A stretch of DNA of 64,000 nt from assembly GCA_020632255.1 (NCBI GenBank), contig JACKFX010000001.1, positions 184,216 through 248,215 on the forward strand, read 5' to 3'. The stretch's first letter is position 1; each line of letters opens with the position of its first letter. Below, in pieces: positions 1-64,000 of this stretch. The stretch comes from Pseudomonadales bacterium (lineage in GTDB: Bacteria; Patescibacteriota; Microgenomatia; UBA1400; PJMF01). The position numbers and the translations under genes are program-made. The notes under the pieces are model-generated. The model was not told the origin of the DNA, did no database searches, and worked only from the letters and a program-made list of their open reading frames with translations.

Positions 1-1133
1 TCAACACCACGTTCTCCCCAACCGATAGGAACAATAATACCATCTGCTGCTTTAAGGTCGTCTTGGGCAGTAGAATTTTTCTTCTCAAGATCTTCTGCTT
101 TAATAAATTTGATTTCAAGCTCGGTATCACTGTGTACGGCAGCAAATTCAAGTGATTCGAGCAACGAAACATAGGAATCCTTGAGTTCAAAATTTCCGGT
201 TGAGAGATACTTGGCAATGATGGCGATAGTAACTTTGTGTTTCTTTTCGCTGTTGAGTTTTTTGACAAAGTCTTCCCATTCCTGAAGATTGCTTTTTCCT
301 TCTGGGAGGTGTAGTTTTGCCAGAACTTTGGTGTCAAAGTTTTGGGCGGCGAGTACTGGAGGTACTTCATAAATACTGCCGAGATCTGGATTAGAAATGA
401 CGTCTTCTCTACTCATGTTTGAGTAGAAAGCAACCTTTTCCTTACGTTTTTCGTCAATCATGTACTCTCCTCGACCGACGATAAAGTCGGGTTGGATCCC
501 CATTGACTGGAGAGCACTGACAGAGAGCTGAGTTGGTTTTGATTTGAGTTCATTAATGTGTGAAGGATTTGGGAAGTAGGTTACGTGTACGTGGACTGTA
601 TCTTCTGGTGCCTGGAGATTCATGATACGGTAGGCTTCGTAGTAGATTTGGTTTTGGTACTCTCCTGCGGTTCCACCGAGTTCGACTAAACAAATGTCAA
701 AATCTTCACCGGCAGCTTTAATCCGGCGAATAGCTTCTTGTGGCACGTAGAGCCAGGCATCAACTGTGGCTCCACCATAGGCAAGATTCTTAGTATTTTC
801 AATGACAGAAGAATAAATCTGACCCAAAGTGGTGAAATTTTTCTTGCCAACTTCTTGATCTAAAAAACGCTCGTAAGAACCGAGGTCGAGGTCGGCTTCA
901 AGTCCATCTTCACAGAGGAAGACGTCACCGTGTTCGATCGGGTTAATGTTTCCAGAATCAATATTGAGATAGTTTTCGCATTTAATGTTGGTCACTTTGT
1001 AGCCGCGGTTTTTGAGGAGCAACCCAAGGGATGCGGCTGTAATGCCTTTCCCAAGACCTGACAGAACACCGCCAGAGACGAAAACATATTTAGTAGTTGA
1101 TGTTGATGTGGGGGTTTTTCCATGAGTGCTCAT
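1..1133 (-). CDS. pyrG: CTP synthase, N-terminal ~377 aa; the 3' end runs off the window start
   Basis: Manual minus-strand translation from the ATG at 1133-1131 gives MSTHGKTP...KYVFVSGGVLSGLGKGITAASLGLLLKNRGYKVT..DSGNINPIEHGDVFLCEDGLEADLDLGSYERF, the classic PyrG N-terminal synthetase motif. Not in the ORF track because it is incomplete. Confidence 0.85.
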   Translation of the reverse strand, partial: MSTHGKTPTSTSTTKYVFVSGGVLSGLGKGITAASLGLLLKNRGYKVTNIKCENYLNIDSGNINPIEHGDVFLCEDGLEADLDLGSYERFLDQEVGKKNFTTLGQIYSSVIENTKNLAYGGATVDAWLYVPQEAIRRIKAAGEDFDICLVELGGTAGEYQNQIYYEAYRIMNLQAPEDTVHVHVTYFPNPSHINELKSKPTQLSVSALQSMGIQPDFIVGRGEYMIDEKRKEKVAFYSNMSREDVISNPDLGSIYEVPPVLAAQNFDTKVLAKLHLPEGKSNLQEWEDFVKKLNSEKKHKVTIAIIAKYLSTGNFELKDSYVSLLESLEFAAVHSDTELEIKFIKAEDLEKKNSTAQDDLKAADGIIVPIGWGERGV

Positions 1134-1269
1134 GGAAGTATATTGTAGCGTAATTGGAAGCAAAGTCAAAGGGGAAAAATGATATAGTAAAAACTATCAG
1201 GCTTAATTTATCTAGAAGTTGTGGATTTGAGATAGTTAGACCACAAAATTTGGTATAGTTTTATACATT

Positions 1270-3015
1270 TCATAATATAGTATAGATAGATTTATCAGAT
1301 TGCATCTCCTGAGGAAGTTGTTCAACAATTGAAAAAATTGGCATCATGTCAGGTCCATAAATTGTTTTAAGAGGTTGCACGACTGTACTGAGTTGATCAT
1401 CATTTAGACATCCATACTTGAAAATATAGAGTATATTGGGTTTTATTTCTTGATGGTCCGGACATTCTCCAGGATTAAAGGTATATTCATTGAGTTGAAC
1501 AACAGGTTTATTGGGTTGGAATAGATCTCGCTTCATTGCTGTAGGAATCTTTTGATAATCTTCTGGAGGATAGCTGGTATATAAGAGATAGTATGTGTGT
1601 GGAGTATCTCCAGCTTCAAAAAAAATGATAGAATCATATTTTTCTTTGATAGATTCAGAATAGGTATATACTTCTTTATACCCAAATGATCTGTGTCGTG
1701 TTGTCTCAAATGGTGTGTGAGCAATGTATTGTTTTACAAAAAATCCAAAGTTAAAAATATAGAGTAATCCAAGTATAGAAAATGCAGTATGTGCTAGCAC
1801 TGAATGCTTATTCTTAAGGTAAGTGAAGAGATAGTCTACCCCACTTGCTGCAAAGATAAGAAGCACAATAAATAGATATAATGCTCTTTTCACATTTGGA
1901 GCATCTGTTACAGTAACTGCTCCTCCAAGCGGGGCTATTAGGAGCCAGAGTAGTAAAAATTGCTTTTCCTTTGTTGATAATTTTCCGTTGAATAGTCCAA
2001 GAATAATAAATGGAACTAAAATCAACAAGATAGGACCAACCTGAGGAACAAGATATCGTTTATGAAATCCCCCGTCATTAAACAAGAAACTTACGTCAAA
2101 ATAGTCGAGATATAAATGAGCTAGATCAAATCCAAGGTTTATAATTTTATTAGTGTACATTCGGGTATAAAAAATTGGAAGTTCAGCAATTCCTTCTCTT
2201 GTAAAAATTACTTCAAGTTGTTGTGGAGTTCTGCCATGGGTAAAGACTGAAGTATTTTGGAAACTCATTTGGTTCCCTGATGTAGCAAAAATACTCAACG
2301 CTGAAATAATAAAAAGTGAAACAGCAAAAATGATTTGAGATAGACGGTTTTTTACTGAAATGCTGTTCCACAAAAAGTACATCACAGCTACATGAAGTAA
2401 AGGCAATACGACACGGGTTGCGTTATAGGTGAATAGGGCCATAAGGTAAGAGAGCACCACCAGCACCAAGTATTTTGTATGTTTTTTTCTTGTCCATGCA
2501 TGGAAGAAGAGAAAGCCGATCAATGAGAAGAAAAGAGCTGTGAGAGCTTCACTGCCAGCTCTTGATTGGACTACCATCCATGGAGAAAATGTGACCAGCA
2601 CTGTCGTAAGTTGCGCGAGTCTCTCCTTTTTGAAAAAAGTTTTGATAAATACATAGGTTATTGGAATGAGAATTGTTCCAATTAGAATGGCAGGGAATCT
2701 TTCGGCAAGCTCTGTAAGCCCAAGAAAGGGAATTGTGAGGGTAACTAAGTAATTATATCCTCCTGGTGGATAGTCGCCCAAAGCTTTAAAATGGAGGGGT
2801 AATAATCTTCCCCACTCATCTTTACCTGTTTTGAGGATACTATATGCACTATAGGCGATGCCCGCTTCGTCACGATGAAACCCATATGGGAGTTCTGGCT
2901 GGCGATAGAAGCGAATAATAAAACCAATGATAGTTAGAAAAACGAGAAAAAGAACTGTCTTATTTGAAAAGGTATTCTTAATTATTGAAAGAAGTGATGA
3001 ACGTTTTTTTTCCAT
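1270..3015 (-). CDS. GT-C fold integral-membrane glycosyltransferase (GT39/GT83-like, PMT/ArnT family)
   Basis: 581 aa with many predicted TM helices. First-loop motif FHRDEAGIAYSAYSILKTGKDEWG is a GT-C DE motif. Paralogous to the ORF at 7306-9135. Confidence 0.55.
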   Translation of the reverse strand: MEKKRSSLLSIIKNTFSNKTVLFLVFLTIIGFIIRFYRQPELPYGFHRDEAGIAYSAYSILKTGKDEWGRLLPLHFKALGDYPPGGYNYLVTLTIPFLGLTELAERFPAILIGTILIPITYVFIKTFFKKERLAQLTTVLVTFSPWMVVQSRAGSEALTALFFSLIGFLFFHAWTRKKHTKYLVLVVLSYLMALFTYNATRVVLPLLHVAVMYFLWNSISVKNRLSQIIFAVSLFIISALSIFATSGNQMSFQNTSVFTHGRTPQQLEVIFTREGIAELPIFYTRMYTNKIINLGFDLAHLYLDYFDVSFLFNDGGFHKRYLVPQVGPILLILVPFIILGLFNGKLSTKEKQFLLLWLLIAPLGGAVTVTDAPNVKRALYLFIVLLIFAASGVDYLFTYLKNKHSVLAHTAFSILGLLYIFNFGFFVKQYIAHTPFETTRHRSFGYKEVYTYSESIKEKYDSIIFFEAGDTPHTYYLLYTSYPPEDYQKIPTAMKRDLFQPNKPVVQLNEYTFNPGECPDHQEIKPNILYIFKYGCLNDDQLSTVVQPLKTIYGPDMMPIFSIVEQLPQEMQSDKSIYTIL

Positions 3016-3042
3016 TAGATAGTTTCTAGAGTATTATGAGCA

Positions 3043-6000
3043 TTATCTTAGCAAAGCGGCGACTTTCTTTTCTAGTTTTTCTGACCATTTAACGCCGTAT
3101 GGCAAGAGTAATTTTTGCGGTTCACCGCCGTTTGGAATCAAAATTAAGACACTGTTATCTCCTGGGTATTGTTTGAGTAGTGTGCCTAAGGCTTTGAGTG
3201 TGTCCTTGCTTGTTTTTCGTGGAATGAAAATTTCTTTGTGCACGCCGTTGGTTTCGTGTGTTATTTCTCCTGTGCTGGGTTTGCTGACTTTTTCGGCGAT
3301 TAGCTGCATTTCTTCATCTCGATAGTCGACTTTGGCTTTGATGAGCAGAACTGCATCATCTTGGATGGCATCTTTGTATTCATCATAGGTACGAGGAAAA
3401 AAGACTACATCGATGCTGCCGGTTGAATCCTCTAGTCGGCCAAAAGCCATATCTTTGCCTGATTTTCTGGTTTGAACAATGCGAAGGCGAGAAAGTACTC
3501 CACCAAACATGAAAGTATTGTTAGCGTGTAAGTTTGCGTCAAGATCGCCAATATCTTTAGAGATTCGATTAGAGATTGCTCGCAGTTGTGCTGCGAGTGG
3601 ATGATCGGTTAAATACATGCCCAACAACTCTTTTTCAAAGGATAAGAGCTCTTGCTGTGGGTACTCTGGTAGCTGAGGGAAGTCGTCTTTGAGTTCGTTA
3701 GCATTAGTTTCGACATTTGCGAATAAGCTGTCTTGACCATCAATATTAGATTCAAGTTTTGCTGCTGATTTGCGAATGTTCTCCAGGTTTTCAAGCATAC
3801 TGGCGCGTGTGCCAAATGAATCCATTGCCCCAACTTTTATAAGGCACTCGAGGGTTGTTTTGTTGACTTTCCGGCCATCAGTTTCGTTAATAAATTGAGT
3901 CAGCGAAGTAAATTCTCCTATCTCATTTTTTGTTTCGACAATATTTTCAATCGCTTTGCTACCAACATGTTTTATAGCATTGAATCCAAAGCGGATAGCC
4001 AAACCTTCAAGTGAGTTTTTATTCTTTTCAATGATAAACTCAGCATCAGATTTATTAATGTCAGGAGGCAAAATCACGATACCCATTTTTTTACTCCCTT
4101 CGACAGCAGCAGAAATTTTCTCATCGGCGTTCATGGAGTGCGATGCAGCCTCGACACTCATCAAAGCAGTCATGTACTCGACTGGGAAGTTGGCTTTCAG
4201 GTAGGCAGTTTGGTAGGAAATCATCGCATAACTGGCAGCGTGCGCTTTGTTGAACCCGTAGTTTGCGAATGCCATGATGTACTGCCAGACTTTTTCGGCC
4301 ACCTCTTTTGAGTAGCCTCGTTTGCCAGATTCTAATATGAAGCGTTTTTTATTTTCTTCCAGAATTTTGATTTTCTTTTTACCCATGGCGCGGCGGATCA
4401 TGTCTGCTTCACCTAGTGAATAGCCGGCCATGAGTGAGAAAATTTGCATCACTTGCTCTTGGTAGACCATGACTCCGTAGGTTTCCTCAAAGACTTCCTT
4501 GAGTTTTGGGTGCAGATATTCAATCTTATCGGGGTTGTGTTTTCCTTCAATAAATTGTGGAATAAGTTCCATCGGTCCCGGACGGTACAATGCAAGTAAA
4601 GCTGAAACATCTGAAAACTGGCTTGGTTGAAGGCTGCGCGCAACCCGGCGCATGCCTGCCGACTCAAGTTGAAAGACGCCCATGGTTTCGCCACGAGAAA
4701 GCAGTTCGTAGGTTTTTTTATCATCGAGAGCAAGGTTATCAAGATCAAGATCAATATTTTTATATTTTTTAATAAGCTCAAGACAAAACTGTATGGTGGA
4801 AAGATTCCGCAGTCCAAGAAAGTCAAACTTGAGTAGTCCAATGGCATTATCGTCGACGTTACAGTCGAGTGCATACATGTCGTACTGGGTAATCATTTTC
4901 CCTGATTTTGAATCTTGTTGAATTGGCGTGTAGTTGTGCAGTGGTTGGTCAGCAATAATTACGGCGGCAGCATGCATACTGGAGTGACGTACTACACCTT
5001 CAACACGTTTGGCCATATCGATAAGTTTGCGATACTTGGGTAGTTGGTAGTATTCTGAAAGTTCTGGAACTTGCTGGATTGCTTGGTCAAGTGAAGTTTT
5101 TTTACCTGGATCTGCTGGAATAAGTTTGGCGATCATGTCTGGTTCTTCGTAGGGCATTCCCAGCACACGACCAATGTCTCGAATCGAGACGCGAGCTTCC
5201 ATACGACCAAAAGTAATCACATGAGCGACTTGTTCTACTCCATATTTTTCAGAACAGTACTGAATGACTTCATCACGGCGGACATCAGCAAAATCAAGAT
5301 CGATATCAGGAGGAGTTGGACGTTCGGGATTGAGGAAACGCTCGAACGGTAAGTTGTGTTCGAGGGGATTGATGGTGGTAATGCCTAAACAGTATGAAAC
5401 TAGTGACCCGGCGGCGCTGCCTCTTCCTGGGCCCACAGCAATCCCCTGCTCTTTGGCCCAGTTCACAAAATCTTGGGTGATGAGAAAGTACGCAGAGTAG
5501 CCTTTGGTTTGAATGATGTCGATCTCGTATTCAAGCCGTTCAATCATTTCTTTAGTTGGTTTTCCAAACTTTTCATAGAGTTTTTCGTGGGAGTATTTAT
5601 CAAAGAATGAGTCGATGGTTTCACCTTCCGGAATCTCGTAGTTAGGGAAAATCAGCTGACCAGTTTTGATAAAAAGGTTGCATTTTTCGGCTATTTCGAC
5701 GGTGTTGGAGATTGCTTCCGGAAGGTCATGGAAGAGCTCAATCATTTCCTCTTGTGTTTTGAGGTAATAGTCGGGGCTGCTCATTTTCATACGTTTGGTG
5801 TCTGAAATGAGTTTGCGAGTGCCCACACAAATTAATGCATCTTGGGCAGGAGCATCTTCTTTAGTAAGGTAATGAACGTCGGCGGTAGCTACTAGTTTAA
5901 TGTCGAGGTCACGACTTATCTTGATGAGTTTGGTATTCAGGTCTTCGAGGAAGTCGATTTCAGGATGGCGCTGAATTTCCACATAGAAGTCATCGCCAAA

Positions 6001-6555
6001 GTGATGTTTAAATTCTCTAAAGAGTGTGGTAGCTTCATCGTCACGGCCTTCTCGCAGCATGCGATTGAAGTAGCTGGATGGACAACCACTGAGCACAATA
6101 ACTCCCTCGGAGTGTTCAAATAAGAGATCTTTATCGATGCGGGGTTTATACGAAAAACCTTCCAGATTTGCTATGGAAGTAAGTTTCATGAGGTTACGAT
6201 ACCCAACCTCATTTTTGGCTAGTAAGGTGAGGTGAGTTTGATCGGTGCCCATTTTGGTTTGCTTATCGAATCGGGAGTTTTTGGCAACATACGCTTCGAC
6301 CCCAATAATTGGTTTGATGCCCTCTTTTTTACAGGCATTGTAGAAGTGCAAGCACCCATACATCCCACCATGATCGGTGATGGCTAAAGCATCCATGCCC
6401 AGTTTTTTTGCTTGATCGATGAGTTTGTGATGTTTGTGGTGAGGATTAATGATGTTTAAACCATCGAGCATCGAGTACTCTGTGTGCAAGTGGAGGTGCA
6501 CAAACTGAGTGGTACGTGTAGCTGGTGCTGATTGTTGTTCTGTTGTGTCTGACAT
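3043..6555 (-). CDS. dnaE: DNA polymerase III alpha subunit
   Basis: 1170 aa. N-terminal PHP domain (HLHLHTEYSMLDGL, ITDHGGMYG), polymerase core, C-terminal OB region. Confidence 0.9.
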   Translation of the reverse strand: MSDTTEQQSAPATRTTQFVHLHLHTEYSMLDGLNIINPHHKHHKLIDQAKKLGMDALAITDHGGMYGCLHFYNACKKEGIKPIIGVEAYVAKNSRFDKQTKMGTDQTHLTLLAKNEVGYRNLMKLTSIANLEGFSYKPRIDKDLLFEHSEGVIVLSGCPSSYFNRMLREGRDDEATTLFREFKHHFGDDFYVEIQRHPEIDFLEDLNTKLIKISRDLDIKLVATADVHYLTKEDAPAQDALICVGTRKLISDTKRMKMSSPDYYLKTQEEMIELFHDLPEAISNTVEIAEKCNLFIKTGQLIFPNYEIPEGETIDSFFDKYSHEKLYEKFGKPTKEMIERLEYEIDIIQTKGYSAYFLITQDFVNWAKEQGIAVGPGRGSAAGSLVSYCLGITTINPLEHNLPFERFLNPERPTPPDIDLDFADVRRDEVIQYCSEKYGVEQVAHVITFGRMEARVSIRDIGRVLGMPYEEPDMIAKLIPADPGKKTSLDQAIQQVPELSEYYQLPKYRKLIDMAKRVEGVVRHSSMHAAAVIIADQPLHNYTPIQQDSKSGKMITQYDMYALDCNVDDNAIGLLKFDFLGLRNLSTIQFCLELIKKYKNIDLDLDNLALDDKKTYELLSRGETMGVFQLESAGMRRVARSLQPSQFSDVSALLALYRPGPMELIPQFIEGKHNPDKIEYLHPKLKEVFEETYGVMVYQEQVMQIFSLMAGYSLGEADMIRRAMGKKKIKILEENKKRFILESGKRGYSKEVAEKVWQYIMAFANYGFNKAHAASYAMISYQTAYLKANFPVEYMTALMSVEAASHSMNADEKISAAVEGSKKMGIVILPPDINKSDAEFIIEKNKNSLEGLAIRFGFNAIKHVGSKAIENIVETKNEIGEFTSLTQFINETDGRKVNKTTLECLIKVGAMDSFGTRASMLENLENIRKSAAKLESNIDGQDSLFANVETNANELKDDFPQLPEYPQQELLSFEKELLGMYLTDHPLAAQLRAISNRISKDIGDLDANLHANNTFMFGGVLSRLRIVQTRKSGKDMAFGRLEDSTGSIDVVFFPRTYDEYKDAIQDDAVLLIKAKVDYRDEEMQLIAEKVSKPSTGEITHETNGVHKEIFIPRKTSKDTLKALGTLLKQYPGDNSVLILIPNGGEPQKLLLPYGVKWSEKLEKKVAALLR

Positions 6556-6674
6556 GGATAGCGTAAGAGTATCATACAGTATCTTATGCTTGTTATAAGC
6601 GTTGAATTTTTGAGTAACTTATCAGTAATACAATAAATGCTTGTTGAATCAGTTTTTTTTCAGTATATCATATC

Positions 6675-7181
6675 ATGTTCAAATTTTTTCCATCAATTCA
6701 TAAAAAAAATTTCTCCCAGAAAGGGTTCACATTAATTGAACTATTAATTGTGGTAGCAATCTTAGCAATTTTGTTAATTGTTACTTTGGTAGCGCTACGA
6801 CCAGCTGAACGTTTGGCTGATGCTCGCGATGCACGTAGAGGTGTCGATGTCAATCAGTTTTTAACAGGAATTCATGAGTGTGTGATTGATGGCGATACTG
6901 ACTTAACTACTTGTTTAGTAACACATACGGTTGGTGATGTGTATGAGATTGTCGCGTCTGGAACTACCACAGGCTGTGATGATGTGTGTACTTCTGTTAC
7001 CTCTGACACTCATTGTTTAGCGCTCGATAACACACTTTCTGATTACTTCATTGAGTTACCAGCTGATCCCGGCGGTGTGGCTACTGGTCACACGGAGTAC
7101 ACCGTTCAGGTGTACAGTAACGGTATGACAGTGATTGAGGCTTGTTCTGCCGAAAACAACACCATTAAAGTTTCACGATAA
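6675..7181 (+). CDS. type IV pilin / pseudopilin with prepilin N-terminal cleavage-methylation motif
   Basis: N-terminus MFKFFPSIHKKNFSQKG|FTLIELLIVVAILAIL is a class III signal peptide (G/FTLIE with a hydrophobic stretch). 168 aa. Confidence 0.75.
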   Translation: MFKFFPSIHKKNFSQKGFTLIELLIVVAILAILLIVTLVALRPAERLADARDARRGVDVNQFLTGIHECVIDGDTDLTTCLVTHTVGDVYEIVASGTTTGCDDVCTSVTSDTHCLALDNTLSDYFIELPADPGGVATGHTEYTVQVYSNGMTVIEACSAENNTIKVSR

Positions 7182-7305
7182 CTACGCATTTTATATCACT
7201 TTGATATATTTATATATAGAAAAACATGACTTTTTTGCTCGATTTAGCCTGGTGGAGGGCTAAAAATGGGTTTGCTCAATTTTTAGCAGAAGATGCCTTC
7301 TTTTG

Positions 7306-9135
7306 CTAATTAGGGATTTCAGCCGATGTTTCCATCTTTGATGTACCACAGTTTTGTGAAACTAAGTTTTTGATGTCATCGGGGATGGTATTTGTAGTAT
7401 AGATATATCCAATTGGTGGGTTTAGATGATATCTGTTTGTATCCATGATGGTGTTGTCCTCAAGGTGGAGTTCAGGATTAGTTGAGTAAGCATCGGAGTA
7501 TGAGCTTGGTAACAAGCTGAGAAGGTCAAAGTCGCTGACAATGAGTGCATTTTCTGTAGTAATCATGCAGATGTCTATTTTATGTACAGAGACTGAGCCA
7601 TAGTCGAAGACTTCGACATCGGTATGAGCATGTTGTGTTTGAATGCGGGTTGGGTCCATTTGGGTGTAGAACGGATAAAACAGGTAGTTTTCTATTAGCT
7701 CAGGTGACAAATAGACGTGTGAATAATCTGAGAGGGTGTAGTCTTTGGTGAGTTGGTGGAGAGTAGTTTGAGCGTCTCCTTGCCAAGACAAGTAGGAATC
7801 TTCTGGAAAGTAGCGATACAAATCCACAAAATAGAGTGAGGTGTTGTAGACAATTGTTAACGTTAGACCAAGCAAAGCAATTTCTGTTAGTTGAAGTTGC
7901 TGTGAGATCTTCCATGATGAAAGTTTTTTGGAAAGATACTCGACCCCCACAGTAGCAAAATAAATGTACGCTGGCAACTGAATAAGAGTTCTACCTGAGT
8001 GTGGTACATCATCGCTGAGTGTCGATGGTAAAACACCAAGTAGTAGCCAAAGAAGGAAGAACGTATCAACCTTTTTTCGTTTTGAAAAATAGATTCCTAC
8101 TCCAATAAGTGGAAGGGTTACTAATAATAAATTGCCATGTCTGTTAAAACCATGCCGTGCGCTGAGGGTATTGTCAAACCATACGAATGATGGATCAAAA
8201 TGAACCATATAGTTTTTAGCTAATACATAGGTGCCGGTAATCATTTTGTTTGCAAAGAGGCGAACTTCGGGGAGATTCAGGACTACACTCCGGAAGAGTG
8301 ATTCGTTGGTATCATTTTGAATCATTGGTTTGTTGAGTATGAAAACGGCTTCTGCGCGTGCTCCTGCTCCACTAAAGACCGAAGCTACAAAGATGACTAC
8401 GGTAAAGAGTGCTACAAGCACATAACTACCGAACAATGCTTTTGATGTACTGAAATTCTTCCACACAGTTTTTAAATCAAAGAGCATGAAGTATGAAAAA
8501 AGTAGTAAAGGAACAAATAGCCGAGCTGAGTTATAGGTATACATTGCTAGGAGCAGAACGACGGCGCCACTATATTTGAACAGATTCTTTTTTGAGATAA
8601 ACAATGCTATGCCAGCTACTAAGAAAAAGAAGGACACAATTGGATCCATTGCGGCTCGGCTGTAATGAACAAGCCAGGGTGCGGTTGCGAAAAGAACAAG
8701 ACTCAGTAATTGCAAAAAAGTTTTGTATTTTGATGTCTCAAAGAGTGCAAGTTGTCGAAGCATGAGCCACCAAAAAAAGGTACTGAGTGCACCCATCACT
8801 GCCACTGGCAGACGTGAGGCAAAGGAATTCAGACCAAACAGTGCAATAAATGGAACTTGGAGATAGCTGAGTAGTGCAGGTTTAAAATCACCAAAGGATC
8901 TTAGAAAGATTGGAAAGCTTGTTCCCCACTCATCTTTTCCTGTCTTGAGTAAGCTGAAGGCATTATAAGAGTAGGCAACTTCATCCCAGTTTAATCCTGA
9001 GGGAAAAACATCTAGTTTCCAAAATTTGAACAGCGTGGCACTAATCAGGACTAGTGCAAGAAGTCCAATAGCAACCCACAAAATAACAGTCGATACTTGT
9101 TTAGAATACTTCATTCTCAAAAAAGTATAGCACAC
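7306..9135 (-). CDS. GT-C fold integral-membrane glycosyltransferase (GT39/GT83-like), paralog of 1270-3015
   Basis: 609 aa, multi-TM. Motif NWDEVAYSYNAFSLLKTGKDEWG matches the paralog's DE-loop. Confidence 0.55.
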   Translation of the reverse strand: MCYTFLRMKYSKQVSTVILWVAIGLLALVLISATLFKFWKLDVFPSGLNWDEVAYSYNAFSLLKTGKDEWGTSFPIFLRSFGDFKPALLSYLQVPFIALFGLNSFASRLPVAVMGALSTFFWWLMLRQLALFETSKYKTFLQLLSLVLFATAPWLVHYSRAAMDPIVSFFFLVAGIALFISKKNLFKYSGAVVLLLAMYTYNSARLFVPLLLFSYFMLFDLKTVWKNFSTSKALFGSYVLVALFTVVIFVASVFSGAGARAEAVFILNKPMIQNDTNESLFRSVVLNLPEVRLFANKMITGTYVLAKNYMVHFDPSFVWFDNTLSARHGFNRHGNLLLVTLPLIGVGIYFSKRKKVDTFFLLWLLLGVLPSTLSDDVPHSGRTLIQLPAYIYFATVGVEYLSKKLSSWKISQQLQLTEIALLGLTLTIVYNTSLYFVDLYRYFPEDSYLSWQGDAQTTLHQLTKDYTLSDYSHVYLSPELIENYLFYPFYTQMDPTRIQTQHAHTDVEVFDYGSVSVHKIDICMITTENALIVSDFDLLSLLPSSYSDAYSTNPELHLEDNTIMDTNRYHLNPPIGYIYTTNTIPDDIKNLVSQNCGTSKMETSAEIPN

Positions 9136-9164
9136 TTACCCAGAGAACATTTGGTGTGTGTTTG

Positions 9165-10499
9165 CTATTTTTTGAGTTCTTTCATGAGGGTAGTTCGCAG
9201 TACGTTTGGATCAACCTTTTTGCCAAGCACACGCATCACTTGGCCAATAAAGAATCCAACGACTTTTGTATCTCCATTTTGGTATTTCTCTACTGCGTCG
9301 GCATTTGCTTCTTTGATTTTGGTAATTGCTGCAACAAGTTCGCTGGTGTCAACGTCATCTGTTTTGCTCAGGTCGGCTACTTTTTTTGCTACAGCAGTTG
9401 GATCTTCACCTTCACTAACAGTAACCTTTTTGTTGACAATTGCATTAGCCACGGCGTTAGGTTTTTCTGCGATTGCAAAGACGGTTTCGAGCCATTCGGC
9501 GTAGGGGCGCTCGGCAGTTAGTTGCTCTGCATACTTACTTTCGATTCCGAACTCTTTTTCCCAACGTGCTGCTTTAGCTTTTGGCAGTTCAGGAATTTCT
9601 GCAGCTAACTCATCGATCCGCTTCTGAGTGAAGCGAATTGGTGGCAAGTCAGGATCTGGGAAGTAGCGGTAGTCTTCGGTGTCTTCTTTGGTGCGCTGTG
9701 AGAAAGTCTCACTCTTGTTTGGATTCCAGCCTCGGGTTTCTTGGGCTGGGGTTTCACCGGCCTCTAAGAGTTCATCATGGCGTTCCATTTCGTAGGCAAT
9801 GGCCTGTTCGACAAAGCGGAAGGAGTTGATGTTTTTAACTTCAACTTTATAGTCAGGAAGTTCTTCTTGGCCTTCAGGACGAATTGATATGTTGGCTTCC
9901 AGACGCATGCCCCCCTGCTCCATATCGCAGTCGGCAATATCGAGGTAGCGCATAACCTGACGCAAGGCCTTTCCGTACTCTTTGGCTTGCTTGGCTGACT
10001 TGATGTCTGGCTCGGTGACGATTTCAATCAAAGGCACGCTACTGCGGTTGTAGTCAATCAAACTGACTTTTTTGCCATCAACGGTTTTGTGCTGAAGCTT
10101 TCCAGTGTCTTCTTCGAGGTGAATGCGGGTGATGCGCACCGGTCCTTCAGAAGTTTCGACCACACCCTCATAACAGAAGGGAATGTCATACTGGCTAATC
10201 TGATAGGCCTTTGGCAAGTCAGGGTAGAAGTAGTTTTTACGATCAAACTTAGAAAAGAGATTAATCTTACAGCCAAGCGCGAGCCCAAGTTTAATGGTCC
10301 ACTCAATTGCAGTTTTATTGGCCACTGGCAAACCACCTGGCATACCTAAACAGGTTGGACAGGTATAGATGTTTGGTTTTTCTGCTCCGAATGGATCATT
10401 CTTACAGCCACAGAACATCTTGGATTTGGTTTTGAGTTCGGCATGGACTTCCATTCCACACACAAGCTCGTACTTGGTTTTTGGTGTTGAATCTGTCAT
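9165..10499 (-). CDS. gatB: Asp-tRNA(Asn)/Glu-tRNA(Gln) amidotransferase subunit B
   Basis: YELVCGMEVHAEL...CGC motifs typical of GatB. The likely true start is MTDSTPK, the 12th residue of the track ORF, avoiding overlap with gatA. Confidence 0.85.
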   Translation of the reverse strand: MTDSTPKTKYELVCGMEVHAELKTKSKMFCGCKNDPFGAEKPNIYTCPTCLGMPGGLPVANKTAIEWTIKLGLALGCKINLFSKFDRKNYFYPDLPKAYQISQYDIPFCYEGVVETSEGPVRITRIHLEEDTGKLQHKTVDGKKVSLIDYNRSSVPLIEIVTEPDIKSAKQAKEYGKALRQVMRYLDIADCDMEQGGMRLEANISIRPEGQEELPDYKVEVKNINSFRFVEQAIAYEMERHDELLEAGETPAQETRGWNPNKSETFSQRTKEDTEDYRYFPDPDLPPIRFTQKRIDELAAEIPELPKAKAARWEKEFGIESKYAEQLTAERPYAEWLETVFAIAEKPNAVANAIVNKKVTVSEGEDPTAVAKKVADLSKTDDVDTSELVAAITKIKEANADAVEKYQNGDTKVVGFFIGQVMRVLGKKVDPNVLRTTLMKELKK

Positions 10500-10504
10500 A
10501 GGTC

Positions 10505-11875
10505 CTACTTTCTGTTTCTCCAGGTATTCCACGGGGTAGCTTTTTCGAATGCGTCAGCTACTTGGATCATTTTTTCTTCTTGCCACATTGGGGCGACGAT
10601 GTTCATACCGAGGAAGAGATTGGTTTCTTCATCTCGGTAGCATGGGACGTTAATTCCTGGTAAGCCGCTGAGGGAGCTTGGCTCCAAGAGCATATCTTCG
10701 AGCTCACCAAACATGGCTGCGCCATCGGTGGCGCCAACTTTTTTGGCATACCCTGGTGATGTTAACGACACTAGGACGTCAAATTTTTTAAAGAGTTCTT
10801 CGTAGTCTTTGATGTAGAGTGATCGGACTTTCTGTGCCGTGTTGTAGTACTGATCGGCATAGCCTTTGCTGAGTGTATACGTTCCAAGCATAATTCGTCG
10901 TTTGGCTTCATCGCCAAAGTGACTGCGGTCATTGCCGTAGCGGATGCCGTCAAAACGACCAAGATTGCTACTCACTTCTCCGCGCTGAACCACGGTGTAT
11001 ACGCTAATAGCATAGTGAGGATCGAGGGCGTCTACTTTTTCGACTGTGGCGCCAAGTTTTTCGAAGGTTTTGAGTTGTTCTGCTAGGATTTTGTTGCCAT
11101 CTTCGAGGCCTTCAATATCGTGGTAGACATAGCCAATTTTCATGCCTTTGATTGGTTTGTCGATAGCTTTGGTAAAGTCAGGAACTGGCTGGTCACCAGT
11201 GGTGCCATCGTATTTGTCATGGCCGGCGATGTGAGTTAAGAGAATGGCCGCGTCTTCGACTGTCTTGGTCATTGGTCCTGGACTGTCGGTTGAGGATGCC
11301 ATTGGCACGACGCCATAGCGGCTGCAGCGGCCATACGTTGGCTTTAAGCCAACAATGCCACACCAGGCAGCTGGTTGGCGGATCGATCCCGCAGTTTCAG
11401 TTCCGAGTGCAGCAATTGCCATATCTGCGGCCACAGCTGCAGCGCTTCCACCGCTCGATCCGCCAGGCAAATGCTCTGGATTTCGAGGGTTGAGGGTTCG
11501 CCCGTACTGTGAAGTTTCAGTTGAAGATCCGTGTGCCCAAGCATCAAGGTTGGTTTTTCCCAAAACTGAACCACCTGCTGCTTTTAATTTCGCTATAACT
11601 GTGGAGTCATACTGTGGGATAAACGTATCTAGCACTGTGGAAGAAGCAGTGGTTCGTATTCCTTTGGTACAGTAGTTGTCTTTGACAGCGATAGGAATGC
11701 CTTTGAGCGCAGCTGTACTTGGTGAAGCTTCTGCGTTGTTTACCGTCAAATAAACATTGAGAGAGTCATTTTTTTCTGAAATGGCTGTGTGTAGGTCCTT
11801 GTGTACTTCAGCCAGGGTTATCTCTCCTGACTCAAGCAGGTCGAGCACTTCTTTGAGAGTTTTTGTTTCTAACAT
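10505..11875 (-). CDS. gatA: Glu-tRNA(Gln) amidotransferase subunit A (amidase signature family)
   Basis: Amidase signature GGSSGGSAAAVAA...GTETAGSIRQPAA. Lies in a gatC-gatA-gatB operon. Confidence 0.88.
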   Translation of the reverse strand: MLETKTLKEVLDLLESGEITLAEVHKDLHTAISEKNDSLNVYLTVNNAEASPSTAALKGIPIAVKDNYCTKGIRTTASSTVLDTFIPQYDSTVIAKLKAAGGSVLGKTNLDAWAHGSSTETSQYGRTLNPRNPEHLPGGSSGGSAAAVAADMAIAALGTETAGSIRQPAAWCGIVGLKPTYGRCSRYGVVPMASSTDSPGPMTKTVEDAAILLTHIAGHDKYDGTTGDQPVPDFTKAIDKPIKGMKIGYVYHDIEGLEDGNKILAEQLKTFEKLGATVEKVDALDPHYAISVYTVVQRGEVSSNLGRFDGIRYGNDRSHFGDEAKRRIMLGTYTLSKGYADQYYNTAQKVRSLYIKDYEELFKKFDVLVSLTSPGYAKKVGATDGAAMFGELEDMLLEPSSLSGLPGINVPCYRDEETNLFLGMNIVAPMWQEEKMIQVADAFEKATPWNTWRNRK

Positions 11876-11877
11876 GG

Positions 11878-12180
11878 TTACTCCTGGTCGATGATTATTG
11901 GTACAACGATAAACCCCTCATGGGTTTCTTTGGCATTTGCGAGGGCCTCTGCTTGAGTGAACATGTGTGCTTCATCAACAACATCTTCGCGTAGCACATT
12001 TTCAAGGCCTGTGACTTGGTGTGTTGGTTCAACTTTGCTGGTGTCGACAGATTGTAAATTGGCAACGACATCCAGTGTTTCTTCAAATGCGTCAGCAAGA
12101 TCAGTGACTTCGCCCTCGGTCACCGGAATGTTTGCAAGGTTAGCAATGTGTTTCACCTGTTGTGGTGTGATCGTGCTCAT
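11878..12180 (-). CDS. gatC: Glu-tRNA(Gln) amidotransferase subunit C
   Basis: 100 aa, MSTITPQQVKHIANLANIPVTEGEV, immediately upstream of gatA in the operon. Confidence 0.75.
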   Translation of the reverse strand: MSTITPQQVKHIANLANIPVTEGEVTDLADAFEETLDVVANLQSVDTSKVEPTHQVTGLENVLREDVVDEAHMFTQAEALANAKETHEGFIVVPIIIDQE

Positions 12181-12214
12181 AGGTCCTTTCCATTATTCAC
12201 AAAAAACTCAATGT

Positions 12215-12243
12215 AAATAAAAACGAGTCTCTGGGGACTCGTT
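12215..12243 (-). terminator. intrinsic terminator between htpX and gatC
   Basis: On the minus strand, hairpin AACGAGTC-ccCAGA-GACTCGTT followed by TTTTT. It could also act as an attenuator ahead of gatCAB. Confidence 0.5.
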
Positions 12244-12339
12244 ACACATACAAGCAACCGCCCCCTCTTGGGATTAGCTTTGTTGCTCGTCTTGTTGATT
12301 ACTAGATTTCATTTCTAGTTCGTATGATACCACAGAGTT

Positions 12340-13254
12340 TTAGAGTTGTGATCCACCTGTTCCCATGTTCCTAAGAATCTGAATTCTCTCTTGAATTGGC
12401 GGATGTGTCATAAAGAATTTTGCGAACGAAACGTTGGTATTTTTGAGTGGATTGGTAATATACAGGTGAGCCGTGGCTTTATTGGCAGCTTCAAGTGGCT
12501 CAGTATCCATGCTAAGCTTTTCAAGTGCGCGAGCCAAGCCTTCTGGATTTTTGGTAATTGCTACTCCATTTGCGTCTGCAAGGTATTCACGCTTACGTGA
12601 AATAGCTAACTGAATGAGTTTGGCGATTAACGGAGAAAGAGCTGCCATCAATACTGCAGCAATCATCAAGAGAACTCTAACTTGTCCTTCTCCACTCGAG
12701 TCTCGGTCTTTTCTGCCATATAATCGAGATCGCAACAACATGTCAGAAAATAATGCCAGAAAACCGACCAAAACTGTAACAACTGCCATTAATCTGATGT
12801 CGTAGTTTTCAATGTGAGATAACTCGTGAGCGATTACACCCTCAAGTTCGGGCCGTTCAAGTCTGGCAAGAATGCCAGTTGTACAGCAAATAACTGCATG
12901 CTCGGGATCTCGACCTGTGGCAAAGGCATTCATGGCCGTGTCATCAATTACATACAGTTTGGGAACAGGCAAGTGACGACTGTGGGCGAGATTTTCTGCA
13001 ATAGTATAAAAATCAAAGTACTCTTCTCTCGTGACCTCACGAGCACCGGAAATACTTAAGATGAGTTTATCGGACCACCAGTACGAGCTAAATGAAGTGA
13101 TTCCCGAGAAAATGAGTACAAGACCTACAATACTCAAATCATAGCCAAAGCCTTCTGCCATGACCCAACTAGCAGCTCCCACAAAGAGCACGAACAGTAT
13201 CATGATAATGAGGGATCGTTGCTTATTTTGCGAAATTAACTGGTAGTGAGTCAT
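12340..13254 (-). CDS. htpX: HtpX-like M48 zinc metalloprotease
   Basis: HEXXH motif (HELSHIENYD), N-terminal TM helices, 304 aa. Confidence 0.8.
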   Translation of the reverse strand: MTHYQLISQNKQRSLIIMILFVLFVGAASWVMAEGFGYDLSIVGLVLIFSGITSFSSYWWSDKLILSISGAREVTREEYFDFYTIAENLAHSRHLPVPKLYVIDDTAMNAFATGRDPEHAVICCTTGILARLERPELEGVIAHELSHIENYDIRLMAVVTVLVGFLALFSDMLLRSRLYGRKDRDSSGEGQVRVLLMIAAVLMAALSPLIAKLIQLAISRKREYLADANGVAITKNPEGLARALEKLSMDTEPLEAANKATAHLYITNPLKNTNVSFAKFFMTHPPIQERIQILRNMGTGGSQL

Positions 13255-13285
13255 AGCGTCTCGTTACTTAGTCAATGCGGTATCT

Positions 13286-13876
13286 TTATTCTAAGTTGAC
13301 CTTAGGATCTTGCATCTCTGCAGAAGAAACCTCAACATGAGAACCACTCATTGGAGTCTCAAGTCCTTTTTCTGGCTTGAAGCCAAAGAGGCCGGCTACA
13401 ATACTAGAAGGGATTGTGACTAATTTCTGGTTATAATTTTGGCTTAAGTCGATGACAGTTCGGCGTGCATACATGAGTTTATCTGCAGTGTCGGTGAGTT
13501 CCATCATGAACTTACTGATAGTTTGGTCAGATTTTAGTTCAGGATTGCTCTCAACCAAAATTTGCATTTTTGGCACGATGTTGGCAATTTCTGTGGCTGC
13601 ATTTTCGATGTCAGCTGCTTTTCCACTTTCTTGAGCAGTTTCAACAGATTTTCGAGCATCTGTGAGCATCTTGTAGACGTCCTTTTCTTGCTTGAGGTGT
13701 CCTTTGACAGCTGTTTGCAAGTTGGGAATCAGAGAGGCTTGACGTTTGAGTTGATTTCCAATTTCTTGAATGCTGGCCGTAATTTGAGTTTTGAGAATTT
13801 GAAGTCCGTTATAGACAGAGATAACATAGAAGCCCACAATAAGTGCGATGACTCCGAGTGCGATTAAGATTTCCAT
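13286..13876 (-). CDS. lemA: LemA family protein
   Basis: N-terminal TM (MEILIALGVIALIVGFYVISVYNGLQ) then coiled-coil, as in LemA. LemA is commonly paired with HtpX/TPM genes. Confidence 0.7.
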   Translation of the reverse strand: MEILIALGVIALIVGFYVISVYNGLQILKTQITASIQEIGNQLKRQASLIPNLQTAVKGHLKQEKDVYKMLTDARKSVETAQESGKAADIENAATEIANIVPKMQILVESNPELKSDQTISKFMMELTDTADKLMYARRTVIDLSQNYNQKLVTIPSSIVAGLFGFKPEKGLETPMSGSHVEVSSAEMQDPKVNLE

Positions 13877-13969
13877 AGGTACCTTTCTGACGATATGTCT
13901 TGTTCATCCCTATTCTACACTATTTTTTGTTTGTCGAAAGGTTTATCAAGAAATGTGGCTCATTTGGCC

Positions 13970-13998
13970 TTGGCAACTGAAAATAAATACAGTATAAT
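13970..13998 (+). promoter_or_regulatory. sigma70-like promoter for tRNA-Asp
   Basis: TTGGCA (13970-13975), 17 bp spacer, TATAAT (13993-13998). The tRNA starts about 25 nt downstream. Confidence 0.5.
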
Positions 13999-14023
13999 TA
14001 GCTCTCGTTAACAGACGTTACGT

Positions 14024-14099
14024 GGACCCGTGGTGTAGTGGTTAACATGCTTCCCTGTCACGGAAGAGATCGCCGGTTCGACTCCGGTCGGGTTCGCCA
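14024..14099 (+). tRNA. tRNA-Asp (anticodon GTC)
   Basis: Cloverleaf by eye: acceptor GGACCCG/CGGGTTC, anticodon loop CTGTCAC, T-arm GGTTCGACTCC, encoded CCA. Confidence 0.85.
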
Positions 14100-14106
14100 T
14101 AGTATG

Positions 14107-14132
14107 AAAAAAGACCGTTAGGTCTTTTTTTT
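14107..14132 (+). terminator. intrinsic terminator after tRNA-Asp
   Basis: AAGACC-gtta-GGTCTT followed by TTTTTTTT. Confidence 0.7.
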
Positions 14133-14164
14133 ATACTATGCTGATCTCAGTCCTGAATTGAGCC

Positions 14165-14283
14165 CCACGTTCTGCCACATGGTGAGTGACACCTGTCACG
14201 AACCAGGTTAATGCATGCGAGCTTCACAAAGTAGAAGTAAATAGTAGCGAGTCGTAGATCCCGGTCGGGTTCGCAAGTTTTAT
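14165..14283 (+). pseudogene. decayed tRNA-Asp-like duplicate (pseudo-tRNA)
   Basis: Three patches colinear with tRNA-Asp: catggtgagtga (D-arm-like), CCTGTCACG (anticodon arm, exact 9-mer) and CCGGTCGGGTTCGC (T-arm/acceptor, exact 14-mer). About 60 nt of unrelated sequence sits between the last two. Confidence 0.4.
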
Positions 14284-14294
14284 TTTATATTGAT

Positions 14295-14866
14295 ATATAA
14301 CTTGATTTCCCCGCGGCTCTGCCGCGCGGAACCTTGTAGGAAGGTGCGGAAACCCTCGGTTTCTGCGACAATTGAGGGATGAGTCCAGTCAAGACCTTCC
14401 ACAACGCGTACGATACGCACTACCACATCGTCTTTCCTGTTAAGTATCGAAAAAGTTTGCTAACCAATGAAATTCTGCTCGCGATAGTGGAAATCGCGCA
14501 AGAAATCAGTGAACGGTACGACATCGAATTTGAAAAGATTGGTACCGATCAAGATCATATCCATATACTCGCCTCATTTGCCCCAAAATACTCAGGAAGC
14601 GATGTCGTACGAATCTTTAAAAGCATCACTGCCAAGCAACTGTTTGCGCGATTTCCTCACCTTCGAAAAGAATTATGGGGAGGGGAATTTTGGAGTGATG
14701 GATTTTATCTGGCTACGGTTGGCGAGAGGGGGAACTGGAAAGCAGTTGAACGATATGTCGCCAACCAAGGAAAGACGATGAATTTACCCCAACAACTCCA
14801 ATTACTCACCTAACTGACTGGACTCATCCCTCGTGATACCCCGCTGGCTCTGCCGCGGGGAAATTC
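14295..14866 (+). mobile_element. IS200/IS605-family insertion sequence, tnpA only (IS200-like)
   Basis: Single Y1 HUH transposase ORF flanked by imperfect subterminal hairpins with a shared core: left ccccGCGGCtctGCCGCGcgg (14309-14329), right ccccgctGGCtctGCCgcgggg (14839-14860). The right end is fused in-frame into a truncated MFS gene. Boundaries are approximate. Confidence 0.7.
14379..14813 (+). CDS. tnpA: IS200/IS605 family Y1 (HUH) transposase TnpA
   Basis: 144 aa. HxH motif (DHIHIL), catalytic Y region (GFYLATVG), N-terminal YHIVFPVKYRK, typical of IS200 TnpA. Confidence 0.85.
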   Translation: MSPVKTFHNAYDTHYHIVFPVKYRKSLLTNEILLAIVEIAQEISERYDIEFEKIGTDQDHIHILASFAPKYSGSDVVRIFKSITAKQLFARFPHLRKELWGGEFWSDGFYLATVGERGNWKAVERYVANQGKTMNLPQQLQLLT

Positions 14867-15496
14867 ATTAGTTTTGAATAATTCTCTTATTCCCTCTTTT
14901 GTTTGTTTTATGTAGTTTTGCCATGAAAAAACATAACTATCTATTGGTGGTTCTGAAAGCCAAAAGCTAACAATCAGTGCAAGTAACTTCATAATGGCTA
15001 AGGCAATAAAAGGTAAACCAGGATTCATTTTGTACATGAATCCACCTATAATGCTAGCAATAGCCAATGTCAGCATTTTTATTGATGAAATATTACCAAG
15101 AACTTTTTCATATTTAGATTCTTCTTTGTTGGTCAGGAGTGAATCATAGATCAAAGCTTCATTTGTTCCTGAACTTAAAACTCCTCCAATTGTTGCAACC
15201 ATCACTCCTGAAGCAAGGATAAAAAATGAGTTTGCTAAACCCATTAACATATTTCCTAAGAACCCAAACAGAAATGAAAGCATTAGTGTTTTCTTTTTTC
15301 CAAGTAGATCAGCAATTGCTCCTGTAGGTATTTCTCCTACTACTGAAGTAATGATCATTACAGATTCTAGTAATCCTATGCCTGCATAATTTGTATATCT
15401 TAAATAAAAAAGTACCCAGATTGCAGCCCAAAACCAGCTATAGTCAAAAGCTGTAATTAAGTACATCAAAGTAATATTTTGTTTTTGTTTTTTCAC
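14810..15496 (-). pseudogene. MFS transporter, N-terminal half only (about 6 TM), truncated by IS insertion
   Basis: The 228-aa ORF has MFS-like TM helices. Its last ~20 codons (…EFPRGRASGVSRGMSPVS*) are translated from the IS right-end hairpin and the tnpA stop region. No C-terminal half is present downstream. Confidence 0.6.
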
Positions 15497-15732
15497 AATA
15501 GTAATTTTACCATGTAATTAGGTGATAAGATTTATACTAGTTCCATTAAAAGCTAGGTATATAACTAGGAAAAACTTGGTGTATACCCTATCTCATTAAT
15601 ACTAACCCAGTTAGGCATCACGTTTAAAATTTTCTCAAGTGAGTTGTATAGTGGTTCTACACAATTCCGTTCTAGTTCGCAAAACATATATTACATTGAT
15701 AAATCAATCTATATCTTATCATTTCATTTTTT

Positions 15733-15764
15733 GTAAAAAAACCCAGTCGCGTAGGACTGGGTTT
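15733..15764 (-). terminator. intrinsic terminator of the 15789-16319 gene, possibly bidirectional
   Basis: A-run, then ACCCAGTC-gcgtagg-ACTGGGT, then TTT. On the minus strand the hairpin is followed by TTTTTTT. Confidence 0.6.
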
Positions 15765-15788
15765 GATAGTAAATTCCGATAAAACTTG

Positions 15789-16319
15789 TTACTGGTTGTC
15801 ACCCTGTACAATCCATCGTGAGATGAAGTTAGCACAAATGTGACTAAATACAGCGGAAACTAATCCACCGTACCAGCCCAATGTGAGCCAAATAAAAGAA
15901 TACAGCATGTGAAAGACGCTTCGTTTGTCATGAATGGCTAAAAACCAGACCATTTGGACTAACGCAATCACTAAGATGAACAACCCTTTTTCTGCTGTCT
16001 GAATTTCCATATTAACGACTGCTTTGATTGTGATAATCGCAGCTAACCGAATAATATGTTCTTCAAACACAGCCATCTTCAACAAGTGAAGATGGTCAGA
16101 TTCACCTACTTGCATTCCCTTTTTGGTGGTCACTACAGCAATTAAGGCTGGAATAATGAATCCAGCGATAAGTGCTAAACCAGTAACAACAGGAGGAGTT
16201 TTGACCCAGATGTCTAAAACATTCTCCCCCAGATAGTAATTATATACTGCCGCAATGGCAGAAATAATTACTGCGTATACAAGAAATCTATTCGACTTCC
16301 AAGCAAGAAACTTTAACAT
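15789..16319 (-). CDS. hypothetical small integral membrane protein
   Basis: 176 aa, 4-5 hydrophobic helices, no recognisable motif. Confidence 0.4.
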   Translation of the reverse strand: MLKFLAWKSNRFLVYAVIISAIAAVYNYYLGENVLDIWVKTPPVVTGLALIAGFIIPALIAVVTTKKGMQVGESDHLHLLKMAVFEEHIIRLAAIITIKAVVNMEIQTAEKGLFILVIALVQMVWFLAIHDKRSVFHMLYSFIWLTLGWYGGLVSAVFSHICANFISRWIVQGDNQ

Positions 16320-16674
16320 GATCTTTTGCTCCTCATGTTTTTATTCGAAATTTTAATTTGCTTGATCTGAACCACTGTTTTATTAGTAATTCAAATCATT
16401 TATATTATGGGATATAATTGTTGTTTTGTCAATCAGGCCTACTCGATGAAAACTAGGCAAAATGCCAGGCGCGAGGCCTGGCATTTCTTAATTTCACCAC
16501 TTCAGTGAGTTGAATCTGGCACGGAAGTGCCAGAAAAACAGAAAACCACCCGCTATGCGGGTGGAAATAAGAGTGCTTTAGCACGAAGAAATCTTTAGAT
16601 AAGAGAAACCACCTTTCTATTTGATAGGATTAGTTTTGGTACAAACAATCCGTAGAAAGGCGGTTTAATTTAGT

Positions 16675-17124
16675 ATGGCAGAAAGTCTAGCACACACCAA
16701 GTGGATGTGTAAATATCACATAGTATTTACACCAAAGTATCGGAGAAAAGCAATATACTGCAGGTTAAGAAAAGATCTACAAGAAATAATAGTAGATCTA
16801 TGCAAATGGAAAGGGATAAAAATAGTGGAGGGACACATGATGCCAGATCATGTGCATGTACTCTTATCAATACCACCAAAATATAGTGTGTCTAGCATAA
16901 TGGGGTATTTGAAAGGCAAAAGTGCCATGATGATATTTGATCGGCATACAAACTTAAAATATAAGTACGGAAGAAGGAACTTTTGGGCAACAGGATATTA
17001 TGTATCAACAGTGGGATTGAATGAAAAAACAATCAGAAAATACATCCGTGAACAAGAGAAAGCAGATTTGATAACAGACAAGTTAACAACAAAAGAATAT
17101 GAAGACCCTTTTAAGGGTAGCTAA
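16675..17124 (+). CDS. tnpA: IS200/IS605 family Y1 transposase TnpA, second divergent copy
   Basis: 149 aa. YHIVFTPKYRR, HVHVLLSIPPKYS (HuH) and GYYVSTVG (catalytic Tyr) motifs. Only moderately similar to the first tnpA, so a different IS. Confidence 0.85.
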   Translation: MAESLAHTKWMCKYHIVFTPKYRRKAIYCRLRKDLQEIIVDLCKWKGIKIVEGHMMPDHVHVLLSIPPKYSVSSIMGYLKGKSAMMIFDRHTNLKYKYGRRNFWATGYYVSTVGLNEKTIRKYIREQEKADLITDKLTTKEYEDPFKGS

Positions 17125-17367
17125 GAAATCAGTCCACAGAGATAGCATCATTTAGGTGCTGGAAGTAACAAGCCCTTATAGGGCTCAGTCAAGCCACGTC
17201 CTATGGGCGTGGTCCTGACTTCCTTTGCAGAAAACTCTGCACAGCTATGAACGAGGGTTAGCCGCGGAGCGGATAAGCCTGAGCTGTGCGGAGAGAATGG
17301 CATATCACTCGGAGAGTGATATGCTGTTAGCATGAAAACTTGTTTTCATGAGTTGCGGAGCCGAGGA

Positions 17368-17412
17368 AACTCCGTAGTCAGCGTAGCGTACTGCGGAGAG
17401 GACGTCATTAAC
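17368..17412. repeat. ~45-bp repeat 'R', copy 1 (ggaaacTCCGTAGtCAGCGTAGCGTACTGCGGaGAGGACGTCaTTAA)
   Basis: Near-identical copy at 48961-49005. Both copies abut the 3' end of a minus-strand small gene. Confidence 0.7.
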
Positions 17413-17423
17413 AAATTCTGTCA

Positions 17424-17825
17424 TTAATGCTGGTCGAAGTGAACTTGATACACAGCATAGCAAGCAGCTCTTTCTTTTGGTTGTTCGGGATTAAAGCCCT
17501 TGAAAGTGATGTGTACATCATATACAGCATGGTTCCATCTAGCAGTCCCGATTACAAAAGATTGCCCGATAGTTCCAGGAAGGTGCAGGTTGCAGTTTTT
17601 TGTAAACAGCGGCGTAAGCAGTTCGCGCAGCTGATAGGCCATCACTGCATTAACCAGAAAAATCGGTTGGCAGTAGCGACGGCAGAACACAACTTCCTTG
17701 GTAATATATTTCTTCCAAAATGGGAAAGGCCGAGAGGTGCTTGTAAACTCAACCGGAACCGCTGAGTAAATCAGATCGGGGCCAATTTCTAGAAATACTT
17801 GATTTTCACCATTTTTCAATTCCAT
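17424..17825 (-). CDS. hypothetical protein (133 aa)
   Basis: Good expression signals upstream: AAGGAGG 9 nt before the ATG and an extended -10 (TGTATAAT). No recognisable domain. Confidence 0.45.
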   Translation of the reverse strand: MELKNGENQVFLEIGPDLIYSAVPVEFTSTSRPFPFWKKYITKEVVFCRRYCQPIFLVNAVMAYQLRELLTPLFTKNCNLHLPGTIGQSFVIGTARWNHAVYDVHITFKGFNPEQPKERAACYAVYQVHFDQH

Positions 17826-17981
17826 ATGCGAGATCCTCCTTGGACTGTATTTGGAATATTTGAATTTCGACAGCTGTTAAAGATACTTGAATTATACACT
17901 ATAGGATTATCTGTGGCAAGCCAAGACCTGAAGTCAGCTTTTTTTTTCTGCAATTCCATTTATAATAAGTCTGTTCCAAGT

Positions 17982-18054
17982 GCCGGGATAGCTCAGCTGG
18001 TAGAGCGGCGGTATCGTAAACCGTAGGTCAGGGGTTCGAATCCCCTTCTCGGCT
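17982..18054 (+). tRNA. tRNA-Thr (anticodon CGT); CCA not encoded
   Basis: Acceptor GCCGGGA/TCTCGGC, D-arm GCTCAGCTGGTAGAGC, anticodon loop ATCGTAA, T-arm GGGGTTCGAATCCCC. TATAAT at 17961-17966 upstream. Confidence 0.8.
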
Positions 18055-18122
18055 CACTAATTATTAGCACCCGAGGTAAGCTCTACTTGGCTACTCAGTC
18101 AGCTTTGCTATAATGGAGTCAT

Positions 18123-18842
18123 ATGACACCTCGAAAGCCAATTCCCTCAAGAAAAGTTCGTAAGGAAAAGCAGAAGGCGGTTCGGCAGACAGTAGCATTA
18201 TTGGGCTTTGCTGTGGTAACGTTGCTTGTTTTTGTGTTTATCATTATTCCTATCTTTATTAATGGTTTCAACTCATTTTTAGATTCGAGTAATCCCTTCG
18301 AGCAAGAGGACAAGATTCCGCCACAGGTGCCAATTATTTCTGCCCCAGTTGAGGCAACTTTTAGCGCACAAATTGCGGTTTCTGGGTTTGGAGAACCAGA
18401 AAGCAAACTCATTTTCGTTTTGAATGGTGAAAAATTCGACGAGCTCACCATCGCCGAAGATGGCACGTTTGAAGCTGAACTTGATTTGATTGAGGGTGAA
18501 AACACTATCGCTGCCTATTCTGTGGACGAAGCAGGCAATGAGTCAGAAGTAAGCAGAACATTTACTACCATTCAGGATGCTACCGATCCTTTGTTGGACG
18601 TTTCAAACATTGAGGATGGTATGACCGTCGAAACTAGAAAGAATCAAAACTTTTCAGTTGAAGGTACCACCGATCCTGGTGCTAAAGTCTACATCAATGG
18701 CCGGGTAGTCTTCCCAAATAGTGAGGGTGGTTTTAGACAATCAGTGCTCCTAGCCGAGGGTGAAAATATCCTTCTGATTGAAGCTGTCGATAAAGCCGGC
18801 AATCGCACGAGTGTCGAAAAAAAGGTTACCTATATTCCTTAG
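18123..18842 (+). CDS. membrane-anchored protein with tandem bacterial Ig-like domains
   Basis: N-terminal TM, then two ~80-aa segments with a GENTI/GENIL...D(E/K)AGN...S/T pattern typical of Big/invasin-like beta-sandwich domains. Confidence 0.45.
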   Translation: MTPRKPIPSRKVRKEKQKAVRQTVALLGFAVVTLLVFVFIIIPIFINGFNSFLDSSNPFEQEDKIPPQVPIISAPVEATFSAQIAVSGFGEPESKLIFVLNGEKFDELTIAEDGTFEAELDLIEGENTIAAYSVDEAGNESEVSRTFTTIQDATDPLLDVSNIEDGMTVETRKNQNFSVEGTTDPGAKVYINGRVVFPNSEGGFRQSVLLAEGENILLIEAVDKAGNRTSVEKKVTYIP

Positions 18843-20016
18843 AGAGTCCTAAAAATACCAATAAGCTACTCACCAAGACAAATGGTTGGAGGAGTGTGTT
18901 GTTGAATTGGGTAATTACAAACAGTATGCCCAGGAGCAAGAGAGTGAGACGAGCGTGTTTTTTGTTTAGTTGTTTAACTGTCACAACCAGTGCGTGGCCG
19001 AACGCAATCAGACCCCACAGACCTGTTCCTGTTAAGATGAAAAGTACAAGAGAGTCATCTACTCTGGCTTGATTTGGCACAACTGTAACTCTTAACTGCG
19101 TTTCAGAGTCATTGATTGCAGAGGTATAGAGTCCAGTGCCAATCAAGAGTTCTTGCTCAGATTGCGGAAGTGAGTGTGAGACCGTCGCAGCTCGGGCAGC
19201 AATACTACTGGTTCGTAAGAGTTTGGTACCCTCACCTCCTATGTGTGAAACTGAAAGAACCCCATAGGTAGCTAAGATGGCTACGGTTACGGAAATTCCG
19301 AGGTAGATAGTTTTTTGAAGTTTTAGCGACGTTAGCCAATATATCCAGAAGATGATAAGGCCAAGATAACTTGCTCGAGAAAAAGTGAGTAGAACCCCTA
19401 GGGTGAAAAGGAGTAACAACCCTCCTGAAAGCAGTCGATGTTTGATAATGGGGCGCGCAGCAATGATGGTCACTAAGCCAAGGAGAAAGAGTGCTCCCAT
19501 AAACGCGGGATCAAGTTGGGTGCCAATCATTCGGTAGTAATGATCATCAAAACCGAGCACAGAGAGAAAGCGAGTGTCTGGTATGAAGACAAGCTGAAGG
19601 AATCCGATGAGTGCTGTAATTGAAACGAGACCTAATCCGCCGACCAAATAATGGTTGGGTGTCAGTTTTGAAAACCGAGCCAGCGCCCAGGCAAAGGTAA
19701 GATGCACGCTAACTCGAGCAAGATATAAGAGCGGTACGAGCGAAAAAGTAGTTGTCAGTGCAAGTGCTGTGGTAAGTGCAGCAATGAGAATGAATGGGTG
19801 CCAGTGCTTGGTGGCAGTGTATGTTTTGAAAGCAGCAGCTGAAAGCGTGGAGTTGTTGAGTGCCAAGAGCCAGCCAGTCCAAAATACGATCAAGATATCA
19901 TGAGGATAGAGAGTTACACCAGAAGAAAGTGAAAATCTTCCAAGTTGTCCAAGTGACAAAGCTCCGACCAAAATCCAGAGTAGCAGTCGCTCGCTATTTT
20001 TTTGTTGCAGTTTCAT
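18826..20016 (-). CDS. O-antigen ligase/polymerase-like (Wzy_C/WaaL family) polytopic membrane protein
   Basis: 396 aa, ~10-12 TM helices with a large loop. Sits with GT2 and flippase genes. Confidence 0.4.
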   Translation of the reverse strand: MKLQQKNSERLLLWILVGALSLGQLGRFSLSSGVTLYPHDILIVFWTGWLLALNNSTLSAAAFKTYTATKHWHPFILIAALTTALALTTTFSLVPLLYLARVSVHLTFAWALARFSKLTPNHYLVGGLGLVSITALIGFLQLVFIPDTRFLSVLGFDDHYYRMIGTQLDPAFMGALFLLGLVTIIAARPIIKHRLLSGGLLLLFTLGVLLTFSRASYLGLIIFWIYWLTSLKLQKTIYLGISVTVAILATYGVLSVSHIGGEGTKLLRTSSIAARAATVSHSLPQSEQELLIGTGLYTSAINDSETQLRVTVVPNQARVDDSLVLFILTGTGLWGLIAFGHALVVTVKQLNKKHARLTLLLLGILFVITQFNNTLLQPFVLVSSLLVFLGLSKEYR

Positions 20017-20740
20017 AGGTTGATATTCTTACAATGAGTGAATGAAGGCTCATAAGCACCGAGTACACGAATCCGCGTATACCATCTCGAAAGCCTTGTT
20101 TGATGATAAAAGTAAAAATAAATTTTGCTGGTGGATAGGTTACAAGTTCTATGAGAGTACGGTGCTGAGGTTGGTTCTTGTGAGTGCCAATTTCTGTGGC
20201 ATATTTGGTGACATCTGCAAGAAAGGTGCTAACGTTTTTATGCGCAAAGTGGAGTACATGGAGTTCTGAGGCGGAAATGCTTCCTTGGGTTGTGGCTGTT
20301 TCGTGAATACTGCCGGTAAATTGACTGAATTTTTTGTGAACGAGTCTGACGATTTGTTGGTTGCCAGCTTCGCCATATTTGAGTTTTTTACCCAGAAAGA
20401 CATCCTGTCGAGTGATGGTGTATGCAGTTGCCTGGGAGTTGGAGATGCGGTGCATGAGGGTGTTTGCATCAAACGGTTGAAGTTCTTCATCACTATCTAA
20501 AAAGAAAACCCAGTCATTTGATGCATTCTTGAGTGCTGCGTTTCTTACTGCCGAAAAATCGGTGATGGGCCTGTGTGGGCCAGGAATGATTTTGGCACGA
20601 GGATGTGGCAGATTTTTTTTCTGGATAGAAACAGAGTTGGTGACGATAATGAGTTCATTAAAATGAGAGAGCGTACGAACAGCTTCTTCAAGATGATCAG
20701 TTGTATTTGTCAGAATAATTGCAGTGATGGGAAGCATCAT
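19994..20740 (-). CDS. family 2 glycosyltransferase
   Basis: GT-A fold features: VFFLDSDEE (DXD) and an N-terminal Rossmann-like region. 248 aa. Confidence 0.65.
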   Translation of the reverse strand: MMLPITAIILTNTTDHLEEAVRTLSHFNELIIVTNSVSIQKKNLPHPRAKIIPGPHRPITDFSAVRNAALKNASNDWVFFLDSDEELQPFDANTLMHRISNSQATAYTITRQDVFLGKKLKYGEAGNQQIVRLVHKKFSQFTGSIHETATTQGSISASELHVLHFAHKNVSTFLADVTKYATEIGTHKNQPQHRTLIELVTYPPAKFIFTFIIKQGFRDGIRGFVYSVLMSLHSLIVRISTYETATKK

Positions 20741-21999
20741 GACTTCTTAAAAAGGCTTTGATATAAACCGTATACGATAATAGGTAATGAAATAATTCTT
20801 GAGGTAATCAGAGCTGCAGCAGCACCAGCTATGCCGTTTTCGATGCTCCAGAAGTAAATAAGTGGAATCATGATGATGACTGCAACTCCAAGTTGCAGAT
20901 TTACGTATGTGAATCGTTTTGCTGCCATGAGGACCGAGGTGCCTTGCATTGTGACAGCTTGTAAGAGTCCGGCTATTCCGAGTAAAGGTAAGTAGCTTGC
21001 TACTTCACTCCACTCTGCTCCTAATAAGATTGAAACGACAAGATGAGGAAAGATGATGAGCGGCAAGGTGCCAAGAGTTGCAATGCCGAGTGTGACTAGA
21101 CTTGAGCGGAGGAAGGCGCGGCGCAGCCGCGCCTGATCATCGACAATTTTGGTGAAAATTGGCAGTGTGCCATGGTAAGCAGATTTGGTAATGTCGAAGT
21201 TTACCTTGTGACCAATGCTATAGCCATTGTGGTACAAACCAAGATTATAGGTACCTAACGTTTTTCCGAGTACCAAGTTATCGGCATTTTCATGGGCATA
21301 TGACAGCAGTGCTGAGAGGCTCAGCCACTTAGCATTGCCATAAATTGCTTTAGCTCTGCTGGCAAAGTACTTAAACTTTGGTTTAATTTCAAAAAAGATG
21401 AAGGAAATTAGAACTTCAAAAACTGCTGCACCAATCATGGCAAGCACTAGGGCAAAGAATGATCTCATCCATAATCCTAAGAGAATAGCTAATATGACAT
21501 CTACGACGGTCAGAGAGAGTCGATAGCCACTGTCCTTGAAGAATTCTAAGTTTTTGTGGAGAGAGATAATACTTGGGTTAATAAAGCCTTTGATAATAGG
21601 AACCAGTGCTGCTATGGCAATGTAGAAAGGTAAATCTGGCATAGTGTAAAAGACTCCCATGCCTAACCCAAGCAGAACCATAAAAATACCAATGATGAAG
21701 CCCCGAATGATGGCAATGACCCAGGCAGTGTCAACAAAGTACGTAATCGATCGTTTTGATTGTAAAATAGTGAAGTTAACGCCAGTTTGGGTAAAGGCTT
21801 CAACGATGCCAAGGGCGATAGTGATAAGTGAGAAGGTTCCGAAGTCAGTGGGAGAAAGTAAGCGCGCTAAGATGGAAATTTTCAACACAACCAAAGCACT
21901 TTGTAGTACTTTGAGAATTGTTTGCCAACTAAAACCAGAGATTGCGTTTTTTGTATATCCCACAACTTCCATTATACCGATTTCTTTCGGAAAAGACAC
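20737..21999 (-). CDS. Wzx-type oligosaccharide flippase (MOP superfamily)
   Basis: 420 aa, ~12-14 TM helices. Gene context is GT2 plus ligase-like. Confidence 0.55.
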   Translation of the reverse strand: MSFPKEIGIMEVVGYTKNAISGFSWQTILKVLQSALVVLKISILARLLSPTDFGTFSLITIALGIVEAFTQTGVNFTILQSKRSITYFVDTAWVIAIIRGFIIGIFMVLLGLGMGVFYTMPDLPFYIAIAALVPIIKGFINPSIISLHKNLEFFKDSGYRLSLTVVDVILAILLGLWMRSFFALVLAMIGAAVFEVLISFIFFEIKPKFKYFASRAKAIYGNAKWLSLSALLSYAHENADNLVLGKTLGTYNLGLYHNGYSIGHKVNFDITKSAYHGTLPIFTKIVDDQARLRRAFLRSSLVTLGIATLGTLPLIIFPHLVVSILLGAEWSEVASYLPLLGIAGLLQAVTMQGTSVLMAAKRFTYVNLQLGVAVIIMIPLIYFWSIENGIAGAAAALITSRIISLPIIVYGLYQSLFKKS

Positions 22000-22044
22000 T
22001 TTGTCCTTGAAATATACTTTGATTGAGGTAATAATTAAATCGTT

Positions 22045-22617
22045 ATGAATCCTCTTAAATCACTTTCCAGTTTTTTTCTTGACATGGTCGAAACTGTTGT
22101 CATCGGGTTATCAATATTTTTGGTTGTGTACCTCTTTTTCATGCAGCCTCACCAGGTCAATGGTCAGTCAATGGTACCAAACTTTCAAAGTGGTGAGTAT
22201 GTTTTAACCGACAAGGTGAGTTACAAGATGGGTGATCCAGAGCGTGGAGATGTGGTGGTTTTTCATGCCCCAGAAGCTGCGCACTGTCCCGAAGGCACTG
22301 GATGTGACTTTATTAAGCGAGTTCTTGGTGTCCCTGGTGATAGTATTGAAGTTAAAGAAAATGCAATTTGGGTTAACGGAAGTATGCTTGACGAGCCATA
22401 CATCCCAGCAGATTTCGAAATTCTTCCCGGTATGTTTACTAAGGATCGTGTGGTAACGCTCGGTCCGGACGAATACTTTGTCTCTGGTGATAATCGTCCT
22501 TACTCTTCAGACTCAAGAGCTTGGGGTCCTATTAGTAAGAGTGATATTGTTGGAAAAGCTTTTTTCCGCTATTGGCCACTCGAAAAAGCAGGCACTATTG
22601 AAACCTATCGCCACTAA
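22045..22617 (+). CDS. lepB: signal peptidase I
   Basis: GQSMVPNF (catalytic Ser box), RGDVVVF, KRVLGVPGD (Lys box), VSGDNRPYSSDSRAWG box E. N-terminal TM. Confidence 0.85.
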   Translation: MNPLKSLSSFFLDMVETVVIGLSIFLVVYLFFMQPHQVNGQSMVPNFQSGEYVLTDKVSYKMGDPERGDVVVFHAPEAAHCPEGTGCDFIKRVLGVPGDSIEVKENAIWVNGSMLDEPYIPADFEILPGMFTKDRVVTLGPDEYFVSGDNRPYSSDSRAWGPISKSDIVGKAFFRYWPLEKAGTIETYRH

Positions 22618-22642
22618 TTTTTTCTTTGAAAAATGTGAAGGG

Positions 22643-23506
22643 CTACTCGTCTTGCTTGCCGGTAGTGAGTTCCATGATGCGAGCAAGATCTTTTTCAGTC
22701 TTTTGGGCATCACCTTTGAGTGTAATGGTAATTTTGGTTTGGCGTAGAGATCGTTGAAGTTTGACTGTTGATTTTGATTTGAGTACCCGTTTGAGTCGCT
22801 TTTCCCAAACTTTCATTTCTTCAAGCATTTGTGACACAGATTTTGCGGAACGGTGCAGGTTGGTGCTTCTTTGCCCAATCTCTTCTTTAGCTAACCTAGC
22901 CAACTGCTCTGCCTGGCGAACTGATGCATTGGTCTTAAGAATTTTTTTATAGACTTGCACCATTTTATGCGGATCCTTAATGCCACTGATTGCTCGAGCA
23001 TGTCCCTCGTCAATCAACCCACCTAAAAGTCCATCTTTAATAGCGTCAGGAAGTTTTAAAAGCTTAAGTGAGTTAACTACGTATGCAAGTGATTTAGAGA
23101 CTTTTTCAGCAACTTGTGTATCAGTATAATTAAAATTACGTTTTAGTTGTTGAAATGCCTGTGCACGTTCGATCGGACCTAAATCGATGCGTTGGACATT
23201 CTCGACAATAGCCATTTCTAGCATCTGTTTAGGAGTGACCTTTTTGGTAATCACTGGGACAGTTTTGAGTCCTGCTTGCTGTGAAGCCCGCCATCGACGC
23301 TCTCCTGCAATGATTTGGTAGCCAGCTGGTGTCTGAGTAACAACGAGTGGCTCGAGCACACCGTGCTCTTTGATAGAGGCAGTCAACTCATCAAGATCTT
23401 CAGTTTTGATCAGGTTGAGATCTCTGGGTTGGAAGGGATTGGGTTGTAATAATTCGATAGAAAGTTCTTTAATTAGTTGATCTGTCATGTGAGCAAAGTA
23501 TAGCAA
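22643..23506 (-). CDS. parB: chromosome partitioning protein ParB/Spo0J
   Basis: ParB N-terminal box ([10 protein letters not shown] ... GERRWRA) plus HTH region. Confidence 0.8.
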
Positions 23507-23591
23507 TTGATCCGGGTTTTTTCCAGAGGAAAAGCATCAAAAAGGCTGGCGCGTTGCGCCAGCCTCCTGAATTCAATTCTTTTGGTGTTAC

Positions 23592-23849
23592 TTATTTTGA
23601 AACAACATTAACAACAGTTTTACCAAAGCGCTTGCTAAATGCAACTGCTCCGTCGATCATAGCAAAGATGGTGTGGTCTTTCCCCATTCCAACGCCTTTA
23701 CCAGCTTTATATTTAGCACCACGTTGGCGGAGAATGATGTTTCCAGAAATGACGGACTCTCCACCAAATTTCTTAACACCAAGACGCTTTCCGTGACGCT
23801 TACCTTGTTTGTGTTGATTAACTTTACCAGATGCTTTAACGTGTGACAT
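23592..23849 (-). CDS. rpmA: 50S ribosomal protein L27
   Basis: 85 aa, [14 protein letters not shown]...RQRG.K...G..VG.GKDHT, classic L27. Confidence 0.9.
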
Positions 23850-23872
23850 ACGGGCCTTTATTTAGTTTTTGA

Positions 23873-25039
23873 TTAACTTCGCTTGTTATATTCTAATTTA
23901 TAGATTGTTCTTCGAACAATAGCTTGTGAACGACTGTATTCAATCGGTTCAGAACTGGTAGTGTACCCCAAATTCCCCAAGCTGTCAATGAATTTTTTCA
24001 TTGAGAAGGTGTGTTTTTTACCACTTTTATCTTCGATAGTAACTGTTGGCATGACAATCACAATGGTAGCTTTGTCTGCTAAAACTTGTGTCCAGTGTTT
24101 GAATGCCCCTTTATAGAGTCGTTCAAGCCCTTTAAAAATGTATGGGACTTTGGCGGGATTTGGTCGAGGCTTTCCGAGGAATGGCTCGGTTACAATAAGA
24201 TCAATTTTTTTTGTTGGAGTAACTTTGCTGACCTCGCCAGTCATAACTTCAGGAGTTACTGACATAGTAAGCACATCAGAATACCAGGCTATATTAGTTT
24301 TCGTACCTTTTGTAGCAACTGGATCAAGATCAGAACCGACCAGATTTGTTTTACCAACAGCAAGAGCTTCGAGTAACACGGTTCCAGATCCACAGAACGG
24401 ATCATAGATCACTGGTTGTGAATCGATGTCGAATGACTCAAGCCCCCAATTGAGCATCATTCGTGCAACTTTTGGTGGAAGCATACCTTTTATTCGGTCT
24501 GCGTAGGGTTTTTCGCGGTCAACTTCTGTCCAGGCATCAATGTTTTGGACAGCTACTGTTTTACCAATAATCGTGCCAGAGTTAGTACCAATTAAACAAA
24601 TTTCTTGTACAAATGATTTATGAAGTAAGAGCGCAGAAGGAACACCTCCACGAGGACCGTCTTTCAACTGAACTTTGTATCCAAGGTTTTTGAGGTGATT
24701 TTTAATACTGATTGCATCAAAAACAGGCAGGTGATCTCGGCCAATTTCGGCAAGACCATACACAACTTTGTCTTTTTCTGTCTCACGAATGAGTGCTTTG
24801 GTAGCTATTTCAATGATGTCTTCGTTGCTTGGTTTTTCGAGAAGGTCAAGTTCGCGAATAACTTTGACTGTGCCACCAAGCTGATTAAGGAGTGCAATGG
24901 CCTGATCGTCTGAAGCAAGTTCAGCAGTTCCGATCAACTCATGGGTATGAATAATGCGAATAGTACTACGCGCAACAGCCCTGAGTTCAGCGAGAGAAAA
25001 TTCTGGAGTGTTACCAAAAAGAAAATGATAGATATTCAT
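23873..25039 (-). CDS. class I SAM-dependent RNA methyltransferase (THUMP/Trm11/RlmL-like, UPF0020 type)
   Basis: Motif I DPFCGSGTVLLEA, motif IV-like TEPFLG, long N-terminal ferredoxin/THUMP-like region. Located between rplU and rpmA. Confidence 0.5.
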   Translation of the reverse strand: MNIYHFLFGNTPEFSLAELRAVARSTIRIIHTHELIGTAELASDDQAIALLNQLGGTVKVIRELDLLEKPSNEDIIEIATKALIRETEKDKVVYGLAEIGRDHLPVFDAISIKNHLKNLGYKVQLKDGPRGGVPSALLLHKSFVQEICLIGTNSGTIIGKTVAVQNIDAWTEVDREKPYADRIKGMLPPKVARMMLNWGLESFDIDSQPVIYDPFCGSGTVLLEALAVGKTNLVGSDLDPVATKGTKTNIAWYSDVLTMSVTPEVMTGEVSKVTPTKKIDLIVTEPFLGKPRPNPAKVPYIFKGLERLYKGAFKHWTQVLADKATIVIVMPTVTIEDKSGKKHTFSMKKFIDSLGNLGYTTSSEPIEYSRSQAIVRRTIYKLEYNKRS

Positions 25040-25116
25040 AGTTTGTTAGACAACCGATAGTGGGTTCGTCCCCTTGCGACCTGGTGAGGTCATAACGTCT
25101 ACAAACCAAATGCGAA

Positions 25117-25431
25117 TTACGCTTTGATTTTTGTGACCTCGACTAAAGTCTGAGGTTGCTTGTGTCCTTGGACCTTGCGGTATTTAGATTTTGACTTGTA
25201 TTTTGCCACACGAATCTTAGGTGCACGGTTGTGCTCTGTTACCTTAAGAGTAACTTCAGCACCTGCAACTAAAGGTTCGCCAATTTTGACTTCTTTGCCA
25301 TCTGATGCAAGAAGAACGTCGGTAACTTTAAGGGTTTTACCTTCTTCAGTATCCAGGCGAGCTATGGTGATCTTGTCTCCTTCGCTAACCTTGTATTGTT
25401 TACCACCGATTTGAATGATTGCGTATGACAT
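25117..25431 (-). CDS. rplU: 50S ribosomal protein L21
   Basis: MSYAIIQIGGKQYKVSEGD, 104 aa, upstream of rpmA as usual. Confidence 0.9.
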   Translation of the reverse strand: MSYAIIQIGGKQYKVSEGDKITIARLDTEEGKTLKVTDVLLASDGKEVKIGEPLVAGAEVTLKVTEHNRAPKIRVAKYKSKSKYRKVQGHKQPQTLVEVTKIKA

Positions 25432-25492
25432 ACTTGATGAACTTTCTTAGTTTATATATTTTGCTCTTAGAACATAGAATTATAGCACAAAG

Positions 25493-26560
25493 TTATGAAA
25501 CGTGCAGTGTCAATTCTTTTCTCTGGGTCCTTATATCCGCCTGTAGAAGTCCTAGAGTAGCAGAAACAGTGATAACCGAGCTGCCTCCATATGACAGTAG
25601 TGGTAACGTAATGCCTGTGATTGGTAGCAATCCCATATTCATACCCATGTTCACAAAAGATTGCAACAAAATTTGTGCGGTGACCACATACACGAAATAC
25701 ACTACAGTTTTTTCTTTTGTTGTTCGAGCAGTGTGAAGTAAAAATAATACCAAGCCTAAGTATAAAGAGATGACGAGCATAGAACCTACAAAGCCGAATT
25801 CTTCAGCTATTGAGGAAAAAATGAAGTCAGTTTGACGCTCTGGTAAAAAACGCAGATGAGATTGCACGCCTTGTCCGAGTCCCCTACCCCAAAATTGCCC
25901 TGATCCTACTGCAATCATTGATTGGTTAGCGTTATAACTTGCTCCAGTAAGATCTGCAGTTGGGTCGATAAAACTAGTAATTCGCTGTTTTTGGTAAGGT
26001 TGAAACACAAAAACCCAGGCAATCGCCACAGTTGCCAGCCCTATTCCAAGCATTGAGAGAATTTGTTTACCAGAAATGGGTAAAAATAACGCAAGTGGGG
26101 CCAAGCTTGCTAGGTATACAATTGTTGTTCCGAGATCTGGTTCAATCAAAATAAGCCCTGCAGGTACTGCTATCAAGAATGCCCAATACACCATGTTTTT
26201 GACAGTAATGTACTTAGTTTTACCTATAAGTGAACTAATGTAGAGGCCGACAAGCGGGATTGCTAACTGAGAAGCCTGTAGAGCAAAGAGTCCTCCAACA
26301 TCAATCCATCTGGCAGTATTTCTGGTTTGGAGAGAGATTGCTAGTGTGAGTATGAGGAGTGCGATCGTAATACCATACCCAAAGACACTCAGTTGTAAAA
26401 TTCGTTTCCAGGATAGCCGGGAAAGGGTGATAAAACTTACCCCTCCAACTACAAAAAAGAGCAGCTGTCTTGAGGCTAGCGCCGGAGCAATACTACTGAG
26501 TGTTAAGACGCTCAAGAGCCCAAGCAAAATTAGTAGTGCTGGAAGAAACCAATATCGCAT
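25493..26560 (-). CDS. SEDS family peptidoglycan polymerase (RodA/FtsW family; probably RodA, since an ftsW sits in the dcw cluster)
   Basis: 355 aa, ~10 TM. SEDS motifs (PDLGT, large loop with W...G). Paralog of 35947-37029. Confidence 0.7.
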   Translation of the reverse strand: MRYWFLPALLILLGLLSVLTLSSIAPALASRQLLFFVVGGVSFITLSRLSWKRILQLSVFGYGITIALLILTLAISLQTRNTARWIDVGGLFALQASQLAIPLVGLYISSLIGKTKYITVKNMVYWAFLIAVPAGLILIEPDLGTTIVYLASLAPLALFLPISGKQILSMLGIGLATVAIAWVFVFQPYQKQRITSFIDPTADLTGASYNANQSMIAVGSGQFWGRGLGQGVQSHLRFLPERQTDFIFSSIAEEFGFVGSMLVISLYLGLVLFLLHTARTTKEKTVVYFVYVVTAQILLQSFVNMGMNMGLLPITGITLPLLSYGGSSVITVSATLGLLQADIRTQRKELTLHVS

Positions 26561-26613
26561 TGTCCCTGTTGTACCATTTTGTCTTGCTGGTAATCAAGCT
26601 AGAACAAGATGTT

Positions 26614-29418
26614 TTACTCTTTGAGAGCAAGTTCTCCACCTTTTTCTAAGGTAACGTTTGTTTTTTCTTCGATTTCGCTTTGCCAGTTAGTTGGCCACTC
26701 TGGAGCAGTCACAACAGCAGCAGTATCGAATGAAAGATTGGCTTTCTTACGAAGACGCTGGATTGAGCGCATCAGTTCACGGGCTTCACCTTCTGCTTTG
26801 AGTTGATCGGTTAACTCGGTTTCGAGTTTAACTGTAAGCGATTCTGTGCTGTGATTCCAAGTAATGTCTTTGACATTAACTTCATCAAGCAAGACCTGGA
26901 GAACATCATCCGCTGGTTTGGGGAGTTGTACGAATGCAGTCACCATAGGCAATGGCTGACGCACTTTAATGCCAGCTTCGCGGCGCTGTGCATGGGTTTC
27001 GGCAACCACCTTGCGGACTGCTTCCATGCTTTCTTCAAGCTCAGCATCCATGGCACTTTCGTCTGCAGTTGGCCAATCGGTGTGATGTATACTTTCGTCT
27101 TCAGTTACCAAATGCTGATACAGCCACTCACTGAAGAACGGCGTGAACGGAGCAAAGAGCTGGGCTAAGCGAACTAAGACAATTCCAAAGACTTTGACCG
27201 ACTCTTGATTGGTGCGTAAACGGTCGCGGCTTCGGCGAAGGTACCAGGTTGAGACTTCGTCAACAAAGCTCATCAAGGTTCGACTGGCTTTAACAACGTT
27301 GTAGGCATCCATGTACTCGGTAACTTCTTTGGTGACATGTGCCAAGCGGCTCATGATCCAACGGTCCATAATGTCCTCTGGTTTGAGTTTTTCAGAAAGG
27401 TTTACAGTTGCGTCTCCTGCATACAGCTTGAAGAATGAGACCATGTTATACCAGATCACAAAAACTTTTTTGCGGATGTCAGAAACTTCCCGTTCGTTAA
27501 AGTTGAGATTTTCTGACTTCATCACAGTTGAACTCATGAGGTACAAGCGCAGACTATCAACCCCATACTCGTTAATGAGAGTCATTGGATCAGGGTAGTT
27601 TTTCTTTGATTTACTCATTTTGGTACCGTCTTCCGCGAGGATAGTTCCAGTGGTGAGGGTGTTTTCCACGGCATTCTTACCAAAGACACCAACCGACATG
27701 ACATGCATGGTGTAGAACCACGCACGAGTTTGGGCGATGTACTCACTCACAAACTGAGCTGGGTAAGTACTCTCGAACTCTTCTTTGTTTTCGAATGGAT
27801 AGTGTTTTGAAGCAAATGGCATCGAGCCAGATTCCACCCAACAGTCGAAGACTTCAGGGATACGGGTGCCTTTGATGGTTTTGTCGTCATCAACCCAGAC
27901 TTCGATGTCATCGAGGTACTCGCGATGAAGGTTTTCAACTTGAGCAGCGCGGTCGCTGTCAACAGCCCATTCTTTAAGCTCTGCAACAGAGCCAATCACT
28001 CGCTGGTCACCATCTTTGCTACGCCAAACGGGCAGTGGGGTTCCCCAGTAACGTGAGCGTGATATGTTCCAATCTGGAGCAGTTTCAAGACCTTTTCCAA
28101 ATCGTCCGTACTTGAGATGTTCTGGGAACCAGTTGATGTTTTCGTTTTGTGCAATGAGGTCATCTTTAAGTTTTTGAACATTTATAAACCAGGCTGGGAC
28201 GGCGTTGTAGTACAAAGGAGTGTTACAGCGGTAACAGAATGGATATGAGTGAGTGATCTTCTCTGCTCGATGCATTAGGCCACGTTCTTCGAGATCGGCA
28301 TTGATAGTTTTTTCGGCGCCCTTGTAGAATTTTCCGGCGACGATTTCCACAAAATCAAGGAATTTACCTTCATCATTTAGGGTTGGAACCAGTGGCAAGT
28401 CTGCTTCGAGTGCCAATGCATAGTCATCTTCACCAAAAATGGCGGCGGTATGTACAATTCCAGTACCATCTTCCAGACTGACAAAGTCAGCAGCGAGGAC
28501 GCTCCAGGCATTTGGTTTGTCTGATTGGACGTAGTCATACAGTGGCTCGTAGTGAAGGCCGATGAGCTCAGAGCCTTTAACGGTTTTAAGTACTTTGTAG
28601 TCTTCAATAAAAACCTTTTCTGCAAGTGCTTTAGCAGCCCAGAGTTTTTGGCCATGTTGTTCAACTTGAACGTAGTCAGCTTCGGTATCAACGGCTAGAC
28701 CAACGTTCCCTGGTAGAGTCCAGGGAGTGGTTGTCCAAGCGACGAGGTATTCGTCAGTAGCATCAACAACTTTGAATTTCACATAGACTGAGTGATCTGA
28801 AACATCTTCATACGAGTTATCCATGGCAATTTCGAAGTTTGAAAGTGGTGTACTACAGCGAGGACAGTACATAACCACCTTTCGGCCTTCATAAATCAGC
28901 CCTTTATCAAAGAGCTGTTTGAAACCCCACCAGACCGATTCCATAAAGGTAGCGTCCATGGTTTTGTAGTTGTTTTTGAAGTCGACCCAGCGGCCGAGAC
29001 GAGCAATGATTTTTTCCCACTCAGTATCGAGACGAAGCACTTCCATCTCACAAGCTTGATTGAACTTGTCGATACCGAGCTCTTCGATTCCTTTTTTTCC
29101 GCCCTTGATGTCGAGTTTCTTCTCGATCATGTTCTCAATTGGCAGCCCATGGCAGTCCCAGCCCCAAACACGCTCAACCCGGTAGCCCTTCATGGTCCAG
29201 TATCGTGGAATGACGTCTTTTGAAGTTGAACCCAACAAGTGTCCATAGTGAGGGAGACCAGTTGCAAAAGGAGGCCCATCATAAAAAACGTAAGCTTTAT
29301 CATTAGGACGCATCTCAACTGATTTTTCGAATGCTTGAGTGTCTTGCCAGTACGCAAGAACATCCTCTTCCATTTGGGGGAAGTTGGGTTGGGTCGGTAG
29401 AGTGTGTTGTTTTGGCAT
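26614..29418 (-). CDS. ileS: isoleucyl-tRNA synthetase
   Basis: Class I HIGH region PPFATGLPHYGHLL (IleRS-type), KMSKS motif (KMSKSKKN), 934 aa. Confidence 0.85.
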   Translation of the reverse strand: MPKQHTLPTQPNFPQMEEDVLAYWQDTQAFEKSVEMRPNDKAYVFYDGPPFATGLPHYGHLLGSTSKDVIPRYWTMKGYRVERVWGWDCHGLPIENMIEKKLDIKGGKKGIEELGIDKFNQACEMEVLRLDTEWEKIIARLGRWVDFKNNYKTMDATFMESVWWGFKQLFDKGLIYEGRKVVMYCPRCSTPLSNFEIAMDNSYEDVSDHSVYVKFKVVDATDEYLVAWTTTPWTLPGNVGLAVDTEADYVQVEQHGQKLWAAKALAEKVFIEDYKVLKTVKGSELIGLHYEPLYDYVQSDKPNAWSVLAADFVSLEDGTGIVHTAAIFGEDDYALALEADLPLVPTLNDEGKFLDFVEIVAGKFYKGAEKTINADLEERGLMHRAEKITHSYPFCYRCNTPLYYNAVPAWFINVQKLKDDLIAQNENINWFPEHLKYGRFGKGLETAPDWNISRSRYWGTPLPVWRSKDGDQRVIGSVAELKEWAVDSDRAAQVENLHREYLDDIEVWVDDDKTIKGTRIPEVFDCWVESGSMPFASKHYPFENKEEFESTYPAQFVSEYIAQTRAWFYTMHVMSVGVFGKNAVENTLTTGTILAEDGTKMSKSKKNYPDPMTLINEYGVDSLRLYLMSSTVMKSENLNFNEREVSDIRKKVFVIWYNMVSFFKLYAGDATVNLSEKLKPEDIMDRWIMSRLAHVTKEVTEYMDAYNVVKASRTLMSFVDEVSTWYLRRSRDRLRTNQESVKVFGIVLVRLAQLFAPFTPFFSEWLYQHLVTEDESIHHTDWPTADESAMDAELEESMEAVRKVVAETHAQRREAGIKVRQPLPMVTAFVQLPKPADDVLQVLLDEVNVKDITWNHSTESLTVKLETELTDQLKAEGEARELMRSIQRLRKKANLSFDTAAVVTAPEWPTNWQSEIEEKTNVTLEKGGELALKE

Positions 29419-29702
29419 GGTTTTTTCCTTTGCTCTTTCTGTGTTGTAGTTACAAAAAGAACCCTCTCAGGTCCGCGATACTTCGCGAACTTGAGAGGGT
29501 TCTCTACTTTTTCAGTAGTAACGGTACCACCTCTTCTTTTTCTCGGTTCCTGCTGTTACGGGCTTACCCGGACTGGTCTAGTGTGCTTGTGAGCTGCACA
29601 AGCGGTTCTTCAGTCTGCGTTTTTGCTTTTGGTTTGACCCAAGGGGCAAAATTGTTGAGCGATGATCAACATGGGACGCAGGTAGTTATCTCAGTTATTA
29701 TA
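29419..29702 (-). promoter_or_regulatory. ileS leader: putative T-box riboswitch with promoter and intrinsic terminator/attenuator
   Basis: On the minus strand: TATAAT (29697-29702); stem I-like helix (CTGCGT...ACGCAG) enclosing ATC-containing loops; T-box-like AGAGGTGGTACCGT (29521-29534); perfect 12-bp terminator AGAACCCTCTCA...TGAGAGGGTTCT (29458-29503) then TTTTT, immediately before the ileS ATG. Confidence 0.55.
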
Positions 29703-30252
29703 TAGTATAGTGTCAACCTCGATTAGTAGTAATTGATTGAACGCTAGTTTGTCCAGGTTATGCCTTTAACAAAGGCTTTAGTATGTTCTTCTGGAATTTC
29801 AGTTGGAATGATTTGATTGTCAGCTGATTCGAACATGATCATATTTGGAGCAATCATGTCGCCTGCAATTGCATATTTACTCCATCTAAAGACATGGGAA
29901 ACTGGACTTTTTTATTAGTGTCATCAAAAAAAAGTAAAACTTATTTTAGACACATAAGTAGGCTAGCAATGATCTAACTTCTTGCATTTTCTGCAATACA
30001 AATCAATTTGACCCCTGAAGGCTTTCATTGTACCAAGAGTATGTCTGGTACATACATTGAGATCTTTGTCACATAAATTATTTATATTTCTCATCAGGCT
30101 GGTATAGCTTTCTTAAAAGATATGACTCAGTTACCAAAATATCAGAAAAAACAGAAGATCTTTAGTTATTTTGATACATGCTTTGCAAATTATATAGTAA
30201 AAATTCGAGAGTGTGTTGAAACTACCTTAATTAGGATTCACCTAATAACGCT

Positions 30253-31167
30253 CTAGTATCTACCGCAGGAAATCCTAGCACGTGCATCTCTAATGGCGGC
30301 CAGGACTGTATCTTTGGGTAGATCACTAATCATTTTTTCTTGCGTATCGGTTTTGTAACCAAACGTAACGGGAGTAGTCGTTATTGTATGCTGCGAAAAT
30401 GTATTGGTTGTAAAGTTGTATACCTTGGTTGTCTTTGTAATCATAGGTTCTGTATATACCACGTTAGTTCCATTAATATCCTCTGTTAGAGCAATGGCCA
30501 AAATCATACCACTCTTTGAGGTGATCATTTCAAGCATCGAATTTATCCCATTAGTGATTTTTTCTGCTTTATAGAACGTTGCATCTCGAGGCCAGGTTAC
30601 AGCACGAACCTCTCTGATTCCCAAAGATTGTGCCACATCATCCAGTAATGCTCTATTCGACTCCCTTCTTATAAGGGGTGGGTAAATACCAAGTGCGACC
30701 GATTCGATAAATTCTTCACAATCATACTCATTACCAGCTATATCGACTACCGAAACCATTTCCCCATTCCAATTGGGACCAGTACTCTGAGCAGTCTGGA
30801 AATATCCCAAAAAACCATCTGGTCTTGGAGTTACTTTAAGCTCAAAATCTTCTATATCTCTAATAAAAAGTTCAGCTACAATATCCTCATTCTCTGTCAA
30901 GGCTGCACTGATTGCAGCAGTATCAGGAACCCTTGCAGCGATTTCTCTATGTCTTTTTTCTTTTGCCTCATCTATCATTTGTTGGGTCTGCGCTCTATGG
31001 TCAGCAACTTTCCTTAGTGCAACTTCATGTAGGTTGGTCTGCGTTTGAGCCTCTGCTTCTTGAGTCTGTCTTTTTCCGGTAATAATCTTCAGAATTCTTC
31101 TTATCACAATAGATAACCTAGTGTCTTGTGTTTTCTCTCTAGGTGCTTCGCTAATATTTTCATGCAT
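30253..31167 (-). CDS. hypothetical protein (304 aa) in an AT-rich island
   Basis: No recognisable motifs. Flanked by long AT-rich non-coding DNA (29703-30252 and 31168-31415). Confidence 0.45.
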   Translation of the reverse strand: MHENISEAPREKTQDTRLSIVIRRILKIITGKRQTQEAEAQTQTNLHEVALRKVADHRAQTQQMIDEAKEKRHREIAARVPDTAAISAALTENEDIVAELFIRDIEDFELKVTPRPDGFLGYFQTAQSTGPNWNGEMVSVVDIAGNEYDCEEFIESVALGIYPPLIRRESNRALLDDVAQSLGIREVRAVTWPRDATFYKAEKITNGINSMLEMITSKSGMILAIALTEDINGTNVVYTEPMITKTTKVYNFTTNTFSQHTITTTPVTFGYKTDTQEKMISDLPKDTVLAAIRDARARISCGRY

Positions 31168-31415
31168 AGTAGGAACTACTATACTACTTTCTTTGAGTAT
31201 AAAACAAGGTAAAGTTGATTGTTATTCACTATTCAAATTGATGCAGATACTGATAAAATGTGTCGTTTCTAATTTCTTGAAGATTTTGCATTTTGTTTTT
31301 TATGAATCCCTAGATGCTTTCAATCTCATTAATATGATTTTTTCTTGAGTTCTTTTTGCTCCGAAGTAACTCCGATTTACTTTTTTATTTAACACGTTGA
31401 AATTGCTTGAAATAA

Positions 31416-32741
31416 TTATTTTCGACGTCTCAAAAACGCAGGAATCTCGAACTCATCCGAGAGATCATCATCGGTTTGTGGTTCGACTGGTTCGGATTTC
31501 TTTTCTTCCTCATCTTCGGCTGGGGAGTCACCAAATGCATCTGATTGTACGAATGGATTAGTAGTGCTTGAAATTTGGGCGGTAGTCATTGGTTGAGTGT
31601 AACCGTCAGGTGCTCGATCGATTTTAGGTTGGGCTGTTTCACTCTCCTCTTCTTGTTGTGGACGAATGCGACTTCTTGAGTCAGAAGAATAAGCTCCGAA
31701 GATTGGTTTGTTGGAAGCAGCAAAGCCCATTTGTTTGTCATCAAAACCGGTAGCAATCACGCTGATCTTAATTTTGTTGCCCATTTCTTTGTTGATGGTG
31801 GCACCAAAAATGATGTTGGCATCAGGATCAGCCGCGTTAGCAATGATGGTTGAAGCGTCAGAGACTTCGGTCATGGTCATGTCTTCGCCACCAATGATGT
31901 TGTAAAGGATGCCATTGGCACCTTCAATCGAGACTTCAAGGAGTGGTGAGGCAATGGCCATGCGAGCGGCAGTTTGAGCGCGGTTCTCACCGCTGGCTTC
32001 ACCAATACCCATCAGAGCGGAGCCTGATTCGGTCATAATAGTCTTTACGTCAGCAAAGTCGACGTTAATGAGTCCAGGAACCGTAATCAAATCTGAGATA
32101 CCCTGTACACCTTGGCCGAGCACGTTATCAGCCAGCTTGAACGCATCAAGTAGGGTCATTTTCTTATCGACCACGTCCATAAGACGTTGGTTAGGAATAA
32201 CAATGAGGGTGTCGACGGCGTCTTTGAGACCGGCAATACCTTCTTCGGCGGTGTGCATGCGACGGACACCTTCGAAAGCAAACGGCTTTGTAACTACTGC
32301 CACAGTCAAAGCACCCGCTTCTTTAGCAATTTCAGCAATCACTGGTGAAGCGCCGGTACCGGTTCCTCCACCCATACCGGCAGTGATGAACACCATATCG
32401 GTATCGTACAGTAGGTCTTTAATTTTTTCGTAGGATTCTTGGGCTGCAGTTTGACCAACATCGGGGTCTGCACCAGAGCCAAGTCCTTTGGTGAAGTTAT
32501 TGCCAATTTGCAGTTTTGTTTCTGCTTGTGAAGTTAAGAGGGCTTGTGCGTCAGTGTTAACAGCGATAAACTCGACGCCGTTTATCTTTCCAGAAGTGAT
32601 CATTGAGTTGACTGCGTTACCACCGCCACCGCCAACACCAATGACTTTAATTTTTGCGAATGTTGTGTTGTTGGGTTTAACTAATGCCATACTGTCGAAC
32701 CTTCTGACTACTCTTAAATCGTATTGGTGTGAGCCTATCAC
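31416..32741 (-). CDS. ftsZ: cell division GTPase FtsZ
   Basis: Tubulin signature GGGTGTG ([16 protein letters not shown]), NTDAQ, long acidic C-terminal linker. Confidence 0.92.
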
Positions 32742-32795
32742 AGAAAAGCTTGTATATCAAAGTGTACCATTCTACCTAGAAAATGCAATCTGAAA

Positions 32796-34103
32796 TTATG
32801 GTAAGAGTGATTTGATAAGTGAGCCAACTTTGTTGGGCAATTTGCCAATTGAGCCGAAGCTACTAAAGACCGATCCAATTGAGAAACTGGAAACAGTATC
32901 CACTTGACCATGGCGAAGGCCATAGTGAAGCAAACCAATGGCAGTCGCATACAACGGTGAGTTAATATCTTTAACCAAACCATCTAATTTTGTTGGTTCC
33001 CCTACTCTCGCAGGAAGGTTCAGCTCACGCTTGGCAACCTCTGAAATCTGAAGAGTGAGTGCTCCACCACCAGTAATAATGACGCCGGCCGGAATGTCTT
33101 TGAGGAGTCCTTGATCTTTTAAAACATCTCCAACCAGTCCAAAAATCTCTTGCATGCGTGGGAGCATAATGCCTTCGGCAATGGTCTTCTTAGAAAGAAT
33201 TTCGTCACTATCTGAGTTATCATACTCAGATAGTTTGATGGTATCAGCTTTTTTCTTGCGTTTGCTAAAATCTGCTTTTGATTCACCTGCGTGTGGAGTA
33301 AGTGTTTTCATTTTTTCATTCGAAAGATCAACTTTAATTTTTTCGGCGGTGTCTAAACTTACGCGGCAACCAAGCGCAATGTCTTGGGTGATGTGACGGG
33401 CCCCGATCGGAATCGATCCAGAATATTCCAGTGAACCTTCGACGTAGGCACAAATCGAGGTTGAACCAGCGCCTATATCAACCAAAGCAACGCCCAATTC
33501 TTTTTCAGTTTCTGACAGTACAACTCCTGCAGCTGAAATACCTGAGAACACAAACTCATTGACGGTGATACCAAGGTCTTCGATACATTTTTCTAAGTTA
33601 CGAAGTGCTGTCGACATGCCAGTAATGATGTGAGCTTCAGATTCTAGTCGGACCCCAGTCATGCCAACTGGATCTTTGATACCATCCTGAGAGTCAACCT
33701 TATAGTCCTTGGGAATGACATGAATAATTTCACGATCCGATGAGAGTGAAATTGCGCGAGCCGCCTCAATTACTCGTTCAACATCATTATTAGTAATTTC
33801 TTGATTTGGAGTAGCGACTGCCACGACCCCAGTACTATTTTGTGATTTTACATGTGCTCCACTAACAGAGACATACGCCGACTTAACTTCAAGCCCAGCC
33901 ATGCGTTCTGCGCCATCTAGGCTTTCGGTAATAGTTTCGAGTACTTTTTCGAGATCAATTATTTGGCTTTTTCTCATGCCACGTGATGGCACTACAGAAA
34001 CACCAACTACTTGGAGAGATCCTTCGTTATTCACCGAGGCGATGAGGGTGACACATTTGTCGGTACCAACGTCAATTCCAGTTATAATTTTATTATGTGG
34101 CAT
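32796..34103 (-). CDS. ftsA: cell division protein FtsA (actin-like ATPase)
   Basis: ITGIDVGTDK N-terminal phosphate-1 motif, actin fold, position upstream of ftsZ. Confidence 0.88.
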   Translation of the reverse strand: MPHNKIITGIDVGTDKCVTLIASVNNEGSLQVVGVSVVPSRGMRKSQIIDLEKVLETITESLDGAERMAGLEVKSAYVSVSGAHVKSQNSTGVVAVATPNQEITNNDVERVIEAARAISLSSDREIIHVIPKDYKVDSQDGIKDPVGMTGVRLESEAHIITGMSTALRNLEKCIEDLGITVNEFVFSGISAAGVVLSETEKELGVALVDIGAGSTSICAYVEGSLEYSGSIPIGARHITQDIALGCRVSLDTAEKIKVDLSNEKMKTLTPHAGESKADFSKRKKKADTIKLSEYDNSDSDEILSKKTIAEGIMLPRMQEIFGLVGDVLKDQGLLKDIPAGVIITGGGALTLQISEVAKRELNLPARVGEPTKLDGLVKDINSPLYATAIGLLHYGLRHGQVDTVSSFSIGSVFSSFGSIGKLPNKVGSLIKSLLP

Positions 34104-34127
34104 ATATGTGTTACTAGCATACCAAAA

Positions 34128-34829
34128 TTACTCATCTGTGCGTAGTACTGGGTACTTATAACGCAGGTCGATTTCTCGAAGCGGTTTTGGTAGTGTTTGC
34201 GCTTCGTTTGAGTTGAGTACTGCCTCAAGTTCTCGTACGTGTTGCGCGGTGTTTTCGAGAGGCATGAATACATTAATGTCCTCTTTAGTGGTTAGCTCTA
34301 GCGTATTCGCATCTATCCATCTTCTATTTTGCAGTTCAAGAGAGCTTTTGTAAAGAGAAAAGCTGAACTGGGTTAATTCAGAGTGATACTTTGGCAGCAT
34401 GGTGCTGTTTTCGGTTACTGATGCAATTGGGAGTTGGGTTGTAATTAAAAGTGTTTCTGTAGTGTCACCTTGTTCCATTGCAGAAGCTGCTACGATCATA
34501 CCGTTTTCGTAGACTGTCCAGACCGTACTCTCTTCATCTTGTAACAGATAGACAGGTTTCTCTTTCTGAAGAATGATGAAGATGCTTCCAGGAAGTTGTT
34601 TCTTGAGGGAAGTGAAGATGAGCGTTTGGTCAGTAAGTAAAGCTGGTATTTCATTGTCGAAACGAGTAAAAAACAGTGATTTGCCAACCAATGGCACAAA
34701 TTGATTTCTTTCTGACTCAGTGCACTCTCGCTCACCAACAATGCACACAATAGTGGATACTCTCGTTGCATAAGAGGCGACTGCAAACGCAATGAGTACC
34801 AAGACGAGTAGGCTTAGATTTTTTTTCAT
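34128..34829 (-). CDS. ftsQ: FtsQ/DivIB-like bitopic division protein
   Basis: N-terminal TM (LSLLVLVLIAFAVASYA), ~200-aa extracytoplasmic domain, canonical position between murG and ftsA. Confidence 0.5.
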   Translation of the reverse strand: MKKNLSLLVLVLIAFAVASYATRVSTIVCIVGERECTESERNQFVPLVGKSLFFTRFDNEIPALLTDQTLIFTSLKKQLPGSIFIILQKEKPVYLLQDEESTVWTVYENGMIVAASAMEQGDTTETLLITTQLPIASVTENSTMLPKYHSELTQFSFSLYKSSLELQNRRWIDANTLELTTKEDINVFMPLENTAQHVRELEAVLNSNEAQTLPKPLREIDLRYKYPVLRTDE

Positions 34830-35950
34830 GAAGGTAGGATACGAGAAAGTTCCTCAAACAATTTTTGACTGCCAGCAGCTTGCTCAGATTGTTCTCGTTC
34901 AAGAGCGCGCTTGTAGGCTTTATGCTTTTTGTCGAGGTGCTCAACTTCCGCTAGGAGTACTTCGGGAGAAAGATCTTTTTGTGGAATGAGTACAGCTTGT
35001 TTGGTATCGGCAAGCGCTTTGGCATTGAGGTACTGCTCATTTTGGTGTGAGAAGGGTAGTGGTATATAGATAGTGGGAATGTGTCTGAGGCTTAATTCTT
35101 GTAGAGTGTTTGCACCGGCCCGAGAAATTGCTATATGGGCATGTGTGTAGACCCATGCCAAGTCTTCAGCAGAAATCCACTCACGCACGAAATACTTCTC
35201 TTGGGTATTTTGTGAAAGCTTTTTCTTTTCGTACTCAAGTTCTTTTTTGTAGTTACGTAGTGTGGTCTTGTTTCCACATTGATGAATGACAATATACTTG
35301 CGGGTCAGTTGTTGTAAACACTGAGCTATGGTGGTGTTGATAATTTCTGATCCTTGACTACCTCCAACAATAAACAAGATTTGATCTTTTGATTTAGTAG
35401 AAAACCACTCTGGTTTTTGGTCTGATGTTTTTAATATGGATGCTCGAATTGGATTACCAGTCATGGCAACATGTTTGTTTTTGACCATGCGAGCGGTTTC
35501 GGGATACGTGACCGCAACTAAGCGCGCAAATCGACTCACTAACCCATTGGCAAATCCAATACTTCTTGTTTGTTCATGAACAATAATAGGAACTCGCATC
35601 ACCCAAGCGGCGAGTGCAAGTGGAACGCTTAAGTAGCTTCCAAACGAAAGGTAGGCGTCAGGTTTTTCTTTTGCAAAAATACTCACAGACGTAAAAAACG
35701 CTTGAAGTGTTTTAAAAAGTGAGTAGGGAATAGCGAAGAAGGATCCTTCCCCAAGTTTACCAGAATCAAATGCAATAAAGGGGATGTTTCTTTTTTTTAT
35801 CGCTTCTTTTTCTTTGGCTTTTTGTTTGGTAGTTGCTCGTGAATAAATTCTGCCGACAAAAACAAAGGAATACTCAGTTGAGCGTTCGCGAACATAATCA
35901 ATAAATGCGAGAGCTGGTGTAAGGTGCCCTCCCGAAATCAGGATCTTCAT
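34826..35950 (-). CDS. murG: undecaprenyldiphospho-muramoylpentapeptide beta-N-acetylglucosaminyltransferase MurG
   Basis: MKILISGGHLTPALAF (G-rich loop), GT28 C-terminal domain. Start placed at the internal ATG (35950), giving an ATGA overlap with the ftsW stop; the track ORF's N-terminal extension is spurious. Confidence 0.8.
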   Translation of the reverse strand: MKILISGGHLTPALAFIDYVRERSTEYSFVFVGRIYSRATTKQKAKEKEAIKKRNIPFIAFDSGKLGEGSFFAIPYSLFKTLQAFFTSVSIFAKEKPDAYLSFGSYLSVPLALAAWVMRVPIIVHEQTRSIGFANGLVSRFARLVAVTYPETARMVKNKHVAMTGNPIRASILKTSDQKPEWFSTKSKDQILFIVGGSQGSEIINTTIAQCLQQLTRKYIVIHQCGNKTTLRNYKKELEYEKKKLSQNTQEKYFVREWISAEDLAWVYTHAHIAISRAGANTLQELSLRHIPTIYIPLPFSHQNEQYLNAKALADTKQAVLIPQKDLSPEVLLAEVEHLDKKHKAYKRALEREQSEQAAGSQKLFEELSRILPS

Positions 35951-37029
35951 GCAGCTACCTTTCTTCCCAAACGTATTACTATTCCTGAAGCAAACAATAT
36001 CATGACCTGAGCTGATCTTCCATAGGAGAAAAATGGCAGTGGCATACCTGTAAGCGGAATGAGTGCGACAACAGCGCTGAGGTTTAATAAAATCTGCAAC
36101 CCAATCCAAAATAAGATACCCATACCCAAGAGTCTTTCAGAATCAGAAATATCTGCTTGTTGAATAGATCGATAGCCGGTGTACAAAAAGAACAGTAACG
36201 AGGTAATGATTGCTACTGCTCCCACAAAACCAACTTCTTCTGCAATTATGGCAAAAATGGAGTCAGTGCTGGCTTCGGGAATATATGAGTATTTTTGATG
36301 AGAATTACCGATGCCTTGTCCCCAGAGTCCACCTCTTCCTAAAGCGAGAGTAATTTGTCGAATATGAAAACTAGCTCCCAAGGGATCAGATTCTGGATTT
36401 AAAAAAGTTGTGAGACGTTCCATGCGGTAAGGAGAAGTTACAATTGCAACCAGTACTAAAGGTAGCGCAACAGCTCCTAACAATAAGAAATGTTTTATGC
36501 TGCCACCCGCCAAAAAAAACATTGAGATGGCAATGGCCCCTATTAGCAAGAGCGATCCTAGGTCGGGTTGTAGAATGATAAGGAGTGCAGGGATAGCAGT
36601 CAGAAATAAAAAAGGGCCAATCTTTTGGTGTTTTTGCATCCATGCTGCAAAGTACGCGATGAGGCCGAACTTTAAAAACTCAACAGATTGAAATCTGATC
36701 CCTCCAAGAGATATCCATCGTTGAGCACCATTTAAATCAAGTCCTATACCGGGAAGCAAGGTGAGTAGTAAGAGCAGTATCCCACCAGCATAAAGAAGTG
36801 GACCAAATGTAATCCAGAGTTTTGGAGGAACGCAAAAGCCGATGATCAGGGCAAGTGTGCCGAGCCCGAGGCCAATTAGGTGTTGATGCAAAAAGTGGTA
36901 CTGACTTCCAAAGGTCGAAAAACTTTCTGCTGTAGATGCCTCGAAAACAAACAAGGTGCCTAAAAATGATAGTCCCAGTACTATAAGCAACAGCAAGATC
37001 CATTTTGGAAATGGCAGGCGTTTTTTCAT
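35947..37029 (-). CDS. ftsW: SEDS family lipid II flippase/peptidoglycan polymerase FtsW
   Basis: 360 aa, 10 TM, SEDS motifs, in dcw context between mraY and murG. Confidence 0.8.
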   Translation of the reverse strand: MKKRLPFPKWILLLLIVLGLSFLGTLFVFEASTAESFSTFGSQYHFLHQHLIGLGLGTLALIIGFCVPPKLWITFGPLLYAGGILLLLLTLLPGIGLDLNGAQRWISLGGIRFQSVEFLKFGLIAYFAAWMQKHQKIGPFLFLTAIPALLIILQPDLGSLLLIGAIAISMFFLAGGSIKHFLLLGAVALPLVLVAIVTSPYRMERLTTFLNPESDPLGASFHIRQITLALGRGGLWGQGIGNSHQKYSYIPEASTDSIFAIIAEEVGFVGAVAIITSLLFFLYTGYRSIQQADISDSERLLGMGILFWIGLQILLNLSAVVALIPLTGMPLPFFSYGRSAQVMILFASGIVIRLGRKVAA

Positions 37030-37047
37030 AATTATTGGTGTGTCTCT

Positions 37048-38088
37048 TTATAACACGGCTAGCCAAACGCCAAAGATGGTTAACATGATTTGGACGAGCC
37101 ATGCGCGCTGGACAATTTTTGGTTCGGTCCATCCATGACGTTGCAATGTCAAGTGAATTGGTGCAGCGGGGATAAGTTTTCTTTTTAGAAAACGTTTTGA
37201 CATCAATTGGGCAAATGAGCTGAAGATTTCTAATACAAATATGGCACCGATAATTACTAAGGCAATCACTTTTCCAAGTAGTAAGCCAATGACCGCTAAC
37301 GTTGCCCCGAAGGCTAGTGAGCCGACGTCTCCCATAAAAATACGAGCTGGAAAGACATTAAAATACAAGAATGAAATCAACGATCCAATGAGTAAAGCGA
37401 TAAATAGCGATGTTGGGACATCAAGAATTGATGCCGAAAGGTACCACAATCCAAAGAGTGAGATCATCAACACTCCAGATGCCAATCCATCGAGACCGTC
37501 AGTAATGTTAACTGCATTTGCAAACGCCACAATGGTGAACATTGCAAAGGGAATGTACATCATACCTAGTTCGAACGTACCAATAAATGGAATATGCACA
37601 AACGAGATCCCAAGTTGAAAGTACAGCATCAAACTCACAATTAATGCCAAAATAAGTTGGAGCACCAATTTGTGTTTCATTCTTAAACCGAAAAAGCCAC
37701 TCGAAAATTTAAAAAACTTTTTGATGTCATCATACAATCCAAGTATTCCAAAAGACAGAAAAGTAAAGAAAATAATATTGACTTCGGCAACAACCGATCG
37801 GTGATTGCTGGTAATATCCACACCAAAATGTTTGAGAGCTGGCAGTAATAGAGCAAAGAGTGTAGAAACAACGGCTATAACTAAGAGGCCTCCCCCAACA
37901 GGCACACCAGCTTTATCTTTGTGAAATGCGTCAAAGATTGGTGTTAGTTTACCAAACACATCTCGAGTAATCTGCTTAGCTCTTTGAAATTTGAGTTTAT
38001 ACAAGATGTCAATAAAGGGCACAACAAGCACGCTCGTCACGATAAACGAGAGTAGGAGTACGCTTAGTGGTATTGCCATTCCAGACAT
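37048..38088 (-). CDS. mraY: phospho-N-acetylmuramoyl-pentapeptide transferase MraY
   Basis: Polytopic, DD motif (LYDDIKKF), NAVNITDGLDGLA, HH motif region. Confidence 0.85.
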   Translation of the reverse strand: MSGMAIPLSVLLLSFIVTSVLVVPFIDILYKLKFQRAKQITRDVFGKLTPIFDAFHKDKAGVPVGGGLLVIAVVSTLFALLLPALKHFGVDITSNHRSVVAEVNIIFFTFLSFGILGLYDDIKKFFKFSSGFFGLRMKHKLVLQLILALIVSLMLYFQLGISFVHIPFIGTFELGMMYIPFAMFTIVAFANAVNITDGLDGLASGVLMISLFGLWYLSASILDVPTSLFIALLIGSLISFLYFNVFPARIFMGDVGSLAFGATLAVIGLLLGKVIALVIIGAIFVLEIFSSFAQLMSKRFLKRKLIPAAPIHLTLQRHGWTEPKIVQRAWLVQIMLTIFGVWLAVL

Positions 38089-38103
38089 GAATAATCTTTC
38101 TAG

Positions 38104-39420
38104 TTACTTTCGCTCAATTTTTGCTCCCATCGAACGAAGACGTTCATCGAGGGCTTCATACCCTCTGTCGACATGTTCGATGCCAGAAATCTCTGAGGTT
38201 CCTTCTGCTATCATAGCAGCCATGATAAGGGTTGCGCCATGACGTAAATCTTTAATACGAAACTTTCCAGCTTTGAGTTTTGCAGGGCCATGGATTTTGA
38301 TAGCGTGGTTATTTTTTGGGCCATCATTTTCTAGGTCAAAATTGTAGACTTTTTCTGGGTGAGCAACTTCTGGATTATATTTTTCGATGGTAGCTCCCAT
38401 TTGTTTAAGCTCTTCAACATATTGAAAACGATTCGCCATAATTGTTTCGTGAATGACACTCTCGCCTTCACACTGTGTAGCCAGGGTAGCCCAGAGTGGT
38501 TGCCAGTCGGTCATAAAGCCAGGTTCAATTTCGGTGGTGATATCAGCAGCTTTGAGCGGGCCTTTATAGAAAAAACGAATCCCATAATCGCCGACCTCAT
38601 ACCCTGCCCCAATTTCATCCAGTTTCTCAAGAAAAGCTGTTAAGTGTTCATGGCGAGCATTTTCGATAATTACATCACCCTTGGTAGCAATGGCGGCACA
38701 AGCATAGCTGACTGCTTCGTTACGATCTGGCAGAAGTCTATGAATAGCTCCTTCGAGCGAGTCAACTCCTCGAATTTCAATGACTCGATGAGTGCGGCGT
38801 CGAACCTGAGCTCCCATTTTATTGAGGAAAGAAATGAGGTCATCAATTTCTGGTTCCTCTGCTGCATTCTCAAGGATGGTGGTGCCTTCAGCCAGTACTG
38901 CGGCCATGATCAGCGTTTCAGTTCCTGTGTGTGAGTTCTTAGTAAATCGATAGGTAGTTCCCACCAGTTTTTTACAGGTAGCATGGAACATGCCGTTTTT
39001 ATATTCAACTTCTGCACCAAGGGCGCGAAGACCATCCCAGTGTCTATCGAGTGGACGCTTGCCAATCTTGTCTCCTCCTGGAGCTGGAACAACTGCTTTT
39101 CCAAACTTAGCTAAGAGTGGAGGGATAAACATGGTTGAAAATCGACCTTGTTCACCGTGTTCTTTATCGATAACGTGGTTAGTAAGTGTGCTGGGGTCAA
39201 TAAAGATAGCTCGCTCCCCTGCTCGATTTACTTTTCCGCCCAGGTACTGAATGATTTTACTGACTAGTTCAACATCTGAAATTCGGGAAAAATTAAGTAG
39301 ACGGGATTCTGAGGAAGCCAAGAGTGAAGCAATCATCAACTTATATGAGGCATTTTTTGCTCCCCCGATACGTACTGATCCGTGGAGTGGAGTTCCACCA
39401 GTTACAAAAAAACTTGGCAT
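38104..39420 (-). CDS. murA: UDP-N-acetylglucosamine 1-carboxyvinyltransferase MurA
   Basis: GGTPLHGSVRIGGAKNASYKLMIASLLA, EPT fold, catalytic Cys region. Confidence 0.88.
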   Translation of the reverse strand: MPSFFVTGGTPLHGSVRIGGAKNASYKLMIASLLASSESRLLNFSRISDVELVSKIIQYLGGKVNRAGERAIFIDPSTLTNHVIDKEHGEQGRFSTMFIPPLLAKFGKAVVPAPGGDKIGKRPLDRHWDGLRALGAEVEYKNGMFHATCKKLVGTTYRFTKNSHTGTETLIMAAVLAEGTTILENAAEEPEIDDLISFLNKMGAQVRRRTHRVIEIRGVDSLEGAIHRLLPDRNEAVSYACAAIATKGDVIIENARHEHLTAFLEKLDEIGAGYEVGDYGIRFFYKGPLKAADITTEIEPGFMTDWQPLWATLATQCEGESVIHETIMANRFQYVEELKQMGATIEKYNPEVAHPEKVYNFDLENDGPKNNHAIKIHGPAKLKAGKFRIKDLRHGATLIMAAMIAEGTSEISGIEHVDRGYEALDERLRSMGAKIERK

Positions 39421-39440
39421 ACTCTCTTTCTAATTACTTA

Positions 39441-40403
39441 CTATTCTAAGTAAAAAACTTCTTCGTGTAATTCTATTTTATATTTTTCTTTAACAGTACT
39501 TTTGACTAGTTTGATCAATTCTTTTACATCTTGGCTGGTACCAGTGCCATCATTTTCAAACCATGCTGCATGCTTTGAACTGACACGGATGCCACCCACG
39601 CGGGTGTTTTTGAGACCCGCTTGATCAATAATGTAGCCGCCTGGCACAAATTCTTTCTGTGCAAAGTCAGGGAAGGTTTTTCTCAGCGCTTCGGTGTTGG
39701 GAACATTTTGGAAGATACAGCCTGAACTTGGGATGCCGAGAGGTTGGGTGTTGGCTCGGTACTCAGTTGCATGAGTAATTTTTTCTTGTGATTCTTGTGG
39801 ATTGCCAGCTTTGAGACCGAAATTAACTTCTAAGATAATTTCATTTGATTTTTGAAAGCGCGACTGTTCATAGGCAAACTCACACTCTTCCGCTGGAATC
39901 CATCGAGTATCTCCATTAGGAGAAACTGCATGCACCGCAAGTACATGTTCACCAATTAAGTCCTGCAAATAGTGAGCATTATTATATATGGCGCCGCCCA
40001 GTGTTCCAGGAACGCCCAAAAAATATTCTAGCCCTGTCAGGCCCCAGGACACCGTCTTGGCCACGAGCGGCGCCATTTTAGCGCCCGCTCCGGCTCGTAC
40101 CACTGTCACTCCATTTTTAGTCGTTTCTTTTTTTTCAACTACATCAAAAGCCATTCTAACTACAATTCCAGCTACACCTTTGTCAGAGACTATGACGTTG
40201 CTCGCACCGCCTAAGATAGTTAGTGGAATCTCATTTTGATTACAGTATTTTTGAAGCGATCCAAAAATACTCGGATCACTAACAGTGACGAATGCTTCTG
40301 CTGGTCCACCAATTTTCATGTAGGTAAACGGTGCCAACGGCACGTTGTACTGCCACGTAAGCATTGGAAATTCAGCGTCTAGTTTGGCTCGGAGTGTATT
40401 CAT
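39441..40403 (-). CDS. murB: UDP-N-acetylenolpyruvoylglucosamine reductase MurB
   Basis: FAD-binding N-terminus (TYMKIGGPAEAF, ILGGASNV), MurB C-terminal domain. Confidence 0.85.
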   Translation of the reverse strand: MNTLRAKLDAEFPMLTWQYNVPLAPFTYMKIGGPAEAFVTVSDPSIFGSLQKYCNQNEIPLTILGGASNVIVSDKGVAGIVVRMAFDVVEKKETTKNGVTVVRAGAGAKMAPLVAKTVSWGLTGLEYFLGVPGTLGGAIYNNAHYLQDLIGEHVLAVHAVSPNGDTRWIPAEECEFAYEQSRFQKSNEIILEVNFGLKAGNPQESQEKITHATEYRANTQPLGIPSSGCIFQNVPNTEALRKTFPDFAQKEFVPGGYIIDQAGLKNTRVGGIRVSSKHAAWFENDGTGTSQDVKELIKLVKSTVKEKYKIELHEEVFYLE

Positions 40404-41818
40404 ACGCGTTCGAGTGCCTTATAAATATCACCTGCACCTAGGGTCAGCACGACGCTCCCATGGGGAAGCTCTTTTATTTTATTTGCTAGGCTTTGATAAT
40501 CAGGTAACACTGGAATTGTACCAGTAAATCCAGTGGCTGTAATCTCATCAGCCAGTAGTCGGCTTGAGATGCTCTCATCAACTGATTCACGAGCTGAGGC
40601 AAAGATATCAAGTAATATCAAGTTTGGAGCGAGTGATAGTGCTGCAGCAAAATCGCCGAGCAATGCTTTTGTTCTAGAGTATGTGTGTGGCTGAAAAGCT
40701 ACAAAAATTTCTTTATGTGGAAACCAGTTTCTAGTTGCGCGAATTACTGCTTCAATTTCGGATGGATGATGGGCATAGTCATCAAAAACCATCAAGTCGA
40801 GGTTGGTTTCTATGCGTTCAAATCGACGTTTTGTTGATGCAAACGAGCTGAGTGCTTCGACTGATTTTTCCAAATCTATACCGAGCGAGTCACACGCAGC
40901 TAGTGCGGCTACGGCATTTTCGACATTATACCGTCCAGGTACCTGTAAGGTGATTTTATAGCGAGTGTTGTTTGCAAGTAGTGTTGCCCTGGTGACACCA
41001 TTTTTTGAACCTTTTTCATCATAGTCATACAGGTAGTCACAATTGCCTACTGCTCCGAATGTTCGAACTTCACTTGCACTATATGTTGTAACTTCTGCAA
41101 CATCTTTTTCATTGAGAATCAATACTCCGCCAGGTTTGATTTGATTAAAAAAGTTGGCATAGGCTTTTTTTGTTTCTGCAAAATTTTTATATACGTCCGG
41201 GTGGTCATACTCGAGGTTTGTACAGATGGTACAGAAAGGTTTGAGATATGAAAACCGAGGCGTAGGTTGAGCTCCATGTGCAACTTCTTCGGGATTAGTT
41301 ACGTATTCATCAGCTTCAGCAACGAAGTATTCGCTGTCTTGTTCCCATACGCCAGTTCGAGTCAGGTTAACAATTTCTCCAACACCAACTGAATAACTTG
41401 GATGAAGATCTAGTTTTGATAAAATCCATGTAAGCATAGCAGATGTGGTAGATTTCCCGCCAACACCACACACAGCAATGCCCTTCTTTGTGTTATAGAT
41501 ATGGCCCAATGCTTCTGCTTGAGAGTAGGTTGGAATGCCTAACTTTGTAGCCTGTTGAACAAGAGGATTTTTGGCTCCCTTATGTGCTGCGGTGTACACT
41601 ACGCAATCAACATTTTTGGGAATGTGGTGTTCGAACCCAGGAAGACAGGTAATGTTGAGAGCATCTAACTGAGGCTGGGTGACAAACTCATCGACCACGT
41701 CACAACCTGATACTGTTTTACCAAGATCAACCAAAATTTGTGCTAAAGAGGTCATAGCCACCCCTTTGATTCCAACGAGGAAAAAGGATTGATAGACCGG
41801 AAAAGGTTGTTCTGTCAT
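40400..41818 (-). CDS. murC: UDP-N-acetylmuramate--L-alanine ligase MurC
   Basis: FFLVGIKGVAMTSLAQIL Rossmann N-domain, Mur ligase central P-loop (GVGGKSTTSAM), C-terminal domain. Confidence 0.85.
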   Translation of the reverse strand: MTEQPFPVYQSFFLVGIKGVAMTSLAQILVDLGKTVSGCDVVDEFVTQPQLDALNITCLPGFEHHIPKNVDCVVYTAAHKGAKNPLVQQATKLGIPTYSQAEALGHIYNTKKGIAVCGVGGKSTTSAMLTWILSKLDLHPSYSVGVGEIVNLTRTGVWEQDSEYFVAEADEYVTNPEEVAHGAQPTPRFSYLKPFCTICTNLEYDHPDVYKNFAETKKAYANFFNQIKPGGVLILNEKDVAEVTTYSASEVRTFGAVGNCDYLYDYDEKGSKNGVTRATLLANNTRYKITLQVPGRYNVENAVAALAACDSLGIDLEKSVEALSSFASTKRRFERIETNLDLMVFDDYAHHPSEIEAVIRATRNWFPHKEIFVAFQPHTYSRTKALLGDFAAALSLAPNLILLDIFASARESVDESISSRLLADEITATGFTGTIPVLPDYQSLANKIKELPHGSVVLTLGAGDIYKALERV

Positions 41819-41823
41819 ATCTG

Positions 41824-42801
41824 TTATTCCATGATCTGTTTGAGCACCGCTGCCAGTTTCTTATAGTCGTGGCGAAGTAGTGATCTATATGCTCTATCAT
41901 GTTTCTTTTTGTGATGGACTTTGGTATTGATGAGTGGTGCGCGAAGAACTTTGTTGTTTTCTCCCATATCATCTTCAACAGGATATTCTTTCACCGAAGC
42001 ATATAACTGCAGTGCATCTGCAGGAATTTCATCACTATTAATGACAATGTGGGTAACATCTGTACCGAGTGCGGCCTCAATCTTTTTTAGATGATCCGAG
42101 GTTGTCATACCGTTCGTTTGGGTAAACCGAGTCATCAAATTGGCAATGTAGACTTTTTTGGCTGTAGAATTTCTGAACAGATCTGGGATCTCAGGTAGAA
42201 CCAGGGTAGCCATGATGCTGGCATAAAAATCACCAGGTCCGATAATGATAATATCTGCCTCCGTAAGTGCTTGTACAGCTTTTGGATTGAGTGAACACTG
42301 TGGTGTAAGCGCAACGTGATCAATGGCAACGGGTTCTTCAGGATTTTCATCAAGGATATGTTCGCCAACAACAACATTTCCATTCGAGTAGTGAATTTCG
42401 AGATCAACAGTATTTTCGGTTACAGGGATGACGGTTCCTGTGAGGTTGAAAACTTTTTCTGCAATTTCGAGAGATTTGGTGGTACTGCCAGTCATGTCTT
42501 GAAGGGCTGTTAAGATCAGGTTTCCAAGGTTATGCCCCTTTAAGCCCGTACCCTTTTCAAATCGGTACAGCAGTATGTTTTGAATCCACTCTTGTCCATC
42601 GATGTCGGCGAGTGCTGCTAGAGATTGGCGCAAGTCCCCAACTGGCTGAAAGCCAAACTCATCACGAATACGACCAGTAGATCCACCAGAATCAGAAACA
42701 GCGATAATAGTTGTAATATCCCAGTTAAGATATTTTAAGGCAGAAACAACAGTAAACGTGCCAGTTCCTCCGCCCATGACAACGGCTTTAGGTTTGTTCA
42801 T
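41824..42801 (-). CDS. YvcK/CofD-like gluconeogenesis-factor family protein (UPF0052)
   Basis: MGGGTGTFTVVSALK...AVSDSGGSTGRIRDEFGFQPVGDLRQ is the hallmark YvcK motif. Confidence 0.75.
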   Translation of the reverse strand: MNKPKAVVMGGGTGTFTVVSALKYLNWDITTIIAVSDSGGSTGRIRDEFGFQPVGDLRQSLAALADIDGQEWIQNILLYRFEKGTGLKGHNLGNLILTALQDMTGSTTKSLEIAEKVFNLTGTVIPVTENTVDLEIHYSNGNVVVGEHILDENPEEPVAIDHVALTPQCSLNPKAVQALTEADIIIIGPGDFYASIMATLVLPEIPDLFRNSTAKKVYIANLMTRFTQTNGMTTSDHLKKIEAALGTDVTHIVINSDEIPADALQLYASVKEYPVEDDMGENNKVLRAPLINTKVHHKKKHDRAYRSLLRHDYKKLAAVLKQIME

Positions 42802-42802
42802 A

Positions 42803-44038
42803 TTATCGTAGGCTTTCTAAGGCTGCTTCTTGATCGCTCCATGGATACTCTGTTGTTCCGAAACACATACTTTTTTCATGTCCTTTTCCCAAAATAGCAA
42901 CAACATCACCAGTTTTTGCCAGCTCTTTGATTGCGTAGGCAATGGCTTTTCCTCTGTCAGGTATAGAAATGATTTTATCGTGTCCCTCTTGGAGATTTTC
43001 TTTCATTTGCCGGATGATACTCCAGACGTTTTCGGTACGAGGATCTTCAGCAGTAAAAATGACAATGTCTGCGAGTTCTACACCAATGGTCCCCATGATA
43101 GGTCGTTTACTTCGATCTCGAAGACCAGCAGCTCCGTAGACGGCAATCAAGCGGCCTTTCTTCTTATTTTTTTTCATATGATCGCGCAGCGCAGAAAGTG
43201 TTGCTTCGAGTCCTTGTGGTGTGTGGGCAAAGTCAACGACAACTTCAAATCGTTTGTTCGTTGGTACAAACTGCATTCTGCCTGCTATGCCAGGAAAATC
43301 TGTAATTCCTTCGCAGTAGTGGTTATCATTTACACCTGCTTCTTTTGCCATGACAAATGCCAAGCGGGCATTTTGTTGATTATATTTTTCTGGGAAGCGC
43401 TCTTTGATGGCTGTAGCAACTTTACCGGGGAGTTTCATATCTTCACTGTACTGCTTCACAGTTGTTTCAATTGAAAGGTATTTTTTGACGCGGTGAAAAG
43501 ACACGTCATCGGCATTGATTACTACAACCTCACCTTTACGCAGGAGTTCTGCTTTTGCAGCTAGGTACTCTTCATAGGTCACATGATAATCAAGGTGCTC
43601 GGCTGAAATGTTGGTGAGACCAACGATTGTTGGGGTTACTCCCCAAGTTCGATATTGATACATACCATGTGAAGTTACTTCTAACACCAAATGAGTGTAG
43701 CCTTTTTTGACCATCATGTGCATAAATCGTTGTAAGTCTTGAGGTTGTGGTGAGGTGACATGGAAGCCTGTATCAATTTCTTCATCCCCAAGATAGGCAG
43801 CGACAGTGGTGAGCAGTGCAACTTTGTACCCCTGAGCTTTCAAAACGTGATACAAAATGGTGGAAGAAGTTGTTTTTCCGTCGGTACCGGTAATGGTAAA
43901 GATAGTTAGTTTTCTAGCTGGGAAACCATACTTAATTTGTCCAGGTAACCCTTTAAGGAGTCCTGTCTTAAGAAAGTGATATGGACGTTTGATTTTGTAC
44001 AGTGCTAAAGGTATGACTGTGTTCATCATATGTTTCAT
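42803..44038 (-). CDS. murE: Mur ligase, MurE-like (short form lacking the usual N-terminal domain)
   Basis: ITGTDGKTTSS P-loop, LEVTSHGM, DFAHTPQGL and LGKGHE motifs matching MurE. Only 411 aa. Confidence 0.65.
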   Translation of the reverse strand: MKHMMNTVIPLALYKIKRPYHFLKTGLLKGLPGQIKYGFPARKLTIFTITGTDGKTTSSTILYHVLKAQGYKVALLTTVAAYLGDEEIDTGFHVTSPQPQDLQRFMHMMVKKGYTHLVLEVTSHGMYQYRTWGVTPTIVGLTNISAEHLDYHVTYEEYLAAKAELLRKGEVVVINADDVSFHRVKKYLSIETTVKQYSEDMKLPGKVATAIKERFPEKYNQQNARLAFVMAKEAGVNDNHYCEGITDFPGIAGRMQFVPTNKRFEVVVDFAHTPQGLEATLSALRDHMKKNKKKGRLIAVYGAAGLRDRSKRPIMGTIGVELADIVIFTAEDPRTENVWSIIRQMKENLQEGHDKIISIPDRGKAIAYAIKELAKTGDVVAILGKGHEKSMCFGTTEYPWSDQEAALESLR

Positions 44039-44080
44039 TATATAGTTTTTACCTTACATCGCCAGAGCTGATTGTGTTTG

Positions 44081-45922
44081 TTATGGTACTATCGCTTCTG
44101 TTTCCGATGTTTCATTTTCATCTTCCGCGTTTCGACTTTCATAGAGATTAGGTGGTACATCAAGCATTAGCAGAAGATCATCAGCTATGCTGTACCACAA
44201 GGGGGCAGCAGTTTCAGCAGCCCATGGAGAGGATTTTGGTTCAACTAATTTTACCAGCATAATAAAAGCTGGCTCGTGTGCAGGTGCAAACCCAATGAAA
44301 CTGGCGATGGTTTTGTCTTCTTCATATCCACCGTCTGGAGAAGGTATCTGGGAGGTTCCTGTTTTTGCTGCGACGCTGTAGGCATCCCGAGCTGTCCATT
44401 GAGCTTCACCACTATGGGCTGAGGTAATCATCATGTCTACCACCTGTCGTGCGGCATCTTCTGAGACGACACGACCTTCAGATTTTGGTTCTACTAGTGT
44501 TTCCTGTCCAGATTCATCCTCAACTTTCTCAATGATGTAGGGGCGCATCATCTCACCCTTATTTGCGATTGAGCCAATAGCACGAATGAGTTGCATGCTA
44601 GTGGTGCTAATTCCTTGGCCAAATGAGATAGTAGCTAACTCGACAGGGCCGAATTTAGCAGGAAATGGTGTCTTAGTATCTTCGTGTACATCCATATGAA
44701 GTTCTTCACCAATCTTGAATTTTCGCAGGTAGTCCTCGAACGTATCTGCCCCAAGTAATTCGGAAATGAAAATCATAGCAGTGTTATCTGATTTGGCGAG
44801 TACATCTTCTATGGTGATGTTGGGGTTATAGACATCGTTCCAGGTACGAATAGTGTATTTTCCAAAGACTCTGGGTTTATCACAAACGGGACATATGGTT
44901 TCTGCAGTAATTTTGCCTGCATCAACACCAGCAGCTACAGTTAAGACTTTAAGTGTCGAACCAGGTTCATAGGTTGATACAACACTTGGGTTTTTGTATA
45001 GCTCAGCTGGGTAATCTGAAAAGTGTTTAGGATCATAGGCTGGCAATGTAGCCATACCCAGAATTTTGCCGGTATGTGGATCCATAACAATAATTTCGCC
45101 AGATTTTGCGCCATACTTTTTTAGAGCGTTTTCAAGGGAAGTATAAAGTAAGTACTGTACATCTCTGCGAATTGTTGTTGTCACCGAGCGACCATTAATT
45201 ACTCCAGTCTCGCTGTCATTGCTTCCGAACAACTTTCGACCTAAAGCATCAGTAATGACAGTGGATAATGACTTGCGCGCAGAAAGTTCTTTATTCAGTG
45301 CCCCCTCAATTCCAAAATACCCCGTGTCTTCACCATCTTCATTTTTGCCCACAAACCCGGTGACTGTTGCAGCTATAGATGCCTCAGGGTACCAGCGCTG
45401 TTCGTACTCATCAAAGCCGATTGCAAAAAGCTCGAGTTTTTCAATGGTATCTTTGGTTTCTTGGCTGACAGGCTGAAACAGTGAGATCCAGTTGCGATCT
45501 TTTTGACTGAGTTTCTCTGCCAGATGAGTTTTGAGGGCATCGGTTTGTTCGGAAAGCTCAGCCGCAGTACTAGCAGTTAGCTCAGGTTGTAAGAGTGATG
45601 CTAGTGTTGTAGCCAGTTCTTCAGGAGGAGTGGTAATGATTTTGGGTTGAGCGAAAAGGCGGTAGACGGTTTCGTTCGCAACAAGCGGGAAGTTGTCGGC
45701 AGAAAAAATTAATCCTCTGCTGCCAACCACGGAGGTAGATCGTGAGTATTGATTGTCTGCAGCAGCCTGGAGCTTTGGTGCTTCAAGTACCTGCCAGTAA
45801 AAAAGACGAACTACTACTGCCAAAAAGCCGAGAGACATGCAGATAAATACTATGCGAGCGCGAAATGCTTGAGTAGTTGGTTGGTGTTCTTTGACCATAC
45901 GTTTCTTAGGCAGTTGTATCAC
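44081..45922 (-). CDS. ftsI: penicillin-binding protein 2/3 (FtsI-type transpeptidase)
   Basis: N-terminal TM, dimerisation domain, transpeptidase motifs STLK (EPGSTLKV), SDN (AKSDN), KTG (AKTGTS). Confidence 0.85.
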   Translation of the reverse strand: MIQLPKKRMVKEHQPTTQAFRARIVFICMSLGFLAVVVRLFYWQVLEAPKLQAAADNQYSRSTSVVGSRGLIFSADNFPLVANETVYRLFAQPKIITTPPEELATTLASLLQPELTASTAAELSEQTDALKTHLAEKLSQKDRNWISLFQPVSQETKDTIEKLELFAIGFDEYEQRWYPEASIAATVTGFVGKNEDGEDTGYFGIEGALNKELSARKSLSTVITDALGRKLFGSNDSETGVINGRSVTTTIRRDVQYLLYTSLENALKKYGAKSGEIIVMDPHTGKILGMATLPAYDPKHFSDYPAELYKNPSVVSTYEPGSTLKVLTVAAGVDAGKITAETICPVCDKPRVFGKYTIRTWNDVYNPNITIEDVLAKSDNTAMIFISELLGADTFEDYLRKFKIGEELHMDVHEDTKTPFPAKFGPVELATISFGQGISTTSMQLIRAIGSIANKGEMMRPYIIEKVEDESGQETLVEPKSEGRVVSEDAARQVVDMMITSAHSGEAQWTARDAYSVAAKTGTSQIPSPDGGYEEDKTIASFIGFAPAHEPAFIMLVKLVEPKSSPWAAETAAPLWYSIADDLLLMLDVPPNLYESRNAEDENETSETEAIVP

Positions 45923-45964
45923 ACCCTACGTGCCCGGTGAAGCAGTGAGCTCAAAACGTGATAG

Positions 45965-46255
45965 TTACAGTGCTGTGTACGCAACTGCAGAGCTGGCAGA
46001 AATGACGAGTGGATGTGCAATTGGTTGGTAGCCATCAAGTGAGTATGATGAAGTGACCGAAACAAGTGCATTTTCTCGAGCAATGGTGCTGGCAAGTTGA
46101 TTTTTTTCTTGGCGGAGTTCCTGAATTTGAGATTCAACTTGGGCAACCTTTTTGCCGTGGTTTACAACTAAGCTTCCCTGAACGATGGTTATCACAGCCT
46201 GGAGTGCCACGAGTGTGACGAGCGCTGCGTAATAGATGGTTACCTTCTTGTTCAT
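45965..46255 (-). CDS. ftsL: FtsL-like small bitopic division protein
   Basis: 96 aa, one TM (IYYAALVTLVALQAVITIV) then a coiled coil, between rsmH and ftsI. Confidence 0.5.
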   Translation of the reverse strand: MNKKVTIYYAALVTLVALQAVITIVQGSLVVNHGKKVAQVESQIQELRQEKNQLASTIARENALVSVTSSYSLDGYQPIAHPLVISASSAVAYTAL

Positions 46256-47148
46256 TATAGCTTTCTAAGTGCTCGGAGTTTGGCACTGCGCGACCGGTAA
46301 TTTTCGGTTATTTCTTTTTCAGTTGGTTGTAGTGGTTTTGGTGTTAAGACTTCAGCAAGTTTGTTTTTTTCGAATGCTTTGAACTGTTGTTTAACAAGTC
46401 TATCTTCCCCATCGTGGAAAGATATGCAGACGAGTGTTCCTGCTGGATTTAAAACACTGAATGCACTGGGAAGTGCATCGCTAATCTCATCGAGTTCGCT
46501 ATTTACGGCTATGCGCAACGCTTGAAATACTTTCGTTGCGGGGTTAATTCCAGGACGTGTATGTCGTTTAACTTTGGCAACAATGTCAGCAAGTTGTTTG
46601 GTTGTAGAAACAGGAGTCTTAGCTTGTTTGACGGCTTTAGCGATTGCTTTTGATTCTTCTTCTCCACCAAAATCTTTAAAGAGATCTGCTAATTGGTTTT
46701 CTGGAATAAGTGCCAAAATGTCTTTTGCCATGACTCCAAGTCGAGTGTCCATGCGCATATCAAGTTCGCCATCTCCTTCAAAACTAAAACCTCTGTTTGC
46801 AGAAGTGAGTTGTTCTGTGCTGGTTCCGAAATCAAAAAGTGCCCCCGATATTTCGAGGTCTTTTTCTGTCTCAATCCGTAGCGCTCGAACAGACTGTTCA
46901 ATTTTGCTGAAACTTTCGTGGACGAGGATAAGCCGACCATCGATTATTTCGTGAGCAAACGTTTCCCTGCCATAGGCGATAGCCTCATGGTCCCAGTCGA
47001 AGGCAATGACATTGCCACCAGCTTTTAGGATTGCTTTAGTGTGCCCACCTCGGCCAAAGGTTCCGTCGATATACCAGCTTCCTGATTGGACATTCAGGAA
47101 TTCGATGGCTTCGTGGAGTAATACTGAAATATGCATATTAGTTTTCAA
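46255..47148 (-). CDS. rsmH: 16S rRNA (cytosine1402-N4)-methyltransferase RsmH (MraW)
   Basis: HISVLLHEAIEFL...YIDGTFGRGGHTKAIL, canonical MraW N-terminus. Confidence 0.88.
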   Translation of the reverse strand: MKTNMHISVLLHEAIEFLNVQSGSWYIDGTFGRGGHTKAILKAGGNVIAFDWDHEAIAYGRETFAHEIIDGRLILVHESFSKIEQSVRALRIETEKDLEISGALFDFGTSTEQLTSANRGFSFEGDGELDMRMDTRLGVMAKDILALIPENQLADLFKDFGGEEESKAIAKAVKQAKTPVSTTKQLADIVAKVKRHTRPGINPATKVFQALRIAVNSELDEISDALPSAFSVLNPAGTLVCISFHDGEDRLVKQQFKAFEKNKLAEVLTPKPLQPTEKEITENYRSRSAKLRALRKL

Positions 47149-47596
47149 TTTCTTCGGCTATTTGAGATGCACGTGATTCAATTTCATCTAGGTAGGTGTG
47201 GTAGGTATTGCGATCCCACATTTCTATGTACGAATAACTTCCTACTACCACAACATCTTTTTGAATCTTGGCAAAATCAGTCAAGTACTCGGGCAGTTGT
47301 ACTCGACCATTTCCATCCGGAGTCACTTCTTGCGCTTCATTTGTCATTAAACGAATAAAGTCACGATGAGTTTTTTTTGTAAACGAGCGGGCTTCTAGTT
47401 TCTCGAGTTCTGCAGTGAATTTTTCTGCTTCAAAGAGGAATAATCCTCCATCAAGACCTCGAGTTATGATCCAGGCTGATGCTTTCGATCGAAAAGCCTT
47501 TGGTAGTGATACTCTGCCTTTGTCTTCAACTCTGTGATAATATTTACCTATATACATTTTCTTATCAGACAGTTTACCACTTTTTACCACTATCAA
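47138..47596 (-). CDS. mraZ: transcriptional regulator MraZ
   Basis: MYIGKYYHRVEDKGRVSLPKAFR, duplicated MraZ/SpoVT-AbrB domains, first gene of the dcw cluster. Confidence 0.85.
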   Translation of the reverse strand: MIVVKSGKLSDKKMYIGKYYHRVEDKGRVSLPKAFRSKASAWIITRGLDGGLFLFEAEKFTAELEKLEARSFTKKTHRDFIRLMTNEAQEVTPDGNGRVQLPEYLTDFAKIQKDVVVVGSYSYIEMWDRNTYHTYLDEIESRASQIAEEIEN

Positions 47597-47686
47597 GAAT
47601 AAGTATGCTACACCCCAAGCATTTTGTAAACACTAAGATGACCCGAAAACATAGGCCAAATAGCTAATATGATATAATAAATAGCT

Positions 47687-48697
47687 ATGAGACGTTTGGA
47701 GCAAATATCACAGCAGTCGTCGTCTGAGCGTTTTCAATTGGGAAACGCAGAAATTTTTATTGGACCTTCATTTACTTGTGGAACTTCGCACATAAATATT
47801 GAAGAATCTGGACTTTCTACTTTATTAGATAAAAACAGTTTTTCACTCTCACCAGTGATGCATAAGTTTATCCAGAATGAAGGTGAACCACTTGTAAACT
47901 ATCTGGGAGCTATTATATTGTTTTTTACTAGGATTGAAAGAAAATATGTTCAAAAATCAGAAACTTGTGGTAGGTGTGATGTATTTGGCGTACCAAGAAT
48001 TTGTATTTGCAGTAAAGATACCTTTTATAGGATTCGTGGAAATCCACCTCCACCAGAATGGGCGGGAATATATGTCTGGTTTGATGGAACAGTAGTATGT
48101 CAAGCCGATTACTTAGTCGCCGCACTGTCAGGCACTGAGTTTGTTGGAAAACAAGTAGATGGGAGATCATTTATTCGTGAAATAGGACATGAACTACGAC
48201 ATTCGTATCAAGACATACTTTTCTATTATGAAAATGAAAGTTTATGCAAACATGCACAGAAATATGATTTATGGTTCTTTGAAGGTTTAGTTGAAGCAAT
48301 GGATACCACAAGTGTAGGTATGTCATTTAGTACTTTTTCGGAGCGATTTAGACCATTTTTACTAAAACATCCAAATTTTTCGTTTATGGATATTAGATCT
48401 TCGTTTTGGAATTACGATACCTCTCCGGTAATTGATAACCTGATGTATCAGTATTCTCGATTTTTTGTACAGTATTTGCTTCCTTTTTTTGATAGAGCTC
48501 TGCTTTCAACGTTGCGGGGTCATCATATTTCAGCGGAGTTCTCAAGCATATATATCATGATTGAACAATTCTCTGATGCTTATTCTGATGGTTATCGGGG
48601 GACATTCTTGGAGTTCATATCCGAAAAAATTGGGTTAACTGTTGAATTACTTCAGCAAATAGAGGCAGATTTTCAGAAGAGTATACTTGCCTGCTAA
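47687..48697 (+). CDS. hypothetical protein with HEXXH zinc-metallopeptidase-like motif
   Basis: 336 aa, GHELRHSYQD (HEXXH) in the middle of the protein. Otherwise unrecognised. Confidence 0.4.
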   Translation: MRRLEQISQQSSSERFQLGNAEIFIGPSFTCGTSHINIEESGLSTLLDKNSFSLSPVMHKFIQNEGEPLVNYLGAIILFFTRIERKYVQKSETCGRCDVFGVPRICICSKDTFYRIRGNPPPPEWAGIYVWFDGTVVCQADYLVAALSGTEFVGKQVDGRSFIREIGHELRHSYQDILFYYENESLCKHAQKYDLWFFEGLVEAMDTTSVGMSFSTFSERFRPFLLKHPNFSFMDIRSSFWNYDTSPVIDNLMYQYSRFFVQYLLPFFDRALLSTLRGHHISAEFSSIYIMIEQFSDAYSDGYRGTFLEFISEKIGLTVELLQQIEADFQKSILAC

Positions 48698-48840
48698 CAG
48701 TGATTCATAGCATTTCATAAAAAATATGGTTATCTGGTGTATGCTCATAGATTGTGAATGTGGTCTATCATAAAAAGCTCTTCAGGCAGGAAGAGCTTTT
48801 TTAAATGTATTATGTATTTTGATTAATTGGATACAACCAC

Positions 48841-48935
48841 ATATGCGTCCATCAACTCAACAGTTGTGCTGGTAGTTTTGCCATCCATTGCGGTCTCGAA
48901 GCTTGTCCACTCGGTTCCATTCCAGCCTGCAATGA
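48841..48935 (-). pseudogene. orphan duplicate of the 3' (C-terminal) ~95 nt of the 264-aa gene at 54511-55305
   Basis: Near-identical, same orientation as 54519-54613 (ccatcaactcaacagttg(t/c)gctggtagttttgccatcca(t/c)tgcggtctcgaagcttgtccactcggttccattccagcc), then diverges. No ORF context. Confidence 0.65.
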
Positions 48936-48960
48936 AGATTGTTCTTCACGAATGGTGGCT

Positions 48961-49005
48961 GCCAAGGAAACACCGTAGCTAGCGTAGCGTACTGCGGGGA
49001 GGACG
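48961..49005. repeat. ~45-bp repeat 'R', copy 2
   Basis: ggaaacaCCGTAGcTAGCGTAGCGTACTGCGGgGAGGACGTCgTTAA, matching 17368-17412 at the right end of IS200-like element 2. Confidence 0.7.
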
Positions 49006-49052
49006 TCGTTAAGTACTTGAAAATCTTCTTTAATTAAATGAAATAAGGATAT

Positions 49053-49343
49053 TTATAAGGATAATTGCTTTTCTATATCAAGAATTTCATTTTTTGAGAA
49101 AAGACTAAGTAGCATAGAAATATATGAGTTTCTTTCTTTCAAATCAAGAATTTCTTCCCAAGGATTAAATTTGAGATGAAGTTCTAGTGGATGTGGTTCG
49201 TTTATTACTCTTTTAGTAGTGTCAATTTTTATGGCTGTAACTTTGGCTTGTTCCTCAGTACCGAGTTTGGGAACGTCATGTTTATTGATAACTAAAACTT
49301 GATCGGCTAACTTTGCAATTGGGTATATTTCAGCTTGGGTCAT
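49053..49343 (-). CDS. small (~96 aa) partner protein of the giant repeat protein; candidate immunity/antidote-type protein (inference)
   Basis: Start set at the ATG at 49343 (MTQAEIYPIAKLAD...), not the TTG used by the track. AGGAGA Shine-Dalgarno overlaps the giant gene's TAG stop. 60-70% identical paralog at 54062-54355. Confidence 0.6.
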   Translation of the reverse strand: MTQAEIYPIAKLADQVLVINKHDVPKLGTEEQAKVTAIKIDTTKRVINEPHPLELHLKFNPWEEILDLKERNSYISMLLSLFSKNEILDIEKQLSL

Positions 49344-49350
49344 TATTCTC

Positions 49351-52300
49351 CTAGTACACAACTAATTCTACTGTATGATCTGGGTTTTCTCTATTATATC
49401 TATCAACCGCTGTTCTCATTTCAGAAATTTCATACTCAGCTATACCATTACCTAGTGATAAGTGAATTGAGGTAATGTCAGTCATATCTAAGCTTCCATG
49501 AATTTGAATTTCTGAATACGAACTATCGAGTGCAGGTACCAGTGATGGAACTGAGAAGTCAGTCTTGGTTGCCTCCCAAAATCTGATCACATTGTATTTT
49601 TTAAGTGCAGACAAGTAATGAGGTTTTTGAACTGGAGAAGGCGGTCGGTCGTTATTTAAACTATCACCAAAAAGGAAAGTAGACTTCTTTTTGGCCTCAT
49701 TAGCAATTCTACAGCCGGCACGACCATATTGTACGACTGTATTTTCGGGAGGATTTTTTCCCACAGAGTTTAAAACGCCATTATTATCTGGGGTAAAGTA
49801 GCCATAAATAGTTCTTGATTGAGGTTTGTAACTTGTTTCATCTGGAAAACCAAAAGTTCTTAGTTCAAAAGCAGCTCTGTAAGAATTAGAAAGACACCCT
49901 CCTGAAGTTTGGGTTTCAAACTGGCTCTTCCATCTTTTGTCTCTTGGAAGAATATGATTCAGGAGAACGCTTACATCTGTGGCTCTAAAGAGTTGTGATT
50001 GGTCCATAGAAACTTCAGTATAGCGTTGAATCTCATCTAAGAATTCTATCAGTGATAGCCCTTCTTTTCTAAGAATTGTTCTTATGTCTCCATGCTCTTC
50101 GATAGATTCTAAGAATCTTTGCTCGTAAATGAGGATATTCTTAAGCAGAGTGATCTCAAGATCAGGATTTGCTTCGACGTTCATTTTTACACTATCCCAA
50201 TCAGCCATATATTCGATGGTGACATCGGATAATTTATTAATATCGAGTTTGTTTACTTTCTCATCATCGGGGAATTTACGTTTTATTTCAATAAGTTGAA
50301 AGAGAGCCTTTTCTTTAACTTTTTCAAAGGCTTCGGCTTGTTCTGCATTTCTTTCTCTTCTGAGAGAAAACATTCTTTTTCGCTTTTCAATTCTTTCTTT
50401 CGAAAAATACGTTATATCAAAAGTCGTACCAAGATATTGTGCAGCCGAAAGGAACATATGAATTTTTTGATGTTCTTGTGCATATGTGATTAGTTCTTTG
50501 GTTTTTACATCCCTGTCATATCCGGAAAGGCTGTCATAATCTATTCCCAAGTAGGAAGCAACAATCTTATTTTCAACCACGCTAAAGGCAAAAGTCATCA
50601 TTTGTCGAAGATCTGTTAGATCACTTTCGTTTAAGTCTGTGGGCAAATCTTCAATTAGTTTAATGTTGTTAACACGTTCTTCGATTGATTTTTGTCTTTC
50701 AGTAACTTGCTCATTTGTAAAGTACGACAGATTAATATCATCATGAGTGTACTTCATACTTGCAAGCAACTTATCGATGATGGATCTTTTTCCAGCAAGC
50801 TCTATTACTTTGCTAATAGTTGAATTAAGGTAGTGACCAGAAACATCCGAGTATTTGATTCCAATCAGGCCGCAAATTTTTTTTATCTGCTGATTTTCCT
50901 TAACAACACTATAAATAGTTTCAATCAGTACTTCAGTATCCGATGAATTTAAGTTTTCAGGAAATTGGGTGCTTAGTTGTTCTATTTTTCTTTTTCTTTC
51001 TTCACCAGCACTACTCGTGAATTCAGTGATATCAATTTCCTCTTTGATATATTTGATAGCAGAAACAAATTTTTGCATCGCATTGTTATTCTGACTTGAA
51101 TCAAGCATTATATGAACTTTATTGTGTAAATCTCCATCAAGAGATGCATATTCGATGTTTAAGTAGTGTGAGAGTAGTTTGACTTCGACAGAAGCAAACG
51201 ATTCATTTGAGATAATTTGCTTTAAGCAAACAAAACTGTAGTCGTCAAATGTATTCGGGATACTTTCGTTGATTTGAATTTGTTCAGCCATTTCAACGAT
51301 TATTTGATTTCTTCTCTCAATTTCTGCAATTGAGAAAGAATCAAGACCATCATCGTTTAAGACGAATTTTGCAGCTGCGATAAACTTGTTAAGTTGTAAC
51401 CTCTTTTTTGCAATAACAAGCAGGTGCTCAACCATATCACTCTCATAGTAATCATCAATTTCAAAGTAATCTACACCGACAAAAGCGCTGATCAAGACAA
51501 TCTGACTTTTAGAGAGAGCATTTTTGGTTTTTTTCTTCAATTCTTCAAATAATTCTGGGTCAAGATCTTCTGGGAAGTCGTTAACGGATTCCAGCATCTT
51601 TTGTTGACGTTTCTCAATATTGCTTTCGGTAAATTGGGAACAATCAAGATCAGGATTAAGAGAACTAAAAGCGGAAAGGAATTTATTGGTAAGAAAGTGC
51701 TCTTGTGAGTATTTTAGAAGTTTACCTGCTTTTTTGATGGCGCTAACATCACTGAACTCATCAGGACCTATATTCATATATGCTAGTATGACCCTGATAT
51801 CATCCTCAGAAATGTTTTCAAGAACAAGAGGGTATAAGATGTGGTATGTTAATTCATCCAGTTTCTGAGGAAAATCCTCATTAAATACAATTTTATCAGC
51901 TTTTTCTTGGACAATCCTTTTTGCTGCTTCTATGCTTTCTATTGTAAATTCTGATAAAGAAATATGATCAATTGTCACCTCAACAGCTGACAAAAATTTA
52001 TTAACCTGTGCTTTTTCTTTGACTAATCGAAGTGTATTCTGCACTTTATCACTTATATAATAGCCTTCGACATCTTCCATACTAAGACCTAATGCATCTA
52101 AAATTTGCATAAGTTCAGCTGCAGTTATTTCAAACTGGATTTCTTCAAGAAGTCTAGTTTCATAGTAAGCGTCAATAGTAGTTGGATATTTATTAGCTGT
52201 TGCCTCCATCTCCTTTTGTTTGTTATCGATATATTCTTGGGTGAATCGCGTGAGATCGAGGTCTTTTTCGAGGTACACTACGGCTGAAAGAAGTTTATCT

Positions 52301-53952
52301 AGTAGTGAGTGTTCATTTGCATACTCAATAAGACTAGTGATTTTTTGATGGGTAAAATCGCCCTCTAGACTGTCGTAGTCAGCGCCAATATAGGCAGCGA
52401 TAACTTTTGAGTCCTCTTTCTCAATTTTCCAAGAGAGCTCACTAACTAAGTTATTAAGATACAATTGGCTCACTGATTTTGGATACTCACTACGCAATGT
52501 AATTGCTATTACGGATTCTTCAATATATCTACGTCTTTTATCAATATCTTCTTTTGTATAGTATGTCAAGTCAAGTCCATCAAAGAGAATGCTAATTGCT
52601 GAGAGAAATTTGTGTGTCACTTTTTTTTCTTGGACTTGATTGAAAATATTTGCAATTTCTCTGGAATAAGTTCGATCTTCAATACTTACGTATGGAATAT
52701 CAAGAAAGGTGCATAATGAGTTGATTATGTCATCATCAAGAAATGCATCCTTAATCTCTTCAAGAAGAATGTTAAAACTAGTTTGATCTAGTGTAGGATA
52801 AAAAACATCTTGAGATGCTTCTAAAGCAGCAGCTCTCTTTTTTAAAGATTCTTTTGTAAAAATCTTAAAGTCACCTGGGATATATTCTTTTCGGTAACTT
52901 GCGAAATAGATTACAGCTGACAGAAGCTTATGCATCACTGCATGATCTTGTGCATATCTAATTATGTTTTTTGCTTCAGTAGAGTAGTGTGACGCTTCCA
53001 CCTCTTCGTAGTCTGCTCCAATAAATGCAACGATTCTTTTGGCTTCATATTCAGAATGTATATTTCTTGAAATGACTCTCGTTAGTTTTGTTATACTTAA
53101 AACATCAAGTGATTCTGGGTAATCTTCTTCTTTGGCAGCAAGCTTTTCATTCAGTTTGAAAATTTCGTGGTAAAATTCTAAATCGACCTCATCTTTTTTG
53201 ATGTATTGCACTGCTGATAAAAACCTATCAAAAAGAGAATTGCCTTCTGCAAATTCAATCAGCGATGCAAATTCAATCTGCGATGAGATGCTTGTCGTGT
53301 GTGTTTCAGAAACAATCAACTCAGGATCTGCCCCGATATATTGAGCAATTACCTTTAATTCTGACTTTGTAAGTTTGTGTTGTAATTGTTCTGTCAGTGT
53401 ACGAATGTCATGTCCACTTAATGATTTTGGAAATTCATCAATGTAGGGAATTTTATCAGCTTCTTCTACTAGTTCCTCTTTTTCTCTCCTAGTTCTTGCT
53501 ATATCAAGCGCCATCAGTCTTGCGGGGGAGTCCGCATATAAACCAGGTGTTGAAATAGAACTATATGGTTCGCGTCTAGTCAATATATCTCTTATATCGT
53601 AGGAATCAAAAGGAGCATATAAATCGGATTTTTTCTCTTCTGATGTAGGGAATTTAATATCTGGGAAATCTTCTCCAATTCTAATTTTAAGGTCATCAGT
53701 TTCAAACCTAATACCTGGGAAATCTTCTCTAATTTCAAGGCCCTCGGTAGTAGCGGGTGTCATTATATCTACATCACCTAAAGGCTCTGAAATAGTTTCT
53801 TCTGGGTGAGTTTTTTTCATTGCGCGTCGAAGCATTCTAGCGAGTATACTTTTGCCAAATGAATACGGTGTATCGTCATCACCTATTTTGTAGTCAGGTT
53901 TATCTGGGTGTGACTCAATTAGCTTCTTGAATTCGTGAAATTCTGTTGTCAT
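49351..53952 (-). CDS. giant (1533 aa) repeat protein: unique N-terminal region, ~10 tandem ~105-aa novel repeats, distinct ~250-aa C-terminal domain
   Basis: Repeats share (I/V)xx(Y/F)(I/L)G(A/I)DY(D/E), then ~30 aa later (K/R)(F/L)LSA(V/I)xY(I/L/F), then D(L/I)(T/D)x(F/Y)(T/S)xE. No signal peptide, no known motif seen. TATAAT 7 nt upstream of the ATG suggests a leaderless transcript. Confidence 0.7.
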   Translation of the reverse strand: MTTEFHEFKKLIESHPDKPDYKIGDDDTPYSFGKSILARMLRRAMKKTHPEETISEPLGDVDIMTPATTEGLEIREDFPGIRFETDDLKIRIGEDFPDIKFPTSEEKKSDLYAPFDSYDIRDILTRREPYSSISTPGLYADSPARLMALDIARTRREKEELVEEADKIPYIDEFPKSLSGHDIRTLTEQLQHKLTKSELKVIAQYIGADPELIVSETHTTSISSQIEFASLIEFAEGNSLFDRFLSAVQYIKKDEVDLEFYHEIFKLNEKLAAKEEDYPESLDVLSITKLTRVISRNIHSEYEAKRIVAFIGADYEEVEASHYSTEAKNIIRYAQDHAVMHKLLSAVIYFASYRKEYIPGDFKIFTKESLKKRAAALEASQDVFYPTLDQTSFNILLEEIKDAFLDDDIINSLCTFLDIPYVSIEDRTYSREIANIFNQVQEKKVTHKFLSAISILFDGLDLTYYTKEDIDKRRRYIEESVIAITLRSEYPKSVSQLYLNNLVSELSWKIEKEDSKVIAAYIGADYDSLEGDFTHQKITSLIEYANEHSLLDKLLSAVVYLEKDLDLTRFTQEYIDNKQKEMEATANKYPTTIDAYYETRLLEEIQFEITAAELMQILDALGLSMEDVEGYYISDKVQNTLRLVKEKAQVNKFLSAVEVTIDHISLSEFTIESIEAAKRIVQEKADKIVFNEDFPQKLDELTYHILYPLVLENISEDDIRVILAYMNIGPDEFSDVSAIKKAGKLLKYSQEHFLTNKFLSAFSSLNPDLDCSQFTESNIEKRQQKMLESVNDFPEDLDPELFEELKKKTKNALSKSQIVLISAFVGVDYFEIDDYYESDMVEHLLVIAKKRLQLNKFIAAAKFVLNDDGLDSFSIAEIERRNQIIVEMAEQIQINESIPNTFDDYSFVCLKQIISNESFASVEVKLLSHYLNIEYASLDGDLHNKVHIMLDSSQNNNAMQKFVSAIKYIKEEIDITEFTSSAGEERKRKIEQLSTQFPENLNSSDTEVLIETIYSVVKENQQIKKICGLIGIKYSDVSGHYLNSTISKVIELAGKRSIIDKLLASMKYTHDDINLSYFTNEQVTERQKSIEERVNNIKLIEDLPTDLNESDLTDLRQMMTFAFSVVENKIVASYLGIDYDSLSGYDRDVKTKELITYAQEHQKIHMFLSAAQYLGTTFDITYFSKERIEKRKRMFSLRRERNAEQAEAFEKVKEKALFQLIEIKRKFPDDEKVNKLDINKLSDVTIEYMADWDSVKMNVEANPDLEITLLKNILIYEQRFLESIEEHGDIRTILRKEGLSLIEFLDEIQRYTEVSMDQSQLFRATDVSVLLNHILPRDKRWKSQFETQTSGGCLSNSYRAAFELRTFGFPDETSYKPQSRTIYGYFTPDNNGVLNSVGKNPPENTVVQYGRAGCRIANEAKKKSTFLFGDSLNNDRPPSPVQKPHYLSALKKYNVIRFWEATKTDFSVPSLVPALDSSYSEIQIHGSLDMTDITSIHLSLGNGIAEYEISEMRTAVDRYNRENPDHTVELVVY

Positions 53953-53959
53953 AGAAAAA

Positions 53960-53965
53960 ATTATA
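53960..53965 (-). promoter_or_regulatory. -10 box (TATAAT) 7 nt upstream of the giant gene's ATG; possible leaderless transcript
   Basis: Minus strand reads taggTATAATtttttctATGACA. No Shine-Dalgarno is present. Confidence 0.35.
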
Positions 53966-54061
53966 CCTATTTTTTATTGGCTATGTAATAACAAAAAAAG
54001 GAATTTTTTATAGTAAAATATTTTGACCAAGTACTGAATTAAAACAAGCTTAACTGTAACT

Positions 54062-54355
54062 TTATTTTTTCAGTTGTGATTCGATATTACTCATTGTTTC
54101 TTTGGAGAAAAGTCTTAAAAGCATAGACATATAGGCATTTCTCTCATTTTGATCAACAATTTCTTCCCAAGGATTAAATTTGAGATGAAGTTCTAGTGGA
54201 TGTGGTTCGTTTATTACTCTTTTAGTAGTGTCAATTTTTATAGCCTTAACAGTAGCTTGTTTTCTAGGATTTCCAAGTTTAGTTACGTCACTTTTATTAA
54301 TTACTAACAGTAAGTCGGCAAGTTTAGCTATTGGGTAAATTTCGGGTTTTTTCAT
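54062..54355 (-). CDS. small partner-protein paralog (97 aa) of 49053-49343
   Basis: MKKPEIYPIAKLADLLLVINKSDV...KIDTTKRVINEPHPLELHLKFNPWEEI is colinear with the partner protein. Confidence 0.6.
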   Translation of the reverse strand: MKKPEIYPIAKLADLLLVINKSDVTKLGNPRKQATVKAIKIDTTKRVINEPHPLELHLKFNPWEEIVDQNERNAYMSMLLRLFSKETMSNIESQLKK

Positions 54356-54369
54356 ATTAAGTATATAAC

Positions 54370-54500
54370 CATCTCAACGGGATAATCTGGATATAGTTGA
54401 TTATACTCTAAGACTGCTTGTTTCATCTGACCAATTTATTTTCGGGTGATATTATTATTCTTTGATAGATGAATTGAGGTAATATCATTCATGGTAACTT
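54370..54500 (-). pseudogene. degenerate remnant of a giant-protein C-terminal coding end (orphan C-terminal cassette)
   Basis: 54380-54500 aligns by eye at ~65-70% identity with the last ~45 codons of the giant gene (49365-49500), e.g. gata(g/a)(a/g)tgaattgaggtaat(a/g)tca, with indels and frameshifts. No ORF remains. Confidence 0.55.
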
Positions 54501-54510
54501 CACCATTGAA

Positions 54511-55305
54511 TTAGTTGCCCACCACAACATACGCTTCCATCAACTCAACAGTTGCGCTGGTAGTTTTGCCATCCACTGCGGTCTCGAAGCTTGTCCACTC
54601 GGTTCCATTCCAGCCCATGATGGTGAGTGCACCTTCATGTTTTGCACGGATGCTGAGTTCTGCTTCACCTGAAAGAATTGTATTACTGGTCAAAGAATAA
54701 ACTTCTGAAGCTAACTTACCTTCAAGTTCGCCTGGGTATCCTGGAGAGTTGTAGATAATCAGCAAGCTGTTTCGAGCCAAATCTTCAGAATCAATCTGAA
54801 AAAAGGCATCTTTGGAAGCAAAGGCTGTTTCGCCGTTGTTTTCAATGTATTTCCAGTCAGACTTAAGGTCATAGTTGTTGTCTCCTGTGTAGAAAGCTCG
54901 GAGTTCTCCCCCCTTCACATCTTCGTGATAGGTACATGATCCACCTGCACTACAGCTGCCAAGCAAGATTTTATCTTCTGCAGGCAGGCTCATCAGGTCA
55001 ATCTCACCAAAGGCACCCTGGAGGAGTGAACCCGTTTGGTACTCAAGTTCGTACTCTGCAGCATCTGCAGCCAGTTTAACTTCTTCAACTTCAATGACAA
55101 CATTTCGGCTATCAACAGGGACGATGCGCATGTATGGGCGTTCTGCGACGTCGATGACATTGTAGTTACGTATAGTGGTTTTCTTTTTTGTTGGCTCCTC
55201 TGTAGCTGTTTCTGCAGGTTTGCGGGTCATCATGTAGGCACCGACACCGATACCGAGTAACACCAAGACAGCTACGACACCTGCAATAACTTTTTTATTC
55301 TTCAT
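54511..55305 (-). CDS. hypothetical membrane-anchored/secreted protein (264 aa)
   Basis: N-terminal TM/signal anchor (VIAGVVAVLVLLGIGVGAYMM), then a mostly beta-type domain. Its 3' end is duplicated at 48841-48935. Confidence 0.5.
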   Translation of the reverse strand: MKNKKVIAGVVAVLVLLGIGVGAYMMTRKPAETATEEPTKKKTTIRNYNVIDVAERPYMRIVPVDSRNVVIEVEEVKLAADAAEYELEYQTGSLLQGAFGEIDLMSLPAEDKILLGSCSAGGSCTYHEDVKGGELRAFYTGDNNYDLKSDWKYIENNGETAFASKDAFFQIDSEDLARNSLLIIYNSPGYPGELEGKLASEVYSLTSNTILSGEAELSIRAKHEGALTIMGWNGTEWTSFETAVDGKTTSATVELMEAYVVVGN

Positions 55306-55350
55306 AATACTCTTTCGTACTTAGTACTTTCCTTTTTTGAAGGATAACTT

Positions 55351-56760
55351 CTACTCTAGCATGGAGGCAATGTATGCTTCAAGATCGGCGATCTTGATTC
55401 GGACTTGATCTGTTGTGTCACGGTCACGTACAGTGACACTCTCATCTTCGAGAGATTCAAAGTCAACGGTAATACACATTGGGGTTCCAATTTCATCCTG
55501 ATACAGGTAGCGTTTACCAATATTTCCCCGCTCGTCCCAAGTTATAGTAAACTTGGCTGAGAGTTGGTTGTAGATTTCTTTTGCCTTGTGTACGAGTTCG
55601 GGTTTGTTCTTGAGTAGTGGGAACACAGCAGCCTTGTAGGGAGCCAAGGATGGTTTGAGTTTAAGCACCGTACGGTTTCGCTCTGCATCTTCTTCATATG
55701 CATCGGTTAAGACCATCAAGAAAGCACGGTTAATACCCAGCGCAGGCTCGATCACATGAGGAATAAAAACTTCGTTCGTATGTGGATCTCTGTACTCAAG
55801 TGATTGGCCTGAGTGTTCCATGTGTTGCTTGAGGTCATAGTCAGTTCGGTAGGCAATGCCCCAGAGTTCCTTCCAACCAAAACTAAAGTTGTAGTCGAGG
55901 TCGTAAGTGTCTTTACTGTAGAAGCTGCGTTCGGCATCAGAGTGACGGCGCCATCGCAGGTTCTCTTCTCGGACACCAAGTACAGCAGTCACAAAAGTGT
56001 GCATGTCGAACTTCCACTCTTCAAGGAGCTCTTCCCACTTGGTTTGGTTTGGGTTGAAGAAGTACTCGATTTCTGCTTGTTCGAACTCGAGGGTTCGGAA
56101 GACAAACTGACCGGTAGTAATTTCATTGCGGAAGCTTTTACCCATCTGACCCACACCAAACGGCAACTGCACTCGAGTAGAGTCTAAAATATTGCGGAAG
56201 TTAGTAAAGATTCCTTGGGCGGTTTCTCCGCGCATGTAGATCTTAGATTTGTCGTCGGCAACAGTACCGATGGCGGTTTCAAACAGGAGGTTAAAGGCTT
56301 TTGGCTCGGTGACGGCGTTACCATCAGGGCTCAAGATCTTGTTTTCGGTAATGAAAGCTCCCATTTCCTCTACGGAAAGGTCTTCGACTACCATACTTTC
56401 AAACTCAGTTTTGCCATTTTTAACCTGGCGTGCTATCCAGTCTTCAATTAAGTGATCAGCGCGGTAGCGTTTTTTGGTGACTACATCATCTACTAGAGGA
56501 TCACTGAATGATCCCACATGGCCAGACGCAACCCAGGTGTCAGGATGCAGTAAGATTTGTGAATCAAGACCGACCATATCTGCACGGCGAGAAATAAAGG
56601 TATCCCACCAGGCATTCTTAATGTTGCGGAGCAACTCAGAACCTAATGGACCGTAGTCGTATGAGTTGGCGAGACCACCATAAATGTTTGATGTGGGATA
56701 GACGAACCCGCGGCGTTTGGCGAGAGCTACAATAGTGTCGAGTGATGGTTGCTTTGGCAT
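55351..56760 (-). CDS. glyQS: glycyl-tRNA synthetase, alpha2 (GlyQS) type
   Basis: MPKQPSLDTIVALAKRRGFVYPTSNIYGGLANSYDYGPLGSELLRNIKNAWW, class II motifs. Start moved to the internal ATG (56760) because the upstream in-frame extension overlaps the leader RNA. Confidence 0.85.
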   Translation of the reverse strand: MPKQPSLDTIVALAKRRGFVYPTSNIYGGLANSYDYGPLGSELLRNIKNAWWDTFISRRADMVGLDSQILLHPDTWVASGHVGSFSDPLVDDVVTKKRYRADHLIEDWIARQVKNGKTEFESMVVEDLSVEEMGAFITENKILSPDGNAVTEPKAFNLLFETAIGTVADDKSKIYMRGETAQGIFTNFRNILDSTRVQLPFGVGQMGKSFRNEITTGQFVFRTLEFEQAEIEYFFNPNQTKWEELLEEWKFDMHTFVTAVLGVREENLRWRRHSDAERSFYSKDTYDLDYNFSFGWKELWGIAYRTDYDLKQHMEHSGQSLEYRDPHTNEVFIPHVIEPALGINRAFLMVLTDAYEEDAERNRTVLKLKPSLAPYKAAVFPLLKNKPELVHKAKEIYNQLSAKFTITWDERGNIGKRYLYQDEIGTPMCITVDFESLEDESVTVRDRDTTDQVRIKIADLEAYIASMLE

Positions 56761-56966
56761 AGAACCCTTTCTGGTTTTACCCCTTGGGATATAAATAATC
56801 CCTACAGTACTAATCATACGTGTAGGGACCCTGCCGGGCGGTTCCACCCTCGTTCCACGCGGTTGCATTTGCAGGTGCGTGACACTTTTTTGTGAGAATA
56901 CTTACTTCCTTACTTGAGAGAAAGGTCACTTGCCAAGGGTGAAAGCTATCTGGCCAAATTATAGCA
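56761..56966 (-). promoter_or_regulatory. glyQS leader: putative glycine T-box riboswitch with extended -10 promoter and terminator
   Basis: On the minus strand: TGCTATAAT (56958-56966); specifier-like CTTGGCAAG with GGC followed by A; T-box-like AGGGTGGAACCGCC (56836-56849); terminator TCCCTACA...TGTAGGGA (56799-56828) then ATTATTTAT. Confidence 0.55.
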
Positions 56967-57212
56967 CATATCCAACCACTTTTGCACTGACTATGTTGTC
57001 AGTCACTCTCCTGACTATACGTTAGCAAGAGTGGCCACAACAAACTGATCTTTAACAGGGTTATTAGGTTTCTCCATATAAGAGATGAACGTTTGGCTTG
57101 TTGGCTACATAAAAAGCAACACAGAGCTTATATATCTGTAGGTTGTGTGTTGTTTTTTACTGTCGTCCAGCAGTAAGCTGGACTTTTTGAATTTACTTTA
57201 AGGAGAATTGAA

Positions 57213-57794
57213 ATGAACTTTTACGGTTTTGATCGCACAGGAAAGTTGGTTTTTGGATTTGAAGTCAAAGAAGAAAAAAATGAACGCAGCAGCCATCCGC
57301 AACGCAAAGTTGTAGTTGGCAAGCGTTTCTTAAATGTTCGTTGGCCTGTACAAGCCAACAAGGACGGCCGAATCTTGGCCGGCTCCTTCGATTTATCCAA
57401 CCGGTTCCCCACCATCGTCAATAAAGGCGATGATGGGGGAAATAATACTGCCATCATCTTCGATGCTTCTGGCTTGCCGATGTGCAAGCTGGAAGTTAAG
57501 ATTTATCGTGAAAACGAAGAAGTCGAGCCAGAAGTGTATTTGGCTGACTTTGGGGAAGGAGTTGGGACGAAATTTGTTACAGCTCTTGTAACACTTCATG
57601 AGGGTGATGAGGTTGAAGTAACTTCATCCTATCGCGGCGACGAGTACGTCGTTGCAAAAATCACCTGGGAAGATGGAAAGCCGGTTCGCTGGCAAGCCTC
57701 TTCTCAAGAACTGGCGAAGATGAAAACTGCCCAGTCCCACAAAACGGCTGACCGCACGCGGCGGCGCCTGAATTGGGAACAAAAACATAAATAA
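57213..57794 (+). CDS. hypothetical protein (193 aa)
   Basis: Strong Shine-Dalgarno (AAGGAGaattgaaATG). Terminator follows directly. No recognisable motif. Confidence 0.5.
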   Translation: MNFYGFDRTGKLVFGFEVKEEKNERSSHPQRKVVVGKRFLNVRWPVQANKDGRILAGSFDLSNRFPTIVNKGDDGGNNTAIIFDASGLPMCKLEVKIYRENEEVEPEVYLADFGEGVGTKFVTALVTLHEGDEVEVTSSYRGDEYVVAKITWEDGKPVRWQASSQELAKMKTAQSHKTADRTRRRLNWEQKHK

Positions 57795-57810
57795 TGCCTA
57801 GCACCCCTTA

Positions 57811-57842
57811 AAGAAAAGCCCCACTCGAGAGTGGGGCTTTTT
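57811..57842. terminator. bidirectional intrinsic terminator between the 193-aa gene and murF
   Basis: A-run, then AGCCCCAC-tcgaga-GTGGGGCT, then TTTTT. Confidence 0.7.
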
Positions 57843-57846
57843 GCGT

Positions 57847-59178
57847 CTACATGAGTTTTTTTCGGCGCATATTCCAGTACTCGCCTCTTCTGCATAATAA
57901 CTCTTCAGCTAGCTCTGGATGTGACATGAGTTGCTCAACTGCAATTTCCAAGAGTAACGTATTCTGTGAAGACTTCACCAGTAAAATATCACCCTGTTGT
58001 AAAAACGTTTCCAAGAAGTCCGCAGCTTCAACTGCAGTCGCAAACCACTGGGTTTGGATATTTTTCCGTTCTAATACTGGTAAGCCATATTGTTTCATTT
58101 GTGGTCCCACCAAAAACACGGCTTGGCAGTGTCTAGCGGCTGCCTCTGCCACCGTTGTGTGTTCGATTTCTGCCATACTTCCTATTTCCCTGATATCTCC
58201 TAGGAGTGCTATGCAGCGTTTAGCACCAAGCTTGGGGAGCATCTCGAGCATTTCAACAGTTGGTTTGGTTGAAGAATTATAGCTACTGTCCAAGATGGTT
58301 ACGCCGTTTTTTCCTTCGATGAGCGTTGATCGGCCTGGTTCAACCGTAAAATGCGTCTCGATATTGCGAATAGCTTTCTTAATCGGAACATCAAATGCCA
58401 CAGCAGTTGCCAGCGCAGCGGCAAAGGTATATCCGTAATGCTCAGCCAGGGCATAGTCCTTGATAAAGAGTGGGTGTTCTTTTTCAGAAACCTCGAATAC
58501 AAACTCCGTTCCTTTTAAGCTAGGTATTGAGCTAATAATTCTGATGGCAGCATCTTTATTTTCGCCAAAAGATACCACCTGTGCAGAAACGTTTGGCAGC
58601 AAATCAGCCAGCTCTTTTTGATCCGTATTAACAACTGCAGTGGCAGTTGACGGGATCTCAGTAACAATTCGTCCCTTTTCCTCAGCGATAAGCCTGGTAA
58701 GTTGGGCACGACGTTTGACAGGATCTGTTTCAGTCACCAAAAAGTCAAATGGTTCTGAGTGCATGGGCGCGGCATTGAGCATAATGCCAATATTTGGCTT
58801 CAAAATAGTTAGTAGATATGCCATGTTTTTTGGAGGCAGTGGGCTGTCGATACCCATTTCGGCTACTAAGACATTATAGCGTTCCCAGTTAGTCAACAGT
58901 TTCCAGATAGTCAAAACTGCAATTCTAAGCCAATCTTTGATTGAAAAATCGTGTGGTTTGATGCCGAGTATTGATAACGGCAGTCCTGTTTCAGAGTTAG
59001 CATTAAAGGAATACTTCAGCTTAAACTCTGGCAGTAAGGCAGCAACGACTGCGTGTTGGGTCGACGTTTTCCCAGCACTGCCGGTGAGGCCCACGATGGT
59101 GGGACGATTTTTGAGGAGCTGCAGTTTTGCAGCCAGCCGAATATAGGTCAAAAAGATCCAGGTAATTTTTTGTTTCAT
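57847..59178 (-). CDS. murF: Mur ligase family, MurF-like (UDP-MurNAc-tripeptide--D-Ala-D-Ala ligase)
   Basis: P-loop GLTGSAGKTST, NANSETGLPLSILG (MurF N.NN.IG.PLT motif), LDSSYNSSTKP and LLGDIREIGS (MurF DxYNANP/LGDMxELG equivalents). Confidence 0.6.
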   Translation of the reverse strand: MKQKITWIFLTYIRLAAKLQLLKNRPTIVGLTGSAGKTSTQHAVVAALLPEFKLKYSFNANSETGLPLSILGIKPHDFSIKDWLRIAVLTIWKLLTNWERYNVLVAEMGIDSPLPPKNMAYLLTILKPNIGIMLNAAPMHSEPFDFLVTETDPVKRRAQLTRLIAEEKGRIVTEIPSTATAVVNTDQKELADLLPNVSAQVVSFGENKDAAIRIISSIPSLKGTEFVFEVSEKEHPLFIKDYALAEHYGYTFAAALATAVAFDVPIKKAIRNIETHFTVEPGRSTLIEGKNGVTILDSSYNSSTKPTVEMLEMLPKLGAKRCIALLGDIREIGSMAEIEHTTVAEAAARHCQAVFLVGPQMKQYGLPVLERKNIQTQWFATAVEAADFLETFLQQGDILLVKSSQNTLLLEIAVEQLMSHPELAEELLCRRGEYWNMRRKKLM

Positions 59179-59186
59179 AGAACCTA

Positions 59187-59732
59187 TTACTTCTCTACTC
59201 GTAAAAATTCATAACTTCGCAGCGGTTTGCCAATCAATGACTGCAAATAGTCGGTGATGGTCTCATGCGCTGACTGAGTTGGGTCTTGGAACCCAAGTTT
59301 AGTGATCAGTTCTGAGAGCTGTTCACGAATAACTCGAGCTGAGCTTTGGTTGTATACAATTTGGTTGCGCAATTTAATGGCGCGGATGAAGACCTCCGGT
59401 TCAATTTCTTCTTCAACAAAGAGTTTATCCAAAATTTCTAAAATCTGAGATAGCTGGCGAAATGAGGTTAAGTTTTGCACCATCTTGCTGGTATCGTCGA
59501 CTAAAGTAGTTTGGGTCAAAATAGGCAAAGATTTAGTGACCACAAAATGTGCGGTTACCAGTGCCCCTGGTTCAAGATAGGCTCGGTTACTCGATTTAAT
59601 TTTCCGAACGCCTTTGGCTACACAGGCAAATCTACCCATTTCTTGAGAAAGTAAGGTGATAATTCTATCAGTTTCACCCACATTAGTTCGGCGAAGAACC
59701 AAACATTTGTGGGTGAAGCTTTTTATTTTCAT
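59187..59732 (-). CDS. recO: RecO-like recombination mediator (short; N-terminal OB-fold domain only)
   Basis: LVLRRTNVGETDRIITLLSQEMGRFACVAKGVRKIKSS...LEPGALV matches the RecO N-terminal pattern. Only 181 aa. Confidence 0.5.
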   Translation of the reverse strand: MKIKSFTHKCLVLRRTNVGETDRIITLLSQEMGRFACVAKGVRKIKSSNRAYLEPGALVTAHFVVTKSLPILTQTTLVDDTSKMVQNLTSFRQLSQILEILDKLFVEEEIEPEVFIRAIKLRNQIVYNQSSARVIREQLSELITKLGFQDPTQSAHETITDYLQSLIGKPLRSYEFLRVEK

Positions 59733-59747
59733 GCTGTTTTCTGGTGT

Positions 59748-61844
59748 TTAGAACGGTGTGGTGTAAGTGATGTCTTTATCGACAGTGACGAGTTCTTGAC
59801 CACCAGTAACATCAAAGAGGACATCAAAGGTTTCGAGGCCACCTTGCTTCCAAACCTTTCCAACATATTCTTCTTCATTCTCATACGGAACTGTGTAGGT
59901 AAAGCTTAACTTAGCGGTACCAAGTGGTTCCAGGATAAAGAATCCATCGATAACGGTAAAGCCGTTTTCATCATAGACACGTGCTTCCTCATTAAATCCA
60001 GTGGCTTCAACAAGCTCAGCTCCTTGAGGGATATATAACCGTGTCCAGTCGCGAAGGGTTGAGTTAAGGCACAAGAGTCCAGCTTCGAGACTACAGTTGT
60101 CTGCACGGCGAGGATTCTTGTAGGTAATCTCAACAGTTTTTTCGATTCGACCATTCACAGGTGCGCTGACAACTTGTTCGACATCATACGTCACAAACAA
60201 GTTTGATTTAGCACCTCCAAGGTTAGCGTTAACAATTGCCAAAAAGTCTTCTCCATTTTTTGGAGGAGTCATTCGTCCAGCAGCCTGAGCTAACTCTGCG
60301 GCTGCTTGATGGTCTTCATCTAAGAAATAGAACTGCACGTTACGACCAGCGATGGAAGCAAAACCTTCTGCAAAGAGTTCTGGCCACAGTTGTTTTGGCG
60401 CAGCATAGGCTTTGCTAAGCAGTGCACGCATGAGTGGGCCCAAGATACCCTTGCGGTCGTCACGAAGATATGGAGTTGGTTTGGTAATAATCTCGGACAG
60501 CACATAGATAATTTCTGGACAGTCACAACGAGGATCATTCTCTGCAGAGAAGGTGCCATATCCGGGTACCTCAACTGGACCAAGGACTTTCATGAGACTA
60601 GTTAAGAAATGTGTGTCGACTGCAATGATACCATCAATGTTGTCTGGCTCACCTTTAATACCTGTGTAGCTCTCGTAAAACTTATCCATAGACTCTTTGA
60701 AGTCGGGGGAAATGTTCATGTCTCGGAGGTTCCAGTAGCGCTCAGTGGTTAAGTAGCGTCCAAGCTCTTCAGGAATTGGTTCAGTTTTAGTAAATTTTTG
60801 GTCGAGCTCATAAATATCATCAGATTTTTCGGCTTCGACTTTTCCATCAGTAATGTTAATGATGGCGTATGCGGTTAAGAACCCACCTGTGGGGCGAAGT
60901 TCATTGTCATTTTGGAATAAGACTAAGTATTTCTTAGTTTCACCATTGGCACCGGCGACTGAAGGAAGTTGCTGGAGCACAGGTCGGTACTCAGTCAGTG
61001 AAGTGCTGGCGCCGGCGGCAAGTTCTTGAGCTTGCTCAATCATGGCTCGAACCTCAATATCGCCAACTTTTTCTGGATAGTGATTGGGATCAATTTGTGC
61101 CAGTTCAGATCCAACAATACGTAAGTCTTCACCAATGGAGTCAAGTTCTGGTGAAATTTTTTCAAGTGTTTCCAAAATAATTTTGACGCGATCTTCGGTG
61201 GTGCCACCTTGGAAAGGTTGGTCACCGCTAAAACCGAGGACATCAGCATAGGGACTCACAGCGTTCAATGCTTTTGTGGCGGCAGTGAGACCAGCATCTG
61301 CGGCTGCTAACCCATGCAAGCCATCAGAGTAATATCGATTTGCGAATGGAATATAGCTCATGAACGAAAGTTTTTGATACGTTGTGGTGATGTCATCAAG
61401 TCTCGTGTTAATTTCGGCTACTTTTTCTTGAGTAGCAGGAAGGTTTTGGGTTTTGAATAAGTCGTATGCCTCTTTTCCTACTTGAGTAGACTCGAGTGCT
61501 TGTTGCTTCATTTGGGAGGCAACCCCGTATGCATAGACACTAAGGGTGCCAAGAATACTAAGTAGTACCAGTGTAAGAATTGCAACACCAGCAATGATTT
61601 TGTGTTTGCGGGTAAGATTTTTAAGGTCAAACCCCGATAATTTCATTTCTTTAGTATCCATAGATGTGGTTTCTTCTTGAGTAATGGTATCTTTTTTTTC
61701 TGAGATAGAACTGAGTACTTTTTTTGTGGATGGGTCTAGTTCTGGTTCTGCTGTTTCAGGAAAATCCGGTGAGTTTGGATCAATAAATTCAGAATCTTGA
61801 GCAGTGAGATTTTTTTTCGACATAGCGTAAGTATAGCAAATCAA
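59748..61844 (-). CDS. large hypothetical protein (698 aa) with one TM after a ~90-aa acidic N-terminus
   Basis: TM IIAGVAILTLVLLSILGTLSVYAYGV, long extracytoplasmic region. Next to polysaccharide genes. No motif recognised. Confidence 0.4.
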   Translation of the reverse strand: MICYTYAMSKKNLTAQDSEFIDPNSPDFPETAEPELDPSTKKVLSSISEKKDTITQEETTSMDTKEMKLSGFDLKNLTRKHKIIAGVAILTLVLLSILGTLSVYAYGVASQMKQQALESTQVGKEAYDLFKTQNLPATQEKVAEINTRLDDITTTYQKLSFMSYIPFANRYYSDGLHGLAAADAGLTAATKALNAVSPYADVLGFSGDQPFQGGTTEDRVKIILETLEKISPELDSIGEDLRIVGSELAQIDPNHYPEKVGDIEVRAMIEQAQELAAGASTSLTEYRPVLQQLPSVAGANGETKKYLVLFQNDNELRPTGGFLTAYAIINITDGKVEAEKSDDIYELDQKFTKTEPIPEELGRYLTTERYWNLRDMNISPDFKESMDKFYESYTGIKGEPDNIDGIIAVDTHFLTSLMKVLGPVEVPGYGTFSAENDPRCDCPEIIYVLSEIITKPTPYLRDDRKGILGPLMRALLSKAYAAPKQLWPELFAEGFASIAGRNVQFYFLDEDHQAAAELAQAAGRMTPPKNGEDFLAIVNANLGGAKSNLFVTYDVEQVVSAPVNGRIEKTVEITYKNPRRADNCSLEAGLLCLNSTLRDWTRLYIPQGAELVEATGFNEEARVYDENGFTVIDGFFILEPLGTAKLSFTYTVPYENEEEYVGKVWKQGGLETFDVLFDVTGGQELVTVDKDITYTTPF

Positions 61845-61851
61845 GAAGAGT

Positions 61852-62517
61852 TTACCACTTGGAGATCATTGCCTGTGGGGTCTTGAACAAAATTGAGATA
61901 TCCTCAAGTATAGATTGTCTCTGGGCATACTCGGCATCCATTTTAGCACGGACTTTGAAGGGAACTTCATTGCGTCCGCTCGTTTGCCAGGGTCCGGTAA
62001 TGCCAGGTTTTACAGAAAGGATTAGCGGTTTGTACTCTTTTGTGCTTGGATATTTTTGAGTTTGCTCATCGAGTTCTTTCATTACGTACGCTCGAGGCCC
62101 AACCATGCTCATTTCTCCTCTAAGCACGTTGAGCAATTGAGGAAACTCATCGATAGTGAGTGATCGGAGCACTTTACCTAGTTTGGTAATACGAGGATCA
62201 TTTTCAATTTTCCAGTCACCCTCTTTGAATTGCTTGAGAAGCTTTTTATTTTTCTTATGTAAAATTTCATCTGCATTTGGAATCATCGAGCGGAATTTGT
62301 AAAGGAAAAACTCTTCTCCATTTTGACCAACACGTTTGTGTTTGAAGAATATTGGGAACCCAGAATCAAGGTAAATCAAGATTGGGACAACAATCCAAAA
62401 AGGTAAAAATGCCAAAATAAGTCCAAGTGATACTACAATATCGAGTATGCGTTTTTGTTGTTGATAATTCATAGGTACTAGCTTACTAAATCTTAAATCA
62501 GAGGGCAATTCTAACAT
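61852..62517 (-). CDS. polyprenyl-phosphate sugar phosphotransferase (bacterial sugar transferase, WbaP/WcaJ C-terminal domain family)
   Basis: Single N-terminal TM plus the conserved FLYKFRSM and PGITGPWQTSGRN motifs. Confidence 0.75.
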   Translation of the reverse strand: MLELPSDLRFSKLVPMNYQQQKRILDIVVSLGLILAFLPFWIVVPILIYLDSGFPIFFKHKRVGQNGEEFFLYKFRSMIPNADEILHKKNKKLLKQFKEGDWKIENDPRITKLGKVLRSLTIDEFPQLLNVLRGEMSMVGPRAYVMKELDEQTQKYPSTKEYKPLILSVKPGITGPWQTSGRNEVPFKVRAKMDAEYAQRQSILEDISILFKTPQAMISKW

Positions 62518-62550
62518 GGAATTGCTCAGAATAAAAACTACCTGAGGTGA

Positions 62551-63654
62551 CTAGAGATATTCGTCCTTTTTCTCTTCTTTAAGTCTTTCTACAATTTTCT
62601 TAACATCTTGAGAACGATCTTTGGGAATAATCATTAAAATCTCTTCAGTATCAATGACCACCATATTATCAACGCCAACCAAGGCCACCAGACGACCATC
62701 AGCGTGAATTAAGTTGTTGTGAGAAGAGATTGCTAATGTATGGTTTTCTTTATGATCAGAGATAATCACGTTTCCGGAGATATCTTTTGTTTCAAGATCA
62801 TAGACAACTTTCCAGTCGCCAACATCGTCCCAGCCAAAATCACCTGGAATAAGCACGAGGTTGTTGGCTTTTTCACTAATGGCATAATCTACCGAGATAG
62901 CTTCTGCCTTCTCATACACATCAGGTAGCGCTTGATGGAATGCTCCAGAATCTAGCTTATCAAGATGTTTAGTTTGTTCATACATATCGGGCATGTGTTC
63001 TCTGAAGGCTTCAGAAAGTGTTTCAGCAGCCCAGACGTACATGTTGGCATTCCAGAAGTACTTGCCAGTTGCAATAAAGCCGCGTGCGGTGGACTCATTT
63101 GGTTTTTCGGTGAAGCTATCTACCTTGAAAAGTGAGAGGCCTTTTGCAAGTTTTTCTAGATCTTCTCCAATTTTAATGTAACCAAAACCAGTTGCTGGTC
63201 GGTTTGGAGAGATACCAACAGTGACCAGACTCTTTTTTCTATAGGCAACCATGGCAGCTGCCTTCATTACTCTGACAAACTCTGCTTTGTTGGTAACAAT
63301 ATGATCGGACGCCATATTAATGACAACTGCATCAGGATCAAGTGATTTGGCAAATAATGCACCTGTCAACATTGCGAGCGCTGTATCGCGTTTAGCTGGC
63401 TCAGCGATAATATTTTGAGTCGGAACATTGGGGAGTTGTTCAATGATTTCTTCTTTATAGAGAGCATTAGTTACTACAATAATGCGATCCCAAGGGATGA
63501 ATGCAGAAATACGATTGGCAGCAATCTGCATCATAGTTTCAGTACCTACAAGTTTTAAAAACTGCTTAGGGGTCTTTTTTCGAGACTTTGGCCACAAGCG
63601 TGTTCCACCTCCGCCGGCTAAAATAACCGCGTATGTGTGATCTAGATGTGACAT
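62551..63654 (-). CDS. mannose-1-phosphate guanylyltransferase-type sugar nucleotidyltransferase
   Basis: AVILAGGGGTRLWP (G-rich NTP loop), KQFL, GT-A nucleotidyltransferase fold. 367 aa, so no cupin/isomerase C-terminal domain. Confidence 0.7.
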   Translation of the reverse strand: MSHLDHTYAVILAGGGGTRLWPKSRKKTPKQFLKLVGTETMMQIAANRISAFIPWDRIIVVTNALYKEEIIEQLPNVPTQNIIAEPAKRDTALAMLTGALFAKSLDPDAVVINMASDHIVTNKAEFVRVMKAAAMVAYRKKSLVTVGISPNRPATGFGYIKIGEDLEKLAKGLSLFKVDSFTEKPNESTARGFIATGKYFWNANMYVWAAETLSEAFREHMPDMYEQTKHLDKLDSGAFHQALPDVYEKAEAISVDYAISEKANNLVLIPGDFGWDDVGDWKVVYDLETKDISGNVIISDHKENHTLAISSHNNLIHADGRLVALVGVDNMVVIDTEEILMIIPKDRSQDVKKIVERLKEEKKDEYL

Positions 63655-63683
63655 AAGGTCCTTTCATACTCTGATCCTGTGGA

Positions 63684-64000
63684 TCAGATGTTGCTGTCAT
63701 TTTTTAAACGTATGATACTATCATACACATAATCGTTCATTTTACTAGTGAATACCTTAGTACTACAGCTTGTGGCCTGCGCTTGCAAAGTACTGGAACG
63801 CCAGTTGATTGTTGTAAGTTGAGAAAGTGCTGTTTGTACCGCTAACACTGATTCTTCGTGAATGTGGATGGCAGATTCTTGGTTTTTGAGTACTTCACTC
63901 ACACCACTTTCAGCATGTAGAATACTCGGAGTTCCAAGAGTTGCTGCTTCGAGAGCAGTGATGCCAAAATCTTCAAGTCCTGGCATGATAAGGCTTTGGG
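63684..64000 (-). CDS. GT4/GT1-type glycosyltransferase, C-terminal part; the 5' end runs off the window
   Basis: EDFGITALEAATLGTPSIL is the GT-B C-terminal E..FG...EA motif. The reading frame stays open past position 64000. Confidence 0.6.
   Translation of the reverse strand, partial: QSLIMPGLEDFGITALEAATLGTPSILHAESGVSEVLKNQESAIHIHEESVLAVQTALSQLTTINWRSSTLQAQATSCSTKVFTSKMNDYVYDSIIRLKNDSNI

Follow-up and report, generated by a model that had tools for sequence, protein, structure and literature searches.

A probable tRNA-Gly-responsive T-box attenuator with an ultrashort Stem I upstream of a glycyl-tRNA synthetase gene in Patescibacteria

How little of a T-box is needed to sense tRNA-Gly is the question raised by the short leader that precedes glyQS, the glycyl-tRNA synthetase (GlyRS) gene, in the genome of this ultra-small bacterium of the Patescibacteria (CPR). 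The initial annotation of the 64-kb stretch of DNA analysed here (the window) described it as a glycine-specific T-box leader that fits the architecture of the canonical glyQS class. Judged from the sequence, the leader is probably a tRNA-Gly-responsive transcription attenuator (T-box) with an "ultrashort" Stem I placed upstream of the GlyRS gene, and it looks like a natural minimal T-box from which the long tRNA-gripping arm is absent. Its promoter, specifier hairpin and gene are arranged as follows.

56981-56986, minus strand: weak -35 box TGCAAA, read from the sequence
56958-56966, minus strand: extended -10 box TGCTATAAT, read from the sequence; TG-TATA-T invariant in 8 subclade leaders (alignment A1)
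~56951, minus strand: predicted transcript start, ~7 nt past TGCTATAAT
~56951 to the ATG at 56760, minus strand: leader upstream of glyQS, ~190 nt
56926-56942, minus strand: ultrashort Stem I UCAC-CCUUGGCAA-GUGA, 4 bp and a 9-nt terminal loop, with covariation
56932-56934, minus strand: glycine codon GGC on the 3' side of the terminal loop, followed by a conserved purine, A, at 56931
56765-56770, minus strand: Shine-Dalgarno-like AAAGGG, 27 nt past the terminator hairpin with its U-rich tail
55351-56760, minus strand: GlyRS coding sequence, start ATG at 56758-56760

All four motifs named by the initial annotation (extended -10 box, GGC-A element, T-box sequence and terminator hairpin) are present where it had placed them, and conservation of all four extends to the glyQS leaders of related Patescibacteria. 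The complete set recurs in the same order in 13 other glyQS leaders of these genomes. The expectation that homologs would carry the leader held for these but failed in three close relatives (L034-L036), from which the glyQS leader is absent.

The gene product matches NF003211 at 603 bits, with the alignment starting at residue 8, and a public collection contains the identical 469-aa protein (P0001). An upstream in-frame ATG at 56868 falls within Stem III; among the relatives, the distance from the leader core to the ATG occurs in all three frames, and in-frame stops interrupt this interval in 5 of 7. On these comparisons the 36 codons of the N-terminal extension form no part of the coding sequence, as the initial annotation had argued, and the start codon of GlyRS is fixed at the ATG at 56760. 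The enzyme is of the single-chain dimeric type (NF003211), unlike that of B. subtilis, which is encoded by two genes, glyQ and glyS.

In all 14 leaders the specifier lies in a 7-9 nt terminal loop carried by a stem of 3-4 bp. The loop reads ..UUGGCAA in 11 leaders and UUGGCAC in L002; the codon is GGA in the L015 and L006b loops, and the L023 loop may be read as GGU-G or GGC-A. Every reading gives a glycine codon, and the only changes are synonymous. The stem, by comparison, takes the forms UCAC/GUGA, CCAC/GUGG, UCC/GGA, UCUC/GAGA, GCCC/GGGC, AGG/CCU and UUGG/CCAA. Because loop and stem lengths vary among the leaders, fixed-column pair counts on the MAFFT alignments A1, A2 and A3 failed and were dropped in favour of anchored or trimmed arms and per-sequence folds. 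With the arms picked in their best register (loops of 7-9 nt), a choice by which pair counts lean towards structure, the summed helix length of the 14 leaders is 51 bp against 19.3±4.5 in shuffled arms, a value reached by 0 of 5000 shuffles. In the trimmed arms 100% of the cells are paired and 19 cells are changed on both sides, a score reached by 0 of 500 shuffles. This covariation agrees with the initial reading of the GGC-A element (cuuGGCAag; GGC 56934-56932, A 56931) as the specifier, and a specifier codon that matches the regulated gene and precedes a purine, with nothing but glycine codons in the relatives, points to a glycine-specific leader. The assumed canonical specifier-loop context was not borne out: the codon is displayed in a terminal loop rather than an internal loop, and Stem I, reduced to a hairpin, stops at the specifier.

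An alternative reading leaves recognition of the tRNA 3' end to the discriminator and takes the GGC hairpin for a folding element or a place where a protein binds; specificity would then lie elsewhere or be absent. Isolated truncated Stem I RNAs hardly bind tRNA without Stem II (PMC7583486), and the UU..AA flanks could close upon themselves, as CCUU-UGGC-AAGG in L001 and L032 or CUCUU-UGGC-AAGAG in L039. Against this stand the constancy of the glycine codon, the AUC found in the equivalent loop of an ileS leader of the same genome together with a matching UGGU bulge, and the placement of the triplet, which is followed by a purine at the 3' loop edge adjoining the helix and, in relatives, lies above a K-turn, as in the canonical specifier position. 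A role of the hairpin other than that of specifier is consequently very improbable.

The K-turn is directly under the hairpin in 7 more distant leaders (L002, L003, L005, both copies in L006, L015 and L023), so that the hairpin occupies the exact place of the Stem I specifier region. In these K-turn-type relatives the whole Stem I measures about 35 nt and is made up of C-stem, K-turn, 3-4 bp and terminal loop. Neither the window leader nor its subclade has an arrangement of C-stem, 3-nt bulge and GA..GA around the hairpin; two candidates picked by eye, a UGA bulge in L001 and an outer GUUCUU/AAGAAC helix in L040, were rejected for want of GA..GA. The K-turn is reported absent from about 29% of T-boxes (PMC11404447) and is therefore not strictly defining.

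Could the missing parts of a canonical Stem I lie further upstream? The discriminator half is canonical, glycyl T-boxes are known that have no Stem II (PMC11404447), and the non-coding DNA that precedes TGCTATAAT, 245 nt in length, might in principle contribute. Membership in the canonical class is nonetheless extremely unlikely. A conserved extended -10 box is found 20-35 nt upstream of the GGC hairpin in 8 of 8 subclade leaders, and the murF-like gene upstream in the relatives ends just before the box and hairpin; in L031 it ends at 733 and the hairpin begins at about 750, a gap of ~20 nt. With the specifier only ~17 nt from the predicted transcript start, these distances leave no room for a platform. 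The K-turn-type relatives likewise have their complete Stem I directly behind TTGACA/-10 promoters. T-loop pairs (AGAGA or UGxRA) were not seen, and the Stem I positions of the T-box covariance model RF00230 are skipped in every match, in the window leader as in its relatives. The proposed fit to the glyQS architecture thus fails at Stem I, whereas the extended -10 box and the shortness of the leader stand as first described.

A simple sigma-70 scan that required both hexamers reported no promoter at the leader, and a terminator consensus scan, which sets limits on loops and bulges, did not report the window terminator for that reason; these results reflect tool criteria (a weak -35 box; a bulged stem and a long loop) and are not evidence of absence. 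A sigma-54-like reading of TGGCA was rejected, as no TTGC stands at the spacing required and TGGCA is part of the transcribed region. In several relatives the terminator is followed by a second promoter-like box.

Between the specifier hairpin and the discriminator the following features are found.

56908-56925, minus strand: variable hairpin CCUU-ucucucaagu-AAGG, immediately following the specifier hairpin
56888-56907, minus strand: purine-rich linker with AAGUAA repeats, after the variable hairpin
56883-56887, minus strand: AAGUG, the 5'-RRRxG purine string, preceding Stem III
56856-56881, minus strand: Stem III CACGC-acc-UGC-aaau-GCA-acc-GCGUG, -8.8 kcal/mol, aligned as Stem III by RF00230
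56851-56855, minus strand: GAACG, source of the 3' AA, directly after Stem III

A hairpin can be formed from differing sequences at the position of the variable hairpin in 5 subclade leaders (L029, L031, L032, L001 and L038), and cannot be formed there in L039, L040 or any K-turn-type relative. Its interpretation as Stem II was rejected, as it is not conserved and has neither S-turn nor F-box. Inspection of the glyQS leaders found neither an F-box-like CCGUUA nor a conserved Stem II, although tertiary contacts may go unseen at the level of sequence; the leader presumably operates with neither a protein nor a tertiary substitute for the platform and Stem II. The linker is as short as 16-17 nt in L003 and L015, where Stem III is absent as well and the whole amounts to ~85-100 nt. 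In contrast, a hairpin of differing sequence is present at the Stem III position in every subclade leader (CCACAUC/GAUGUGG, CACAC/GUGUG, CUUCU/AGAAG and others), and AAAG(U/A)G precedes Stem III wherever a leader has one. The RRRxG motif as defined in PMC7583486 and PMC7778990, Stem III and the AA that follows it are thus found in their proper order, and the basal pair of helix A2 is G·U.

The discriminator and the terminator that competes with it comprise the following features.

56837-56850, minus strand: T-box sequence AGGGTGGAACCGCC (= AGGGUGGAACCGCC), 13/14 match to the consensus AGGGUGGNACCGCG
56838-56848, minus strand: GGTGGAACCGC within the T-box sequence, found by motif search
56824-56850, minus strand: antiterminator, with A1 AGGG/CCCU, a 7-nt bulge, A2 GCCC/GGGU and the loop GGCA
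56840-56846, minus strand: bulge UGGAACC, its UGGA available for the tRNA 3'-UCCA
G56839·U56828, minus strand: pair at the base of helix A2, an aminoacyl-sensor feature
56821-56828 and 56799-56806, minus strand: terminator arms TCCCTACA and TGTAGGGA, hairpin of -16.7 kcal/mol
56789-56830, minus strand: intrinsic terminator, with its hairpin at 56830-56797 and CCCU common to the hairpin and helix A1
56789-56798, minus strand: interrupted U-tract UUAUUUAUAU, the U-rich tail after the hairpin

The 14-nt T-box sequence forms A1, the 7-nt bulge and A2 as expected, and its near-perfect match to the consensus, with UGGA as the acceptor-end bulge, had been correctly recognised from the start. UGGA fits U73 of bacterial tRNA-Gly, as UGGU fits A73 of tRNA-Ile. 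No tRNA-Gly gene was found in the window, which holds only Asp and Thr tRNAs, or in 36 loci. The antiterminator segment is invariant across the subclade, and in other groups helix A2 is changed with compensation (ACGA/UCGU, GCGG/UCGU). The terminator is mutually exclusive with the antiterminator, since it uses the 3' strand of A1, and is the more stable of the two in 13 of 13 transcriptional leaders; in the window the fold comparison gives -16.7 kcal/mol against -8.9 kcal/mol for the constrained antiterminator fold, in keeping with the competition first proposed. The distal terminator arms covary in the relatives (CUACA/UGUAG, CUAGU/ACUGG, AAUACU/AGUAUU, AACACA/UGUGUU, AAGCAAU/AUUGCUU). Of the terminator described by the initial annotation the arms were confirmed; the U-rich tract is present but interrupted (UUAUUUAU), compared with U7 in the relatives.

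Within its subclade the window copy departs furthest from the ideal, with an interrupted U-tract, no K-turn and a specifier hairpin of only -0.8 kcal/mol when folded alone; the minimum free energy fold of the leader favours an alternative 11-bp pairing of the 5' half of the hairpin with the T-box sequence. The leader could instead be a decaying T-box that has lost its response to tRNA in this genome and persists as a constitutive partial terminator or an inert leader. The erosion of the U-tract from the U7 of every relative, the lack of a K-turn in the whole subclade, the marginal hairpin stability, the leaderless close relatives (L034-L036) and the second promoter-like box of several relatives would all suit such a history. 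The 27-nt antiterminator segment and UUGGCAA are, however, identical to those of relatives whose GlyRS is only 78-84% identical, while the flanking leader sequence is freely substituted and the helices change only by compensation. An unchanged core and compensatory helix changes amid free substitution of the flanks are the mark of ongoing selection. The terminator hairpin is moreover equal to or stronger than those of the relatives, and termination is still possible with interrupted U-tracts. Decay is accordingly an unlikely explanation of this leader.

The weak U-tract also bears on a further alternative, in which the leader controls translation by sequestering the Shine-Dalgarno sequence, as actinobacterial class II T-boxes do. 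An ultrashort Stem I has so far been tied to translational T-boxes (PMC7583486), and the second T-box of L006 appears to sequester an AGGAGG site. In the window, by contrast, 27 nt separate the hairpin from AAAGGG (56770-56765), for which the folds show no pairing with the T-box region. All subclade relatives form a GC-rich hairpin with U7 behind it, and in L001, L032 and L037-L040 this hairpin stands 70-180 nt before the start codon. Translational control of this kind is extremely unlikely for glyQS, and transcription attenuation is the reading retained here.

Covariance searches with RF00230, which the initial annotation had expected to succeed, never came near the gathering score of 93 bits at three sensitivities, and the family assignment is for that reason based on the feature-by-feature tests above. 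A search at the gathering score gave nothing and one of 600 nt nothing at E<=10, while the 176-nt leader alone scored 20.8 bits (E 0.005) over model positions 88-219, well aligned only at ~150-219, with the antiterminator at 187-219. The low score is explained by the lack of a distal platform, a Stem II domain and a K-turn. In the relatives, 12 matches of 23-43 bits were obtained in which the discriminator half is aligned as in the window leader. A second model, R1, was built from distant relatives only, with the window leader left out. It found a single match in the 64-kb window, the glyQS leader, at 26.1 bits (E~3e-4), a score that reflects the discriminator only: the antiterminator aligns to R1, and the specifier hairpin was not aligned correctly. 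This single match and the 13 further glyQS leaders with ordered elements are more than would be expected by chance. Sites resembling GGTGGNACCRC are more numerous in the window than expected (12 against 3). Ten of the 12 were rejected, as they lie inside long ORFs or in a frame that continues past the window end at 667-776 and that we take, by eye, to be CTP-synthase-like (pyrG); the exceptions are the glyQS and ileS leaders.

The second of these leaders belongs to the same design.

about 29419-29716, same window: ileS leader with AUC-G in a 7-nt terminal loop, a UGGU bulge and a strong terminator

Its loop codon matches IleRS, and the leader is conserved in L041 with compensatory change. It additionally has a Stem II-like hairpin and CGGG-uaag-CCCG-UAA. 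R1 did not find it, and RF00230 misses both T-box leaders of the window, which indicates that standard annotation is blind to such T-boxes.

From these elements a mechanism can be proposed. Transcription would begin ~7 nt past TGCTATAAT, and the first structure to form would be the small hairpin that presents UU-GGC-AA in its terminal loop. The GCC anticodon of tRNA-Gly could then pair with GGC in a loop-loop contact, which the flanking U and A residues may extend or stack upon. The linker, the variable hairpin, the AAGUG purine string and Stem III would connect this contact to the discriminator. With uncharged tRNA, the 3'-UCCA would pair with UGGA in the bulge and hold the antiterminator, and RNA polymerase would enter glyQS. 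Glycylated tRNA would be rejected by the G·U pair at the A2 base and the Stem III purines; CCCU would then be taken by the stronger terminator, and transcription would stop.

If the leaders work as read, T-box regulation reaches into the candidate phyla radiation; no report of a T-box together with Patescibacteria or the candidate phyla radiation was found in the open-access literature searched. Tentatively, and against slightly unfavourable odds, the Patescibacteria (Microgenomates-like) leaders may form a distinct minimal T-box class that terminates transcription and relies on two tRNA contacts, with no platform, for glycine no Stem II and in some members no Stem III. Such a class would run against the rules that transcriptional T-boxes need the elbow platform (PMC7583486), that tRNA binding by a truncated Stem I is appreciable only if Stem II is present (PMC7583486) and that no T-box can do without Stem III. 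Among its members would be the smallest natural tRNA-sensing switch, and its existence would mean that a platform-less, Stem II-less T-box, thought to be barely functional, is naturally used for kinetically demanding transcriptional control. The need for Stem I and Stem II in tRNA capture could then be weighed against speed and affinity with RNAs of ~100-170 nt, and compact, codon-programmable tRNA sensors would be attractive for synthetic biology.

Among known systems, the class I glyQS T-boxes of B. subtilis, O. iheyensis and G. kaustophilus (RF00230) share with the window leader the position before GlyRS, GGC-A, the UGGA bulge, the order RRRxG-Stem III-AA, A1 and A2 with the basal G·U, the competing intrinsic terminator and the lack of Stem II or a IIA/B domain. 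They differ in a Stem I of ~100 nt and an internal loop (S-turn) that carries the specifier, neither of which is found in the window leader, in a double T-loop platform of AG bulge and distal loop on the tRNA elbow, which is likewise missing here, and in a K-turn at the Stem I base that is not present in the window's subclade.

The ultrashort Stem I design has previously been described only for the translational, Stem II-dependent ileS T-boxes of Actinobacteria (class II; M. tuberculosis, M. smegmatis, N. farcinica), whose Stem I is also a hairpin that ends at the specifier, with no platform; the discriminator core is common to both. Class II ileS T-boxes are reported to have a Stem II and a IIA/B pseudoknot that are essential once Stem I is truncated, and to sequester their Shine-Dalgarno sequence (Sherwood et al. 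2015, as reviewed in PMC7583486 and PMC11297988). Unlike them, the glyQS leader is without a recognisable Stem II domain, ends in a terminator and shows no such sequestration. The ileS leader of the window is closer to class II in its Stem II-like hairpin but also ends in a terminator.

The nearest experimental parallel is the platform-deleted (delta-DTM) B. subtilis glyQS T-box, whose contacts with tRNA are confined to specifier and discriminator and which still binds tRNA-Gly, more weakly, with about half the on-rate and in short-lived complexes (PMC5951919). A complex held only at specifier and discriminator, as presumed for the window leader, is therefore physically plausible. The delta-DTM RNA is a laboratory truncation that keeps the K-turn and the internal specifier loop, whereas the Patescibacteria leaders are natural and conserved.

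The glyQS leader of the window lies 5' of an open reading frame encoding a single-chain dimeric glycine--tRNA ligase (NF003211, 603 bits). Reading of the minus strand bore out all literal sequence observations of the initial annotation, save that the U-tract is interrupted.

Elements of the glyQS leader (window coordinates)
56966-56958, minus strand: extended -10 box TGCTATAAT, read from the sequence
56942-56926, minus strand: specifier hairpin UCAC-CCUUGGCAA-GUGA, read from the sequence
56934-56932, minus strand: GGC in the specifier hairpin, followed by A at 56931
56925-56908, minus strand: second small hairpin, followed by a purine-rich linker
56887-56883, minus strand: AAGUG
56881-56856, minus strand: bipartite 26-nt hairpin (Stem III), followed by GAACG
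56850-56837, minus strand: T-box sequence AGGGUGGAACCGCC
56828-56799, minus strand: terminator arms UCCCUACA and UGUAGGGA
to 56760, minus strand: tail UUAUUUAUAU, then AAAGGG, then the ATG at 56760

The ATG of the longer, 505-aa reading frame (56868) falls within Stem III. That this N-terminal extension is not coding, as previously argued, is confirmed by the record of an identical protein in its 469-aa version (P0001) and by the distance between T-box core and ATG, which is 88 nt in the window and 90, 71, 179, 118, 118, 224 and 127 nt in seven relatives, covering all three frames, with in-frame stops in five of the seven.

Searches with the Rfam T-box model RF00230 gave no match at gathering score in the whole 64-kb window and none at E<=10 in a 600-nt stretch. 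The 176-nt leader alone was aligned in truncated form (E 0.005), the convincing match being limited to Stem III and the antiterminator, and the GGC hairpin was forced onto the model Stem II with marks for non-standard pairs. Taken literally, its 20.8 bits against a gathering score of 93 amount to the missing covariance-model hit that the initial annotation had listed as speaking against a T-box, and the identification must therefore rest on other evidence. The leaders of relatives scored 23-43 bits, always through the discriminator half and with the model Stem I positions skipped. A covariance model of our own, built from the seven distant leaders only, found a single match in the 64-kb window, the glyQS leader (26.1 bits, E about 3e-4 by rough calibration).

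For comparison, glyQS upstream regions were drawn from species-representative genomes, metagenomes and contigs encoding the closest GlyRS proteins, and a T-box core was found 5' of glyQS in 14 leaders, the window's included. The loci of its subclade (GlyRS identity 78-84%) are L029/L030, L031, L032/L033, L001, L038, L039, L040 and the 5'-truncated L037; more distant leaders (56-67%) are L002, L003, L005, L006 (two copies), L015 and L023. Conservation of the leader was thus found only in part, as it is absent in the close relatives L034-L036 (GlyRS 76-78% identical) and in most more distant ones. In L034, L035 and L036, glyQS directly follows the upstream gene, and a TGATATAAT-type box (TATATAAT in L035) lies 18-22 nt before the ATG. 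Since such close relatives have none, the leader has been gained or lost inside this clade. The host is a Patescibacteria/CPR bacterium. The nearest labelled GlyRS and IleRS proteins come from Woesebacteria, Pacebacteria, the Microgenomates group and Patescibacteria, so that the Pseudomonadales or Gammaproteobacteria labels of several MAGs, including a 'Pseudomonadales bacterium' MAG with identical GlyRS and IleRS (P0001, P0121), look like mislabelling.

The 3' half of the leader is a canonical T-box discriminator. Among the aligned subclade leaders, GAAC-N-AGGGUGGAACCGCCCG..AGGGUCCCUA is invariant save for the loop of antiterminator helix A2, and the surroundings vary. The window sequence folds into helix A1 (AGGG/CCCU), a 7-nt bulge UGGAACC and helix A2 (GCCC/GGGU), closed beside the bulge by a G·U pair; other groups have ACGA/UCGU or GCGG/UCGU in A2, a compensated change. 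Stem III differs in sequence from leader to leader, and every leader having it carries AAAG(U/A)G before and AA after it, which matches the described RRRxG-Stem III-AA motif (PMC7583486, PMC7778990). The terminator re-uses CCCU of A1, and its distal arms covary (CUACA/UGUAG, CUAGU/ACUGG, AAUACU/AGUAUU, AACACA/UGUGUU, AAGCAAU/AUUGCUU). It is predicted to be more stable than the antiterminator in 13 of 13 transcriptional leaders, and the proposed comparison of the two folds came out as expected in the window (-16.7 vs -8.9 kcal/mol).

In L003 (1295-1430) and L015 (85-215), the K-turn/specifier hairpin is joined to the T-box sequence by a 16-17 nt purine-rich linker without Stem III, and despite its absence these glyQS leaders have strong U7-U8 terminators. 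At ~85-100 nt, they would be the smallest T-boxes known to us. Stem III is called indispensable in the literature. AAGUAA-like repeats occur between specifier hairpin and discriminator, twice in the window (56888-56915, minus strand), three times in L031 and once in L003; the repeat in L029 is a CAGUAA version.

The 5' half differs from the glyQS architecture to which the leader had been assigned. In canonical T-boxes, Stem I is ~100 nt long and capped by an elbow-binding double T-loop platform, and an internal loop on its 3' side presents the specifier (PMC11404447, PMC7583486); here, GGC sits in a terminal loop, with the inferred transcript start about 17 nt away. Homology of this hairpin to Stem I, the specifier arm, is made explicit by the distant leaders with a K-turn. 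The entire Stem I of L003 (GUAGC-GAU-GA-A-AGG-CUUGGCAA-CCU-A-GA-GCUAC) consists of a C-stem, a textbook K-turn, three base pairs and the terminal loop, a plan shared by L005, both L006 copies, L015, L002 and L023. The window subclade retains hairpin and loop and has lost K-turn and basal helix.

The loops of the 14 leaders differ by 0-2 nt on the 5' side, their 3' side being constant (GGN, a purine, one further nucleotide, stem). As triplet, 11 leaders have GGC and two have GGA (L015, second L006 copy), and the ambiguous loop of L023 can be taken as GGU-G or GGC-A; glycine is encoded in all readings. Stem sequences are UCAC/GUGA, CCAC/GUGG, UCC/GGA, GUC/GGC, UCUC/GAGA, GCCC/GGGC, AGG/CCU, GGG/CCU, UUGG/CCAA, AGUC/GGCU and AAGAG/CUCUU. 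Their summed helix length is 51 bp, compared to 19.3±4.5 bp for shuffled arms and 22.1±5.4 bp for 3' arms swapped among leaders (0/5000 reach 51 in either case), counts that lean towards structure, the register being chosen per sequence with loops of 7-9 nt. When the arms were cut back to the edge of the loop, every cell was paired and 3/3 pairs had two-sided changes (19 cells), with a covariation score of 1.44 vs 0.27 for shuffles (0/500 reach it). These comparisons argue that the small hairpin is real and carries the specifier. No room is left for a longer Stem I, since a conserved TGnTATAAT lies 20-35 nt 5' of the hairpin in subclade leaders and the murF-like upstream gene of L031 ends about 20 nt before it. 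Neither Stem II nor IIA/B is recognisable in the leaders. The window hairpin at 56925-56908 has counterparts of differing sequence in five other subclade leaders and is missing from L039, L040 and all K-turn-type leaders. L006 (700-1090) has tandem T-boxes, whose mini Stem I loops are GUUGGCAA and CUGGAAAA. A terminator closes the first; in the second, predicted pairing of CCCUUUUU with AAGAAAGG apparently sequesters the AGGAGG belonging to a small ORF (ATG 1085) 5' of glyQS.

A second leader was found while checking other T-box-core-like sites in the window.

Elements of the ileS leader (window coordinates)
about 29716-29419, minus strand: leader 5' of the ileS ORF 29418-26614 (TIGR00392, 846 bits)
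29670-29654, minus strand: 5-bp hairpin GUUGA-UCAUCGC-UCAAC
29531-29521 (core), minus strand: T-box sequence AGAGGUGGUACC, with UGGU
29502-29454, minus strand: strong terminator GAACCCUCUCA/UGAGAGGGUUC, then U5

Its hairpin presents AUC and then G at positions 3-6 of a 7-nt, anticodon-loop-like terminal loop, and the leader also has a Stem II-like hairpin (GCUUGUG-cagcu-CACAAGC) and CGGG-uaag-CCCG-UAA, similar to Stem IIA plus F-box. UGGU fits A73 of tRNA-Ile. The MFE z-score is -5.1, and RF00230 does not detect this leader. It is kept in L041 (IleRS 85% identical), with loop UCAUCAC and a compensatory change in the next hairpin; in L043 (73% identical) a T-box core precedes a small 130-aa ORF and then ileS. 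That two synthetase genes each have their own matching codon in like terminal loops speaks more strongly than any other single finding for the GGC loop as the specifier.

The window glyQS copy has weak points: its U-tract is interrupted vs U7 in relatives, and its specifier hairpin alone reaches just -0.8 kcal/mol. The RNAfold MFE favours an 11-bp pairing (two G·U included) of UUUCACCCUUG (56944-56934) with CGAGGGUGGAA (56852-56842), in which the T-box sequence is joined to the specifier hairpin's 5' half. This modelled helix exists in the window, L029 and partly L031 only; it may follow coincidentally from the CAC/GUG stem or, as an anti-antiterminator, may strengthen the OFF state. A decaying element is nevertheless improbable, as the functional nucleotides are intact.

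In L001, L037, L038, L039 and L040 a conserved extended -10-like box (TGGTAATAT, TGGTAGTAT, TGCTACTAT, TGGTACTAT) follows the T-box terminator, 27-33 nt 5' of the glyQS ATG, which suggests a putative second, T-box-independent promoter; in the window, L029 and L031 the terminator stands near the ATG and the box is missing. A murF-like gene adjoins the leader on its 5' side in relatives. In the window, murF (57847-59178, minus strand) and the leader are separated by a divergent 193-aa ORF (57213-57794, plus strand), for which NCBIfam gave no match, and by a 245-nt spacer (56967-57212). Directly before the AAGGAG and ATG of this ORF stands a hairpin, GUCCAGCAGUAAGCUGGAC then UUUUU (57165-57215, plus strand), scored as terminator-like by a terminator scan and weakly matching the Rfam freshwater-2 motif (25.6 bits, gathering score 49.9, E 0.09). 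A 1533-aa ORF 3' of the glyQS operon (49351-53952, minus strand) contains many ~100-residue internal repeats with recurring ...KFLSA... blocks.

The best-supported reading of the glyQS leader sequence is that of a classical T-box attenuator whose decoding module is reduced. The anticodon of tRNA-Gly(GCC) would pair with the loop GGC, and the 3'-UCCA of uncharged tRNA would pair with UGGA and hold the antiterminator; charged tRNA would be rejected and the terminator would form. As UUGGCAA would be complementary over its whole length to an anticodon loop with the sequence UUGCCAA, contact beyond three base pairs by pairing or stacking is conceivable and might make up for the absent platform. Stems II and IIA/B offset the lost elbow contact just partly in translational T-boxes (PMC11297988). 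In the B. subtilis glyQS RNA, deletion of the platform halves the on-rate for tRNA-Gly and leaves complexes that are short-lived, but binding persists (PMC5951919). Given these studies, a natural two-contact T-box would be physically plausible but unexpected, and more so for kinetic, co-transcriptional control.

The open-access literature searched yielded no report of a T-box with Patescibacteria or the candidate phyla radiation, and described a truncated Stem I for the actinobacterial translational class alone. Such leaders may already be catalogued in TBDB; the TBDB class II search was confined to Actinobacteria and to class I hits with truncated Stem I. By its discriminator and predicted mechanism the leader is certainly a T-box, and from its predicted architecture it is rated as falling outside both described T-box classes.
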